Sequence record: SRR31156797_8627
DNA: 49,071 nt
Reading direction: 5' to 3' (one strand)
Position numbers and translations under genes: made by a program. A model generated the notes under the pieces. The model made no database searches. It was not told the origin of the DNA and saw only the letters and a list, made by a program, of their open reading frames with translations. Shown here piece after piece: positions 1 to 49,071 of this stretch. Each line of letters opens with the position of its first letter. Within the stretch, counting starts at the first letter, position 1.

Positions 1-187
1 TAAAACGCAACTCAACCAGGCCTCCCCCCCCCCCAAACAAAGGCATCAAAACCGCTCAGTCTCTCTCCTGCTTCACAACAAACAGCAATTGCCATAGTTG
101 TAAAGTTCTTGATTGATCGAACAATCTACCACCTAAGATTGAACAGACGCGTGGTTTATCTACCCGTCTTTGCTAGAAAGATACTCC

Positions 188-223
188 AAAAAAAAGCGGG
201 AACAGGTAGAACCTGTTCCCGCT
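188..223 (-). terminator. Rho-independent terminator downstream of DAK2-DegV gene
   Basis: Inverted repeat agcgggaacaggt/acctgttcccgct flanked by an A run (U tract on minus strand). Confidence 0.8.
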
Positions 224-249
224 GAATCAGCTTGTATAAAACTTGAGAG

Positions 250-2052
250 CTATTCGTCGGTGATGAAAGCCACCGCACATGCTCCGGGACCGGAATGCAG
301 CCCCAGCACAGGAGAAGCCTCAACAATGAATTCAGGTTCTGCACCAAACTCTGCTTTAAGCACACGTCTGAACCTTTCTGCTGTTTCAGGAGTGTCAGCA
401 TGTGAAATGGCGTATCTGAGATTACCACGTCCGTAAGCATTATCTTTAACCAACTTGATCAAAGCATCTTCCTGACGTTTGACGCCGAAAGACTTAGCAA
501 CAACCTTGGGATGGCCTTCACCGGCAAACTGAAGGATAGGCTTGATATTCAAAGCCTTAGCGATCATCCCCTGCCCCTTGCTCAAACGTCCCCCGCGAAC
601 GGCATAATCAAGACAGTCAATGGTAACGAAAATCTTAACGTTTTCCACTGCACGGTCAGCAACTCTGCGAACCTCGGCAGCAGTAGCCCCCTTCTTGGCT
701 GCACGGGCAGCTTCAAGCACAGGCAGACCAAGTCCGATAGTCAACATTTTACTATCAATGGCGGAAACATTGTCAAAAGGATTACTTACTGTCAGTGCAT
801 TCTGAAATGTCCCGCTGAGCACCTTGGCAACATGCAGAGATACAACATCTTCATAGTCAGACGAAACCTTAGCATAGGCGCGCTTCATATCACCGGGAGT
901 CGGCTGGGAAGATAAAGCCCTTTTAGCAGTAGGGAGAACCTTGTAGAATTCACTGGAACTGAGAGTCACCCGGTCAATGTATTCATTTTCATCAATGGAT
1001 AAGCGCATGGGAACCACACGAATATCAAATTCTTCCAGCACCTCATCGGGAAGGTCGCAAGTGCTATCGGTGAGAATACCGACAGTACGGTCATCAGCAA
1101 GGAGACGCTTATGCTGGATAAGCATATCATCGACCTTACGTTTAACCACTTCACCGTAGTCACTGACAATTTTCTCTACCGCATCAGGATCATTGGTATG
1201 GATATGAATCTTCACAGAACCGGAAGTCCCGGCAACGATCAGGCTGTCACCCATTTCGCTAATGGCATCACGGATGGCAACGCGATCAATATCCTGCCCC
1301 TTGATAAGAAATTCCGTACAAAAGCGAAAATCAAGAGATTCGACCGCAACCTTACCTTGAACATTGGCAAAGGAGTTGGAATTACGGGCATCCGGCAGAA
1401 AGCTTCTTTCAATCTTTCCATTTTCCAGCAAATCCACAATACCTTCAAGCAGATAAACAAAACCCTGCGCCCCGGCGTCTACAACCCCGGCAGCTTTGAG
1501 TTCTGCCAGTTTTTCAGTGGTGCATTTTGCGGAATCCCGTGCGAAATCAAGAGAATCAGAAAGCAGATGGTGAAAATCGCGATAACTATCGCCATTAGCG
1601 TGCAGATGAGCAGCCCAATCACGGATAACACTGAGAATAGTTCCGTCCTTGGGTTCAGAAATAGCCTCGCAGGAACGTTTGGCTGCCATGGAGGCTGCCT
1701 GTGCGAAATCTGCGGGAGAAAGTTTGGGCATATCTTTCACGCCCTCAGCGAATCCACAAAGGAACTGAGCCAGAATAGCACCGGAGTTCCCTTTGGCCCC
1801 GTCAAGGGCAGATTCCGCTATCATGGCGGTCATTTTTTCAATAGAGCGTTCCACAGATTTACCGGTGGAACTTACTATGCTGCGCATTGTGCCGGCCATA
1901 TTGGCACCGGTATCCCCATCGGGAACCGGGAACACGTTGATAGCATCCAAATGTGGGGAATTGGCTATCAGTTTGCTTGCAGCGGCCACAACTCCCCTCC
2001 TGAAGCGGACACCATCAACATAATCAATTTTTACAGTATTTGCTGTAGTCAT
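250..2052 (-). CDS. DAK2-domain/DegV fusion protein (fatty acid kinase FakA-FakB-like)
   Basis: N-terminal NVFPVPDGDTGANM, GNSG and GVVDAG DAK2/FakA motifs; CTEF...HIH middle domain; C-terminal DegV motifs TDSTCDLP, SSQP, SGT, GGR, HSGPG. Confidence 0.9.
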   Translation of the reverse strand: MTTANTVKIDYVDGVRFRRGVVAAASKLIANSPHLDAINVFPVPDGDTGANMAGTMRSIVSSTGKSVERSIEKMTAMIAESALDGAKGNSGAILAQFLCGFAEGVKDMPKLSPADFAQAASMAAKRSCEAISEPKDGTILSVIRDWAAHLHANGDSYRDFHHLLSDSLDFARDSAKCTTEKLAELKAAGVVDAGAQGFVYLLEGIVDLLENGKIERSFLPDARNSNSFANVQGKVAVESLDFRFCTEFLIKGQDIDRVAIRDAISEMGDSLIVAGTSGSVKIHIHTNDPDAVEKIVSDYGEVVKRKVDDMLIQHKRLLADDRTVGILTDSTCDLPDEVLEEFDIRVVPMRLSIDENEYIDRVTLSSSEFYKVLPTAKRALSSQPTPGDMKRAYAKVSSDYEDVVSLHVAKVLSGTFQNALTVSNPFDNVSAIDSKMLTIGLGLPVLEAARAAKKGATAAEVRRVADRAVENVKIFVTIDCLDYAVRGGRLSKGQGMIAKALNIKPILQFAGEGHPKVVAKSFGVKRQEDALIKLVKDNAYGRGNLRYAISHADTPETAERFRRVLKAEFGAEPEFIVEASPVLGLHSGPGACAVAFITDE

Positions 2053-2281
2053 ATATATAAAGAGCTAAATATTTTTTTCAAAGTGGCAAAATAAACGTTG
2101 TAACATTCGTCACAAAAAGCAGTCTCTACCTGCATGTAATATGAACAGAAATCAAGTTATTACATAAATAAATCCATCTGTGTTTTTTTCAAATAAACAG
2201 AAATAAACATTAACTCCCTTTTAAGAAGCAATAATTTAGGCTATATATCAATTATATTTCAGCAGTAAGGAGATTTTGCCC

Positions 2282-3451
2282 ATGCCACGGATCAAAACAT
2301 CCCCCAAAGTACATCCTGTTCCCCACTTTACACATATATTGCTTGCCCTGCTTTTATGCATCCTGCTTCCCGGCTGCAAGGATGATAAAGAAACTGCTAG
2401 TGGCTACCCCCCCGCTCCCGTCACTGTCACAAAGACAGAGCTGAAAAATACACCCTATTACCTGACCGCCATCGGCACTGTTAAGGCAGTGGATACAATC
2501 ACAGTCCGCTCAAGGGTTACCGGATATCTGAGCAAAATTTTCATCAATGACGGACAATATGTAAACAAAGGTGAGCAGCTCTTCACCATGGACCCATCTC
2601 CCTACGAAGCTTCCATCGGCCAGCTAAAAGCGGAACTTGCATCAGACATCACCAAATACGAACAGGCCAAGAAGGATTACAAACGTTACCGTGACCTTGT
2701 GCGCCGCAAAGTAGTCAGTGAAGAAAATTTCGAAGAAAAACGGCTAGATATGAAGACTGCCAGTGATGAGATTGCGGTAACCCGCGCCAAATTAAACGAT
2801 GCCCGAAACGATCTCAATTACTGCTTTATCCGTTCACCTATTGACGGTCTTGCCGGATACGTAACTCCCACCGAAGGCAATCTCATTGAAGAAAACAAAG
2901 ACGAACTGGTGGTCATCAACAAGATTTCCCCCATTGCCGTAAACTTCTATCTACCGCAAAAATATCTGGCAGAAGTACAGAAATACTCCACCAACAAAAC
3001 CCTCGAGGTACTTGCCATCACCGAGGGCCGCAACAAACCGGAAAGCGGCAAGCTGACCTTCATCGACAACAACGTGGACACCAAAACCGGAACAATCTGG
3101 ATGCAAGGCCGCTTTGCCAACTCGAACAAAGCACTCTGGCCCGGAAACTACGTTGAAATCCGCCTCAAACTTTATGATGAAAATGTAATCAACATCCCCA
3201 TGGAGGCGACCTGCACTGGACCGGAGGGTAAATTTGTCTGGATAGCGAACAGCAATAAAACTGTTGAGATGCGCCCCATCACGGTTGACCGTAGGGCCGG
3301 TAAAATGGATATAGTCAGTGACGGATTAAAAGATAAGGAAATGATAGTCACTGACGGGCAGCTACGACTCTACCCCGGCGCAGCCATTACAATTAAAGGT
3401 AGATCTACAAATTCTACAGCACCCGCAGCTCAAGCCAAGAACGGTGAATAG
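2282..3451 (+). CDS. RND efflux periplasmic adaptor (membrane fusion) lipoprotein, MdtA-like
   Basis: Lipobox LPGC, RSRVTGYL, IRSPIDG, FIDNNVDTKTGT. AAGGAG at 2267-2272 is better spaced to ATG 2282 than to TTG 2276. Confidence 0.9.
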   Translation: MPRIKTSPKVHPVPHFTHILLALLLCILLPGCKDDKETASGYPPAPVTVTKTELKNTPYYLTAIGTVKAVDTITVRSRVTGYLSKIFINDGQYVNKGEQLFTMDPSPYEASIGQLKAELASDITKYEQAKKDYKRYRDLVRRKVVSEENFEEKRLDMKTASDEIAVTRAKLNDARNDLNYCFIRSPIDGLAGYVTPTEGNLIEENKDELVVINKISPIAVNFYLPQKYLAEVQKYSTNKTLEVLAITEGRNKPESGKLTFIDNNVDTKTGTIWMQGRFANSNKALWPGNYVEIRLKLYDENVINIPMEATCTGPEGKFVWIANSNKTVEMRPITVDRRAGKMDIVSDGLKDKEMIVTDGQLRLYPGAAITIKGRSTNSTAPAAQAKNGE

Positions 3452-3453
3452 CC

Positions 3454-6400
3454 ATGAACATCACCGAACTTTTTATCAAACGTCCGGTCATGACCTCTCT
3501 GGTGGTCATCGGCATGGTCTTTTTCGGAATCGTCGGCTATTTGCGACTCCCGGTAAGCTACTTACCCGCAGTTGAATTCCCGACCCTGCAGGTTACTGCA
3601 ACTCTACCCGGAGCCAGTCCCTCGACCATGGCTTCATCAGTGGCTACTCCGCTGGAAAAGGAATTCACATCCACGCCGGGACTACGTTCCATGAGTTCTG
3701 TAAACTCGCAGGGCCAAACCCTGATCACCCTACAGTTTGACCTTGACCGCGACATTGACGGCGCGGCCTCCGACACACAGGCTGCCATTTCACGGGCCAG
3801 CGGTAACCTGCCTACAGACCTGCCACAGCAGCCTTACTATGAAAAATTCAATCCAGCTGACGACCCGGTGCTCTACATGGCCATCTGGTCAGAATCAATG
3901 CCTTTGTATAAAGTAAACGAGTACACCACCACCTTCCTGACCGACACCATATCCATGGTCAACGGCGTCTCCAAGGTCGAGGTTTACGGTGAATCCAAGC
4001 TGGCAGTACGAGTCCGGGTTAACCCGGAAAAGCTGGCCGCACGAGGCATGAACATTGATGACATCCGTCAGGCTATTGCCGATCAGAACGTAAAAGAACC
4101 GGTTGGTACGCTGGACAACAAAAAACAATCCGTAACTGTCGAAGCCACCGGCCAGCTCAAGAATGCTGATGAATTCATGCCCATGATTTTTGAGTCGGAA
4201 GACGGCAGGACCGTGCGCCTCTCTGAAGTAGGTGAGGTGATCAACTCGGTACAGTCGGACAAGTCCGGTTCGTGGATTGACGGCAAACGCGGTATTGTTA
4301 TCGCCATCAAAAAACAGCCCGGTTCGAATACTATTCAAGTTTGCGAGACCATCAGGGATATGCTGCCCACCATCCGCAACCAGATCCCTGCCGGTATCCA
4401 GATGAAGGTCCTTTATGACCGCTCAGAGCCCATCAAGGAAGCAGTTGATGATGTACAGGTCACCCTGTTGTTGGCGATTTTCTTCGTTATCTGCGTTATC
4501 TTCTTTTTCCTGAAAAACCTCTCTGCGACCATCATTGCTTCAGTGGCGGTCCCGGTATCCATCGTCTTTACATTTGCTATCATGTATGTGCTGAACTATT
4601 CGCTGGACACCCTCTCACTACTGGCCTTGACCTTATCAGTAGGCTTTGTCGTGGATGATGCCGTGGTTATGATCGAGAACATTGTCCGCCATCTGGAGAT
4701 GGGCAAAAAACCGTATCAGGCCGCTCTGGATGGAGCCAAGCAAATCACCTTCACCATTATTTCCATGACCCTGTCGCTGGCGGTGGTCTTCATCCCTCTC
4801 ATGTACATGTCCGGAATCATTGGACGTATCCTACATGAATTCGCCATGACCATCACCGTGGCAATCCTTGCCTCGGGCGTGGTATCCTTGACTATGACCC
4901 CCATGCTGGCCAGCCGTATTCTCAAACCGGGAAGTAAGCTTTCCGAGTCCGATCCCATATTCGACTTCCTGCTGCGCATGTATGACCGCTCTCTGCATTT
5001 TGTCATGCGCCATAGAGCGTGGACCATGGGAGCAGCTGGACTAATCCTACTGGCAACCATCCACTTTTTCATGGTTATCCCCAAAGGTTTTTTACCCACT
5101 GACGACATGAGCTATTGTCAAGGATTTGCGCAGGCTAAGCAGGGTATTTCCTACCATGCCATGAAGGATCACATCAAAAGACTTGAGCCGATTCTCATGG
5201 ACGACCCTAACATCAAAAGTGTAATTACCGTGGCCGGAGCGCCCATCCAGAACCAAGGTTACGTTTTCCCCATGCTGACATCTCCCGGTGACCGCGAGAT
5301 GACAGCGGATCAGGTCGCCCGTCAACTCATGTATAAATTAAACAATGAACCGGGCATCATGGTTTGGATTCAAAACCCGCCCATGATCAGGCTGACCGCT
5401 AAATCCACCAAAAACCTTTACCAATACACAGTACAGGCCCCGGATCAGCAGGAACTGTATTCAATCGCCCCAAAATTCGAAATGCAGATGCGCCAGATTC
5501 CGTTCCTGACTGGACTGACCTCGGATCTGCTGGACCAGAACCCGGAACTCTGGGTCAAGATAGACCGTGATAAAGCCTCCTACTACGGAGTCACTGCCCA
5601 CGATATTGAGAACACCCTTAACTCCGCCTACTCCGAGCGCAAAGTCTCAACCATTTACGGAGACACAGACCAGTACTGGGTAATTCTGCAAGTGCTGCCC
5701 TACAACCAACGCGATCCCCGGGACCTGATGAAGCTACACGTGGCCAACAAGAACGGAGACCTGATCAGGCTGGACACCCTTGCCAGCTTTGAGGAGAAAC
5801 CCGGCCCCATGCAGGTAAACCATACCGGCATGCTGCCCTCGGTAACATACTCCTTCAACATAGCTCCGGGCTATTCCTTAAGTGACGCGACTTCGGCTAT
5901 TAACGAGCTTGCCCTCAACAATCTGCCGGACACCGTGGTTTCCAATTTTGAAGGAACTGCTGATGAATTTCAGAAATCAATGGCCAGCGTCTATTTCCTG
6001 CTGGCTATCGCGATCTTTGTCATTTTTATGATTCTGGGTATTCTTTATGAAAGCTATATCCATCCCATCACCATTATATCCGGCCTACCTTCAGCGGCAA
6101 TCGGTGGACTTTTGACTCTGACCATCTTCGGCAAGGACCTCGACCTGTTCGGTATCGTCGGGGTCATCATGCTCATCGGTATCGTCAAAAAGAACGCCAT
6201 CATGGTGGTGGACTTCGCCCTTGAAGCTGAGGCAAAAGAGAATCTTTCCCCGGCAGAAGCAGCCATGAAGGGATCGCTGGAAAGGTTCCGCCCGATTATG
6301 ATGACTACAATTGCAGCCATTGCCGGTGCCATGCCCATCGCGCTGGGACTAGGTGCCGGAGCACAGGCCCGTCAGCCCATGGGACTTGCCATTGTAGGCG

Positions 6401-6537
6401 GTTTGATCCTCTCACAGGTAGTAACCCTTTACCTGACCCCGGTTTTCTACACCTACATGGATTCGTACCAAAAATGGTCCTACGAACGAGGACAGGCCAA
6501 ACGCGAACTGCTCGGCATTCCTCATGAGAAGGATTGA
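3454..6537 (+). CDS. RND efflux permease (AcrB/MdtB/MdtC family)
   Basis: FIKRPV N-terminus, proton-relay VVDDAVV, KKNAI and RPIMMT motifs, 1027 aa, 2 nt after adaptor gene. Confidence 0.95.
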   Translation: MNITELFIKRPVMTSLVVIGMVFFGIVGYLRLPVSYLPAVEFPTLQVTATLPGASPSTMASSVATPLEKEFTSTPGLRSMSSVNSQGQTLITLQFDLDRDIDGAASDTQAAISRASGNLPTDLPQQPYYEKFNPADDPVLYMAIWSESMPLYKVNEYTTTFLTDTISMVNGVSKVEVYGESKLAVRVRVNPEKLAARGMNIDDIRQAIADQNVKEPVGTLDNKKQSVTVEATGQLKNADEFMPMIFESEDGRTVRLSEVGEVINSVQSDKSGSWIDGKRGIVIAIKKQPGSNTIQVCETIRDMLPTIRNQIPAGIQMKVLYDRSEPIKEAVDDVQVTLLLAIFFVICVIFFFLKNLSATIIASVAVPVSIVFTFAIMYVLNYSLDTLSLLALTLSVGFVVDDAVVMIENIVRHLEMGKKPYQAALDGAKQITFTIISMTLSLAVVFIPLMYMSGIIGRILHEFAMTITVAILASGVVSLTMTPMLASRILKPGSKLSESDPIFDFLLRMYDRSLHFVMRHRAWTMGAAGLILLATIHFFMVIPKGFLPTDDMSYCQGFAQAKQGISYHAMKDHIKRLEPILMDDPNIKSVITVAGAPIQNQGYVFPMLTSPGDREMTADQVARQLMYKLNNEPGIMVWIQNPPMIRLTAKSTKNLYQYTVQAPDQQELYSIAPKFEMQMRQIPFLTGLTSDLLDQNPELWVKIDRDKASYYGVTAHDIENTLNSAYSERKVSTIYGDTDQYWVILQVLPYNQRDPRDLMKLHVANKNGDLIRLDTLASFEEKPGPMQVNHTGMLPSVTYSFNIAPGYSLSDATSAINELALNNLPDTVVSNFEGTADEFQKSMASVYFLLAIAIFVIFMILGILYESYIHPITIISGLPSAAIGGLLTLTIFGKDLDLFGIVGVIMLIGIVKKNAIMVVDFALEAEAKENLSPAEAAMKGSLERFRPIMMTTIAAIAGAMPIALGLGAGAQARQPMGLAIVGGLILSQVVTLYLTPVFYTYMDSYQKWSYERGQAKRELLGIPHEKD

Positions 6538-6549
6538 TGATATCAAAAC

Positions 6550-6587
6550 ACAAACCCCGACTCTAAATCACTAGAGTCGGGGTTTGT
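6550..6587. terminator. Bidirectional terminator between convergent RND and STAS genes
   Basis: Perfect 16-bp inverted repeat acaaaccccgactcta/tagagtcggggtttgt. Confidence 0.85.
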
Positions 6588-6605
6588 CAGTACGTATGAT
6601 AGCTT

Positions 6606-7082
6606 TTACCAGTCCATCATCCGTACTGCATGCTTCATGTCGGGAGCGAACTTAAGAAAACGATCCATATACAGCATTTTAAGATTCTTCATGATCCTTT
6701 CCGGGACATCGGTAAAAACGACCATCCCGTCCTTCTGGTCCGCTGTCTTGTGGGCATTGATGAGCATTCCAAGACCTACACTGTCAATCAAGCTGGCATA
6801 CCTGAGATTGATTATGATCTTGCAGCCCTGCTCAGCAGCTGCACTATAAATTCTATTCTTAAAAAACTTAACAGTCGAATTACTGATCCGTCCCTTAGGA
6901 GCAAAAATGGTAAACTCCCCCTTTTGACGCTCAATAAAATCAAACTGGGTATCAAAAGCCTGATTGATTACAGAGTCGAGACTCTGCACAGTGTCAGAAT
7001 TTTGCCCCCCAACCTTTTCCTTTAACTTCAAGGCATTGGCCCCGAGCCCCATGCGCTTTACGCTGTCATTTATGCTAGTCAT
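6606..7082 (-). CDS. STAS-domain anti-sigma-factor antagonist with N-terminal extension
   Basis: IDSVGLG motif with phosphorylatable Ser; start uncertain (7082 or 7052). Confidence 0.85.
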   Translation of the reverse strand: MTSINDSVKRMGLGANALKLKEKVGGQNSDTVQSLDSVINQAFDTQFDFIERQKGEFTIFAPKGRISNSTVKFFKNRIYSAAAEQGCKIIINLRYASLIDSVGLGMLINAHKTADQKDGMVVFTDVPERIMKNLKMLYMDRFLKFAPDMKHAVRMMDW

Positions 7083-7093
7083 GGCTTAAACCA

Positions 7094-7110
7094 TGCACCA
7101 TAAATGCCAA
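7094..7110 (-). promoter_or_regulatory. Putative sigma-54 promoter
   Basis: Minus strand TTGGCATTTATGGTGCA, i.e. GG-N10-GC spacing, just upstream of the STAS gene and downstream of a terminator. Confidence 0.5.
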
Positions 7111-7143
7111 TATCTAAACTGACGTGTTATAAATTTTGCAAAT

Positions 7144-7173
7144 AAAAAAGCTGGCCTGAAAATTCAGGCCAAC
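7144..7173 (-). terminator. Terminator after the 113-aa STAS gene
   Basis: tggcctga/tcaggcca stem with A6 run on the left. Confidence 0.7.
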
Positions 7174-7197
7174 TCATAAAACAACATATGTAATGAA

Positions 7198-7539
7198 CTA
7201 CCAGTCAAACTTCGTCAGTGCTGAATCAATATTCGGGCTGAAATTCAAATAACGATCCATGGTCAGCATTTTCATATTCCGGCTGATCATATCATTCATA
7301 TCGCTATAAACAATCATCCCCCCATACTTGTCACAGTACTTATGGGCATGAATCATAACTCCCAATCCGGCACTATCGATAAAATCAACATCCTTCATAC
7401 ACATGACAATCCGGCAACCGTCCTCACAGCAATGATTATACAAACGATCTCTAATTAACCCCACCGTGGAATGGTTGAAACAACCCTTCGGGCACAGCAG
7501 GAGACAGTCCTCCCGCTCTTCTTCCGTAAAATCAAACAT
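7198..7539 (-). CDS. STAS-domain anti-sigma-factor antagonist
   Basis: FIDSAGLG motif, 113 aa, GGGG SD-like sequence; clear paralog of 6606..7082. Confidence 0.88.
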   Translation of the reverse strand: MFDFTEEEREDCLLLCPKGCFNHSTVGLIRDRLYNHCCEDGCRIVMCMKDVDFIDSAGLGVMIHAHKYCDKYGGMIVYSDMNDMISRNMKMLTMDRYLNFSPNIDSALTKFDW

Positions 7540-7620
7540 GCTTTCCCCCGACCTGATTTGCTAATTAACCGTTCCTACCACGCAAAATAAAGCTGGAATT
7601 TTATTCAGTAAAGGGGAAAT

Positions 7621-10611
7621 TTATTCCGCAATACACTCACGCAACAGGCAATACTCTTCACTTCCCTTAGCCGGAAGGATCACTCCCTGTGAACTGCGGC
7701 CATCAACTTTGAGTATTACCGGAGCAGGCAACCGCAAGTGGCTTATAAATTCGCCCTTTTCAATTGTAGGCTGGTTTTGGAACCAGTCCCAATTCATGAA
7801 ATCCCCGGGTTTATCCAATACCATCAGATAATTAATACCAAGCGTAGTAATGTTATGGAAGAAATGCGATCCCTGCGAAGGTTCGACTTTGAGTTCTTCA
7901 CAAGAAGTTTCAATGATTGCAGAAACATTTGAAATGTCAGGCCATTCAACCGGAATACCCAGCCAATGATCCGCAGACCCCCAGCGTCCGGGTCCGGCCA
8001 GCAGGTATTTACGATCCTGCTTGATAAGACGGCTGTTTATGGCGGAAATTTCCATTGCGATCTGTCTGGTTTTGGATACATCAAAAGAGTCGGGCCGTAC
8101 AATAAGAAGATCAACAATATCATCCTTTTCAGCATTACCTAAGGCATGACTGGAAACACAAACAGCATCCTTAAGTTCCTGATCGGAAATATCAATACGG
8201 TTAAGGTCAGCCCGTGCACTCATAGGCCGAAGCTGCAAAAGGTTGAATTCAGGTTTACGTCCATCTTCAAATATATTGATGCAGAACTCCATCTCCACCG
8301 GACCGCCCATACCGTTCTCAGCCAACTTAAGCACATCGGTTAACACTCCCGGAAGCGGAAGAAGCTTATGCTTCAAAACCGGGGCAAAGAGAACAACCTT
8401 AGGACCGGGAATAGCTGCGGTATCTCTAATTCTACCCTCTTCCGCCAGATAGGTGGAAGCCAGTCTACGCACCGGGACTGAATCCTCAAAATCAGCTATA
8501 TCCAGCTTCTCAAGATTAGCATCTCCATGAATATCGTAAACCTCGCCGTTGCCCATGCGCAGTCCGTAAAAGGAAGTCTGGGCATTTTTAAGTGAATCCT
8601 GCAAAGTCGGACATTGAGGCAGTATCTTTGGATACTTGGGCGAAAAACGTATACATTGCTCACCATCTACAACAGATTTACCTATACCGAGAGCAATAGT
8701 CGCCACCCCGTGCTCCGGCTTCATCTTGCCAAAGGGGTAATAGTTGTAAGACTGTCCCACCCCGGAGATAGCAGGAAAGTAGTAATCCCCATACTGCTGT
8801 CCGGCCACTTCCTGAATGATGACCGCCATCTTTTCCTCATCCGTGCGCTGATTCACCCGCTGGGAAAAAGACTTCGGAGCCTTATAATATGTAGAAGCCC
8901 AGACCAGCTTGATAGCATCAACAAGCTGCTTCAAACGCTGCTCAATATCCGAATGGTCATTAGGAATCATGTAAGTCTGATACAAACCTGCGTAAGCCTG
9001 ATACTGGGCATCCTCCAACAGACTGGAGGAACGGATGGAGAGCGGATATTTAACTTCCTTCAAATATGCCCAGAGCTGGGCCTCAATCCAGCCGGGAAAG
9101 AAAGCCTCACTGAAAATCTCAGCCACCTTTTCATCTTCAAGATCCGTGGTGGCGAGATAAGAAAGATCATTCATCTCCATAAAATCATCAAAACCGGAAG
9201 TACCAATGGTCAGTGTCCGCGGTGCGGTGATGACCACATCCTTATACTTATCGCGCAGCCATGAGTTGCGAGCCAGCATTGAACAAATGAAAGCCATGCC
9301 ACGCGCCTTCCCGCCCAGCGATCCGGCACCTATCTTCAAAAAATCTGTATCCGGGTCAAAATCTTTAGGATTAAAGGAAACAATAACCCCCTGCTGGCGC
9401 TGCAAACGCCTCTCCCTAATCAGGGTAAGCATATGTTCGCGATGGGTTTCCACATCTGGAAAATCTTTCTCGCGCAACGGTCTGATTTTATTTGCAAGGG
9501 CTATTTCCGTACGAGCATAAAACCAGCGGGAGAAATCATTAAGCTGGCAATGCTGCATAAAAATATCTTTCGGAATCTTGCGAAGAGTTTTCTCCAGTGA
9601 ATAGAGGCTGGAAGCTCTTGCCACCTCATTATCTTCGAGATCGCGAAAGATGAAATCTCCGAATCCCAGGTGATCCATCACAAACTTACGGACCTCGGAC
9701 ATCAAGTCCGGTGAATTCTTATCCACAAAGCAAGCCGGAACAGCCTCAGCGCGCTCTTTATTTTCCCGCTCATTGCTGGTTAAGAGCAGAGGAATGTCAT
9801 CACGACGTTCTTTAATACTCTTCAGTAATTCAATGCCTGAATTACCGTCCAGAATCCCCATGCGCGGAAATCTAACATCGGAAATTACGCCCAGAATATA
9901 CGGCTCATACTTCTCAAAAACGACCATGGCCTCTTCGTAAGTGCGGGCGGTCAGAATCTTGGGTCTGGCCCTCATGGTCAGCAAACGGTGTTCGGAGTTC
10001 AGTCCTTCCTCAAGTACTGCCTGTGTCTGGCGAACCAGTTCCTTATAAAGAATAGGTAAAAACGAAGCCAGATAGCGCGGAGAATCTTCCACCACAATGA
10101 TAACCCTGATCCCGACCTCAGAAGTATCATGCTCAACATTAAGCAAGTCCTCGAGGTTTTTGACCATGGCTACCAGCAATTCAGCATCGCCGGACCAGAC
10201 AAACTGGCGGTCCGTGCCGTCACAGAAGACCTCATCGCTAACTGCAAGTTGTTTATGGGCCAACATTGCCACCGGAATACCCGGGATTTTATCCTTGATG
10301 CGCCGCCCCATATCACAGCAATCCATATTGGTCAGGTGGGGCATGATGATAACAAGGTCGAAAAAGCGAACATCAAGTAACTCTAAGGCTTCATCAATAT
10401 TAGAAACCCATGTCAGACGCGGAGGGCGGCTCAAATTCAGGCCACGGTATTCACTGACAATACGTTCGGAAATGCGGCTGTCTTCTTCCATGACCCATGC
10501 ATCATACGGGCTGGAAATAAGCAAAATATCCCGGACCTTGACCTGCATCAGGTCATGGTAAAGGCTGAACTTGCGGCTCTGCCCACCCAAAAATCTCATT
10601 TTGTCTTCCAT
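7621..10611 (-). CDS. Receiver-domain + PEP-synthase/PPDK N-terminal (ATP-grasp) protein, gdhA-associated
   Basis: Receiver-like VIIVVEDS...VISDVRFP; PPDK_N motifs GSLGGKARG, RSSSLLED, AGLY, MAVIIQE, EMEF, LQLRP; no PEP/pyruvate TIM-barrel. Confidence 0.85.
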   Translation of the reverse strand: MEDKMRFLGGQSRKFSLYHDLMQVKVRDILLISSPYDAWVMEEDSRISERIVSEYRGLNLSRPPRLTWVSNIDEALELLDVRFFDLVIIMPHLTNMDCCDMGRRIKDKIPGIPVAMLAHKQLAVSDEVFCDGTDRQFVWSGDAELLVAMVKNLEDLLNVEHDTSEVGIRVIIVVEDSPRYLASFLPILYKELVRQTQAVLEEGLNSEHRLLTMRARPKILTARTYEEAMVVFEKYEPYILGVISDVRFPRMGILDGNSGIELLKSIKERRDDIPLLLTSNERENKERAEAVPACFVDKNSPDLMSEVRKFVMDHLGFGDFIFRDLEDNEVARASSLYSLEKTLRKIPKDIFMQHCQLNDFSRWFYARTEIALANKIRPLREKDFPDVETHREHMLTLIRERRLQRQQGVIVSFNPKDFDPDTDFLKIGAGSLGGKARGMAFICSMLARNSWLRDKYKDVVITAPRTLTIGTSGFDDFMEMNDLSYLATTDLEDEKVAEIFSEAFFPGWIEAQLWAYLKEVKYPLSIRSSSLLEDAQYQAYAGLYQTYMIPNDHSDIEQRLKQLVDAIKLVWASTYYKAPKSFSQRVNQRTDEEKMAVIIQEVAGQQYGDYYFPAISGVGQSYNYYPFGKMKPEHGVATIALGIGKSVVDGEQCIRFSPKYPKILPQCPTLQDSLKNAQTSFYGLRMGNGEVYDIHGDANLEKLDIADFEDSVPVRRLASTYLAEEGRIRDTAAIPGPKVVLFAPVLKHKLLPLPGVLTDVLKLAENGMGGPVEMEFCINIFEDGRKPEFNLLQLRPMSARADLNRIDISDQELKDAVCVSSHALGNAEKDDIVDLLIVRPDSFDVSKTRQIAMEISAINSRLIKQDRKYLLAGPGRWGSADHWLGIPVEWPDISNVSAIIETSCEELKVEPSQGSHFFHNITTLGINYLMVLDKPGDFMNWDWFQNQPTIEKGEFISHLRLPAPVILKVDGRSSQGVILPAKGSEEYCLLRECIAE

Positions 10612-10640
10612 ACGATGCCCCGCAACAACTAAATAAATTC

Positions 10641-10675
10641 AAAAAAAAGCGGACAGCGAAATCATCGCAGTCCGC
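10641..10675 (-). terminator. Terminator after gdhA
   Basis: gcggac-agcga/tcgc-agtccgc stem preceded by A8 on the plus strand. Confidence 0.7.
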
Positions 10676-10720
10676 CTTCTTGGTCAGATTCGTTATATTA
10701 CAATATAATATGAAGCTGTT

Positions 10721-12106
<1,386 letters not shown>

Positions 12107-12269
12107 TTAACATCCAAATAAATTTTCAATTCCTTTATTCCACCACTAACCGACTAAGTCCACACATCTTTTTAAAAAATCACAAGAAAAGACCATCTTT
12201 TTTTTGCTAATTTTGTGTTTTTTGATCTATGAATCAAAGCGATTAGAACCCAATTGTAACACAAACAGA

Positions 12270-12299
12270 TTGACAATGAGTAAATACTTACTGTAGAAA
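12270..12299 (+). promoter_or_regulatory. Putative sigma-70 promoter for leader/symporter operon
   Basis: TTGACA (12270-12275), 18 nt spacer, TAGAAA (12294-12299); places +1 at or near the leader ATG. Confidence 0.5.
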
Positions 12300-12306
12300 T
12301 AAAGCC

Positions 12307-12390
12307 ATGAACACCAACAAAGCTCTATTTTTCTTTTTTAACTTTTTTAGCTTTACCAGCCCTGTGGTCTGGAGGTGTTCACTCGCGTAA
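12307..12390 (+). CDS. Phe-rich attenuator leader peptide MNTNKALFFFFNFFSFTSPVVWRCSLA (27 aa)
   Basis: Read directly: 7 Phe codons within 9 codons (12328-12354), followed by antiterminator and terminator hairpins. Confidence 0.8.
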   Translation: MNTNKALFFFFNFFSFTSPVVWRCSLA

Positions 12391-12450
12391 GCGAAGTTGA
12401 AAGAGTTTTCTCCCAGGCCGCAGGCAACAAGCCCGCGGCCTTTTTTATTT
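12361..12450 (+). promoter_or_regulatory. Transcription attenuator (antiterminator + intrinsic terminator)
   Basis: Terminator aggccgcaggc-aacaa-gcccgcggcct-TTTTT (12415-12446); 12361-12372 cctgtggtctgg can pair (12 bp incl. 2 G-U) with 12413-12424 ccaggccgcagg, mutually exclusive with the terminator. Confidence 0.8.
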
Positions 12451-12558
12451 CCTGCCCCGGGTTTCCACAAACCGCCTGCTTCTCCAAAAGACTCTCTCAT
12501 TTCAACTAAACACTACATTTTTACAAATTTAACCAATTTTGAAATCTGGAGGCTTCAA

Positions 12559-12720
12559 ATGATGTTAGGACTTGGAAGCGTAGAGATTGCGGCAGTCTTC
12601 TGGCTCTGTATTCTCTCCTCGCTCGGATGTGTGGTTTATGGAATCCTGAACTGGAATAACAGGGGCAAACCCGATGCCACCGCGCTGAATGTAGACGTTA
12701 AAGGAAAAGGGGATAAGTAA
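12559..12720 (+). CDS. Small single-TM symporter accessory protein (53 aa)
   Basis: GGAGG SD at 12548-12552; MMLGLGSVEIAAVFWLCILSSLGCVVYGILNWN; stop overlaps symporter start (TAATG). Confidence 0.8.
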   Translation: MMLGLGSVEIAAVFWLCILSSLGCVVYGILNWNNRGKPDATALNVDVKGKGDK

Positions 12721-14318
12721 TGGTTACCAAGATCGTCATTACCTGCATCTATCTTTCCGTAATTTTCTACCTCGGCTTTAAAGGCTGGCAATCCACTAAA
12801 AAATCCACCGACTATATGCTCGCCGGACGACAGATGAACCCTTTCATCATGGCTATGTCCTATGGCGCAACATTTGTTTCCACTTCCGCCATCATCGGCT
12901 TTGGCGGGGCTGCAGGCCTGTTCGGATTTCCCCTGCTCTGGTTGACCCTTGCCACTATTGTGGTCGGTGTACTCATTGCCATGGTATTTTTCGGTAAACG
13001 CACCAGACGTATGGGACTGGCTCTCGAAAGCCACACCTTCCCGGAACTGCTGGGTCGCCGATATGATTCCAAATTCATTCAGGGCTTCGCAGGCGGGATT
13101 ATCTTCCTCTTTATCCCGGTCTACGCTGCGGCAGTACTGATCGGTATATCGCGTATGATGGAAATATCCTTCGGTATCCCCTACGACACCGCACTGATCT
13201 TAATCAGCTTCATTCTTGCGGGGTATGTAATTTCCGGCGGCATGAAAGCGGTCATGTACACTGATGCTTTTCAGGGGCTGATCATGGCCATCATGATGAT
13301 CATCCTCATTGTCTCCACATATTCCATGCTTGGAGGCGTAACTGAAGCGCATCAGGCCCTGACCGATATGGTCAACCTCATGCCCGCCAAGCTCCAGAAA
13401 GGAGGCATGATAGGCTGGACTCAGGGCGCAGAATTCGGAACCCCGCTCTGGCTGGTAATTTACACCACCATTGTTTACGGCGTGGGAATCGGAGTTCTGG
13501 CTCAGCCGCAGCTGGCCGTGCGTTTCATGACTGTCCCATCCGACCGCGAACTTAACCGTGCGGTACTCTACGGCGGAATCTTTATCCCGCTCATGACCGG
13601 GGTTGCCTTCCTGACCGGAGCACTTTCCAACGCTGTCTTCTACAAAGCTGTCGGTAAAATATCCATTGCCGTTGCTGGCGGAAACATGGACAAGATCATT
13701 CCAATGTATATTGAACAGATGATGCCGTCATGGTTCTCCGCCCTGTTCCTGCTGGCAATGCTTGCTGCCGGGATGTCTACCCTGTCCTCCCAGTATCACG
13801 TAGGCGGAACCGCGCTTGGCCGTGATTTCTTTGAAAGATTCGTAAATGTTCCGGCGGAAAAATCCGTAAAAATCACCAAAATCGGTGTCGGTATCACCCT
13901 GTTGGCCGCCATTCTCTGGGCATGGATTCTGCCTCCGTCCATCATTGCCCGCGCTACCGCCTTCTTCTTCGGACTCTGCGCAGCATCCTTCCTGCCCATC
14001 TACCTACTGGGACTGTACTGGAAAGACATGACTAAAAAAGCGGCAAAGGTGTCTATGGTAGGCGGGTTCAGCGCCTCCATGTTCTGGCTGCTGTTCGTGC
14101 ACGCCAAGGAAGCCAAGGCCATCGGACTCTGCAAGGCCCTGACTGGAATGGATACTCTCGTATCCTCCGCAGCAAAAGGCTCCTGGGTCTGGCTGCTGCA
14201 ATGGGTTGACCCCAACGTGGTTGCCCTGCCAGTCTCAATGGCACTCGCCATCGGGGTAGCGATGATCACGCCGAAAATGAACAAAGAACATTTGAAGCTT
14301 TGCTGGGCTAATATGTAA
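12720..14318 (+). CDS. Sodium:solute symporter (SSS, PutP/PanF-like)
   Basis: DYMLAGR, SYGATFVSTSAIIGFGG, GGMKAVMYTD, QPQLAVRF, AAGMSTLSS; many TM helices. Confidence 0.93.
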   Translation: MVTKIVITCIYLSVIFYLGFKGWQSTKKSTDYMLAGRQMNPFIMAMSYGATFVSTSAIIGFGGAAGLFGFPLLWLTLATIVVGVLIAMVFFGKRTRRMGLALESHTFPELLGRRYDSKFIQGFAGGIIFLFIPVYAAAVLIGISRMMEISFGIPYDTALILISFILAGYVISGGMKAVMYTDAFQGLIMAIMMIILIVSTYSMLGGVTEAHQALTDMVNLMPAKLQKGGMIGWTQGAEFGTPLWLVIYTTIVYGVGIGVLAQPQLAVRFMTVPSDRELNRAVLYGGIFIPLMTGVAFLTGALSNAVFYKAVGKISIAVAGGNMDKIIPMYIEQMMPSWFSALFLLAMLAAGMSTLSSQYHVGGTALGRDFFERFVNVPAEKSVKITKIGVGITLLAAILWAWILPPSIIARATAFFFGLCAASFLPIYLLGLYWKDMTKKAAKVSMVGGFSASMFWLLFVHAKEAKAIGLCKALTGMDTLVSSAAKGSWVWLLQWVDPNVVALPVSMALAIGVAMITPKMNKEHLKLCWANM

Positions 14319-14321
14319 TCC

Positions 14322-14359
14322 AAAAGGGCTGGAACAAAAATGTTCCAGCCCTTCTTTTT
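14322..14359 (+). terminator. Terminator after symporter
   Basis: aagggctggaaca/tgttccagccctt stem followed by T-rich tail. Confidence 0.85.
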
Positions 14360-14424
14360 GATGCTTGACCTGTCTATAGCTTAATAGTTCATGTTACTCT
14401 CTCAAACACAAAATAGGAGGAAAC

Positions 14425-15303
14425 ATGTCTAAGACTAGACTGGCTATATTAATTTCAATTCTTTTACTCATGCTTTCGACACCCGGCTTTGCCGAGTCCA
14501 TGAGCATTCCTTTCAAAAATTCATCCCTTCATTACACTGACACAGGTAAGGGCAACGCCACCCTTGTGCTGATCCATGGCTGGTCCTGCGATACAAGTTT
14601 CTGGAAGCCCCAGATAGAAGCCCTATCCAGAGACATGCGCGTCATCGCCATTGATCTACCCGGACACGGGAAAAGCGGTCAGGTCAAGGAACCATATACA
14701 CAGAAACTGTTCGCCGAAGCTGTTGCAACAATCATGGACTCTACCGGGGTAAAATCCGCCACACTGTGCGGCCATAGCATGGGGGCATCTGTTATCCGCT
14801 GGGTTGCCCATCTATATCCGGAAAAGGTGAATAGCCTGATAATCGTTGACGGTGCCCTACTTCCTTATCCGAAAACAGAAACTGAGTTGGAATTCTGGCA
14901 CAAGGAGTTTGAGCAAGGTTTTCGCCAAGGGTTCATCGGCCCGGACTCGGAAGGATTTACACATGATTTCATTGATTCGCTGCACGGTAAGATGACGCCT
15001 GATGACCTGAAAATCCAAGTAAAACAGAAGATGATGGCTACACCTGAGAAAGTTCGCACCTCATCCATGACCAATTTTCTGGTCAAGGAAACTTGGAATC
15101 TGCCGCAACAGGAACTACCGACTATGGCAGTTTATGCCATGTCCAAAGACTTTCCGCCCGATATGGACGAGATGCTGGAATCCATGTTTAAAAGAGTCGA
15201 GTATACCCTCTTCTACGGCCCCGGCCATTTCCTGATGCTTGAACGACCGCAAGAGGTAAATTGCATGATTCGGGGATTTATAGAGCGACACGGGCTGCTT
15301 TAG
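14425..15303 (+). CDS. Secreted alpha/beta fold hydrolase
   Basis: Signal peptide, LIHGW, DLPGHG, GHSMG nucleophile elbow, GHF catalytic His; AGGAGG SD. Confidence 0.9.
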   Translation: MSKTRLAILISILLLMLSTPGFAESMSIPFKNSSLHYTDTGKGNATLVLIHGWSCDTSFWKPQIEALSRDMRVIAIDLPGHGKSGQVKEPYTQKLFAEAVATIMDSTGVKSATLCGHSMGASVIRWVAHLYPEKVNSLIIVDGALLPYPKTETELEFWHKEFEQGFRQGFIGPDSEGFTHDFIDSLHGKMTPDDLKIQVKQKMMATPEKVRTSSMTNFLVKETWNLPQQELPTMAVYAMSKDFPPDMDEMLESMFKRVEYTLFYGPGHFLMLERPQEVNCMIRGFIERHGLL

Positions 15304-15321
15304 ATTAGTTCTTAAGTTTGC

Positions 15322-15363
15322 AAAAAAGACAGGCCGCAGCGTTGAACGTTGCGGCCTGTTTTA
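15322..15363. terminator. Bidirectional terminator between convergent genes
   Basis: acaggccgcagcg/cgttgcggcctgt with A6 left and T4 right. Confidence 0.85.
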
Positions 15364-15381
15364 ATTTAGATTTACCCCACC

Positions 15382-15945
15382 TTATTTCTTAGGTGGCAAA
15401 GAACAGGAATCACTACAGCAGGTACCCTGCAGGAATCCGGTGTAGGTATAGAAAATACGTTCAATCTTGGTCCGCTTCTCAGCCGGAAGCGGTTCGCGTT
15501 TGTAGTCAGCAGTCATCTTAAGCAGTTCTTCATAGCTGGGGACGGACTTCATGCCGTGGGCCAATGTTTTCCCGGAAATGGCATCCAGCAGGAAAGCATC
15601 CATGGAATCGGAAATAATAACATAAGGAACAGGTCCGCCCTGAAAAAGCTTACCCGCGCAGACAGCTTCACGCTCATAACTGCCCACATCCCCGGCGCAA
15701 AACATGACCAACATGATCGGAAGACCTTCTTTATCATGGATGACAAGGTCCATGGTGCGACACATTTCCTCACCGTCTATTTCAAAACAAAGATCGATCT
15801 TGGCTTTCAGGGAATCCTTGGGGTAGCCAAACTCTTCCACCAGCAGCTTTGCCAATGCCTGACGAAATTCCTCGTAAGTGGTTTCTTCTATCTCTTCGCC
15901 ACTCAAGTAATCACGCAATGTTCCACCCATACTTACTTCATGCAT
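15382..15945 (-). CDS. Stand-alone type I restriction HsdR N-terminal-like (HSDR_N_2) domain protein
   Basis: EEFRQ..LVEEFGYPK..DLVI pattern; start moved to MHEVS (ATG 15945) with GGAGA SD. Confidence 0.65.
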   Translation of the reverse strand: MHEVSMGGTLRDYLSGEEIEETTYEEFRQALAKLLVEEFGYPKDSLKAKIDLCFEIDGEEMCRTMDLVIHDKEGLPIMLVMFCAGDVGSYEREAVCAGKLFQGGPVPYVIISDSMDAFLLDAISGKTLAHGMKSVPSYEELLKMTADYKREPLPAEKRTKIERIFYTYTGFLQGTCCSDSCSLPPKK

Positions 15946-15949
15946 ATTA

Positions 15950-16055
15950 TGTCTCCGGCGGGCCCTGCGGGGCTTATTTTGATGCGCTTCGCGCTTTTGA
16001 TATATGATTTCGCCTCCAGCGGCCAAAGGTGCTAAGCCCCTTTGGAATCCCTATC
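15950..16055. repeat. Short GC-rich palindromic element, probably a genome-dispersed REP-like repeat
   Basis: Hairpins gcgc-ttc-gcgc and ccaaagg-tgctaagcc-cctttgg; near-direct repeat ctccggcgggcc (15953) / ctccagcggcc (16014); only one copy in this window. Confidence 0.45.
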
Positions 16056-16167
16056 GGCTTAAGCAATTATATAAGCATGCTGGGTTGTTGTGCAAGTAGT
16101 CAAAAAAAGAAAAAGCCCTGCCCCTGTAAATAAGGATACAGCTTTGGTGAAAGGAAATGAAAGAGAA

Positions 16168-17679
16168 TTATAGTTCTTCCAGATTAACCCCACTGGTTTC
16201 AATGCGGAAAAGCCAAGTTACAACGGCCCCAAGGATGGAGCAGCCAACCAGAAATGTCAGAATTAATCCGGTACCGAAATCCTTGAGCAAGACCGGAAAA
16301 AAGAATGCCGTGGCTACAGCACCGATCTTGGCAAATGATGCTGCAAAGCCAGCGCCTTTGCCTCTGATTTTAGTGGGAAAAACTTCTCCGGCAAGTAAAT
16401 AAGTAATGGCATTGGGCCCCATGTTGGTCATGAAGCTGAAAAGCATGAATCCACTGAAAAGTAGTGTCATGGACATGGAAGAATTTAAGCCCACAGTCAT
16501 GGACATGGAAGCAAGAAAAAGTCCGACGGCACAACCGATGAACCCGACCACCTGAAGCTTGATACGCCCGACTTTGTCAGCCATAAATACGGCAGCGATG
16601 ATTCCTACCAACAGGAGCACATCAATAAATGCCGCACCCTTGGCGGCCAGCATGTCATTATGAATCAAGTCCGCCACATTGCGTTCATATACGGCCTTGG
16701 CCCCTATAACAGAACCGAGGATAGTCGGTGTGAAAATACCGATTCCGTAAGTTCCCAAATCCTGCAGAAACCATGGAACAGATGCGAGAATTGTGGCCCG
16801 TATATTCTTGCCTTTAAACAAATCGGCATAAGAACCTTTGCCGTTCTTATTCTCGCTGCCAATATCGCTCTCAGCAGGCGGCGCAATCTTGATCACTTTG
16901 GGATAATGAGGTTCGCGGTGCAGCAGACGACGTAACGCCTCCTCAGCTTCACTGATACGCCCCTTGGAAACCAGCCAATGACTGCTGTCCGGAATGTAAA
17001 ACCTACCCGCAATCACAAGAATTGCCGGGATAATTGCCGCTCCGTACATGTAACGCCACGCCGCAAGCTCCGGGGCTTTATAAAGGATGAGGTAGCCGAT
17101 AGCAGTTCCCACAAGGGCACCGATAGCTTGAAACGCGAAGGCACTCAGTACCAACCTGCCGCGATCATTACTTGGGATGGATTCAGAAATAACCATATGC
17201 GCGGTAGGATAGTCACAGCCCAGAGCCAATCCCATACCAAACAAGAAAGTAACCAGAAAAATATAACTGGGACTAAAAACAAGAGCCACCAGACAAGCCA
17301 CAAAAAGAACCATCTCCACTATGAACATTTTCTTGCGACCGTAATGGTCGGCCAGCCCACCAAGCACGGTTGCACCGATCAGTATCCCGAACAAGGTTGC
17401 AGCACTGACCGTTCCTTTTTCCATGGCCCCGAGATTAAATTCGCGGACAATCAGCGGCAGGGCAACGCCGGTCATGAATACGACCATCCCCTCAAAAAAT
17501 TTACCGGCAGAAGCCAAAAACCAGATCCGCCATTGCATGGCCGTCATAGGCGAAGAAGGCGCAACAGTCCCATCCGCCCAATAAGGAGTTTCATCTATAT
17601 AATCCTGCACTGATCTGGCTACCACTTCGCCTGATTCATCCACAACCGCCATTCTTCCATCTCCCCGATAAAAATTCAT
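16168..17679 (-). CDS. MFS transporter (sugar porter-like family)
   Basis: GGLADHYGRK and MADKVGRIK motif A, ISESIP..RG, EVFPTKIRG; AAGGAG SD before ATG 17679. Confidence 0.92.
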   Translation of the reverse strand: MNFYRGDGRMAVVDESGEVVARSVQDYIDETPYWADGTVAPSSPMTAMQWRIWFLASAGKFFEGMVVFMTGVALPLIVREFNLGAMEKGTVSAATLFGILIGATVLGGLADHYGRKKMFIVEMVLFVACLVALVFSPSYIFLVTFLFGMGLALGCDYPTAHMVISESIPSNDRGRLVLSAFAFQAIGALVGTAIGYLILYKAPELAAWRYMYGAAIIPAILVIAGRFYIPDSSHWLVSKGRISEAEEALRRLLHREPHYPKVIKIAPPAESDIGSENKNGKGSYADLFKGKNIRATILASVPWFLQDLGTYGIGIFTPTILGSVIGAKAVYERNVADLIHNDMLAAKGAAFIDVLLLVGIIAAVFMADKVGRIKLQVVGFIGCAVGLFLASMSMTVGLNSSMSMTLLFSGFMLFSFMTNMGPNAITYLLAGEVFPTKIRGKGAGFAASFAKIGAVATAFFFPVLLKDFGTGLILTFLVGCSILGAVVTWLFRIETSGVNLEEL

Positions 17680-17789
17680 ATGTTCTCCTTCAGCTAACAT
17701 AATGGGAGCTTGCTTGTCTTCAAATCAAAGAATTACATAATGGATTATGCAGCGTCATGGCGGGAAAATTACGAAACAACTCACTCTCA

Positions 17790-17877
17790 ATAAAAAAAGA
17801 AGGGAGGACGACCTGCCAATCAAGTCGCCCACCCTTCTCTATCCTTGAAGCAAAACTCCTTGTGAGTCCTGCATCAC
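17790..17877 (-). ncRNA. Candidate ~85-nt small RNA or regulatory leader with three AGGA motifs and strong terminator
   Basis: Promoter upstream, terminator agaagggtgggcgacttg-attgg-caggtcgtcctcccttct-T7 on minus strand. Confidence 0.5.
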
Positions 17878-17882
17878 CGACC

Positions 17883-17911
17883 ATTATAAAATCTTTAGGC
17901 AGCTTTCGCAA
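17883..17911 (-). promoter_or_regulatory. Sigma-70 promoter
   Basis: TTGCGA-17 nt-TATAAT on minus strand. Confidence 0.75.
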
Positions 17912-17950
17912 GCTTGTGAATTCTTCAATTTTTTAATACCTAAACATTCA

Positions 17951-18175
17951 ATTGAAAACAATTTTCATTTTCTCCTTGACCACACTCAGCCCAAAGCCTA
18001 TCTACTAATCGATTCTGATTCTCAATCCCGGCTTGGCAAGTATAAATTTCAAAAATGCATACAGCCATATGGGTTCAGCTCTGGTCACATTTTAATTGAA
18101 AATTAATTTCATTTTCTACTTGACGCATATTTCATACTTGGATAGTCAAGAATTCAGTTGACATTGATTTTCAAC
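17951..18175 (+). promoter_or_regulatory. Tandem Fur-box / sigma-70 promoter modules upstream of feoAB
   Basis: Four 19-bp boxes: attgaaaacaattttcatt (17951), atcgattctgattctcaat (18008), attgaaaattaatttcatt (18095), gttgacattgattttcaac (18157); TTGACC-17-TATCTA and TTGACG-17-TAGTCA. Confidence 0.75.
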
Positions 18176-18223
18176 TTCCAAATCACACATCAACACAACA
18201 GTCATTAATAAACGGAGACACAG

Positions 18224-18460
18224 ATGACTAAAAACATAAATCTTTCCAAGATACTTGAAGGCCGCACATACGCTGTTCTCGGTTTTGAAACCGAAACTTC
18301 CGATTACGCCCAGAAACTGCGCAAAATGGGTTTTATCGAAGGCACACAGATTACCCTCGCCCCGATCAAAATTTCTGATCCCATGATCTTTGAAATCCGC
18401 GGCAGCCGCGTGGCTCTGCGTAAGAATGAAGCAGACCAGATCAAGGTGGAGGAACTCTAG
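18224..18460 (+). CDS. feoA: Ferrous iron transport protein A
   Basis: KLRKMGFIEG..DPMIFEIRGSRVALRKNEA FeoA signature; upstream of feoB. Confidence 0.93.
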   Translation: MTKNINLSKILEGRTYAVLGFETETSDYAQKLRKMGFIEGTQITLAPIKISDPMIFEIRGSRVALRKNEADQIKVEEL

Positions 18461-18462
18461 TC

Positions 18463-20589
18463 ATGCATAAAATAGAAAGAATCGCCATCGCAGGTGTACC
18501 CAATAGCGGTAAAACCACCCTTTTTAATGCCCTGACCGGAGCGCGCCAGAAAGTTGGTAACTGGCCCGGAGTTACTGTTGAAAAAATCGAAGGTACTTTT
18601 TCCCTTTCCGGTACCAAGGTTGAGCTTGTAGATCTCCCCGGAACCTACAACCTGAGCCCTGATACCGAAGACCAGAAAGTTGCCGAGCGCGTGATCCGCA
18701 GCGGTGAATATGACATGATCGTCAACGTTGTGGATGCTACCAACCTTTCCCGCAACCTGTTCCTGACTATGGACCTTAAGGAACGTACCGACCAGATCGT
18801 CATCCTGCTGAACATGCTTGATGTTGCTGAAAGCGAAGGGATTGATATTGATGTAAAGAAACTCAGCAAAGAACTTGGTGTCGCGGTAATTCCAGTAGTT
18901 GCCGTTGATAAAGATTCTGTAGCAAAAGCGGTTGAAGCCCTTGCCAGAGAATCACAGAATCTCCCGGAACATGATTCACACCCCACCCGTCAGGAAGTGA
19001 TGGATACGGTTGAAAAATACAACCACATTGACAACATTTACAGCAAGGTCCTCAAAGAAAAGAAAGACCGCAGCCAGAACTTCACCAATAAGGTGGACAA
19101 CATCGTCATGAACAAGTTCGCGGCTATTCCCGTATTTCTTCTTTCCATGTTCCTGACCTTCTGGTTTGCCATTGGTCTCGGTTCTGTATTTATCGACTTT
19201 TTCGACATCATGGCCGGACTTGTTTTCATTGACATCCCTGCTGACCTGCTGGGCAAAATCGGTGCGCCTGAATGGATAACCGTAACCCTTGGCGGCATTG
19301 GAGCCGGTATCCAGACTGTTGCCACTTTCGTTCCGGTTGTATTCTTCATGTTCCTCGCGCTGGCGATCCTTGAAGATTTCGGCTACATGGCCCGCGTCGC
19401 TGTTGTCGCCGACCGCTTCATGCGTAAGATCGGCTTGCCCGGATCTGCATTCATCCCCATGGTTGTAGGCTTCGGTTGCACCGTGCCTGCGGTAATGTCC
19501 GCCAGAACCCTGACCTCCAAGCGCGACCGTTTCATGACCATTTTCATGGCTCCGTTCATGTCCTGCGGCGCACGCCTGCCTGTCTACGCACTCTTCTGCG
19601 TAGCCCTGTTCGGTGCATATTCCGGTCTGGCTGTATTCCTCATCTACCTCTCAGGTCTGGCTATGGCGATTTTCACTGGATTCCTGCTTAAAAATACTCT
19701 TTTCAAAGGCTCTCCGTCCCATTTTGTGATGGACCTTCCCCTTTACCACATTCCCAGAATCAGTGCGATTTTCAAAAGTGCATGGCTGCGCATGAAAGGT
19801 TTTGTTAAACGTGCGGGTGTCATCGTTGTAACCGCTGTATTCGTACTCTCCATGCTTAACTCCGTAGGTATCGACAACGGCAAACTGACCTTCGGCAACG
19901 AAGATTCCCAGAATTCCGTACTGTCTATCGCAGGAAAGTCCATCTCCCCCGTATTCAAGCCCATGGGCATTGAAGAAGAAAACTGGCCTGCATCCGTTGC
20001 CCTGTTCACCGGACTCTTCGCCAAAGAAGCAATAGTTGGCACTGTTAACTCTCTTTACGCATCGATGGATGACACTGCGGCCACAGCAGAGCCTGCTGCT
20101 GAAGGTGAAGAAGAAAGCGGACTCGATATCGGCGGAGCTGTTAACGAAGCGTTCGGTACTGTCATTGACGGTCTTGCTGGAATCGTAACATCTGTTGACC
20201 TACTCGGAATCGGGCTGATCAGTGAAGACAGCGCAACCGTCTCCGAAGAAATCGGCGCAGATGCATCTGTATACAAACACCTTGCGGCCAACTTCACCGT
20301 GTACTCCGCATTCGCCTACCTGCTCTTCGTACTCATGTACTTCCCCTGCCTTGCGGTAATCGGGGCAACCAGACAGGAAATGGGCGGATTCTACTCCGGT
20401 GTTATGGCAATGTACTGCACTGCTCTGGGCTGGTCCGTAGCAACCCTGTTCTACCAGATCGCAAAAGGCAGAAATCCTGTTTACGCAGGAATCGCCATTG
20501 CTATCCTTGCCGGAATTTACGCAACACTGAAATATCTGGGCAACAAGGAATCAGAAAAACTGGATGGATTACAACCTTTGAATCTGTAA
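18463..20589 (+). CDS. feoB: Ferrous iron transport protein B
   Basis: GVPNSGKTT, GNWPGVTVE, DLPG, NMLD GTPase motifs; GFGCTVPA, PFMSCGARLP, YFPC. Confidence 0.97.
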   Translation: MHKIERIAIAGVPNSGKTTLFNALTGARQKVGNWPGVTVEKIEGTFSLSGTKVELVDLPGTYNLSPDTEDQKVAERVIRSGEYDMIVNVVDATNLSRNLFLTMDLKERTDQIVILLNMLDVAESEGIDIDVKKLSKELGVAVIPVVAVDKDSVAKAVEALARESQNLPEHDSHPTRQEVMDTVEKYNHIDNIYSKVLKEKKDRSQNFTNKVDNIVMNKFAAIPVFLLSMFLTFWFAIGLGSVFIDFFDIMAGLVFIDIPADLLGKIGAPEWITVTLGGIGAGIQTVATFVPVVFFMFLALAILEDFGYMARVAVVADRFMRKIGLPGSAFIPMVVGFGCTVPAVMSARTLTSKRDRFMTIFMAPFMSCGARLPVYALFCVALFGAYSGLAVFLIYLSGLAMAIFTGFLLKNTLFKGSPSHFVMDLPLYHIPRISAIFKSAWLRMKGFVKRAGVIVVTAVFVLSMLNSVGIDNGKLTFGNEDSQNSVLSIAGKSISPVFKPMGIEEENWPASVALFTGLFAKEAIVGTVNSLYASMDDTAATAEPAAEGEEESGLDIGGAVNEAFGTVIDGLAGIVTSVDLLGIGLISEDSATVSEEIGADASVYKHLAANFTVYSAFAYLLFVLMYFPCLAVIGATRQEMGGFYSGVMAMYCTALGWSVATLFYQIAKGRNPVYAGIAIAILAGIYATLKYLGNKESEKLDGLQPLNL

Positions 20590-20611
20590 AACTACATCTA
20601 ACAATACCATT

Positions 20612-20655
20612 AAAAAAAAGGCGGAGAATCTTTAAGATTCTCCGCCCTTTCTTTT
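20612..20655. terminator. Bidirectional terminator
   Basis: ggcggagaatct/agattctccgcc with A run left and T-rich right, between convergent genes. Confidence 0.88.
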
Positions 20656-20660
20656 ATTTA

Positions 20661-21782
20661 TTAACGGGGTGTCACATCCTCAATATCCTGAACTTTTTGT
20701 TTATCCAAAGCAAAACGTTTGAGCCCTGACTTGGATGGTACAAAATTCACCTTTTTAAGGTCTACCATCCGAACCTTCCGGTTATGCTGGGTATGATAAT
20801 AAAGTTTAAGATTCTTTGTGTCAGAGACAATTGTCCAAATTGTCGAACTTCGCATTCCCTTCAAGAGTTCAGGATTAGAATCCGGTCCTTCAGCAGCACC
20901 TAAAGGCAAATTAAAATTATCCAGAATTCTAAACACCTCATAAACAGTTTCATCTCCATTCGGAGTCTTACGCGCTGTCTGGGTGAAAGCAACAGCACGC
21001 ACAAAACGTGAAGGTGGAGTGTAATCGCCCGGAAGTCCCAAAAGTCCCGTACCGGCCCCAATAGGACTAAAATCAGTATTTTCGATCTTTTTGGTTGGTA
21101 ATGCTACTGCTGACAGGTTTATATAGTTACGCAGATTAGTCATATGCCAGTCAAAAGAAGGAGAATTAGTCAGCACCCGCAGTGGGTTATCAAAAACATT
21201 CAGTTTTCCTTTAATATATTGAACCACAATGCCTTTACCGCTCTTGTCAACCACAGTTAAATGTATAGGAGCGGGGATATTTCCGAGAGCTGGCTCAGGC
21301 ACAGGTACGACGCGAATATGCTTTAACCCCTTGCGCACTTCATCCACTGTAGCAAATTGCGAAAGCACAAAGTTTGCCATCTCAAGCGGCCCCAATGAAA
21401 TTGAAGCCTTAGAAGGTTCATAAGTTTGAAACTCTGCAAATCCTGGAAGATACAAAGCACCGACCACGAGACCTTTCTCATTCATGCCATCGGTGAAATA
21501 GTCTTTTTTAAGGGCATCAAGTGCAACAAAGCCATACTTACTTTTCCATTTATAACCATTTATGCCATCAGTGGTATGGCCTTGAAATTGATACCCCCGG
21601 GGCACCACCACAAGCCGGGAGTTCAAGTCAAAAGCCCCCCACTCCATGGTGCGTCCGTAAACAGCTGCTCCGTCCTCTGCCATCAAAACTATACTCGTAC
21701 AGGCATTGGAATATCCATGGCAAAACAAGACACTTACAACTATTGCAAAACAAAAAATAAATACGCGATTAATTACCTTCAT
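20661..21782 (-). CDS. Secreted choloylglycine hydrolase / penicillin V acylase family Ntn hydrolase
   Basis: Signal peptide ending SNA then nucleophile CT; GRTMEW, DGMNEKGL, LTNSP, LPGDYTPPSRFVRA; AAGGAG SD before ATG 21782. Confidence 0.92.
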   Translation of the reverse strand: MKVINRVFIFCFAIVVSVLFCHGYSNACTSIVLMAEDGAAVYGRTMEWGAFDLNSRLVVVPRGYQFQGHTTDGINGYKWKSKYGFVALDALKKDYFTDGMNEKGLVVGALYLPGFAEFQTYEPSKASISLGPLEMANFVLSQFATVDEVRKGLKHIRVVPVPEPALGNIPAPIHLTVVDKSGKGIVVQYIKGKLNVFDNPLRVLTNSPSFDWHMTNLRNYINLSAVALPTKKIENTDFSPIGAGTGLLGLPGDYTPPSRFVRAVAFTQTARKTPNGDETVYEVFRILDNFNLPLGAAEGPDSNPELLKGMRSSTIWTIVSDTKNLKLYYHTQHNRKVRMVDLKKVNFVPSKSGLKRFALDKQKVQDIEDVTPR

Positions 21783-21873
21783 ATAATTCTCCTTCACCAT
21801 CCCTAAACAGTAAATAACAACTTTTAACCCCACTATTACGCAGTAGGTTATTTTTGGTCAAAGACATTTTAAC

Positions 21874-21908
21874 AAAAAAGCCCCGCTACCATCAGGCAGC
21901 AGGGCTTT
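21874..21908 (-). terminator. Terminator of the nuo-like operon
   Basis: aaagccc-cgct/agc-agggcttt stem with A6 on plus strand. Confidence 0.7.
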
Positions 21909-21938
21909 CATCTAATTTCAATAAGTTACAAATAAATC

Positions 21939-23360
21939 TTACGGCACAACACTCCCCACCTTCAAAGCGAAATCAAATACGCCGGCAGGCATCATACCCA
22001 AACCAAGTACCAGCAGGGAAAGCAATGCCGCACCTGCGAAGCTGAATGCGGAGGTATCAGGTAAGGGGGTGCCTTCAACTGCATCCTTGGTATAAGCATG
22101 GCGAACCATTCCCAGATAATAGTAAATGGAAATAGCGGTGTTGATCCCGGCGATAATGATCAGCCAGTTGTAACCATGATTCCACCCGGAGGAGAACAGG
22201 AACAGCTTACCCATGAATCCAGCCATGGGCGGCAAGCCGACCAGCGCGAATGACCCCACAGCCAGCGCAAAAGCAAGGGCCGGGGCGCGTTTGTGCAATC
22301 CGTTGAGGTCGTCCAATTGCAGATTACGTCCATCTACAGAAACGCGACTGACTACCCAGAAACAGGTCAGGTTCATAGCCACGTAGGCAAGTGCGTAAAA
22401 TGATGCTGCTGCAAGTCCTTCCGCAGTGCCGGAGATGAGGCCGATCATTATATAGCCTGCATGGGCTACAGATGAGTACCCGAGGATGCGCTTTACATCC
22501 CGCTGGACCAGCGCAGCAAGGTTACCGAAGGTCATGGATAAGGCCCCGAGTACAGCAATCACGGTAGTGATGTCGTAACCGGGCTTGAACATGGCTGCGA
22601 GACGAATCAGAATAACCACCGCACCAAGCTTGGGCAGAGTTGCCACAAAGGCTGCAGTTTCATTGCTCGCACCTTCATAAACATCCGGGCACCAGAAGTG
22701 AAACGGGAACAGGGCCAGCTTGTAAAACATGCCCAGCAGGAAGAGGGCCATGCCGGTTACGGCCATGGGTGCGGCCTCAAAGGACCATGTCTTCTGAACC
22801 AGTTCCGCAAGGTAAGTGGTGTGCATCCCGGCGAGGATGTAAGAAAAACCGTACAATGCCACTGCGGTAGAAACCGCACCAAACATGATGTACTTGATTG
22901 CCGCTTCCGCCGCGCCCTTGTCCTTGGCCCGCAATGCGATGATGGCATAGAGAGCATAGGAGGAAAGTTCCAGCGCAAGGTACATGGTAATAAGTTCCAC
23001 AGATGATGCGAGCATCATGAGTCCCCATGCGCTGATAGCGAGAAACAAAAAGTAATCGGATCTTTTTTCAGTTTCCAACGTTGGCTGACGGGTGGCGTTA
23101 AAGATAGTCACGCTGAAACCTATTGCAATGGCAACCTTGAAGAACTGCGACAGCGGATCAACCTGATAGGCCCCATGAAAGAACAAGCCTTCCTGCCCGA
23201 CGGAAAGCAGAGACACTGCAATCGGCAAAAGAGACGCAATGGGCAGCCAGACCCCGACCTTATGGCGCATCCGCTCACTGCCCACCGCCTGCACGAACAA
23301 CAGGGCAATGATCAGGAACATGGAAAGTTCCGGCATGAAAGGATATGGATTCACATTCAT
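21939..23360 (-). CDS. nuoN: NADH-quinone oxidoreductase subunit N-like
   Basis: LELSS, EAAIKY, KLALFPFHFWCPDVYEGA, KRILGYSSVAHAGY, GLPPMAGFMGK. Confidence 0.92.
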   Translation of the reverse strand: MNVNPYPFMPELSMFLIIALLFVQAVGSERMRHKVGVWLPIASLLPIAVSLLSVGQEGLFFHGAYQVDPLSQFFKVAIAIGFSVTIFNATRQPTLETEKRSDYFLFLAISAWGLMMLASSVELITMYLALELSSYALYAIIALRAKDKGAAEAAIKYIMFGAVSTAVALYGFSYILAGMHTTYLAELVQKTWSFEAAPMAVTGMALFLLGMFYKLALFPFHFWCPDVYEGASNETAAFVATLPKLGAVVILIRLAAMFKPGYDITTVIAVLGALSMTFGNLAALVQRDVKRILGYSSVAHAGYIMIGLISGTAEGLAAASFYALAYVAMNLTCFWVVSRVSVDGRNLQLDDLNGLHKRAPALAFALAVGSFALVGLPPMAGFMGKLFLFSSGWNHGYNWLIIIAGINTAISIYYYLGMVRHAYTKDAVEGTPLPDTSAFSFAGAALLSLLVLGLGMMPAGVFDFALKVGSVVP

Positions 23361-23378
23361 TTCAATATCTCCTGTTGT

Positions 23379-24914
23379 CTATTTCACGATTCCCTTAAGG
23401 GAATTGAATGCCATTTGCAGCGGATCTTCCTTTTGGATGGAAACAATCTTAGCTCCTTCCTTCACGTCCTTCTCCAACTTAATGAGCGAGGCATCCATGA
23501 CCTTGAAACAAAGGCCCGGAGCCAGACCGATATAAAGGACAAACACCGCCGGAACGACCAGATAAGTCCACTCGCGCAAATTGAGATCAGGCCACTGCTT
23601 CCAAGAAGTGGGACGGCCCCAAGCCAGCTTAAGGGAAACACGCAACATGTAGGCAGCGGCAACCATGGCTCCGGGCACCATAAGTGCGCCGATCCATGGA
23701 TTCTGTTCAAACGCGCCCACGAAGACGAGGATTTCGCCCACAAAGCTGTTAGTTCCGGGAAACCCGAAGGAGGACAACGCGAACAGCCCCCAGAAGAACA
23801 TGTAAGCGGGCATGTATTTACCGAGCCCGAGGTTATCCCCAAGTTCGCGGCTGTGGCTGCGTTCGTAGACGGCCCCGATCATCATAAACAGACCGCCGGT
23901 GGTGATACCGTGGTTGAGCATCTGAAAGAGCGCCCCTTCCAATCCACGTTGATTGAAAAGGAAAATGCCAAGAGTGACGAATCCCATATGGCCCACGGAT
24001 GAGTAGGCGATAACTTTTTTAATATCGTTCTGCCCGAGAGCCACAATTCCGCCATATAGAATTCCGGCAATGGAAATGGCAATCATGAACGGGGCAAAGT
24101 ATTCACTGGCCGCCGGGGTAAGTGGTAAATTGAAGCGCAGAAAACCGTAAGTTCCCATTTTCAAAAGCACGGAGGCCAGAATGACCGATCCGGCAGTTGG
24201 TGCCTGTACGTGCGCGGCAGGAAGCCAAGTATGAAATGGGAACATGGGAACCTTGATGGCGAATGCCAAAGCAAGAGCCAAGAAAGCCCAGAACTGGAAG
24301 CTGAAAGTAAAATTCTGCTCCATAAGTTCCGGTATGGCAAAGGTTCCACCTGCAACCCTGAAGGCAACAATTGCCACCAACAGCAGTGCCGAACCAGCAA
24401 GGGTGTAAAGGAAGAACTTAAGAGATGCGTAACGCTTCTCAGGTCCACCCCAAACCGCGATGAGCAAGTACATGGGGACCAGCATGGCTTCCCAAAAGAC
24501 ATAAAAAAGAACCAGATCAAGGGCAGTAAAAACTCCCACACAGGCCGCAGTCATAAACAGCAGACAAAAGTGGAATTCCTTGACCCTTGTTTGAATGTAG
24601 TTCCAAGAACAGAGCACGCAGAGCGGCAGCACAGCGATGGTCAGTACCACCATGAGGAAACTGATACCATCCGTACCAAGGTAATATTCCACCCCCCACT
24701 GCTTAACCCAATCCATGCGTTCCACAAACTGGAAAGCTGCGGATTCAAGCTTAAATCCGGCAAAGAGCGGAAACGAGAGTGCGAGTTCTATAATCGACAC
24801 GCCCAGCGTGTAGACCCTGATGGTATTATCCCCCCGGAGGAAGAAAAGCCCCAAGGCCGCCAGCAGCGGAAAGAACACGAGGACAGTCAGAACAGGATAA
24901 GCGAATTCTTGCAT
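23379..24914 (-). CDS. nuoM: NADH-quinone oxidoreductase subunit M-like
   Basis: FYVFWEAMLVPMY, AIKVPMFPFHTWLPAAHVQAP, LLKMGTYG, AYSSVGHMG, PGTNSFVGE. Confidence 0.93.
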   Translation of the reverse strand: MQEFAYPVLTVLVFFPLLAALGLFFLRGDNTIRVYTLGVSIIELALSFPLFAGFKLESAAFQFVERMDWVKQWGVEYYLGTDGISFLMVVLTIAVLPLCVLCSWNYIQTRVKEFHFCLLFMTAACVGVFTALDLVLFYVFWEAMLVPMYLLIAVWGGPEKRYASLKFFLYTLAGSALLLVAIVAFRVAGGTFAIPELMEQNFTFSFQFWAFLALALAFAIKVPMFPFHTWLPAAHVQAPTAGSVILASVLLKMGTYGFLRFNLPLTPAASEYFAPFMIAISIAGILYGGIVALGQNDIKKVIAYSSVGHMGFVTLGIFLFNQRGLEGALFQMLNHGITTGGLFMMIGAVYERSHSRELGDNLGLGKYMPAYMFFWGLFALSSFGFPGTNSFVGEILVFVGAFEQNPWIGALMVPGAMVAAAYMLRVSLKLAWGRPTSWKQWPDLNLREWTYLVVPAVFVLYIGLAPGLCFKVMDASLIKLEKDVKEGAKIVSIQKEDPLQMAFNSLKGIVK

Positions 24915-24929
24915 TGTATTCTCTCCCCT

Positions 24930-26705
24930 TTATCCGAAGTACCAGACTAAACCGTAGACACAGAGCGCGATGAACACAGCCATCCCGAGGTAATCCTGCA
25001 AACGCCCAGTCTGTATCTTAGCCCCGGTCTTTCCGATATTACGCACGGTATAGGCGGTGCCATCCACCACGGTATCAATACCTTTGCGGTCAAACCATGA
25101 TGATCCGGCAGCAGAATCCATCAGCCACTTAAGACCGATAACCCGATACACAGTGGTCCAGATTGAGTCAGCCCATGCGATGGGACGACAAACCAGGAGC
25201 AGCCCCATGTTGCCGATGAAGCGGTAAAGCTTGTCGAAATCAAGATTACGTCCGTGATGCGGTATGATGACCTTACGCATGATCCAGAACCCAGCCCCGG
25301 TAAATGCCAGCAGCATGGAAGCCTGCAGGAGATGCCACGGGGTGTAGGGGTGATAGTCCACCGGGAAAGGCAGCAACTTGTATAACATCTGCGGATAAAC
25401 GCCCTGAGCAAAGCAGAGAAAAGCCGCAATGCCCATGGCTACATACATATTTTTAGGAATCGGATTAAGCTTAATATCCGTCTTAGCCGGCTTGTTCCAG
25501 AAAGCGAAGTACGGAAGCTTAATGCCTACCGAAAGGAACGTACCCACTGCGGCAATTTCAAGTCCTACAGCAAGCAGGGTATGATGTGCTTCCGCTGCCC
25601 CGGTAATGGTCATGGTCTTACTGATAAATCCATTAAAGAACGGCATACCGGAAATGGAAACCGCCCCGACCATGTACAGGAGCATGACCACCGGCATCTT
25701 CCCGACCAGCCCGCCGAGACGGTCAAGATCGGCAGAGCCTACTGCGTAGAGGATTGTACCTACACTCATGAAAAGCAAACCTTTATACAGAATATGAGCA
25801 TAAGCATGAGCTACTGCGCCGTTCAGACACATAGCAGTACCGATACCGATACCCGCGACCATATAACCGACCTGCGAAACAATATGATAGGAAAGAATCC
25901 TGCGCGCATTGTTCTCCATGGACGCGTAAAGCACTCCGTAGACCGCCATGAATGTTCCGGCGACAGCCAGAGCATAGACCCCGGAGAATCCACGCGCCAG
26001 AACGTAAACGGCTGTCTTGGTTGTAAAGGCACACATAAAAACCGCGCCGGGAATGGTAGCTTCGGGGTAGGCATCAGGCAGCCATGCATGCAGAGGCACA
26101 ACGGCGGCGTTGACGCAGAATCCGATCAAGATCAGCCAGTCGTAGTATTCCATGCCCTGCGGGTCCACGGGGAGGAAGGCGAAAGTACCGATCTCGGAGT
26201 AGCGAAGCAAAAGTCCACCGAGCAGGAAAAGACCGCCGAGCATATGGAACAGGAAGTACCTGAAACCCGCTGCACTGGAAGTCTTGGTGCGGTGCAGCCA
26301 GACCAAAAAAGTGGATGCAACAGCCATGAGTTCCCAAAAGATAAACAAGGACAGATAATCACCGGCAAAGACACAACCGAATGATCCGGCAACATAGAGG
26401 GCTGCCGCAGCATGGTGCGCTTTGTCATCCATGTGCAAAGCATAGATCATACCGATGAGCGACTGGATGGCAAAGACGTTGGCAAAGACCAGCGAAAGTT
26501 TATCCACTCTACCCAGAACCAACACATTGCCAAGATATGGAATCACCCCGAAATTACCCAAGGTAGCGGTAAAGACCACCACAATAGCAATCACGGGCGG
26601 TATGAGCAGGAACCATTTCCACTGCTTGCCCCGGAAGAACGGCAGAGCCATTGCCAGAGCGATAAAAGCCAGTGCGGGATGGAGAAAACCGTTAAGCGTC
26701 ATCAT
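24930..26705 (-). CDS. Antiporter-like subunit (MrpD/NuoL-type) with NuoL-like C-terminal tail
   Basis: FWELMA, PLHAWLPDAYPEA, HAYAHILYKGLLF, GFISK; C-terminal FDRKGIDTVVDG...QTGRLQDY resembles the NuoL/MrpA lateral-helix end. Confidence 0.85.
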   Translation of the reverse strand: MMTLNGFLHPALAFIALAMALPFFRGKQWKWFLLIPPVIAIVVVFTATLGNFGVIPYLGNVLVLGRVDKLSLVFANVFAIQSLIGMIYALHMDDKAHHAAAALYVAGSFGCVFAGDYLSLFIFWELMAVASTFLVWLHRTKTSSAAGFRYFLFHMLGGLFLLGGLLLRYSEIGTFAFLPVDPQGMEYYDWLILIGFCVNAAVVPLHAWLPDAYPEATIPGAVFMCAFTTKTAVYVLARGFSGVYALAVAGTFMAVYGVLYASMENNARRILSYHIVSQVGYMVAGIGIGTAMCLNGAVAHAYAHILYKGLLFMSVGTILYAVGSADLDRLGGLVGKMPVVMLLYMVGAVSISGMPFFNGFISKTMTITGAAEAHHTLLAVGLEIAAVGTFLSVGIKLPYFAFWNKPAKTDIKLNPIPKNMYVAMGIAAFLCFAQGVYPQMLYKLLPFPVDYHPYTPWHLLQASMLLAFTGAGFWIMRKVIIPHHGRNLDFDKLYRFIGNMGLLLVCRPIAWADSIWTTVYRVIGLKWLMDSAAGSSWFDRKGIDTVVDGTAYTVRNIGKTGAKIQTGRLQDYLGMAVFIALCVYGLVWYFG

Positions 26706-26952
26706 CTTCCTCCGGTCCTACAAGAAAAGGTTGAATGAGTACTTTCATCAGGAAGACCATGCCTACCGATACAACCAAAGCAAACAGCTCCCAGAAGCCG
26801 GGATAAATATCATAATGATATTCAGCATGATGCGGATGGATGAACAAATTAAGGACCACCAGCAGCACTAGGAAGCCTGCAAACAATATCTTCCAGAACT
26901 TCATTTTCTGTGTGCGCTGGGTTTCGAACCAGTTTCCAAGTTTTTCGATCAT
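26692..26952 (-). CDS. Small 2-TM membrane protein within the complex-I-like operon
   Basis: 86 aa, two hydrophobic segments flanking HPHHAEYHYD; AAGGAG SD; stop region overlaps the next gene. Confidence 0.8.
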   Translation of the reverse strand: MIEKLGNWFETQRTQKMKFWKILFAGFLVLLVVLNLFIHPHHAEYHYDIYPGFWELFALVVSVGMVFLMKVLIQPFLVGPEEDDDA

Positions 26953-26963
26953 GGCGGTTCTCC

Positions 26964-28457
26964 TTAGAATTTACCGAACACGTTGATGAAGTTCAAGAAG
27001 GTCTGGGGATAAAGTCCCAGCCACACGGAAATCAAAGCCGTGGTAAAGAGCGGAATAACCATGCACAGCGGGGCTTCATTATATTGCTCAATATTTGCGC
27101 CTTCTGCCGGGGCTTTAAAAAATGCCCGGTAAACAATGGGACCGAAGTACCCGGCGTTAAGCAAAGTACTTGCCAGTAAGGCTACCAAAAGTCCCCATTG
27201 CCCTATACTTACCGCGCCTTTGACCAGATACCACTTGGTAGCAAAACCGCAGACCGGTGGCACTCCGATCATGGATAAAGACGCAATAGCAAAAGCCCCG
27301 AAGGTCCAAGGCATTCGCCTGCCCAATCCGTCCATAAGGCTGATTTTCTTAAGGTGGGTTGCCACGTAAATGGCACCGGCACCGAAGAACAAAGTGATCT
27401 TGGAGAAAGCGTGGTGGGCGATATGCATCAACCCGCCCTGCACTGCATCAGGAGTCAACATGGCTACACCGATAATGATATAAGAAAGCTGACTGACCGT
27501 GGAGTATGCAAGCCGGGCCTTAATATCATCCTTGGTCAGGGCGATGAGCGATGCAGTTACGATTGTAAATGCCGCAAGGTAAGCTGTGGGCAAACCCAAT
27601 CCCAATTTATCCATGAGGTCCACACCGAAACCGGAAAGGATCACGCGGGAAACCGAGAAAACCCCGGCCTTAACAACTGCCACCGCATGCAACAGCGCGG
27701 AGACCGGAGTCGGCGCGACCATTGCTGAAGGAAGCCAGTTGTGAAACGGCATGAGTGCGGCTTTTGCCAGACCTGCGATGTAAAGTACGTAGGTGATGGT
27801 CACCAGTGTCGGATCAGCGTCCGCCGGGAAAATTCCCTGCGCCACATCACCAAGATGGAAGTCCAAGGTTCCGCAGAGTACATAGGTCATGACCATGGCT
27901 GGCAACAGGAATAACTTGGAAGTACCCATCAGGTAGACCATATATTTCCGCGCCCCGTTGAAAGAAACATCATCCTGATGATGAGCAACCAGCGGGTAAG
28001 TGAATACGGAAATTATTTCATAGAAAAGATAAAGAGTGAAAATATTCGCCGAAAAAGCCACGCCCACTGCGCCAAAAATGGCAACCGCAAAACAGAAGTA
28101 ATATCTGGTCTGGGCATGTTCATTAAGGGTGCGCATATAGCCGATGTTATAGCTAGTAGCAAATACCCAGAGTAATGATGCGATCAAGGCAAAAATAAAA
28201 GCCAACCCGTCCGCAGCAAATGATACATTCACACCCGGAAACAGGGTGAACAAAGTGTATTCAACAATCTTACCGTCCAGCACATCAGGGACCATAGAGG
28301 CTACTGAAATGAAGGTCAGAATCCCGGCCCAGATGGAAACAGCTTCACGGCGGTTTATATTCTCACGGAAGAACCAGATAAGAAACGGAGCCACCAGAGT
28401 GATGCCGAGCGGGACCAGGATTCGCGCGCTGGTGATGAATTCAGTGCTAACTGTCAT
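26964..28457 (-). CDS. Monovalent cation/H+ antiporter subunit D-like (extra antiporter module)
   Basis: LFYEIIS, KAALMPFHNWLPSAMVAPTPVSALLHAVAVVKAG, AYSTVSQLSY, HAFSKITLF, GFATKW. Confidence 0.9.
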   Translation of the reverse strand: MTVSTEFITSARILVPLGITLVAPFLIWFFRENINRREAVSIWAGILTFISVASMVPDVLDGKIVEYTLFTLFPGVNVSFAADGLAFIFALIASLLWVFATSYNIGYMRTLNEHAQTRYYFCFAVAIFGAVGVAFSANIFTLYLFYEIISVFTYPLVAHHQDDVSFNGARKYMVYLMGTSKLFLLPAMVMTYVLCGTLDFHLGDVAQGIFPADADPTLVTITYVLYIAGLAKAALMPFHNWLPSAMVAPTPVSALLHAVAVVKAGVFSVSRVILSGFGVDLMDKLGLGLPTAYLAAFTIVTASLIALTKDDIKARLAYSTVSQLSYIIIGVAMLTPDAVQGGLMHIAHHAFSKITLFFGAGAIYVATHLKKISLMDGLGRRMPWTFGAFAIASLSMIGVPPVCGFATKWYLVKGAVSIGQWGLLVALLASTLLNAGYFGPIVYRAFFKAPAEGANIEQYNEAPLCMVIPLFTTALISVWLGLYPQTFLNFINVFGKF

Positions 28458-28462
28458 ACGTT

Positions 28463-28771
28463 TTACCCTTTCAGCCTTGTTATTGCGTCGGTTTCAACGG
28501 ACTTAAACCGTTTTGCCACCACAATGATTATTGCCAGCACAAGGGTCGCTTCAGCAGCGGCCAGCCCCATAACAAAAAGTGCGGCGATCTGCCCGACTGC
28601 GCTTCCGGCCTCAGTAAGCTGGGAGGCAGAAACAATGGACAGCCCCGCGCCGTTTAGCATCAGCTCTACGGAAATAAGCATGCCCACCAGCGATTTGCGC
28701 CAGACAATACCGTACAGCCCGATAGCCAGTAGCAGAAGCGCCACCAATTGGTACATTAAAAGAGGACTCAT
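28463..28771 (-). CDS. nuoK: NADH-quinone oxidoreductase subunit K
   Basis: MLISVELMLNG, AAAEA; 102 aa, 3 TM. Confidence 0.93.
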   Translation of the reverse strand: MSPLLMYQLVALLLLAIGLYGIVWRKSLVGMLISVELMLNGAGLSIVSASQLTEAGSAVGQIAALFVMGLAAAEATLVLAIIIVVAKRFKSVETDAITRLKG

Positions 28772-29295
28772 GATGCCTTCCTCCCTTTCTTGCCTTTCTG
28801 TTCAAAGGCCAGCAGCACAGCTCCGGCCATGGCAGCCAGCAGAACGACCGAAATTAACTCAAAGGCCACCGGGTAATCTTCCAGCAACCCTTTACCGATC
28901 TGGACCAGCGGGACCTCAACCGGAATATTGATGGAAGCGGGCTGGAACTTGACCAGAATAAATCCGATAACCGTAACCGGGGCGATGAAGGTCAGGGCCG
29001 CCAGTGCGGACTTACCCGGTCTGCGACTTCCTGATTCCACCCCATGTTCATCAGCTTGAGTAAGCATAATGGCGAAAAAGATGAGCACACAGACCGCACC
29101 CACGTAGATGAGAATCTGCATGAAGGCCATGAACGGTGCAGCCATCAGCATGTACATTCCAGCCACGCCCAGCAGGGATGATATCAGCCCCACCATGGCC
29201 CGAACCAGACTGTGTGCACCAACCGCTATGCATCCGCCGCCGAGGATCAGCAGCGTGTAGACAGCGAAAGCGACTTTAGCGAGCATTTCCATCAT
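28768..29295 (-). CDS. nuoJ: NADH-quinone oxidoreductase subunit J
   Basis: QILIYVGAVCVL, FELISVVLLAAMAGAV. Confidence 0.92.
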   Translation of the reverse strand: MMEMLAKVAFAVYTLLILGGGCIAVGAHSLVRAMVGLISSLLGVAGMYMLMAAPFMAFMQILIYVGAVCVLIFFAIMLTQADEHGVESGSRRPGKSALAALTFIAPVTVIGFILVKFQPASINIPVEVPLVQIGKGLLEDYPVAFELISVVLLAAMAGAVLLAFEQKGKKGRKAS

Positions 29296-29909
29296 GATTC
29301 TGTCCCTGCCTCTTTTTCAGTGGTTTCAGCTTCAACATTCTTGGGAGACTCTGCCGCTTTTTCCGCCCCTTTCTGCACCAGAGAGGCCTCTGCCTGTGCA
29401 CTGAGTCTTGCCAGAAGGTCCATTTTCAGTTCCTTGCGGTCAGTCACGGTCAGGTACACATTTGATGAGTAGCGCAGTGCCTTTGCAGGGCAGTTTTCCA
29501 CGCATGATCCACACAGCGAGCAAAGCGAAAAGTCATACAAAAATTTTGCAGGCTCTTTGGGGGCCTTGGGTTTCTTGACCTTTTCACCGCGCTCTTCCGC
29601 TTCTTTCATGGCCTGAAGTTCAGCCTCGGTAGGTTTGGGAGCCTTAGCCTTGACTACAGTGATGCATTTGCTGGGACAAGCCGTAACGCACATCATACAG
29701 GCAATACATTTTGGCTTAGCTGGATCTTTGGGTTTACCGATGAGCTCCAACGGTCCCCGGAATCCCTCCAACTGCCCGGAAGTCACCGTCTCACGCGGGT
29801 AATGGAGGGTTACGTTTTTATCGACAAAGTTCTTACCCGTGACTTTCAGCCCTACGATCAAAGACCAGAGCGAAGTCACGTCGTCCCATATTTTTTTGAT
29901 TACACTCAT
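29292..29909 (-). CDS. nuoI: NuoI-like 2x[4Fe-4S] subunit
   Basis: TLHYP, FRG, CIACMMCVTACP and CSLCGSCVENCP. Confidence 0.9.
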   Translation of the reverse strand: MSVIKKIWDDVTSLWSLIVGLKVTGKNFVDKNVTLHYPRETVTSGQLEGFRGPLELIGKPKDPAKPKCIACMMCVTACPSKCITVVKAKAPKPTEAELQAMKEAEERGEKVKKPKAPKEPAKFLYDFSLCSLCGSCVENCPAKALRYSSNVYLTVTDRKELKMDLLARLSAQAEASLVQKGAEKAAESPKNVEAETTEKEAGTES

Positions 29910-29921
29910 TAAAACGCCCTC

Positions 29922-30890
29922 CTACAACTTCATCACAAAAGCGGTGATAAACAGGTTCAACAAAGCCAAGGGCATGAGCCATTTCCAGTTGATGTTCAGA
30001 AGCTGGTCAAAGCGAACGCGGGGGTAAGTCCAGCGCAGCCAGATCATGACCAGCAGCAGGGTGTAGACTTTGGCCAGGAACCACCATGCGCCGTCAAAGA
30101 ACGGCCCCTGCCAGCCGCCGAGAAACAGGGCCGCAGCCACGGAACAGACCACGATCATGTTGGCGTATTCAGCGAGAAAGAACATACCGAACCCCATGCC
30201 TGAATATTCAGTATGGAATCCGGCGGTAAGCTCACTTTCCGCTTCCGGCAGGTCAAAGGGGGCGCGGTTGGTCTCACCCAATGCGCTAATAAAATAAATA
30301 ATGAAGGCTAGAGGCTGTAAAAAAACATTCCACTGCCACGGCCAGCCCCCCTGCCCCTCAACCACGGTAGTCAGGTTCAGGCTTCCGGTCATAAAGGCAA
30401 TTGCCAATACCGAGAGTAACAACGGGATTTCATAGGCCACGGACTGGGCCACAGCCCTTGCCGCACCAAGAATACCCCATTTGTTATTTGATCCCCAGCC
30501 TGCCAGACAAATTGCCAACACGTTCAGCCCTGCAAAAGCCAAAATGAGAAGCAAACCGAGGTCCATTTCCATTCCGGTTGCAACCGGACCGAAAGGGATA
30601 GGCAAAAAAAGTAAAAGCACGGGCAAAAAGGATAGAACCGGAGCAGTCCAGAAAAGCAATTTATCCGCACCGCTGGGAGTGAAAAGCTGTTTACCGATCA
30701 ACTTCACTGCATCGGCCAACGGCTGAAGCAGACCTTGGGGTCCTACTTCGTAAGGGCCGGGCCTGCGCTGTACGAATCCGGCCACCTTACGTTCAAGGTA
30801 AACCAGCACCAGCCCGTTCAATCCCACAAAAGCGGCAATCGCCACCAGCGCGATGATTAATTTAACGAGTTCTACAGGAATTTGAGACAT
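29922..30890 (-). CDS. nuoH: NADH-quinone oxidoreductase subunit H
   Basis: ERKVAG..QRRPGP, GLLQPLADAVK, ETNRAPFDLPEAESELTAGFHTEYSG, PRVRFDQL. Confidence 0.96.
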   Translation of the reverse strand: MSQIPVELVKLIIALVAIAAFVGLNGLVLVYLERKVAGFVQRRPGPYEVGPQGLLQPLADAVKLIGKQLFTPSGADKLLFWTAPVLSFLPVLLLFLPIPFGPVATGMEMDLGLLLILAFAGLNVLAICLAGWGSNNKWGILGAARAVAQSVAYEIPLLLSVLAIAFMTGSLNLTTVVEGQGGWPWQWNVFLQPLAFIIYFISALGETNRAPFDLPEAESELTAGFHTEYSGMGFGMFFLAEYANMIVVCSVAAALFLGGWQGPFFDGAWWFLAKVYTLLLVMIWLRWTYPRVRFDQLLNINWKWLMPLALLNLFITAFVMKL

Positions 30891-30903
30891 ATGAAGCTCC
30901 TGA

Positions 30904-32055
30904 CTACCTGTCGATTTCCGGGATTACCATGTCCAAGCTGCCTAAAATCGCAACAGCATCTGCCAGCATTGTTCCCTGTGCACATTCTGCAAACAGGGAC
31001 AGGTTGGAAAATCCCGGTGCACGCAGCTTAATCCGATACGGGGTCTTACTGCCGTCACTCACGATATGGATTCCGACCTTACCGCGCGCTCCTTCAGTAC
31101 TGAAATACGCTTCACCAGCCGGAGCCTTCCACGTAGGCTTGGGAGCCTTCTTGATGATGTGCTCACCTTCGGGAAGCTGATCAAGGGCCTGCTCAACAAT
31201 ATTCAGGCTCTGCTCAATCTCTTCCATACGCACCATGTAACGGGCCATGGCATCAGCTTCATAATAAACCGGAACTTTCCAATCGAAACGATCATAGATG
31301 GAATAAGGTTCGGCCCTGCGGGTATCGTGCTCCACGCCGGCACCACGAATCAAAGGTCCGGTTGCGCCGTAGCGGTTACACATATCCGCATCCATGTAGC
31401 CGATATCTTCAATACGTTTACGCAGGATAATGTTGTCGGTGACTAAATCCTTGTACATGGGTAGACGGTCGCGCAAACGTTTGATGAACTTGGTACACTT
31501 GCCCGCGAAATCATCATCAAGGTCATGAACAACTCCGCCGAAACGGAAGTTGCTATAGGTCAGCCGTGCTCCGGTTGCCTTCTGCATAATGTCCATAAGA
31601 ATTTCACGGTCATCAAAGCCATACATAATCGGGGTAAATGCACCGAGATCCAACAGGTATGCGCCCCACCAGAGCAGGTGTGATGAAATACGGTTCAGCT
31701 CGGTAAGAATAACCCGGATATACTCAGCACGTTCAGGTACCTCAATCCCGGCCAGTTTTTCCACCGCGCCCACGTATGCATGGTTCCATGCCAACGGATG
31801 CAAGTAGTCCACACGCCCCATATTAGGAATAAACTGGACCCAGCTTTTCACCTCGGCCATTTTTTCATGCATACGGTGCAGATAACCAAGTACAGGTTCT
31901 GCGCGAACGATATATTCACCGTCCAGCTCAAGGATGACCCGCAGAACACCGTGAGTAGAAGGATGCTGCGGTCCCATGTTCAGAATCATGGTGTGATCAT
32001 CTGCGCCCTTCTCAAAATGATTGGTGTAGTAATCACCTTCAGGAAAAGTATTCAT
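30904..32055 (-). CDS. nuoD: NADH-quinone oxidoreductase subunit D
   Basis: NMGPQHPSTHGVLR, GYLHR, RVDY, C-terminal EIDR; no NiFe CxxC motifs. Confidence 0.95.
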   Translation of the reverse strand: MNTFPEGDYYTNHFEKGADDHTMILNMGPQHPSTHGVLRVILELDGEYIVRAEPVLGYLHRMHEKMAEVKSWVQFIPNMGRVDYLHPLAWNHAYVGAVEKLAGIEVPERAEYIRVILTELNRISSHLLWWGAYLLDLGAFTPIMYGFDDREILMDIMQKATGARLTYSNFRFGGVVHDLDDDFAGKCTKFIKRLRDRLPMYKDLVTDNIILRKRIEDIGYMDADMCNRYGATGPLIRGAGVEHDTRRAEPYSIYDRFDWKVPVYYEADAMARYMVRMEEIEQSLNIVEQALDQLPEGEHIIKKAPKPTWKAPAGEAYFSTEGARGKVGIHIVSDGSKTPYRIKLRAPGFSNLSLFAECAQGTMLADAVAILGSLDMVIPEIDR

Positions 32056-32585
32056 GATGCTGCCCCCTCTTCCGATTCCTGTTGCTCTTCATCAAAGAGG
32101 GTGAATCCTTCTCCTTTGAAAACAATCTCGCCGGGATTGAGAATCTCACGCAGAGGCTTGCGGCTCTTATCATCTTTGAGCAGCACCCCATTGGGTGTTT
32201 CAGGATCGAGCAACAGGGGTAACAGATTAGGATGTCCCGCAAATTTTACCCCGTGAAAATCATGGCACTCACGTTCATGCCAGTCCGCTCCCTGAAAAAT
32301 GGAGGAAATGGACGGCAATTCAGCTTCGTCCCGGCAGACCAGCACCCGGTGGGCAATGCGCCCCGGCTTGCTGAAGTGGGCGTAATGGTAGGAGATCAGA
32401 AAACCTTCAGCCACATCAAGGGCGTCTATATTTTCCAAATGGTAGGCCTGTTTGAGCATAGCCTCTGCCGCCTGCATGATGTCATCGGAGGGGAGGAATA
32501 CATTCATGGTCACCCCGGAAGTCTGAACACTTCCTTTGCCGATCATGAGCGGGGTAACCGGGAGACTCAGATTATCACCCATCAT
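32052..32585 (-). CDS. nuoC: NADH-quinone oxidoreductase subunit C
   Basis: [31 protein letters not shown]. Confidence 0.9.
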
Positions 32586-33121
32586 AAGGCACGCTCCTTC
32601 TCTAAATCTTCAGGAACAGGCCACCAGCGTTTTCCGGTCACCTTTTCCTGAATCTGGAACAGCCCTTCAAGCAATGCTTCCGGGCGCGGCGGACATCCGG
32701 GAACGTAAACATCAACCGGAATAAGATTGTCCACACCCTCAACAATTCCGTACTGCCCCTTAAACTTGAAAGGTCCGCCGGAGATAGCGCAGTTACCAAG
32801 AGCAAGCACCCATTTAGGCGCAGGCATCTGCTCGTAAAGACGTACAACTGCAGGAGCCATTTTCTTGGTCACCGTCCCGGCCACAATCATCAGGTCAGCC
32901 TGACGCGCGGAAGGCCGAAAGACCTCAGCTCCAAACCGGGCCATATCAAAACGAGCCATACCCACAGCCATCATTTCAATAGCGCAGCAGGCCAGCCCGA
33001 AAGTCATGGGCCAAAGTGACATGGATCGGCAGATGTTCATGGCGTCTTCGGCAAGTTCGAGACGGACAAGTCCATCCTCGACCACATGCCCGCCGGGGGT
33101 CAGGAGATTTTTCTCGGCCAT
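32582..33121 (-). CDS. nuoB: NADH-quinone oxidoreductase subunit B
   Basis: [43 protein letters not shown]. Confidence 0.96.
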
Positions 33122-33477
33122 GTGAACACTCCTTTCTTCCAGAAATAAATAATCGCGATAGCAAGAACAGACAGAAACCCGGCAACTTCAATAAAATAAA
33201 ACATCCCATCGGTATGGGGATACCAGACTGAAACCGGGAAGAGATAGAGAACGTCTACGTCAAAAGCTAGAAACAACAAGGCATAAACATAGTAGCTGAT
33301 GCCGAACTGATTCCATGCCCTACCGTGCGGTTTCATCCCACATTCGTAAGGCATGCCCATATCCCCGCCTTTTGCGCGTGGATGAACGAGGGCAGACAAA
33401 ATAAGGGGACCGCCGGCAAAGAGAAGCCCACCTATCAAAAACATGAAGATGGCGAACTGGAGCCAGGTAAAAACCAT
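33100..33477 (-). CDS. nuoA: NADH-quinone oxidoreductase subunit A
   Basis: [35 protein letters not shown]. Confidence 0.94.
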
Positions 33478-34056
33478 TCTCGCACCTCTCTTACGTTTTT
33501 AGAATTAGTAACACAGAACGGACACTAGTTATTTTTTTGTTAAATTGCAAAGAATACGTTCGAAAAAGTCTAAAAAAAATCTGAAGATATTTTTTATTAA
33601 ATCTATCTCACCCGACCATTCCTGTGTCAAGGAGGCCTATGCGTTTTGCAGGTTTGAACAACTGTTAAACACTCGATAGTTCAATTAATCACAAAATAAT
33701 CAACTTTAATTTCAACGAGTTGAATGAATAAAAATGATGCAAAACAAATTTTCCGCTTAGTAATAACACAATCTACAACAGATTCAATACTATTTTTACA
33801 AAACATTTCGACACACCAACCTTCATGACACTTAAAAGTAGAGAATATATGGAACAAGAGAAAGAAATATATTTCACAAACCCCAAAGTAACCAGATATA
33901 GTATCAGAATGACACAGACTCAATTATCCCTAGGCGACCACACATAACCACCTGACAAAAAAGAAGGTGTCTCCACCCAAAACGAGCGAAAACACCTATC
34001 TCCTAAAATTCAACCGTGTATAAAAAGCTACACTCAAATTCAACTAATTATTTCTC

Positions 34057-35367
34057 TCAACAATAAAAACAGTATTTACGATCCTTTTGTTCTTTAACCC
34101 GGTACATGGCTTCATCTGCCTTTTTTACCAACTCCTCGGGCTTGTCCCCGTGTTCAGGATATATGCTGATACCAATAGAAGCACCTATCAAACAACTGAC
34201 TTCATCAAATTCAAATGGCGCTGTAAGACAATCGATAAAATCCTCAGCAACACGGGCAATACTGTCCCTATTCGCAGGACGCTCCAACAGAACACAAAAT
34301 TCATCACCGCCCAGACGTGCGAAAGTATCTGCAGACCGTAAACGCGATTTCAGCCTTCCAGCAACTTTGGAAAGCACCATATCCCCGGCATGGTGACCAT
34401 ACAAATCATTCACCCGTTTAAAATCATTCAAATCAATAAACAAAAGAGCCAGCTTTTCACCATACCTTCCGGCATTGGCAACAGATTTCTCCAATCGATC
34501 AAAGAAAAGATAACGATTGGGTATTCCGGTCAACGCATCGAGGGTGGCCTTTTCCTGAAGCTCAAGCTCGCATAATTTACGATGAGTGATGTCTTCCACA
34601 ACGCCTTCAATATAAAATTCACCGCCTTCTTCAAACAAACGGCAACTTTCTGAGACCCAGATAAAAGAGCCGTCCTTACGTCTGAAACGAAGCTCATAAT
34701 CGTTAAGTGACTTTTCCTGCATAAGTTTTTGCAGAAAGACTTTCCTGTCGCCCGGATCCCTATAAAGCCTATCAGTATGAACCTTCGCCACTGCTTCTTC
34801 AGGGGTTTCATACCCCAGTATACGCGCTAAAGCCGGATTAATTTCCTCAAAATCACCATCAAGGGTAGACCTAAAGATACCTTCCACTGCACGCTCAAAT
34901 ATGTTGCGGTACTTCTCCTCAGCTGTTCGCAAAGCCTTTTCGGTTTTGATACGTTGCGCTATCTCCTGCTCCAGCATGTCCTTCTGTCTCTTCAGCTCCA
35001 GAAAAACGCCGACCTTCCCTCTTAAAGTAGGCGGATCGATGGGCTGAGTGAGAAAATCTACCGCGCCGGCTTCATATCCCATGCGGGCATAGGCCGGGTC
35101 TTTATAGATTGCAGTCAAAAAAATGATCGGGACAAGCCGACAGGACTCAATATCTTTAATTCTACGAGCAGTTTCATAACCATCCATGCCGGGCATCTGC
35201 ACATCAAGTAAAACTAAGGCAAAATCATTATCCCGGCAAAGCCCTATTGCCTCCTCCCCGTCCATTGCCTTGTACAATTCAGCCCCTTCATCTTTGAGCA
35301 ATCGCTCCAGAAGGGTCAAATTGACGGCATTATCGTCCACCAGCAATATTTTCAGGCTATTTTCCAT
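34057..35367 (-). CDS. Receiver-PAS-GGDEF diguanylate cyclase
   Basis: ILLVDD..LLDVQMPGMDG receiver, PAS, RSAD I-site and intact GGDEF; start moved to MENSLK with GGTGG SD. Confidence 0.92.
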   Translation of the reverse strand: MENSLKILLVDDNAVNLTLLERLLKDEGAELYKAMDGEEAIGLCRDNDFALVLLDVQMPGMDGYETARRIKDIESCRLVPIIFLTAIYKDPAYARMGYEAGAVDFLTQPIDPPTLRGKVGVFLELKRQKDMLEQEIAQRIKTEKALRTAEEKYRNIFERAVEGIFRSTLDGDFEEINPALARILGYETPEEAVAKVHTDRLYRDPGDRKVFLQKLMQEKSLNDYELRFRRKDGSFIWVSESCRLFEEGGEFYIEGVVEDITHRKLCELELQEKATLDALTGIPNRYLFFDRLEKSVANAGRYGEKLALLFIDLNDFKRVNDLYGHHAGDMVLSKVAGRLKSRLRSADTFARLGGDEFCVLLERPANRDSIARVAEDFIDCLTAPFEFDEVSCLIGASIGISIYPEHGDKPEELVKKADEAMYRVKEQKDRKYCFYC

Positions 35368-35576
35368 AATTCCACCAATTAATATAAAATCAAATTTTAT
35401 AAAACCCATAAGATCTAAAAACTAATCAAAAACAACTCACTGAATACATCAGGCCTAATCCTAATCAAAAACAAATTTAATTCTGAAATTGTCTTTCAAA
35501 AATAACTATCAACAGAAAAGCCCGTATCTTCGTAGATCAAGACCTAAAACATATCAAACAGACACAAATTATATAT

Positions 35577-35605
35577 TAGACATATGAAAAGTCGTTCCAT
35601 ATAAA
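35577..35605 (+). promoter_or_regulatory. Sigma-70 promoter for candidate sRNA
   Basis: TAGACA-17 nt-TATAAA. Confidence 0.6.
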
Positions 35606-35611
35606 CAGTTC

Positions 35612-35789
35612 AACGAGGAACGCAAAGGCTCTCTCCTCAAATTTTTTTTACTTTCACTCTTTGTTCATCACTGGACAAACACCCTTTCTTCCAGACGGCA
35701 TAAGGGAGGTTTGGCGCAACCTGACCCGAACGCCGCAAGCCCCGCTGATGAGGATTTCACCCCCTCAACCAGCGGGGCCTTTCTTTTTG
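35612..35789 (+). ncRNA. Candidate ~180-nt structured small RNA
   Basis: Promoter, three hairpins, then terminator gccccgctg..tgagg/cctca..cagcggggc-ctttcttttt; no ORF with SD. Confidence 0.55.
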
Positions 35790-35846
35790 ATCTAGCCATG
35801 CTCTAAGCTCCTTGCATTCCGCAACATAGCGGACTATTTTCCCCGA

Positions 35847-36308
35847 ATGAATCTTTTTGAGTATCTGGAATTTCAATACCGCAAATGGCGTTTAAAAAGA
35901 AAAAGGCAAACGGTGGTTATTCGTGGTTCCTGCAAGATGTGCGGAAGCTGCTGCCGTTCCATATGCCTTCATGTGGGCGGGAAATGGCTGAAAAATCAAA
36001 AACAGCTTTCCAAAGCTGTTGAAGAAGACAGGCTCTTGTCCCGTTTTGAAATCTGCGGCAAAACCGAAGAAGGTTACCTTAAATTTTCCTGCACCTGCCT
36101 GACCGAAAACGGCACCTGCAACGACTATGAAAATCGGCCCCAGCTTTGTCGCAGCTTCCCAAATCCTTCAATTTTCAAACAATTCGGTGAACTCCCTGCC
36201 ACTTGTGGATTCCGCATGTCCACTGAAATCGATTTTGAAAAAATACTACATGATGCACTGCAGGACGAAGACAGCATAAAGTCAGGACATATTCCTGAAG
36301 GCAAATAA
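35847..36308 (+). CDS. YkgJ family cysteine-cluster (Zn/Fe-chelating) protein
   Basis: CKMCGSCC ... C..L....C..YENRPQLCRSFP. Confidence 0.88.
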   Translation: MNLFEYLEFQYRKWRLKRKRQTVVIRGSCKMCGSCCRSICLHVGGKWLKNQKQLSKAVEEDRLLSRFEICGKTEEGYLKFSCTCLTENGTCNDYENRPQLCRSFPNPSIFKQFGELPATCGFRMSTEIDFEKILHDALQDEDSIKSGHIPEGK

Positions 36309-36433
36309 CATCTAAAGACGTATTTCCCCGTTTTTCCTGCACAAAAGCATTGATTTTTCCCTGGGTAACGGGCTAACTTAAATCGCTACCGCAGCACTGT
36401 GATTTTTCTCAACATTTATGACGAATTGGAGTC

Positions 36434-36832
36434 ATGATGAATAATGAAATCAAGATAGAATTCGGTTCAGGCCAGAAGCTTTCAGCTATCAGTGATGACT
36501 ACTGTATTGATGTTGATATGCCCGTAAGTGAAGGCGGGGAAGGTTCTGCTCCGGAACCCACGCATCTTTTTCTCGCTTCACTGGCAACCTGCGCGGCACA
36601 TTACGCCCGCAAATTTTGTGAGACAAAATCCCTGCCCATGGAGGGTCTGGAACTAAAAGTCAAATACCAGTACAATGACCAAGGAAACCAGATAAGCAAG
36701 TTCACCTACGAGCTGACCATTCCCGAAGGTTTTCCCGAAAAATACAAAGCCGCCCTGCTCCGGGCACTGGACCTTTGTCCCATCAAAAAGCTACTCTTGA
36801 GCCCTCCGGCTTTTCAGCTCGAAATCGTTTAA
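36434..36832 (+). CDS. OsmC family protein
   Basis: DMPVSEGGEGSAPEP, LASLATC, CPIKK. Confidence 0.9.
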   Translation: MMNNEIKIEFGSGQKLSAISDDYCIDVDMPVSEGGEGSAPEPTHLFLASLATCAAHYARKFCETKSLPMEGLELKVKYQYNDQGNQISKFTYELTIPEGFPEKYKAALLRALDLCPIKKLLLSPPAFQLEIV

Positions 36833-36862
36833 AAAACTTTTGCTACCATTTTGGTTCAGCAC

Positions 36863-36897
36863 AAAGCGGATAAGATAAAAATCTTATCCGCTTTTTT
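36863..36897 (+). terminator. Terminator after OsmC gene
   Basis: aaagcggataagat/atcttatccgcttt plus T tail. Confidence 0.85.
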
Positions 36898-36989
36898 ATT
36901 TGCGAAAAAACACATTCACAAGATCGTACAATACTGCTCCGCCTGTCCCCGCTTATAAGATAGCCAACACCAACAAACAGGAGGACAAA

Positions 36990-37382
36990 ATGACCACGGA
37001 AGAATTCCCCACCCTCGCCGCAAACGGCACAATTGAAACCGAAACCGGCTCTATCCAATGCTCAAACCTTGAATGGAACCCACACCCCGCTTTTGAAGGA
37101 GTCTATCTCAAGCACCTTATCACTGGAGATAAGACCGCAGGTCAGCTGAGCTGCCACATTGTCAAAATTGACCCCGACTGCACCCTTGAAGCGCATACCC
37201 ATGAGAACCAGTGGGAATTGCACGAAATCATCGGCGGAAACGGAAATGCGATGCTTGCAGACAAATCAACTTCCTACCATCCTGGAAAATCCGCAGTAAT
37301 CCCCAAAGGAAAGAAGCATAGCGTAAAAGCTGGTCCGGAAGGACTGACTCTGCTTGCCAAGTTTTTCCCGGCTTTGATATGA
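36990..37382 (+). CDS. Cupin domain protein
   Basis: HTHENQWE and IPKGKKHSV cupin motifs; AGGAGG SD before ATG 36990. Confidence 0.9.
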   Translation: MTTEEFPTLAANGTIETETGSIQCSNLEWNPHPAFEGVYLKHLITGDKTAGQLSCHIVKIDPDCTLEAHTHENQWELHEIIGGNGNAMLADKSTSYHPGKSAVIPKGKKHSVKAGPEGLTLLAKFFPALI

Positions 37383-37392
37383 CCTTGAACAA

Positions 37393-38229
37393 ATGACAAA
37401 ACAAAATAAAAAACTGGTCTTCCATGAACTGGAAGAACTACCTGAAGCCATTCTTGTTGAAGCATGTGAAATCGCAAACCGTTTTCCGCGTCACATCCAT
37501 TCCAGTTATATATTCAGCCTGATAGATCAGGGTGAACGCAGGGTCAGCATGAATTCCCAAACTCATTCATATCGTGCCGGGGAGATGTGTATACTTCCCC
37601 CCGGCACTTCTCATAGCTGCGAATCTATCTGCGAAGACAAATTCGGGCCTCATTCATACCGCGCCCTATGCGTCAATACTTCCTATATGCAAAGTCTTGC
37701 AGAAGAAATCAGTGGCAAAGCCTGTGCTGAGCCACATTTTGACCCTGCTGTAGTTTATAAAGATTTTGACCGGAATTCATTTAACGAACTATTCTCCCTT
37801 GCCAAAACAACAGGGACATCACTTGAAAAACAAGCAGCTCTTAACACTTTCCTATACCATGCCCTGGAGCATTTCAGCACCAAGCAAATTATCCCTGAAA
37901 CAACCGGACCTCAGCATGAAGCTTTAATAAGAGTAAAAGAATACATCGACAATAATTACAAACACAAAATAACCTTGGACAATCTTGCGGAAACAGGGTG
38001 CCTCAGTCCGTTTCATCTACAAAAATTATTTGTAAACAAATACGGGCTCTCACCGCAGGAGCACATCATATCCTGCCGCATTTACGAAGCCAAAGCCCGG
38101 ATTCAGTCCGGAGACACACTTATCGAAGCAGCACTTAATTCCGGTTTTTCTGACCAAAGTCATTTTTCACGCCACTTCAAAAGGGTAATAGGTATTTCAC
38201 CCGGACATTTCCTCCGGGAGAACAGATAG
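37393..38229 (+). CDS. AraC family transcriptional regulator
   Basis: FPRHIH ligand domain; C-terminal LSPFHL..F..GLSP, GFSDQSHFSRHFK. Confidence 0.95.
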   Translation: MTKQNKKLVFHELEELPEAILVEACEIANRFPRHIHSSYIFSLIDQGERRVSMNSQTHSYRAGEMCILPPGTSHSCESICEDKFGPHSYRALCVNTSYMQSLAEEISGKACAEPHFDPAVVYKDFDRNSFNELFSLAKTTGTSLEKQAALNTFLYHALEHFSTKQIIPETTGPQHEALIRVKEYIDNNYKHKITLDNLAETGCLSPFHLQKLFVNKYGLSPQEHIISCRIYEAKARIQSGDTLIEAALNSGFSDQSHFSRHFKRVIGISPGHFLRENR

Positions 38230-38380
38230 CTTGAATAATACCCGTGAATAGGATTTTTAAATACAAAACAAGCGCATTCAAAAGCTGAACAAATAGTGAA
38301 CGCTTTTTTGCCCTGTTCAGGTTGACTTACCTTGTATGAGGGCTATTCTGTTAGAAAACCAACCTCAAAAGGAGAAAATA

Positions 38381-38698
38381 ATGCTTAAGATCACAGAAAA
38401 AGCAAAAGAAGTTCTTGATCAGCACTTTGAAGAAAAAGACAAAGAGCCGATTCGCATATACATCGCCTCCGCATGCAGCGGAACCCGTCTGGCACTTGGA
38501 ATTGATTCCGCAAAAGACGGTGATGAAACCATCAATATTGAAGGCTACGACTTTGTAGTTGATCAGGAACTTTTCGAACAGGCCAAACCTATGGTGATCG
38601 ACCTTTCCCCCATGGGTATTGAAATCTCTTCCTCCCTCGTCTTCGAAGAAGCCGAGAGTGGTTGTGGCGGCGGCTGCAGCGGCTGCGGCTGCGGCTAA
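38381..38698 (+). CDS. IscA/HesB family protein
   Basis: MLKITEKA..IRIYIASACSG..LALGID..D pattern; Cys/Gly-rich tail; AAGGAG SD; TTGACT-16-TATTCT upstream. Confidence 0.85.
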   Translation: MLKITEKAKEVLDQHFEEKDKEPIRIYIASACSGTRLALGIDSAKDGDETINIEGYDFVVDQELFEQAKPMVIDLSPMGIEISSSLVFEEAESGCGGGCSGCGCG

Positions 38699-38729
38699 TC
38701 AGATCGACAATAAAGAACATCTGGAACAC

Positions 38730-38764
38730 AAAGACCGGGACCTTTATGGTTCCGGTCTTTTTTT
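38730..38764 (+). terminator. Terminator after HesB-like gene
   Basis: aaagaccgggacc/ggttccggtcttt plus T tail. Confidence 0.85.
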
Positions 38765-38797
38765 ACATAAAGCAGACTCTGTGCTAGACCGACCTTC

Positions 38798-40999
38798 ATG
38801 CTCGCACTCAAAAACATATCATATATTCTCACCACGATCATTCTCTGCATTTCACTGTGCGCCTGTTCAAATAAAAATTACAAGGACCAGCTTTCTCCTT
38901 ACTCCGGCCCCATAAGAACCATACTTGAAACTTCGGGCGGCAACCGTACTGAATTAGAAAATTTCATTTCCAGATATGAAGGAAAACCGGAAAAACATCA
39001 GGCCGCACAATTTCTGGCCGCCAATCTTCCGCCTTCTGACCGGGCCGGACTCTCAGCTGAAAATTTGAGAGAGATCCTCGACTATGCCTTCCTTGCCCGC
39101 GAATCAACGCCATGGGGAAAAGACGTATCTTGGAGCGACTTCCTGCACTATGTACTGCCCCACCGGGTAAGTCAGGAAAAAGCAGTTAGTTGGCGCAAAC
39201 AATTTTACAACGAACTTCTTCCGCTGGTTGCAGACTGCGCATCTATGGAAGAGGCTGTACTTGCCATAAACCGCTGGTGTTTTTCCAAAACAGGATTCAA
39301 ATCCACCCAGCGCTGGGACCAAAACCCACTCATGACCATCAACCGGGGCTGGGGGAGATGCGAAGAAGCGGTAATCCTCACCGTAAGCGCGCTGCGCAGT
39401 GTGGGCATTCCCGCAAGACAGGCCATGGTTCCAGCGTGGCAGCACTCCAATGACAACCACACCTGGACCGAAGTTCAGGTGGACGGTAAATGGCATTATA
39501 TTGAATCCGCAAACCCAGATTACGGACTTGACCATGCATGGTTCAGCGGCTCAGTACGTAAAGCCCCGCTGGTAATTTCCTATGCATACGGTAATGCTAA
39601 CCCTACGGATTATCCTATTCTGGGCCGTTCTTTCGGCTGTACACTAATTAACACCACAGCCCGCTATGCCCCGGCAAGCAAAACGGAGGTGCTGGTCACC
39701 GATTCCAAAGGCAACCCTCAGCCTGAAACGAGAATATTTTTTTCGGTCCTGAATTATGCTTCTTTTCGACCTGTTGCCAGCAAGACCACCGACGCTGAAG
39801 GTAAGGCAAAAATCACATTAGGCCCGGGGTCTGTACTTATCTCTGCTGCAAACGGTGATGAGTCCGCATACACAGGATCGATCTGGATTCCCGGAGAACA
39901 GCCTGCTCGCCCCGCGATAATGCTCAGAATGCAGCAGGAAAACAAACCGGAAGGGACTATCAGCTTTAAATTTGCCTACAAGGATACGTTAAACATTCCC
40001 ACACCGCCCAAGAATTCAGAAGGAGCAAAAAAAGCTGAATTTGATTCCATAAGAAATAAACGGCTGCATAAATTGGCAGGCATGAAAAAGGGTGCTGGAA
40101 TAGCGTCCCCTGACAATGGATCAGCCATTGCAAAATCCGGGTTGAACACCCCGCAAATATTGCTAGCGCTAGCCACCTGCCCAGCCTCAAACCGAGATTC
40201 ACTGCTCAAGTCACTTCCCATCATACCGGCGGCAGATCTGCTGACCGTTAATGACATTGAGTTAATTGAGAATGCTAAATTATCTGATCTGGCAAGAAAA
40301 GAAGCTGAATCAACAGACTTAAAATACTCTGACAGTATTTTCGAGCAATACGTACTTAACCCACGCATCATGTACGAGCAGCAAAGCAGCTGGCGCAAAC
40401 TCCTGCATGAGAATTTTAGTCTGGCTAAAGTGGGTGGACTGAAAAAATTGCTAAAGAAAATAGGAAGGTTTAATTCCGAAATATCAGCAATACAACGTGG
40501 CCCATTAGGAAGCTCTCTCACCCCGGCTCAAGTACTGGATACCCGCAAGACATCCTCGCTTGCAGAAATCTGTATCTTCAACACCGCAGCCCTGCGCAGC
40601 GCAGGAGTCCCGGCCCGTTATCTTGAAGAACTGGACTGGATAGAATTCCATGACGGTGAAAACTGGAAACCATTTTATCCGCAACATCCAGAACAAACAG
40701 GTAATAAGAATGCAACAATGAAAAGTCAGGCGTTTTATTCAAAATGGCAGAGCATGAAATTCAAAATACCCTCTTTTGAAAACAAAAAACGCAGCCCCCA
40801 ATACTTCAAAGATTTTTCAGTCTCCCGACTAGTAGACAAAAATCGATTTCAAATCATTGAAAAAACAGTTCAAGGTAAAATTGACCAAGACAGCAAAGCA
40901 TGGGAGATAACTACTCCGCAAGGAGAATACTACCTAATCAGCATACAACGGAACAGCCAAAATGAACCGACCATTTATATCCGCAAAATAGGAAAATAA
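38798..40999 (+). CDS. Transglutaminase-like domain lipoprotein
   Basis: Lipobox LCAC; GRCEE..ALRSVGIPAR..NHTWTE..WHYIE; second degenerate repeat ALRSAGVPAR. Confidence 0.88.
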   Translation: MLALKNISYILTTIILCISLCACSNKNYKDQLSPYSGPIRTILETSGGNRTELENFISRYEGKPEKHQAAQFLAANLPPSDRAGLSAENLREILDYAFLARESTPWGKDVSWSDFLHYVLPHRVSQEKAVSWRKQFYNELLPLVADCASMEEAVLAINRWCFSKTGFKSTQRWDQNPLMTINRGWGRCEEAVILTVSALRSVGIPARQAMVPAWQHSNDNHTWTEVQVDGKWHYIESANPDYGLDHAWFSGSVRKAPLVISYAYGNANPTDYPILGRSFGCTLINTTARYAPASKTEVLVTDSKGNPQPETRIFFSVLNYASFRPVASKTTDAEGKAKITLGPGSVLISAANGDESAYTGSIWIPGEQPARPAIMLRMQQENKPEGTISFKFAYKDTLNIPTPPKNSEGAKKAEFDSIRNKRLHKLAGMKKGAGIASPDNGSAIAKSGLNTPQILLALATCPASNRDSLLKSLPIIPAADLLTVNDIELIENAKLSDLARKEAESTDLKYSDSIFEQYVLNPRIMYEQQSSWRKLLHENFSLAKVGGLKKLLKKIGRFNSEISAIQRGPLGSSLTPAQVLDTRKTSSLAEICIFNTAALRSAGVPARYLEELDWIEFHDGENWKPFYPQHPEQTGNKNATMKSQAFYSKWQSMKFKIPSFENKKRSPQYFKDFSVSRLVDKNRFQIIEKTVQGKIDQDSKAWEITTPQGEYYLISIQRNSQNEPTIYIRKIGK

Positions 41000-41086
41000 G
41001 GTTACTATGGCGCAAGGTTATGATATTTCAAAAATGAGACAAGCTGACTTGCAACTCACCAATTATTAAAGTATCCACTTACTACA

Positions 41087-44000
41087 ATGCACGAATTACT
41101 GGAAAAACAACTAAAAGACACCATCGGAGACCAGTCTACAGAACTGGCCGATGAGCTGAACTGTTTCATAAACTTGGTTGAAAAAACGTACTCCGGTCTT
41201 GATGCATCGACCCTTGTACCGAACTCACCTGCTGTGAGCATTTTGCATTTCATTCCAGACCCGGCATTCATAATCAATAAAAAAGGCGTCGTCGTTGCGT
41301 GGAACCCTGCCCTTGAAAAGCTCACGGGTACTATGGCCAAAGACATCATAGGCAAAGACGACTTCGAACACATCAACACAATTCATGGAAAAAGAACTCC
41401 CGGCCTGATCGATCTTGTTAACGGTTGTGATGAACTGGGTGAAATTGAATACAGTGCTATCAGCCGCAGAGGAAGAGCTCTTGCTGCTGAAATATGTATC
41501 CAGAACCTCGGCAACCGCAAAAGCACCAACCTCTGGGTCCAGTCAGCTCCTATTCTGGATGCACACGGTAACACGATCGGTGCCATTGAATCCCTTCGTG
41601 ATATTTCGGCACGTAAGCAGACCGAAAATATCAACTTGATCCTCTACAAAATCTCATCTGCCCTGAACTCAACAGCAGATACGCCCATCTTTCTCCAGCA
41701 AGTTCACGAAAGCCTGAAACCGTTCATTGAAGCTGAAAACTTCTTTGTCGGACTCTACAACGAAGAACAGAAGACATTAACATTTCCGTATTACGCTGAC
41801 GAAAAAGATTTCATGGCACCCTATACCGTCCTGCCAATGATTGAGGGTAAAAGCCTAAGTGCAGAAGTAATTAAGGCTGAACACCCTCTGCTGCTTGATG
41901 AAAATGATTTCCGTGACCAAAGAACCAACAGCATCAATCACGTAGGCTCTGCTGCAAAATCATGGATGGGCATCCCCCTGAAACACGGGGGTAAAATAAT
42001 GGGCGTAATGGCAATCCAATCGTACGAACGTTCCGGGGTCTATAACTCTCAAGACATTGACCTGATGGTGGCCATATCCGAACAAGTTGCTGCAGCCCTA
42101 TTACGCAGACAAGCCGAAGAAGCTTTGCTGGAAAGTGAAAAAAAATTCCGTTCAATCTTTGAAAACGCAACAGTAGCCATTTTTCAAATATCTGCTGCTG
42201 GCAAAGTTACAGTAGCCAACCCAGCACTGGCAGCAATCATGGGATATGACAGCGTTGACAAAATGCTGGCAAAAAACAATCAAGCTTCAAGATTTCTCTA
42301 TGACTTTGAAGAACGTCAAAAATTCCTGAAAAGGCTGCTAACCGATGGATCGGTCAATGGTATGCTGCTACGAGTAAACCATCGCCACGGAAAAGAAAAA
42401 TGGGTGACCATTAATGCCCGCACTTCCTATGACGCTCAAGGGAAACCCGTCCTTTACACGGGAACAGCTTTCGACTCCACTTTGGAGATTGTAGCTGAGC
42501 GTAAGATTTTCAGACATAAATCCCGGTTCATGCAACTCTTTGAAAGCTCCCCGCAGGCCATAGCTCTTACAGATTCCAAAGGAAATGTAGTGGACACAAA
42601 CCGGGCCTTCAGCAAGCTTTTCGGCTACACCACTGAAGAGATGGCCCCCTGCTGCGAAAATCTTTCACCAACCAATCCAGGTAAGATCAAGGCAAACCTG
42701 AAAAAGATCCTCAGCGGACAGACATACCGAACAGAAGATATGCGCCGCCATAAAAACGGCAGACTGATCCCGGTTTCAATTCTCGGGTACCCCTTTCTTT
42801 ACAATGATGAAATTTCGGGGACATTCATAATTTATGATGATATTTCACAACGTAAAGAATACGAACGCAGACTTTCTTACCAGTCCCTGCACGACTCCCT
42901 GACCGGGCTGCCCAACCGCACATTTTTCCTTGAACGTCTAGAAGAAACACTGGACATGTCCCGCAAGATTACGGAAAGGACTTTCGCAGTCCTGATGCTT
43001 GATATCGACATGTTCAAGCGAATCAATGACAGTCTAGGTCATCAGGCCGGGGACGAACTGCTCATTGAAGTAGGTAAAAGGATAAAGCATTGCCTGCGTC
43101 CGGTTGATACCGTTGCAAGAATGGGCGGTGACGAATTTGCGGTATTGATTGAAGATTTTTCCACTCCCCAGATGGTCATCCAGATAATTCGCGACATCCG
43201 CAATGAAATCCGCAAGCCGATGAATATCTCCTCACGGGAAGTTGTCATCAGCTCCAGTATCGGCATTGTTTTTAAGACCTCAAGCTACGAACATCCCGAG
43301 CACATCATCCGTGATGCCGACATCAGCATGTACAAAGCCAAAGAACAAGGGGTAAACAAGTTCAAGGTTTTCAACAAAACCATGCACGAAAAAGCCCTGC
43401 AAAGCCTGCTGATTGAAACTGAGATAAGACAAGGCATCCCTGAAAATGAATTTTTTCCATACTTCCAGCCGGTCTACAGCATGCAAAACCGCAATCTGGC
43501 CGGATTTGAGGCCCTTGTGCGCTGGAACCATCCGGACCGGGGCTTCCTGACCCCGGACCAAATTATCCCTGTTGCCGAAGAAACAGGATTGATAGTTGAA
43601 CTTGATCGAATCATTCTTTTTGAAGCTTGCAGATTCATGTCCTCATGGATCAGCCGTTACCCCAATGCCAAAGATCTTTTCCTGACTGTCAACCTATCCC
43701 CCAGTCAGCTTTCCAAACCGGACCTTGCCGAAGCTATTGAGACAATAATACAGGAAACGGAGATCCCGGCTGACAACCTTAAGCTGGAAATAACTGAATC
43801 CGCGATAATGGAACGCAATGCTGCCTCTTCCCTGAACCTAAAAAAAATAGGTGAAATGGGGATCAGACTGGCGGTTGATGACTTCGGTACCGGCTATTCA
43901 TCACTGGCCCAGTTGCAACGCTTTCCAGCCTCCACCGTCAAAATTGACCGCTCATTTGTCAGCCATATGGCCAGCGACCACGAATCCCTTGAGATTGTTC

Positions 44001-44209
44001 GCGCGGTAAATGCTCTTGGTCACAGCCTGAGCATGGACGTCATTGCTGAAGGTGTTGAAACAAGACAGCAGCTCATTCTGCTCAATGATATCGGCTGCGA
44101 TTACGTTCAGGGATATTACTTTGACAAGCCCCAGACTAAAGAAGACGCAGAAAAACTGGTCAAGATGCGCTCCGAAGTTTTTTGCCCTCCCGGATTAACT
44201 ACAATTTAA
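41087..44209 (+). CDS. PAS-GAF-PAS-PAS-GGDEF-EAL c-di-GMP signalling protein
   Basis: SWMGIPL GAF, several PAS, HDSLTGLPNR, GGDEF, FEALVRW, DDFGTGYSS, VIAEGVE. Confidence 0.95.
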   Translation: MHELLEKQLKDTIGDQSTELADELNCFINLVEKTYSGLDASTLVPNSPAVSILHFIPDPAFIINKKGVVVAWNPALEKLTGTMAKDIIGKDDFEHINTIHGKRTPGLIDLVNGCDELGEIEYSAISRRGRALAAEICIQNLGNRKSTNLWVQSAPILDAHGNTIGAIESLRDISARKQTENINLILYKISSALNSTADTPIFLQQVHESLKPFIEAENFFVGLYNEEQKTLTFPYYADEKDFMAPYTVLPMIEGKSLSAEVIKAEHPLLLDENDFRDQRTNSINHVGSAAKSWMGIPLKHGGKIMGVMAIQSYERSGVYNSQDIDLMVAISEQVAAALLRRQAEEALLESEKKFRSIFENATVAIFQISAAGKVTVANPALAAIMGYDSVDKMLAKNNQASRFLYDFEERQKFLKRLLTDGSVNGMLLRVNHRHGKEKWVTINARTSYDAQGKPVLYTGTAFDSTLEIVAERKIFRHKSRFMQLFESSPQAIALTDSKGNVVDTNRAFSKLFGYTTEEMAPCCENLSPTNPGKIKANLKKILSGQTYRTEDMRRHKNGRLIPVSILGYPFLYNDEISGTFIIYDDISQRKEYERRLSYQSLHDSLTGLPNRTFFLERLEETLDMSRKITERTFAVLMLDIDMFKRINDSLGHQAGDELLIEVGKRIKHCLRPVDTVARMGGDEFAVLIEDFSTPQMVIQIIRDIRNEIRKPMNISSREVVISSSIGIVFKTSSYEHPEHIIRDADISMYKAKEQGVNKFKVFNKTMHEKALQSLLIETEIRQGIPENEFFPYFQPVYSMQNRNLAGFEALVRWNHPDRGFLTPDQIIPVAEETGLIVELDRIILFEACRFMSSWISRYPNAKDLFLTVNLSPSQLSKPDLAEAIETIIQETEIPADNLKLEITESAIMERNAASSLNLKKIGEMGIRLAVDDFGTGYSSLAQLQRFPASTVKIDRSFVSHMASDHESLEIVRAVNALGHSLSMDVIAEGVETRQQLILLNDIGCDYVQGYYFDKPQTKEDAEKLVKMRSEVFCPPGLTTI

Positions 44210-44308
44210 TACCTCTACCCCCTCCTTCCCTTTTACCGCTCCTGCTTGTTCACGGATAGTTTTGCGTGTATGCTCCAAGAAAAAGAACTGTCATTTTCAG
44301 GAGTAAAG

Positions 44309-44788
44309 ATGAAACACACTATATCTGCACTTGTAAAAAACAAAACCGGAGTTCTGGCCGAATCCTCAGCCGCTTTTCAAGACAACAAAATCAACATCAC
44401 TTCCATTTCCTGCGGTGAAACTGAAAACATGGATGTCTCACGCATGGTCATATGCGCCGAGGGCAGTAGAGAAGAAATAACCACGGTCACCGAACAGCTA
44501 AAAGCCATGGACTTTGTCATTCAACTGGATGATCTCGCCCGCAAGGAGTTCGTGGATCGCGAGCTTGTGCTTATAAAAGTTGAAGTAAACAAGGATACCA
44601 TGTCGCAGGTAATGCAGATTTTCGAAGTATTCCGGGCCGACGTTGTTGGCATGGGCCAGAAAACCATTACCGTCGAGCTGAGTGGAGATCAGGAAAGGGT
44701 TGAAGGCCTAATCAAAATCCTCCAACCTTTCGGGATCAAAAGCCTCTGCCGTACCGGTATGATAGCACTTAAACGCGGAGATGAATAA
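44309..44788 (+). CDS. ilvN: Acetolactate synthase small (ACT regulatory) subunit-like, no adjacent large subunit
   Basis: MKHTISALVKN..GVL, NITSI, RELVLIKV, FRADVV, RTGMIALKRG; CAGGAG SD before ATG 44309. Confidence 0.8.
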   Translation: MKHTISALVKNKTGVLAESSAAFQDNKINITSISCGETENMDVSRMVICAEGSREEITTVTEQLKAMDFVIQLDDLARKEFVDRELVLIKVEVNKDTMSQVMQIFEVFRADVVGMGQKTITVELSGDQERVEGLIKILQPFGIKSLCRTGMIALKRGDE

Positions 44789-44853
44789 CGCTCAACTATT
44801 GCGGAATTGATCTTAATCCAGACGGAACATCCAGACCGTAAAAAGGTGCGCAC

Positions 44854-45765
44854 ATGACCATAACATCACTAGATGAAATCATTGCAGCAGTTCGCAATCA
44901 TGAACGTCCTGCGCGCGTAGCAATTGCTCCATGCGCAGAAGAATTTGTAATCCGCTCCGCCCTCACAGCACATAAAGAAGGAATTGCCGAGCCAATATTT
45001 ATCGGTAACAAAGAGAAATCTCTTGCTGTGGCGCAAGCACACGGATTGAATATAAACGGATTTGAATTTCACGATGAAACCGACGATGTCGAAGCAGTGG
45101 CAATCGCAGTATCGTATTTTAAAGAAGGCAAAGCCGACCTAATCATGAAAGGGCTGGTCAGTACCAGCACAGTTCTCAAAGCCATCCTCAATAAACAAAC
45201 CGGAGTTCCCACAAAAGGAATCATCAGTCACGTAAGTGTGTTTGAAGCATCTTCCCAGAAAAGACTGATCCTGCTGACCGATGCAGGAGTCAACATCAAA
45301 CCCAACCTGCAACGCAAAGCGGACATCTTACGCAATGCCATTGATGTTGCCCGCAAACTCGGGATGGAGAAGCCCAAAGCGGCCATCCTTGCGGCCACGG
45401 AAAAAGTAAACTACCCGGCCATGCCCGCCACACTTGATGCGGATATCCTTGCCAAGATGGCTGCAGAAGGCGCTTTCGGCTCTGCATATGTTGCAGGACC
45501 ATTGGCCTTAGACCTCGCCATTTCAACAGCAGCGGCAACATGCAAAGGAATCGACGATCCTGTGGCCGGATGCGCGGACATCCTACTCACCCCCGAAATT
45601 GAGAGTGGAAACATCCTTTACAAGGCTCTGGCTACCATTGCAGGAAAAACCATGGCCAGCGTGGTTGTAGGCAGTGAAGTCCCCATTGTGGTCTCATCAA
45701 GAGGCGACTCCGACAGCTCAAAATTCCATTCCATAGCACTGGCCTGCTATCTTTCAGGAATGTAA
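44854..45765 (+). CDS. ptb: Phosphate butyryl/acetyltransferase
   Basis: ADLIMKGLV, LTDAGVNI.P, GPLALDLA, ADILL.P.IESGNILYK, VSSRGDS. Confidence 0.85.
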   Translation: MTITSLDEIIAAVRNHERPARVAIAPCAEEFVIRSALTAHKEGIAEPIFIGNKEKSLAVAQAHGLNINGFEFHDETDDVEAVAIAVSYFKEGKADLIMKGLVSTSTVLKAILNKQTGVPTKGIISHVSVFEASSQKRLILLTDAGVNIKPNLQRKADILRNAIDVARKLGMEKPKAAILAATEKVNYPAMPATLDADILAKMAAEGAFGSAYVAGPLALDLAISTAAATCKGIDDPVAGCADILLTPEIESGNILYKALATIAGKTMASVVVGSEVPIVVSSRGDSDSSKFHSIALACYLSGM

Positions 45766-45841
45766 ATTGACTTTATGACGACAGGTTTTATCACTAGCAT
45801 AAGACAGAGTCGGTAATAATGACGTTCGGTTAAGGGAGAAC

Positions 45842-46612
45842 ATGAAAAACTTATTCAAATCCATCATAACAATTTTGATGGCCATACTGTTGGCCCCTCA
45901 AGATAGCTTTGCAGCGAAACAGCTTACTTTTGTAACAGACCCCTTCCCTCCCTACTACTATGAAGATGCTGGCACGGCTAAAGGATTACAAATTGAATTG
46001 GCAAAAGCAGTTTTTGATAAAATGCATACCCGATTCAAAGTAAAGTTCCTTCCGTGGAAAAGGGCACTCCTCATGGCTGAATCCGGTAAAGTGGACGGTA
46101 TTTTTGGCCTGCGTAAAACAAAAGCACGACAACGATGGCTTATTTATCCCGAAGAACCGTTCATGCTTATAACTTCAACAATATTCAAACGTATCGACGA
46201 CCCCTTTGTGTATACCGGGATACCTTCACTCAAAGGCAAATACATTGGAATAACAAAAGGCTATACATACGGTGAAAAATTCGACAACAGCACAATATTT
46301 CATACAGATGAGGTAAAAAACATACGTCAGAATTTCTTAAAACTTATGGCCGGACGAGTTGATCTGGTTGCTGGCTACCTTACAGTGGGCAATCATATTT
46401 TACAGGCTATGAATCTGGAGAATAAAATTATAGCCAGCCCTATTGCGATTCATGTAACCCCACTCTATATCGGATTCACCCGCAAACCGGGCAATGGCAA
46501 AATAAGTCTTAAGTTCTCAAGCACCTTAAAAGAATTTAAAAATTCAAAAGAATGCGAAGAAACTATGCGAAAATTCAGCATTAAAACGGATGCACCCTCT
46601 CCGTGTAATTAA
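45842..46612 (+). CDS. Periplasmic substrate-binding protein, family 3
   Basis: Signal peptide, FPPYY, PWKRAL, G..KGYTYG, GRVDL; no ABC permease adjacent. Confidence 0.88.
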   Translation: MKNLFKSIITILMAILLAPQDSFAAKQLTFVTDPFPPYYYEDAGTAKGLQIELAKAVFDKMHTRFKVKFLPWKRALLMAESGKVDGIFGLRKTKARQRWLIYPEEPFMLITSTIFKRIDDPFVYTGIPSLKGKYIGITKGYTYGEKFDNSTIFHTDEVKNIRQNFLKLMAGRVDLVAGYLTVGNHILQAMNLENKIIASPIAIHVTPLYIGFTRKPGNGKISLKFSSTLKEFKNSKECEETMRKFSIKTDAPSPCN

Positions 46613-46627
46613 TTAGCACAGCATCAA

Positions 46628-47065
46628 TCAGGCATGTCCCGATGAACACAAAACCCATACTCCGGAACCGATCAGCAAGATCCCGAAAACGGAAGTAATT
46701 GAGAAGTGTTCCCGATAAATCAAAGCCCCCAAAGGGATAAGACAGGCCATGACCACACCATTAACTAAAATGGGTAAGGTGTTTACATTGGCTCCGGCTT
46801 TGTAAGTTAGCAGCACACCGATCTCAATTCCGAACACCGCCAACCCCAACAGCAAAACCGGCCAATTCTTAAAGCTTACAATATCCAAAACTTCTATCTT
46901 TCCGGTCTGAAAAAACATTCCCGCCAGACTGAAAACCATGGCTATGGCATAAGCAAAAGCAAGAGATCCGAAAATGGAACCGCCCCCGGCAATACTTTTT
47001 TGAGCAAGGTGATAAATCACGGAAGAAGCCACAACAACCGCGATTGAACCATAGAAAGCAAACAT
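46628..47065 (-). CDS. Small EamA/DMT-type membrane transporter
   Basis: 145 aa, about 5 TM, YHLAQK, IEIG..YKAG, REHFS...GILL. Confidence 0.8.
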   Translation of the reverse strand: MFAFYGSIAVVVASSVIYHLAQKSIAGGGSIFGSLAFAYAIAMVFSLAGMFFQTGKIEVLDIVSFKNWPVLLLGLAVFGIEIGVLLTYKAGANVNTLPILVNGVVMACLIPLGALIYREHFSITSVFGILLIGSGVWVLCSSGHA

Positions 47066-47158
47066 TTAAATTTCCCCTAAAATAAAGTAGTAATTTATAT
47101 GAAGGAATAGCTACTCCCGCTTATTAACTTTTACCACTGAAAACTATTCATTCCCTGT

Positions 47159-48091
47159 ATGAGCAAAACTAATCCGTCCAATCTTGATCTGAATTTATTA
47201 GTCATACTCGACACAATATTTACCGAGCGAAGCCTGACCCTTGCCGGTAATAAACTGTTCATGACCCAGTCTGCGGTCAGCCATGCCCTTTCCAAACTGC
47301 GCCATCACTTTGATGACCGCCTCTTTGTCCGCCGGGGCAATATCATGGAACCGACTCCACTCTGTAAAACAATACACCGCAATATCGCCCCCAGCCTGAA
47401 AGCCATAAACCAGTCACTAGCCGACCGGGGGGAATTCTCCCCGGCATTATCCAAAAGGACATTCAGCCTTGGACTTAGTGATTATCTTTGCAAGCTGCTG
47501 CTTCCGGGCATCTTAAGGATTATTGAAAACAGGGCTCCCGGAATTTCCATTCGCATAATGCAGACCACCTATGAAAAAAGGGAGGAAATGCTTCAAAATG
47601 GTAAACTGGATGTTTTTCTTGGCTGTCCTAGAAATTATGGAGCCGGAGTTCTCAAGGAAAAACTATTTGAAGACAGAGAGGTTTGTGTAGTCCGCAATGA
47701 TCACCCAATCCAAGGCGAAGTAATGAATGAAGAAGAAATGGCCGATAGTGAATTTGCGGCCCTTTCACTTTCAGAATCCGGGCTGGGATTTCTTGAAGAC
47801 TACCTTTACCGTAAAGGAGTGCAGAGAAAAATCAAGATTGTGTTGCAGCAGGAGACAGTAATCCCTTCACTGGTAGAAAATTCAGACCTTGTCGGAAGTG
47901 TAGCCCAGCGTCTGGCAGAATTGTATGCAGCAAAGGGACGTTTACGCATAGTCAGGATGCCGTTGAAAAACACCGGATTTGAAATCTCTCAGCACTGGCA
48001 TTCATTAAACGATAATGATCCTGCGCAACAATGGATACGATCGGTAATTAAGGAAGTTGCAGATTCATTGCCAGTATTGAACTCAACTTAA
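47159..48091 (+). CDS. LysR family transcriptional regulator
   Basis: LDLNLL..ERSLT.AG..L.MTQSAVSHAL.KLR..FDDRLF HTH; divergent from EamA gene. Confidence 0.95.
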   Translation: MSKTNPSNLDLNLLVILDTIFTERSLTLAGNKLFMTQSAVSHALSKLRHHFDDRLFVRRGNIMEPTPLCKTIHRNIAPSLKAINQSLADRGEFSPALSKRTFSLGLSDYLCKLLLPGILRIIENRAPGISIRIMQTTYEKREEMLQNGKLDVFLGCPRNYGAGVLKEKLFEDREVCVVRNDHPIQGEVMNEEEMADSEFAALSLSESGLGFLEDYLYRKGVQRKIKIVLQQETVIPSLVENSDLVGSVAQRLAELYAAKGRLRIVRMPLKNTGFEISQHWHSLNDNDPAQQWIRSVIKEVADSLPVLNST

Positions 48092-48240
48092 AATCTTTAT
48101 TACAAATTAGCGATAAAGATGTTAGAATTTCAAGTGAAAACCATATTTCCGATGCTATCTACTTGCGCAATATTCTTTTTTTATTTTATATAAATTTATA
48201 ACTAACAAGCCTAATACATTTCCCGCAACAAGGAGAAAAC

Positions 48241-49071
48241 ATGCCAGAGAAACTAAAACTGACTTTATCCATAGCTGTAATTTTTCTGATGGCCGTTGCT
48301 TCGGTTATCATGGCTGCTTTTTTCCCGGCTGCTGAATCTGGAATTTCTTTCGCACAAATAATTATTCTCTGTGTTGCTCTTGCAGCAACTGTACTAGCAT
48401 TTGTATCCCTTAATTCAGGGTTAAACAGCCAATTGGAGACTCTTCGCAACTACCTAATTGAGCTGACCAAAGGCAAAACAAAAACTTCCATTCCTGCCAG
48501 TCTTGACGATGAGTTTAATGAAGTTGCCCAAAAAGCCGGAAAAGCCACCCAAGAACTGGCTGAGAACTTCCGTAAAGCAAAAGATGAATCAGACAGCCTG
48601 CGCAACCGGCTGAACAACGCTGAATCAGAAGCTGAAAACGCCCGCAAGGAACTTGCAGAACAAAAAGAAGTCCTTGAATCCATCAACAAATCGGCTGCAA
48701 ATGCCGGCGGCATATCAGGAAAACTTTTCGCGGGAATTGAAGAACTCAGTGCACAGGTCAATCAGGTAAACGCAGGCATGGAACTGCAGCGTGACCGTGT
48801 AACCGAGACTGCAACCGCAATGGAAGAAATGAACAGCACAGTTCTTGAAGTTGCCCAGAACGCAGGACTTGCAGCCAACAGCTCTGCCCAATCCAAAGAC
48901 AACGCAGTTCATGGGGCGAAGGGCGTAACTGAAGCCATCCAATCTTTTGAGCAGATCAAAAACACCATCCTAAATCTCAAGGGAACCATGGGCTCCTTGG
49001 GCGAACAGGCAGATAACATCGGCCAGATCATGACAGTCATTACCGATATTGCCGACCAGACCAACCTGCTG
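48241..49071 (+). CDS. Methyl-accepting chemotaxis protein (truncated by window end)
   Basis: Not in ORF track. AGGAGA SD, ATG 48241, open to the end; two N-terminal TMs, TATAMEEMNSTVLEVAQNA and IADQTNLL MCP motifs. Confidence 0.93.
   Translation, partial: MPEKLKLTLSIAVIFLMAVASVIMAAFFPAAESGISFAQIIILCVALAATVLAFVSLNSGLNSQLETLRNYLIELTKGKTKTSIPASLDDEFNEVAQKAGKATQELAENFRKAKDESDSLRNRLNNAESEAENARKELAEQKEVLESINKSAANAGGISGKLFAGIEELSAQVNQVNAGMELQRDRVTETATAMEEMNSTVLEVAQNAGLAANSSAQSKDNAVHGAKGVTEAIQSFEQIKNTILNLKGTMGSLGEQADNIGQIMTVITDIADQTNLL

Follow-up and report, generated by a model that had tools for sequence, protein, structure and literature searches.

The window, by which we mean the whole stretch of 49,071 nucleotides analysed, carries on its plus strand a short leader open reading frame (ORF) followed by a two-gene unit. 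The leader ORF (12307-12390, 27 aa, with predicted leaderless translation) encodes MNTNKALFFFFNFFSFTSPVVWRCSLA, and its codons 8-16 (12328-12354) include seven Phe codons, six TTT and one TTC; the ORF lies where the original prediction had placed it. When the intergenic region 12068-12558 was shuffled 1000 times with its dinucleotides preserved, no ATG ORF with seven Phe in nine codons arose. Ahead of it stands a predicted leader promoter, consisting of a -35 hexamer TTGACA (12270-12275) and, after an 18-nt spacer, a -10 element TAGAAA (12294-12299) located 7 nt 5' of the ATG, with both hexamers and the distance to the ATG as first claimed. The consensus scanner did not call this promoter, because position 6 of its -10 element lacks the T.

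Downstream of the Phe codons, two mutually exclusive structures are predicted from folding and covariation. A GC-rich intrinsic terminator (12415-12446) comprises a hairpin at 12415-12441 and a U tract at 12441-12446; hairpin and U6 together reach -20 kcal/mol (z -3.8, with 0 of 200 shuffles as good), and the consensus scanner left this terminator uncalled too. The antiterminator 5' arm (12361-12372), a role for which the ribosome model also argues, can pair with 12413-12424 in a helix of 12 bp with two G-U pairs and -20.4 kcal/mol, so that the strand 12413-12425 is shared as antiterminator 3' arm and terminator 5' arm. Both elements thus lie at the positions originally given for them.

The two genes begin after a Shine-Dalgarno sequence GGAGG (12548-12552). 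The first, at 12559-12720, encodes a symporter small accessory protein of 53 aa (NF045580, 50.9 bits, cut-off 35), and its stop codon overlaps at 12720 the start of the solute:sodium symporter (SSS) gene that it directly precedes (12720-14318, 532 aa, with Phe at residue 297); a terminator-like hairpin found by the terminator scan (14324-14353) closes the unit. The symporter passes the TIGR00813 cut-off (185.7 bits against 184) and also matches PF00474. Its AlphaFold model (pLDDT 85.5) has the SSS fold, with SGLT2 and the sialic acid symporter as the best Foldseek matches (TM about 0.7-0.77); the solved structural relatives are 13-19% identical, and structure searches and the ESM Atlas returned generic SSS relatives only and no characterised close relative.

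Named identities for the symporter were rejected on score: PutP, the best-scoring equivalog, at 186 bits (cut-off 515), PanF at 172 bits (cut-off 328), and ActP/MctC at 48-62 bits (cut-offs 670-1099). The PutP and PanF names attached to database homologs are no evidence of substrate. The genes flanking leader-bearing copies differ from copy to copy, and a Pfam search of 87 + 63 selected ORFs, of which many are shadow frames, yielded no hint of the substrate.

Conservation of the leader and its helices

How widely is this arrangement kept? Leader ORFs that are rich in Phe or Tyr codons and have diverged in sequence lie upstream of 61 of 107 related symporter loci, with 55 distinct peptides and symporter protein identities spanning 64-100%, and further such leaders occur at 16 of 35 genome loci and 7 of 80 metagenome loci. 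In a symporter tree built with FastTree, the leader-bearing copies placed on it form one clade (SH 96), with L024 as the sole exception. Genome-wide checks concern the closest relatives (G001, with a symporter 97% identical) and not the window's own organism, the paaK and aro leaders described below being those of relatives, and a loose leader pattern in G001 did no better than its reversed control and gave leads only. The leader is missing in 46 of the 107 loci and in most homologs below about 64% identity, which favours the view that a short ORF in A/T-rich intergenic DNA came to lie next to an ordinary terminator by chance. We find this view hardly credible, given the shuffling result, the covariation of both helices, the retention of the leader over so wide a range of identities and peptides, and the state of the leader-free copies, which on inspection by eye mostly carry TTGAC directly ahead of the accessory gene, without the hairpin pair.

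The spacing of the promoter is regular. TTGAC stands 35-38 nt upstream of the leader ATG at 60 of 61 loci, a placing shared by 3 of 99 ATGs of accessory genes and by 7 of 1987 ATGs in the window. Of 60 leaders, 59 have a TA at spacer 17-18, which lies 6-9 nt ahead of the ATG. Shine-Dalgarno-like pairing was detected in one of 60 leaders and in all 61 accessory genes. The fixed spacing and the missing Shine-Dalgarno sequence (59 of 60) make it probable that the leader is translated leaderless, with transcription starting at or next to its ATG, in line with the suggestion first made for the window.

Counted by frame, Phe codons are most frequent in that of the ATG in 52 of 53 leaders, with a mean of 7.4 there and of 3.3 and 3.5 in the other two, and the Tyr codons of 8 of 8 Tyr leaders likewise peak in the ATG frame. 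One could suppose that the U-rich tract acts as RNA or DNA, either in the manner of pyrimidine operons, through UTP-dependent pausing or slippage, or as an A/T-rich promoter-proximal tract, the Phe codons being a by-product. The dominance of TTT speaks for such a tract (278 TTT against 112 TTC in the Phe leaders, and in the window 6:1 in the leader against 9:25 in the symporter), but the enrichment is specific to one frame, nine Tyr leaders carry in-frame TAT/TAC in place of the U run on the same hairpin scaffold, and mixtures of F, Y and W codons are found upstream of an all-aromatic operon; we therefore regard it as highly improbable.

Alignment of the regions upstream of the orthologs shows that the Phe or Tyr runs are kept and that both helices covary. 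In the antiterminator, 94.9% of cells are paired and 26 cells are changed on both sides (0 of 500 shuffles; slid controls 30-39% paired), and in the terminator, 94.1% are paired with 57 such cells (0 of 500 shuffles), counts that are inflated by relatedness in helices whose core is mostly invariant. The leader-arm duplex averages -21.1 kcal/mol against -12.3 in codon shuffles, and in each of the 61 leaders at most 5 of 100 shuffles equal it, the antiterminator arm in this and the ribosome model having been picked as the best-pairing match, which favours the antiterminator. A hairpin with a U tract was detected in 58 of 61 leaders; in the other three the hairpin is visible, with the tail missed by the filter or the sequence unaligned.

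Could the hairpins answer a ligand or a protein, as in a riboswitch or with an antitermination factor, and the ORF be incidental? The motif CCTG[CT]GG and its partner CCGCAGG are indeed conserved in sequence beyond the needs of pairing, and for 54 of the 61 leaders a static model without a ribosome favours the antiterminator. Yet no Rfam riboswitch comes near its cut-off, the region between the arms varies in length and sequence, and the start codon never varies and keeps its place at the predicted transcription start, and we hold this alternative to be very unlikely.

The proposed switch

When the modelled ribosome sits on the regulatory codons, the antiterminator is predicted for 61 of 61 leaders, and when it covers the arm, for 0 of 61; with a ribosome placed at the stop codon, the static model still allows the antiterminator in 39 of 61. 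Neither in the window leader nor at the 61 loci did folding models find a dominant protector (1:2) hairpin, which suggests that termination depends on timing. Not all attenuators require such a hairpin. Folding of the window leader yields both conformers: the antiterminator is the minimum free energy fold until the terminator 3' arm exists, and the terminator wins the full-length equilibrium wherever the ribosome is placed (P at least 0.96), so that the switch must be kinetic. A stalled ribosome had been expected to leave 12361-12372 free, and in the model this is true of codons 8-14, while at codon 16, the last Phe codon, the ribosome blocks the antiterminator partly or fully; codons 8-14 would therefore be the effective sensors.

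We propose that the transcript begins with the leader ATG or right beside it and that, judging from the spacing, the ribosome loads without a Shine-Dalgarno sequence. With ample Phe-tRNA it would pass the Phe codons and cover 12361-12372, allowing the terminator hairpin (12415-12441) to form and transcription to end at the U tract. With scarce Phe-tRNA it would stall at codons 8-14, and 12361-12372 would presumably capture 12413-12424 before the terminator 3' arm emerges; the accessory-symporter pair would then be transcribed and could import an aromatic compound relieving the Phe shortage. Conservation, frame-specific codons, covariation, the exchange of Phe for Tyr codons and promoter spacing support, at the level of sequence, an attenuator, Phe sensing and leaderless translation. 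We consider it very probable that a ribosome-mediated transcription attenuator sensing charged tRNA-Phe controls here the import of a Phe-supplying aromatic cargo.

The exchange of codons is seen in seven genomes with tandem symporter paralogs, 84-87% identical, one preceded by a Phe-codon and the other by a Tyr-codon leader, an arrangement that implies tyrosine-sensing attenuators, of which none was found in the literature searched. These pairs amount to a ready-made experiment in which sensor and transporter may change specificity together. In a test of independent pairs, leader and residue 297 changed in the same sense in three cases and in the opposite sense in none, with one unchanged (p 0.25). 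A rule by which every Tyr-containing leader goes with Tyr297 is not clean, as the mixed leader of L324 accompanies Phe297. Among relatives, predicted leaderless attenuators with F, Y and W codons also lie upstream of aroA'-aroB' (aromatic biosynthesis) operons, which suggests that sulfate reducers use leaderless amino-acid attenuation on the scale of a regulon.

Cargo of the symporter

What does the symporter carry? The original prediction of a Na+/phenylalanine importer is not established: a Phe-codon leader is also found upstream of paaK-ACT, in the closest relative and at 12 of the 30 closest paaK loci, and distant symporter homologs adjoin paaK/ACT/iorAB genes, so that a Phe importer does not follow and phenylacetate is favoured as strongly. 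This linkage is operon-like and occurs at L083 and at 6 of the 80 loci from metagenomes, with the gene orders paaK-accessory-SSS-paaK-ACT (L258), iorB-ACT-accessory-SSS (L237) and accessory-SSS-paaK (L221, L222); L269, L240 and L083 are counted too as aryl-acid-linked. Phenylacetate can lead to Phe through activation by PaaK, carboxylation by IorAB and transamination, a pathway on which the literature searched yielded no paper. We give phenylacetate an even chance of being the cargo.

Several searches bear on this linkage. No leader-bearing copy has an adjacent paaK or ior gene in the flanks searched, no leader precedes canonical iorA (3 of 3 genomes), and none of eight paaK-like loci in three genomes without a canonical IorA match has a leader. 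Canonical IorA is unmatched in 10 of 60 symporter-bearing genomes, including all seven with tandem Phe/Tyr pairs; in G027 and G220 its place might be taken by a longer ORF that resembles IorA but stays below cut-off. The co-occurrence of paaK (272/301) and iorA (234/301) with the symporter is uninformative, since both genes are too common in the family to support a link.

The same attenuator could instead govern an amino-acid carrier, a Na+/phenylalanine importer whose Tyr-leader paralogs import tyrosine. The operon-like linkage, the Phe leader upstream of paaK-ACT and the possible replacement of IorA in G027 and G220 tell against it, as does the layout of CoA ligase, small membrane protein and SSS, which resembles carboxylate uptake units such as acs-yjcH-actP of E. 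coli. In its favour, the best equivalog PutP is an amino-acid carrier, though at 186 bits for a cut-off of 515, the low ActP/MctC scores (48-62 bits) count against an aryl acid, and the clade of tandem pairs duplicates the transporter without canonical IorA or a paaK leader. It is also consistent with a weak use of Phe as nitrogen source by D. vulgaris, for which that study found no gene (PMC10102598). We see an amino-acid cargo as a serious possibility, if a somewhat tentative one, and a cargo other than phenylacetate or phenylalanine as improbable.

A more far-reaching reading, which we offer as rather unlikely, is that the NF045580-SSS pairs form an undescribed subfamily of aryl-acid importers feeding PaaK/IorAB salvage. 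In sulfate reducers they would be wired into a leaderless-attenuator regulon of transporter, paaK-ACT and aro-phe-tyr-trp operon, its codons rewritten to match each target; the paralogs would be split between phenylacetate/Phe and 4-hydroxyphenylacetate/Tyr, and residue 297, either Phe or Tyr, would mark their specificity. Across the family, the leader codons could then serve to label the substrate. Should the cargo be phenylacetate, the symporter would show how aryl acids are taken up when organisms of anoxic sediments cross-feed on them. The locus offers in any case a testable substrate class for a large uncharacterised transporter family, to which 5156 of 8000 scored clusters belong at E 1e-100 or better and whose accessory family is also matched in Bacteroides thetaiotaomicron and Methanosarcina acetivorans.

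Comparison with known systems

As a mechanism, attenuation of this kind is classical. No description of the RNA family, of its transporter target or of the Phe/Tyr swap turned up in the literature searched, which covered main texts, with incomplete coverage of D. vulgaris transcripts. With pheL-pheA of Gammaproteobacteria, the leader shares a short ORF with an internal Phe run, a helix capturing the terminator 5' arm and an intrinsic terminator, and pheM-pheST is a further Phe attenuator of this layout. The likeness to pheL/pheM originally proposed thus extends to the architecture and not to membership of the Rfam family, since Phe_leader (RF01859) scores 25.6 bits (E 0.06) against a gathering score of 55, and no Rfam family reaches its cut-off. 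The target here is a transporter pair (NF045580 and SSS) rather than pheA or pheST, translation is predicted to be leaderless, no dominant protector hairpin is found, and Tyr and mixed versions exist.

Phe leaders appear to have precedent in the phylum, as one study notes a possible use of pheL upstream of pheA in Bacteroides and in Desulfobacterium autotrophicum (PMC3082878). Corynebacterium glutamicum has amino-acid leader peptides for ilvB, trpE, leuA and aroF (F-Y-F) according to PMC4046766, which also cites formation of the ilvBNC leader without a ribosome binding site; these leaders are alike as amino-acid attenuators and differ in being actinobacterial and, as far as that text extends, in having biosynthetic and no transporter targets.

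On the side of the transporter, PutP (Na+/proline) and PanF (Na+/pantothenate) are the best-scoring equivalogs of the symporter, both far below cut-off. ActP-YjcH, MctC-MctB and the phenylacetate permease of Pseudomonas putida are SSS transporters with small partners, and they have in common with the present pair the SSS fold and a small membrane partner gene, the linkage to acyl-CoA ligase being seen here in distant homologs. The accessory family NF045580 is a different one and the ActP/MctC scores lie far below their cut-offs; if the symporter is an aryl-acid carrier, it represents a separate subfamily.

Conservation of the leader and its helices

All parts of the device described in the original prediction were found in place. 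The leader ORF (12307-12390) carries seven Phe codons among codons 8-16, an arrangement that 1000 shuffled versions of the intergenic sequence never recreated. For the terminator hairpin (12415-12441, with its U6 tail) the folding energy is -20 kcal/mol (z -3.8), and the antiterminator helix (12361-12372 with 12413-12424) comprises 12 bp at -20.4 kcal/mol. Downstream (3') lie the accessory gene, which matches the NF045580 family model, and a 532-aa SSS transporter, which scores above the cut-off for family models and passes no equivalog model; a terminator-like hairpin (14324-14353) follows the symporter. The closest symporters are 91-97% identical, their records being mostly Maridesulfovibrio. 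Divergent from the device, 7621-12067 (minus strand) encodes NADP-glutamate dehydrogenase (NF006929, above cut-off) and then a 996-aa ORF. Behind the symporter terminator, 14425-15303 encodes an alpha/beta hydrolase with a signal-peptide-like N-terminus, absent from the recurrent neighbours in clustered relatives.

The symporter is present in 60 of 301 family, 37 of 401 phylum and 74 of 301 order genomes, these samples overlapping. We defined a leader as an ATG ORF of 10-50 codons, 5' of the accessory gene, with at least four Phe or Tyr and at least five Phe plus Tyr per ten codons. The main set (108 records minus L017, a truncated duplicate) holds 107 loci, the window among them, and 61 have a leader (53 Phe-majority, 8 Tyr; 55 distinct peptides). 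A second set of 35 loci yielded 16 further leaders (15 Phe, one mixed). Leaders also occur in 7 of 80 metagenome loci (6 Phe, 1 Tyr), 17 of which had less than 400 nt upstream; the seven resemble groups found before. Homologs less than about 64% identical gave no convincing leader. In FastTree trees, one clade (SH 96) holds every included leader-bearing copy except L024, the third copy of genome G003; in one tree it has 63 members, three of them copies without a leader ORF (L018, L051, L052). L051 and L052 are second tandem copies directly downstream of a leader-bearing copy. In the tandem duplicates L051, L052, L058 and L059 the second copy lacks both accessory gene and leader; it probably depends on the ones that serve the first copy.

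Covariation was assessed on 52 of 60 distinct leaders, eight near-duplicates being excluded, and compensatory changes appear in both helices. Within the antiterminator core (10 pairs), 94.9% of cells are paired, with both-side changes at five pairs (26 cells); none of 500 shuffles matches this, and slid controls reach 30-39%. The terminator (11 pairs) is paired in 94.1% of cells, with 57 both-side-change cells and again no matching shuffle in 500; these counts contain inherited changes and are not probabilities.

When a masked ribosome footprint is placed on a regulatory codon the antiterminator forms in 61/61 leaders, and when it covers the antiterminator arm, in 0/61. The antiterminator also forms with the ribosome at the stop codon (39/61) or with no ribosome (54/61). 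At equilibrium the complete terminator of the window wins in all ribosome states tested. Given this outcome and the persistence of the antiterminator without a ribosome or with one at the stop, the switch must be kinetic: termination would rely on a ribosome staying close behind RNA polymerase while some 55 nt past the stop are made. Judged from sequence, it is very probable that this is a real, well-conserved attenuator of the classical kind, a verdict that includes a Phe-supplying aromatic cargo.

Codon content and translation start

The ATG frame is the one richest in Phe codons for 52 of 53 Phe leaders and in Tyr codons for all eight Tyr leaders. In each of seven genomes (G114, G148, G189, G220, G249, G275, G287) two transporter copies stand side by side at 84-87% identity; one is preceded by a Phe leader (MNKLNTNFFFAFFGFRGIQACGSVECVRA is an example), its neighbour by a Tyr leader (such as MNTINRHMNSYFYAYYGYRVSKTCGSVECA), and both leaders keep the hairpins. 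A mechanism working through a U tract would not survive such an exchange of codons. G003 has two Phe-leader copies in addition to L024, where two Tyr attenuators stand in series 5' of one accessory-symporter pair (G003:C1:2368823-2369170), only the first with the promoter spacing.

Leaderless translation, suggested in the original prediction, is probable from the conserved surroundings of the leader, with the start site itself predicted from sequence. TTGAC lies 35-38 nt 5' of the ATG in 60 of 61 leaders (the exception being the second leader of L024) and in 15/16 of the second set, compared with 3/99 accessory ATGs and 7/1987 window ATGs. TA follows at a spacer of 17-18 in 59/60, 6-9 nt 5' of the ATG. 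Shine-Dalgarno-like pairing is seen in 1/60 leaders versus 61/61 accessory genes. The -10 elements retain TA, but have the sixth-position T in only 3/59. The window promoter spacer (12274-12296) is an imperfect inverted repeat, 9 bp and perfect in L003 and partly retained in near relatives, which could be a repressor site and a second control layer.

Other aromatic genes and the cargo

A regulon search with a promoter-ATG-Phe pattern, run on five relatives, and with a hairpin pattern turned up devices of this type at other genes. Leaders containing Phe, Tyr and Trp codons stand upstream of aroA'-aroB' at L127, L136 and L348 (families assigned for L127 and L136); they are predicted to be leaderless and share the hairpin scaffold. 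In G001, the closest relative, the operon behind this leader (L127/L158; MQTFNTLGTGLSYFFYFFYFWCTHACGRVEVCLYKK; G001:C1:3446000-3460158, minus strand) runs on, judging by ORF translations, through what we take to be pheA, aroA, tyrA and trp genes. G123 has a further aroA'-type aldolase gene (L125; G123:C1:2238091 onward) whose leader holds Phe codons only, unlike the main aroA'-aroB' operon of that genome, with its F/Y/W leader. In G001 a Phe leader also precedes a paaK-like gene that scores 619 bits against a cut-off of 646, and an ACT-like gene. Among the 30 closest paaK loci, 12 have such a leader before paaK-ACT (13 passed the count, L173 being discounted for want of promoter spacing and terminator; L183 is borderline), and G003 has one as well. 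These leaders (L124/L161-L190, L338) are predicted to be leaderless and have a related terminator, their stop codon lying mostly 5' of the antiterminator arm. G004 has the paaK-ACT leader and a symporter copy (L018) without one. The match between leader codons and target genes supports amino-acid sensing.

Of the original prediction, the attenuator is supported; a Na+/phenylalanine importer does not follow from it. We put phenylacetate at about an even chance and regard Phe as a somewhat less probable cargo. PaaK and IorAB would provide a route from phenylacetate to Phe, and the predicted induction of the paaK CoA ligase by Phe shortage suggests that Phe is made this way; a literature search found no publication on such synthesis. 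Distant homologs adjoin paaK, ACT or iorAB genes (2-kb flanks) in 6 of 80 metagenome loci: paaK-accessory-SSS-paaK-ACT (L258), iorB-ACT-accessory-SSS (L237), accessory-SSS-paaK (L221 and L222, possibly not independent), L269 and L240; a rough gene-density estimate would place the chance expectation well under one. Beyond these, L083 reads paaK-accessory-SSS. Against phenylacetate, no such neighbours were seen in the second set (35 loci). Canonical IorA was unmatched, on reading by hand, in 10 of 60 symporter genomes, which are not necessarily complete (G027, G089, G132 and all seven tandem-pair genomes). The paaK-like loci of three tandem-pair genomes have a leader in 0/8. IorA-like ORFs of 832-833 aa, below cut-off (L274, L275), occur in both tested genomes without canonical IorA (G027, G220) and in 0/3 with it. 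The predicted structure is a generic SSS fold (pLDDT 85.5), with solved relatives 13-19% identical, and does not settle the cargo.

An alignment scan found seven columns that set the Tyr copies of the seven pairs apart from Phe copies, of which only residue 297 is common to the unrelated L024. Once the set was enlarged, 67/67 Phe-leader copies have Phe at this residue and 9/9 Tyr-leader copies have Tyr; with mixed leaders it is Tyr in L078 (first labelled Phe, and reclassified as mixed once the scan was done) and Phe in L324, and 12/57 leader-free copies have Tyr. Independent pairs gave three the same, none opposite and one unchanged (p 0.25). A weak alignment places the residue some four turns past the position of K294 of vSGLT, in the same helix. 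As a specificity marker, residue 297 is a lead, not a result.

Relation to known attenuators

The literature, in titles and abstract openings, yielded no case of an SSS transporter preceded by a Phe/Tyr leader, and no such leader at all in Desulfovibrionales; the same holds for the portions seen of PMC2836559, PMC2965389, PMC10102598, PMC4045070 and PMC11304471. PMC3082878 raises the possibility that Desulfobacterium autotrophicum uses pheL ahead of pheA, and PMC4046766 describes Corynebacterium leaders, F-Y-F among them. The proposed pheL/pheM architecture stands as to mechanism, which is like that of pheL-pheA; the window leader is no member of the Rfam Phe_leader family, scoring 25.6 bits (cut-off 55). 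What is new relative to these systems is the probably leaderless form, the transporter target and the Phe/Tyr swap.
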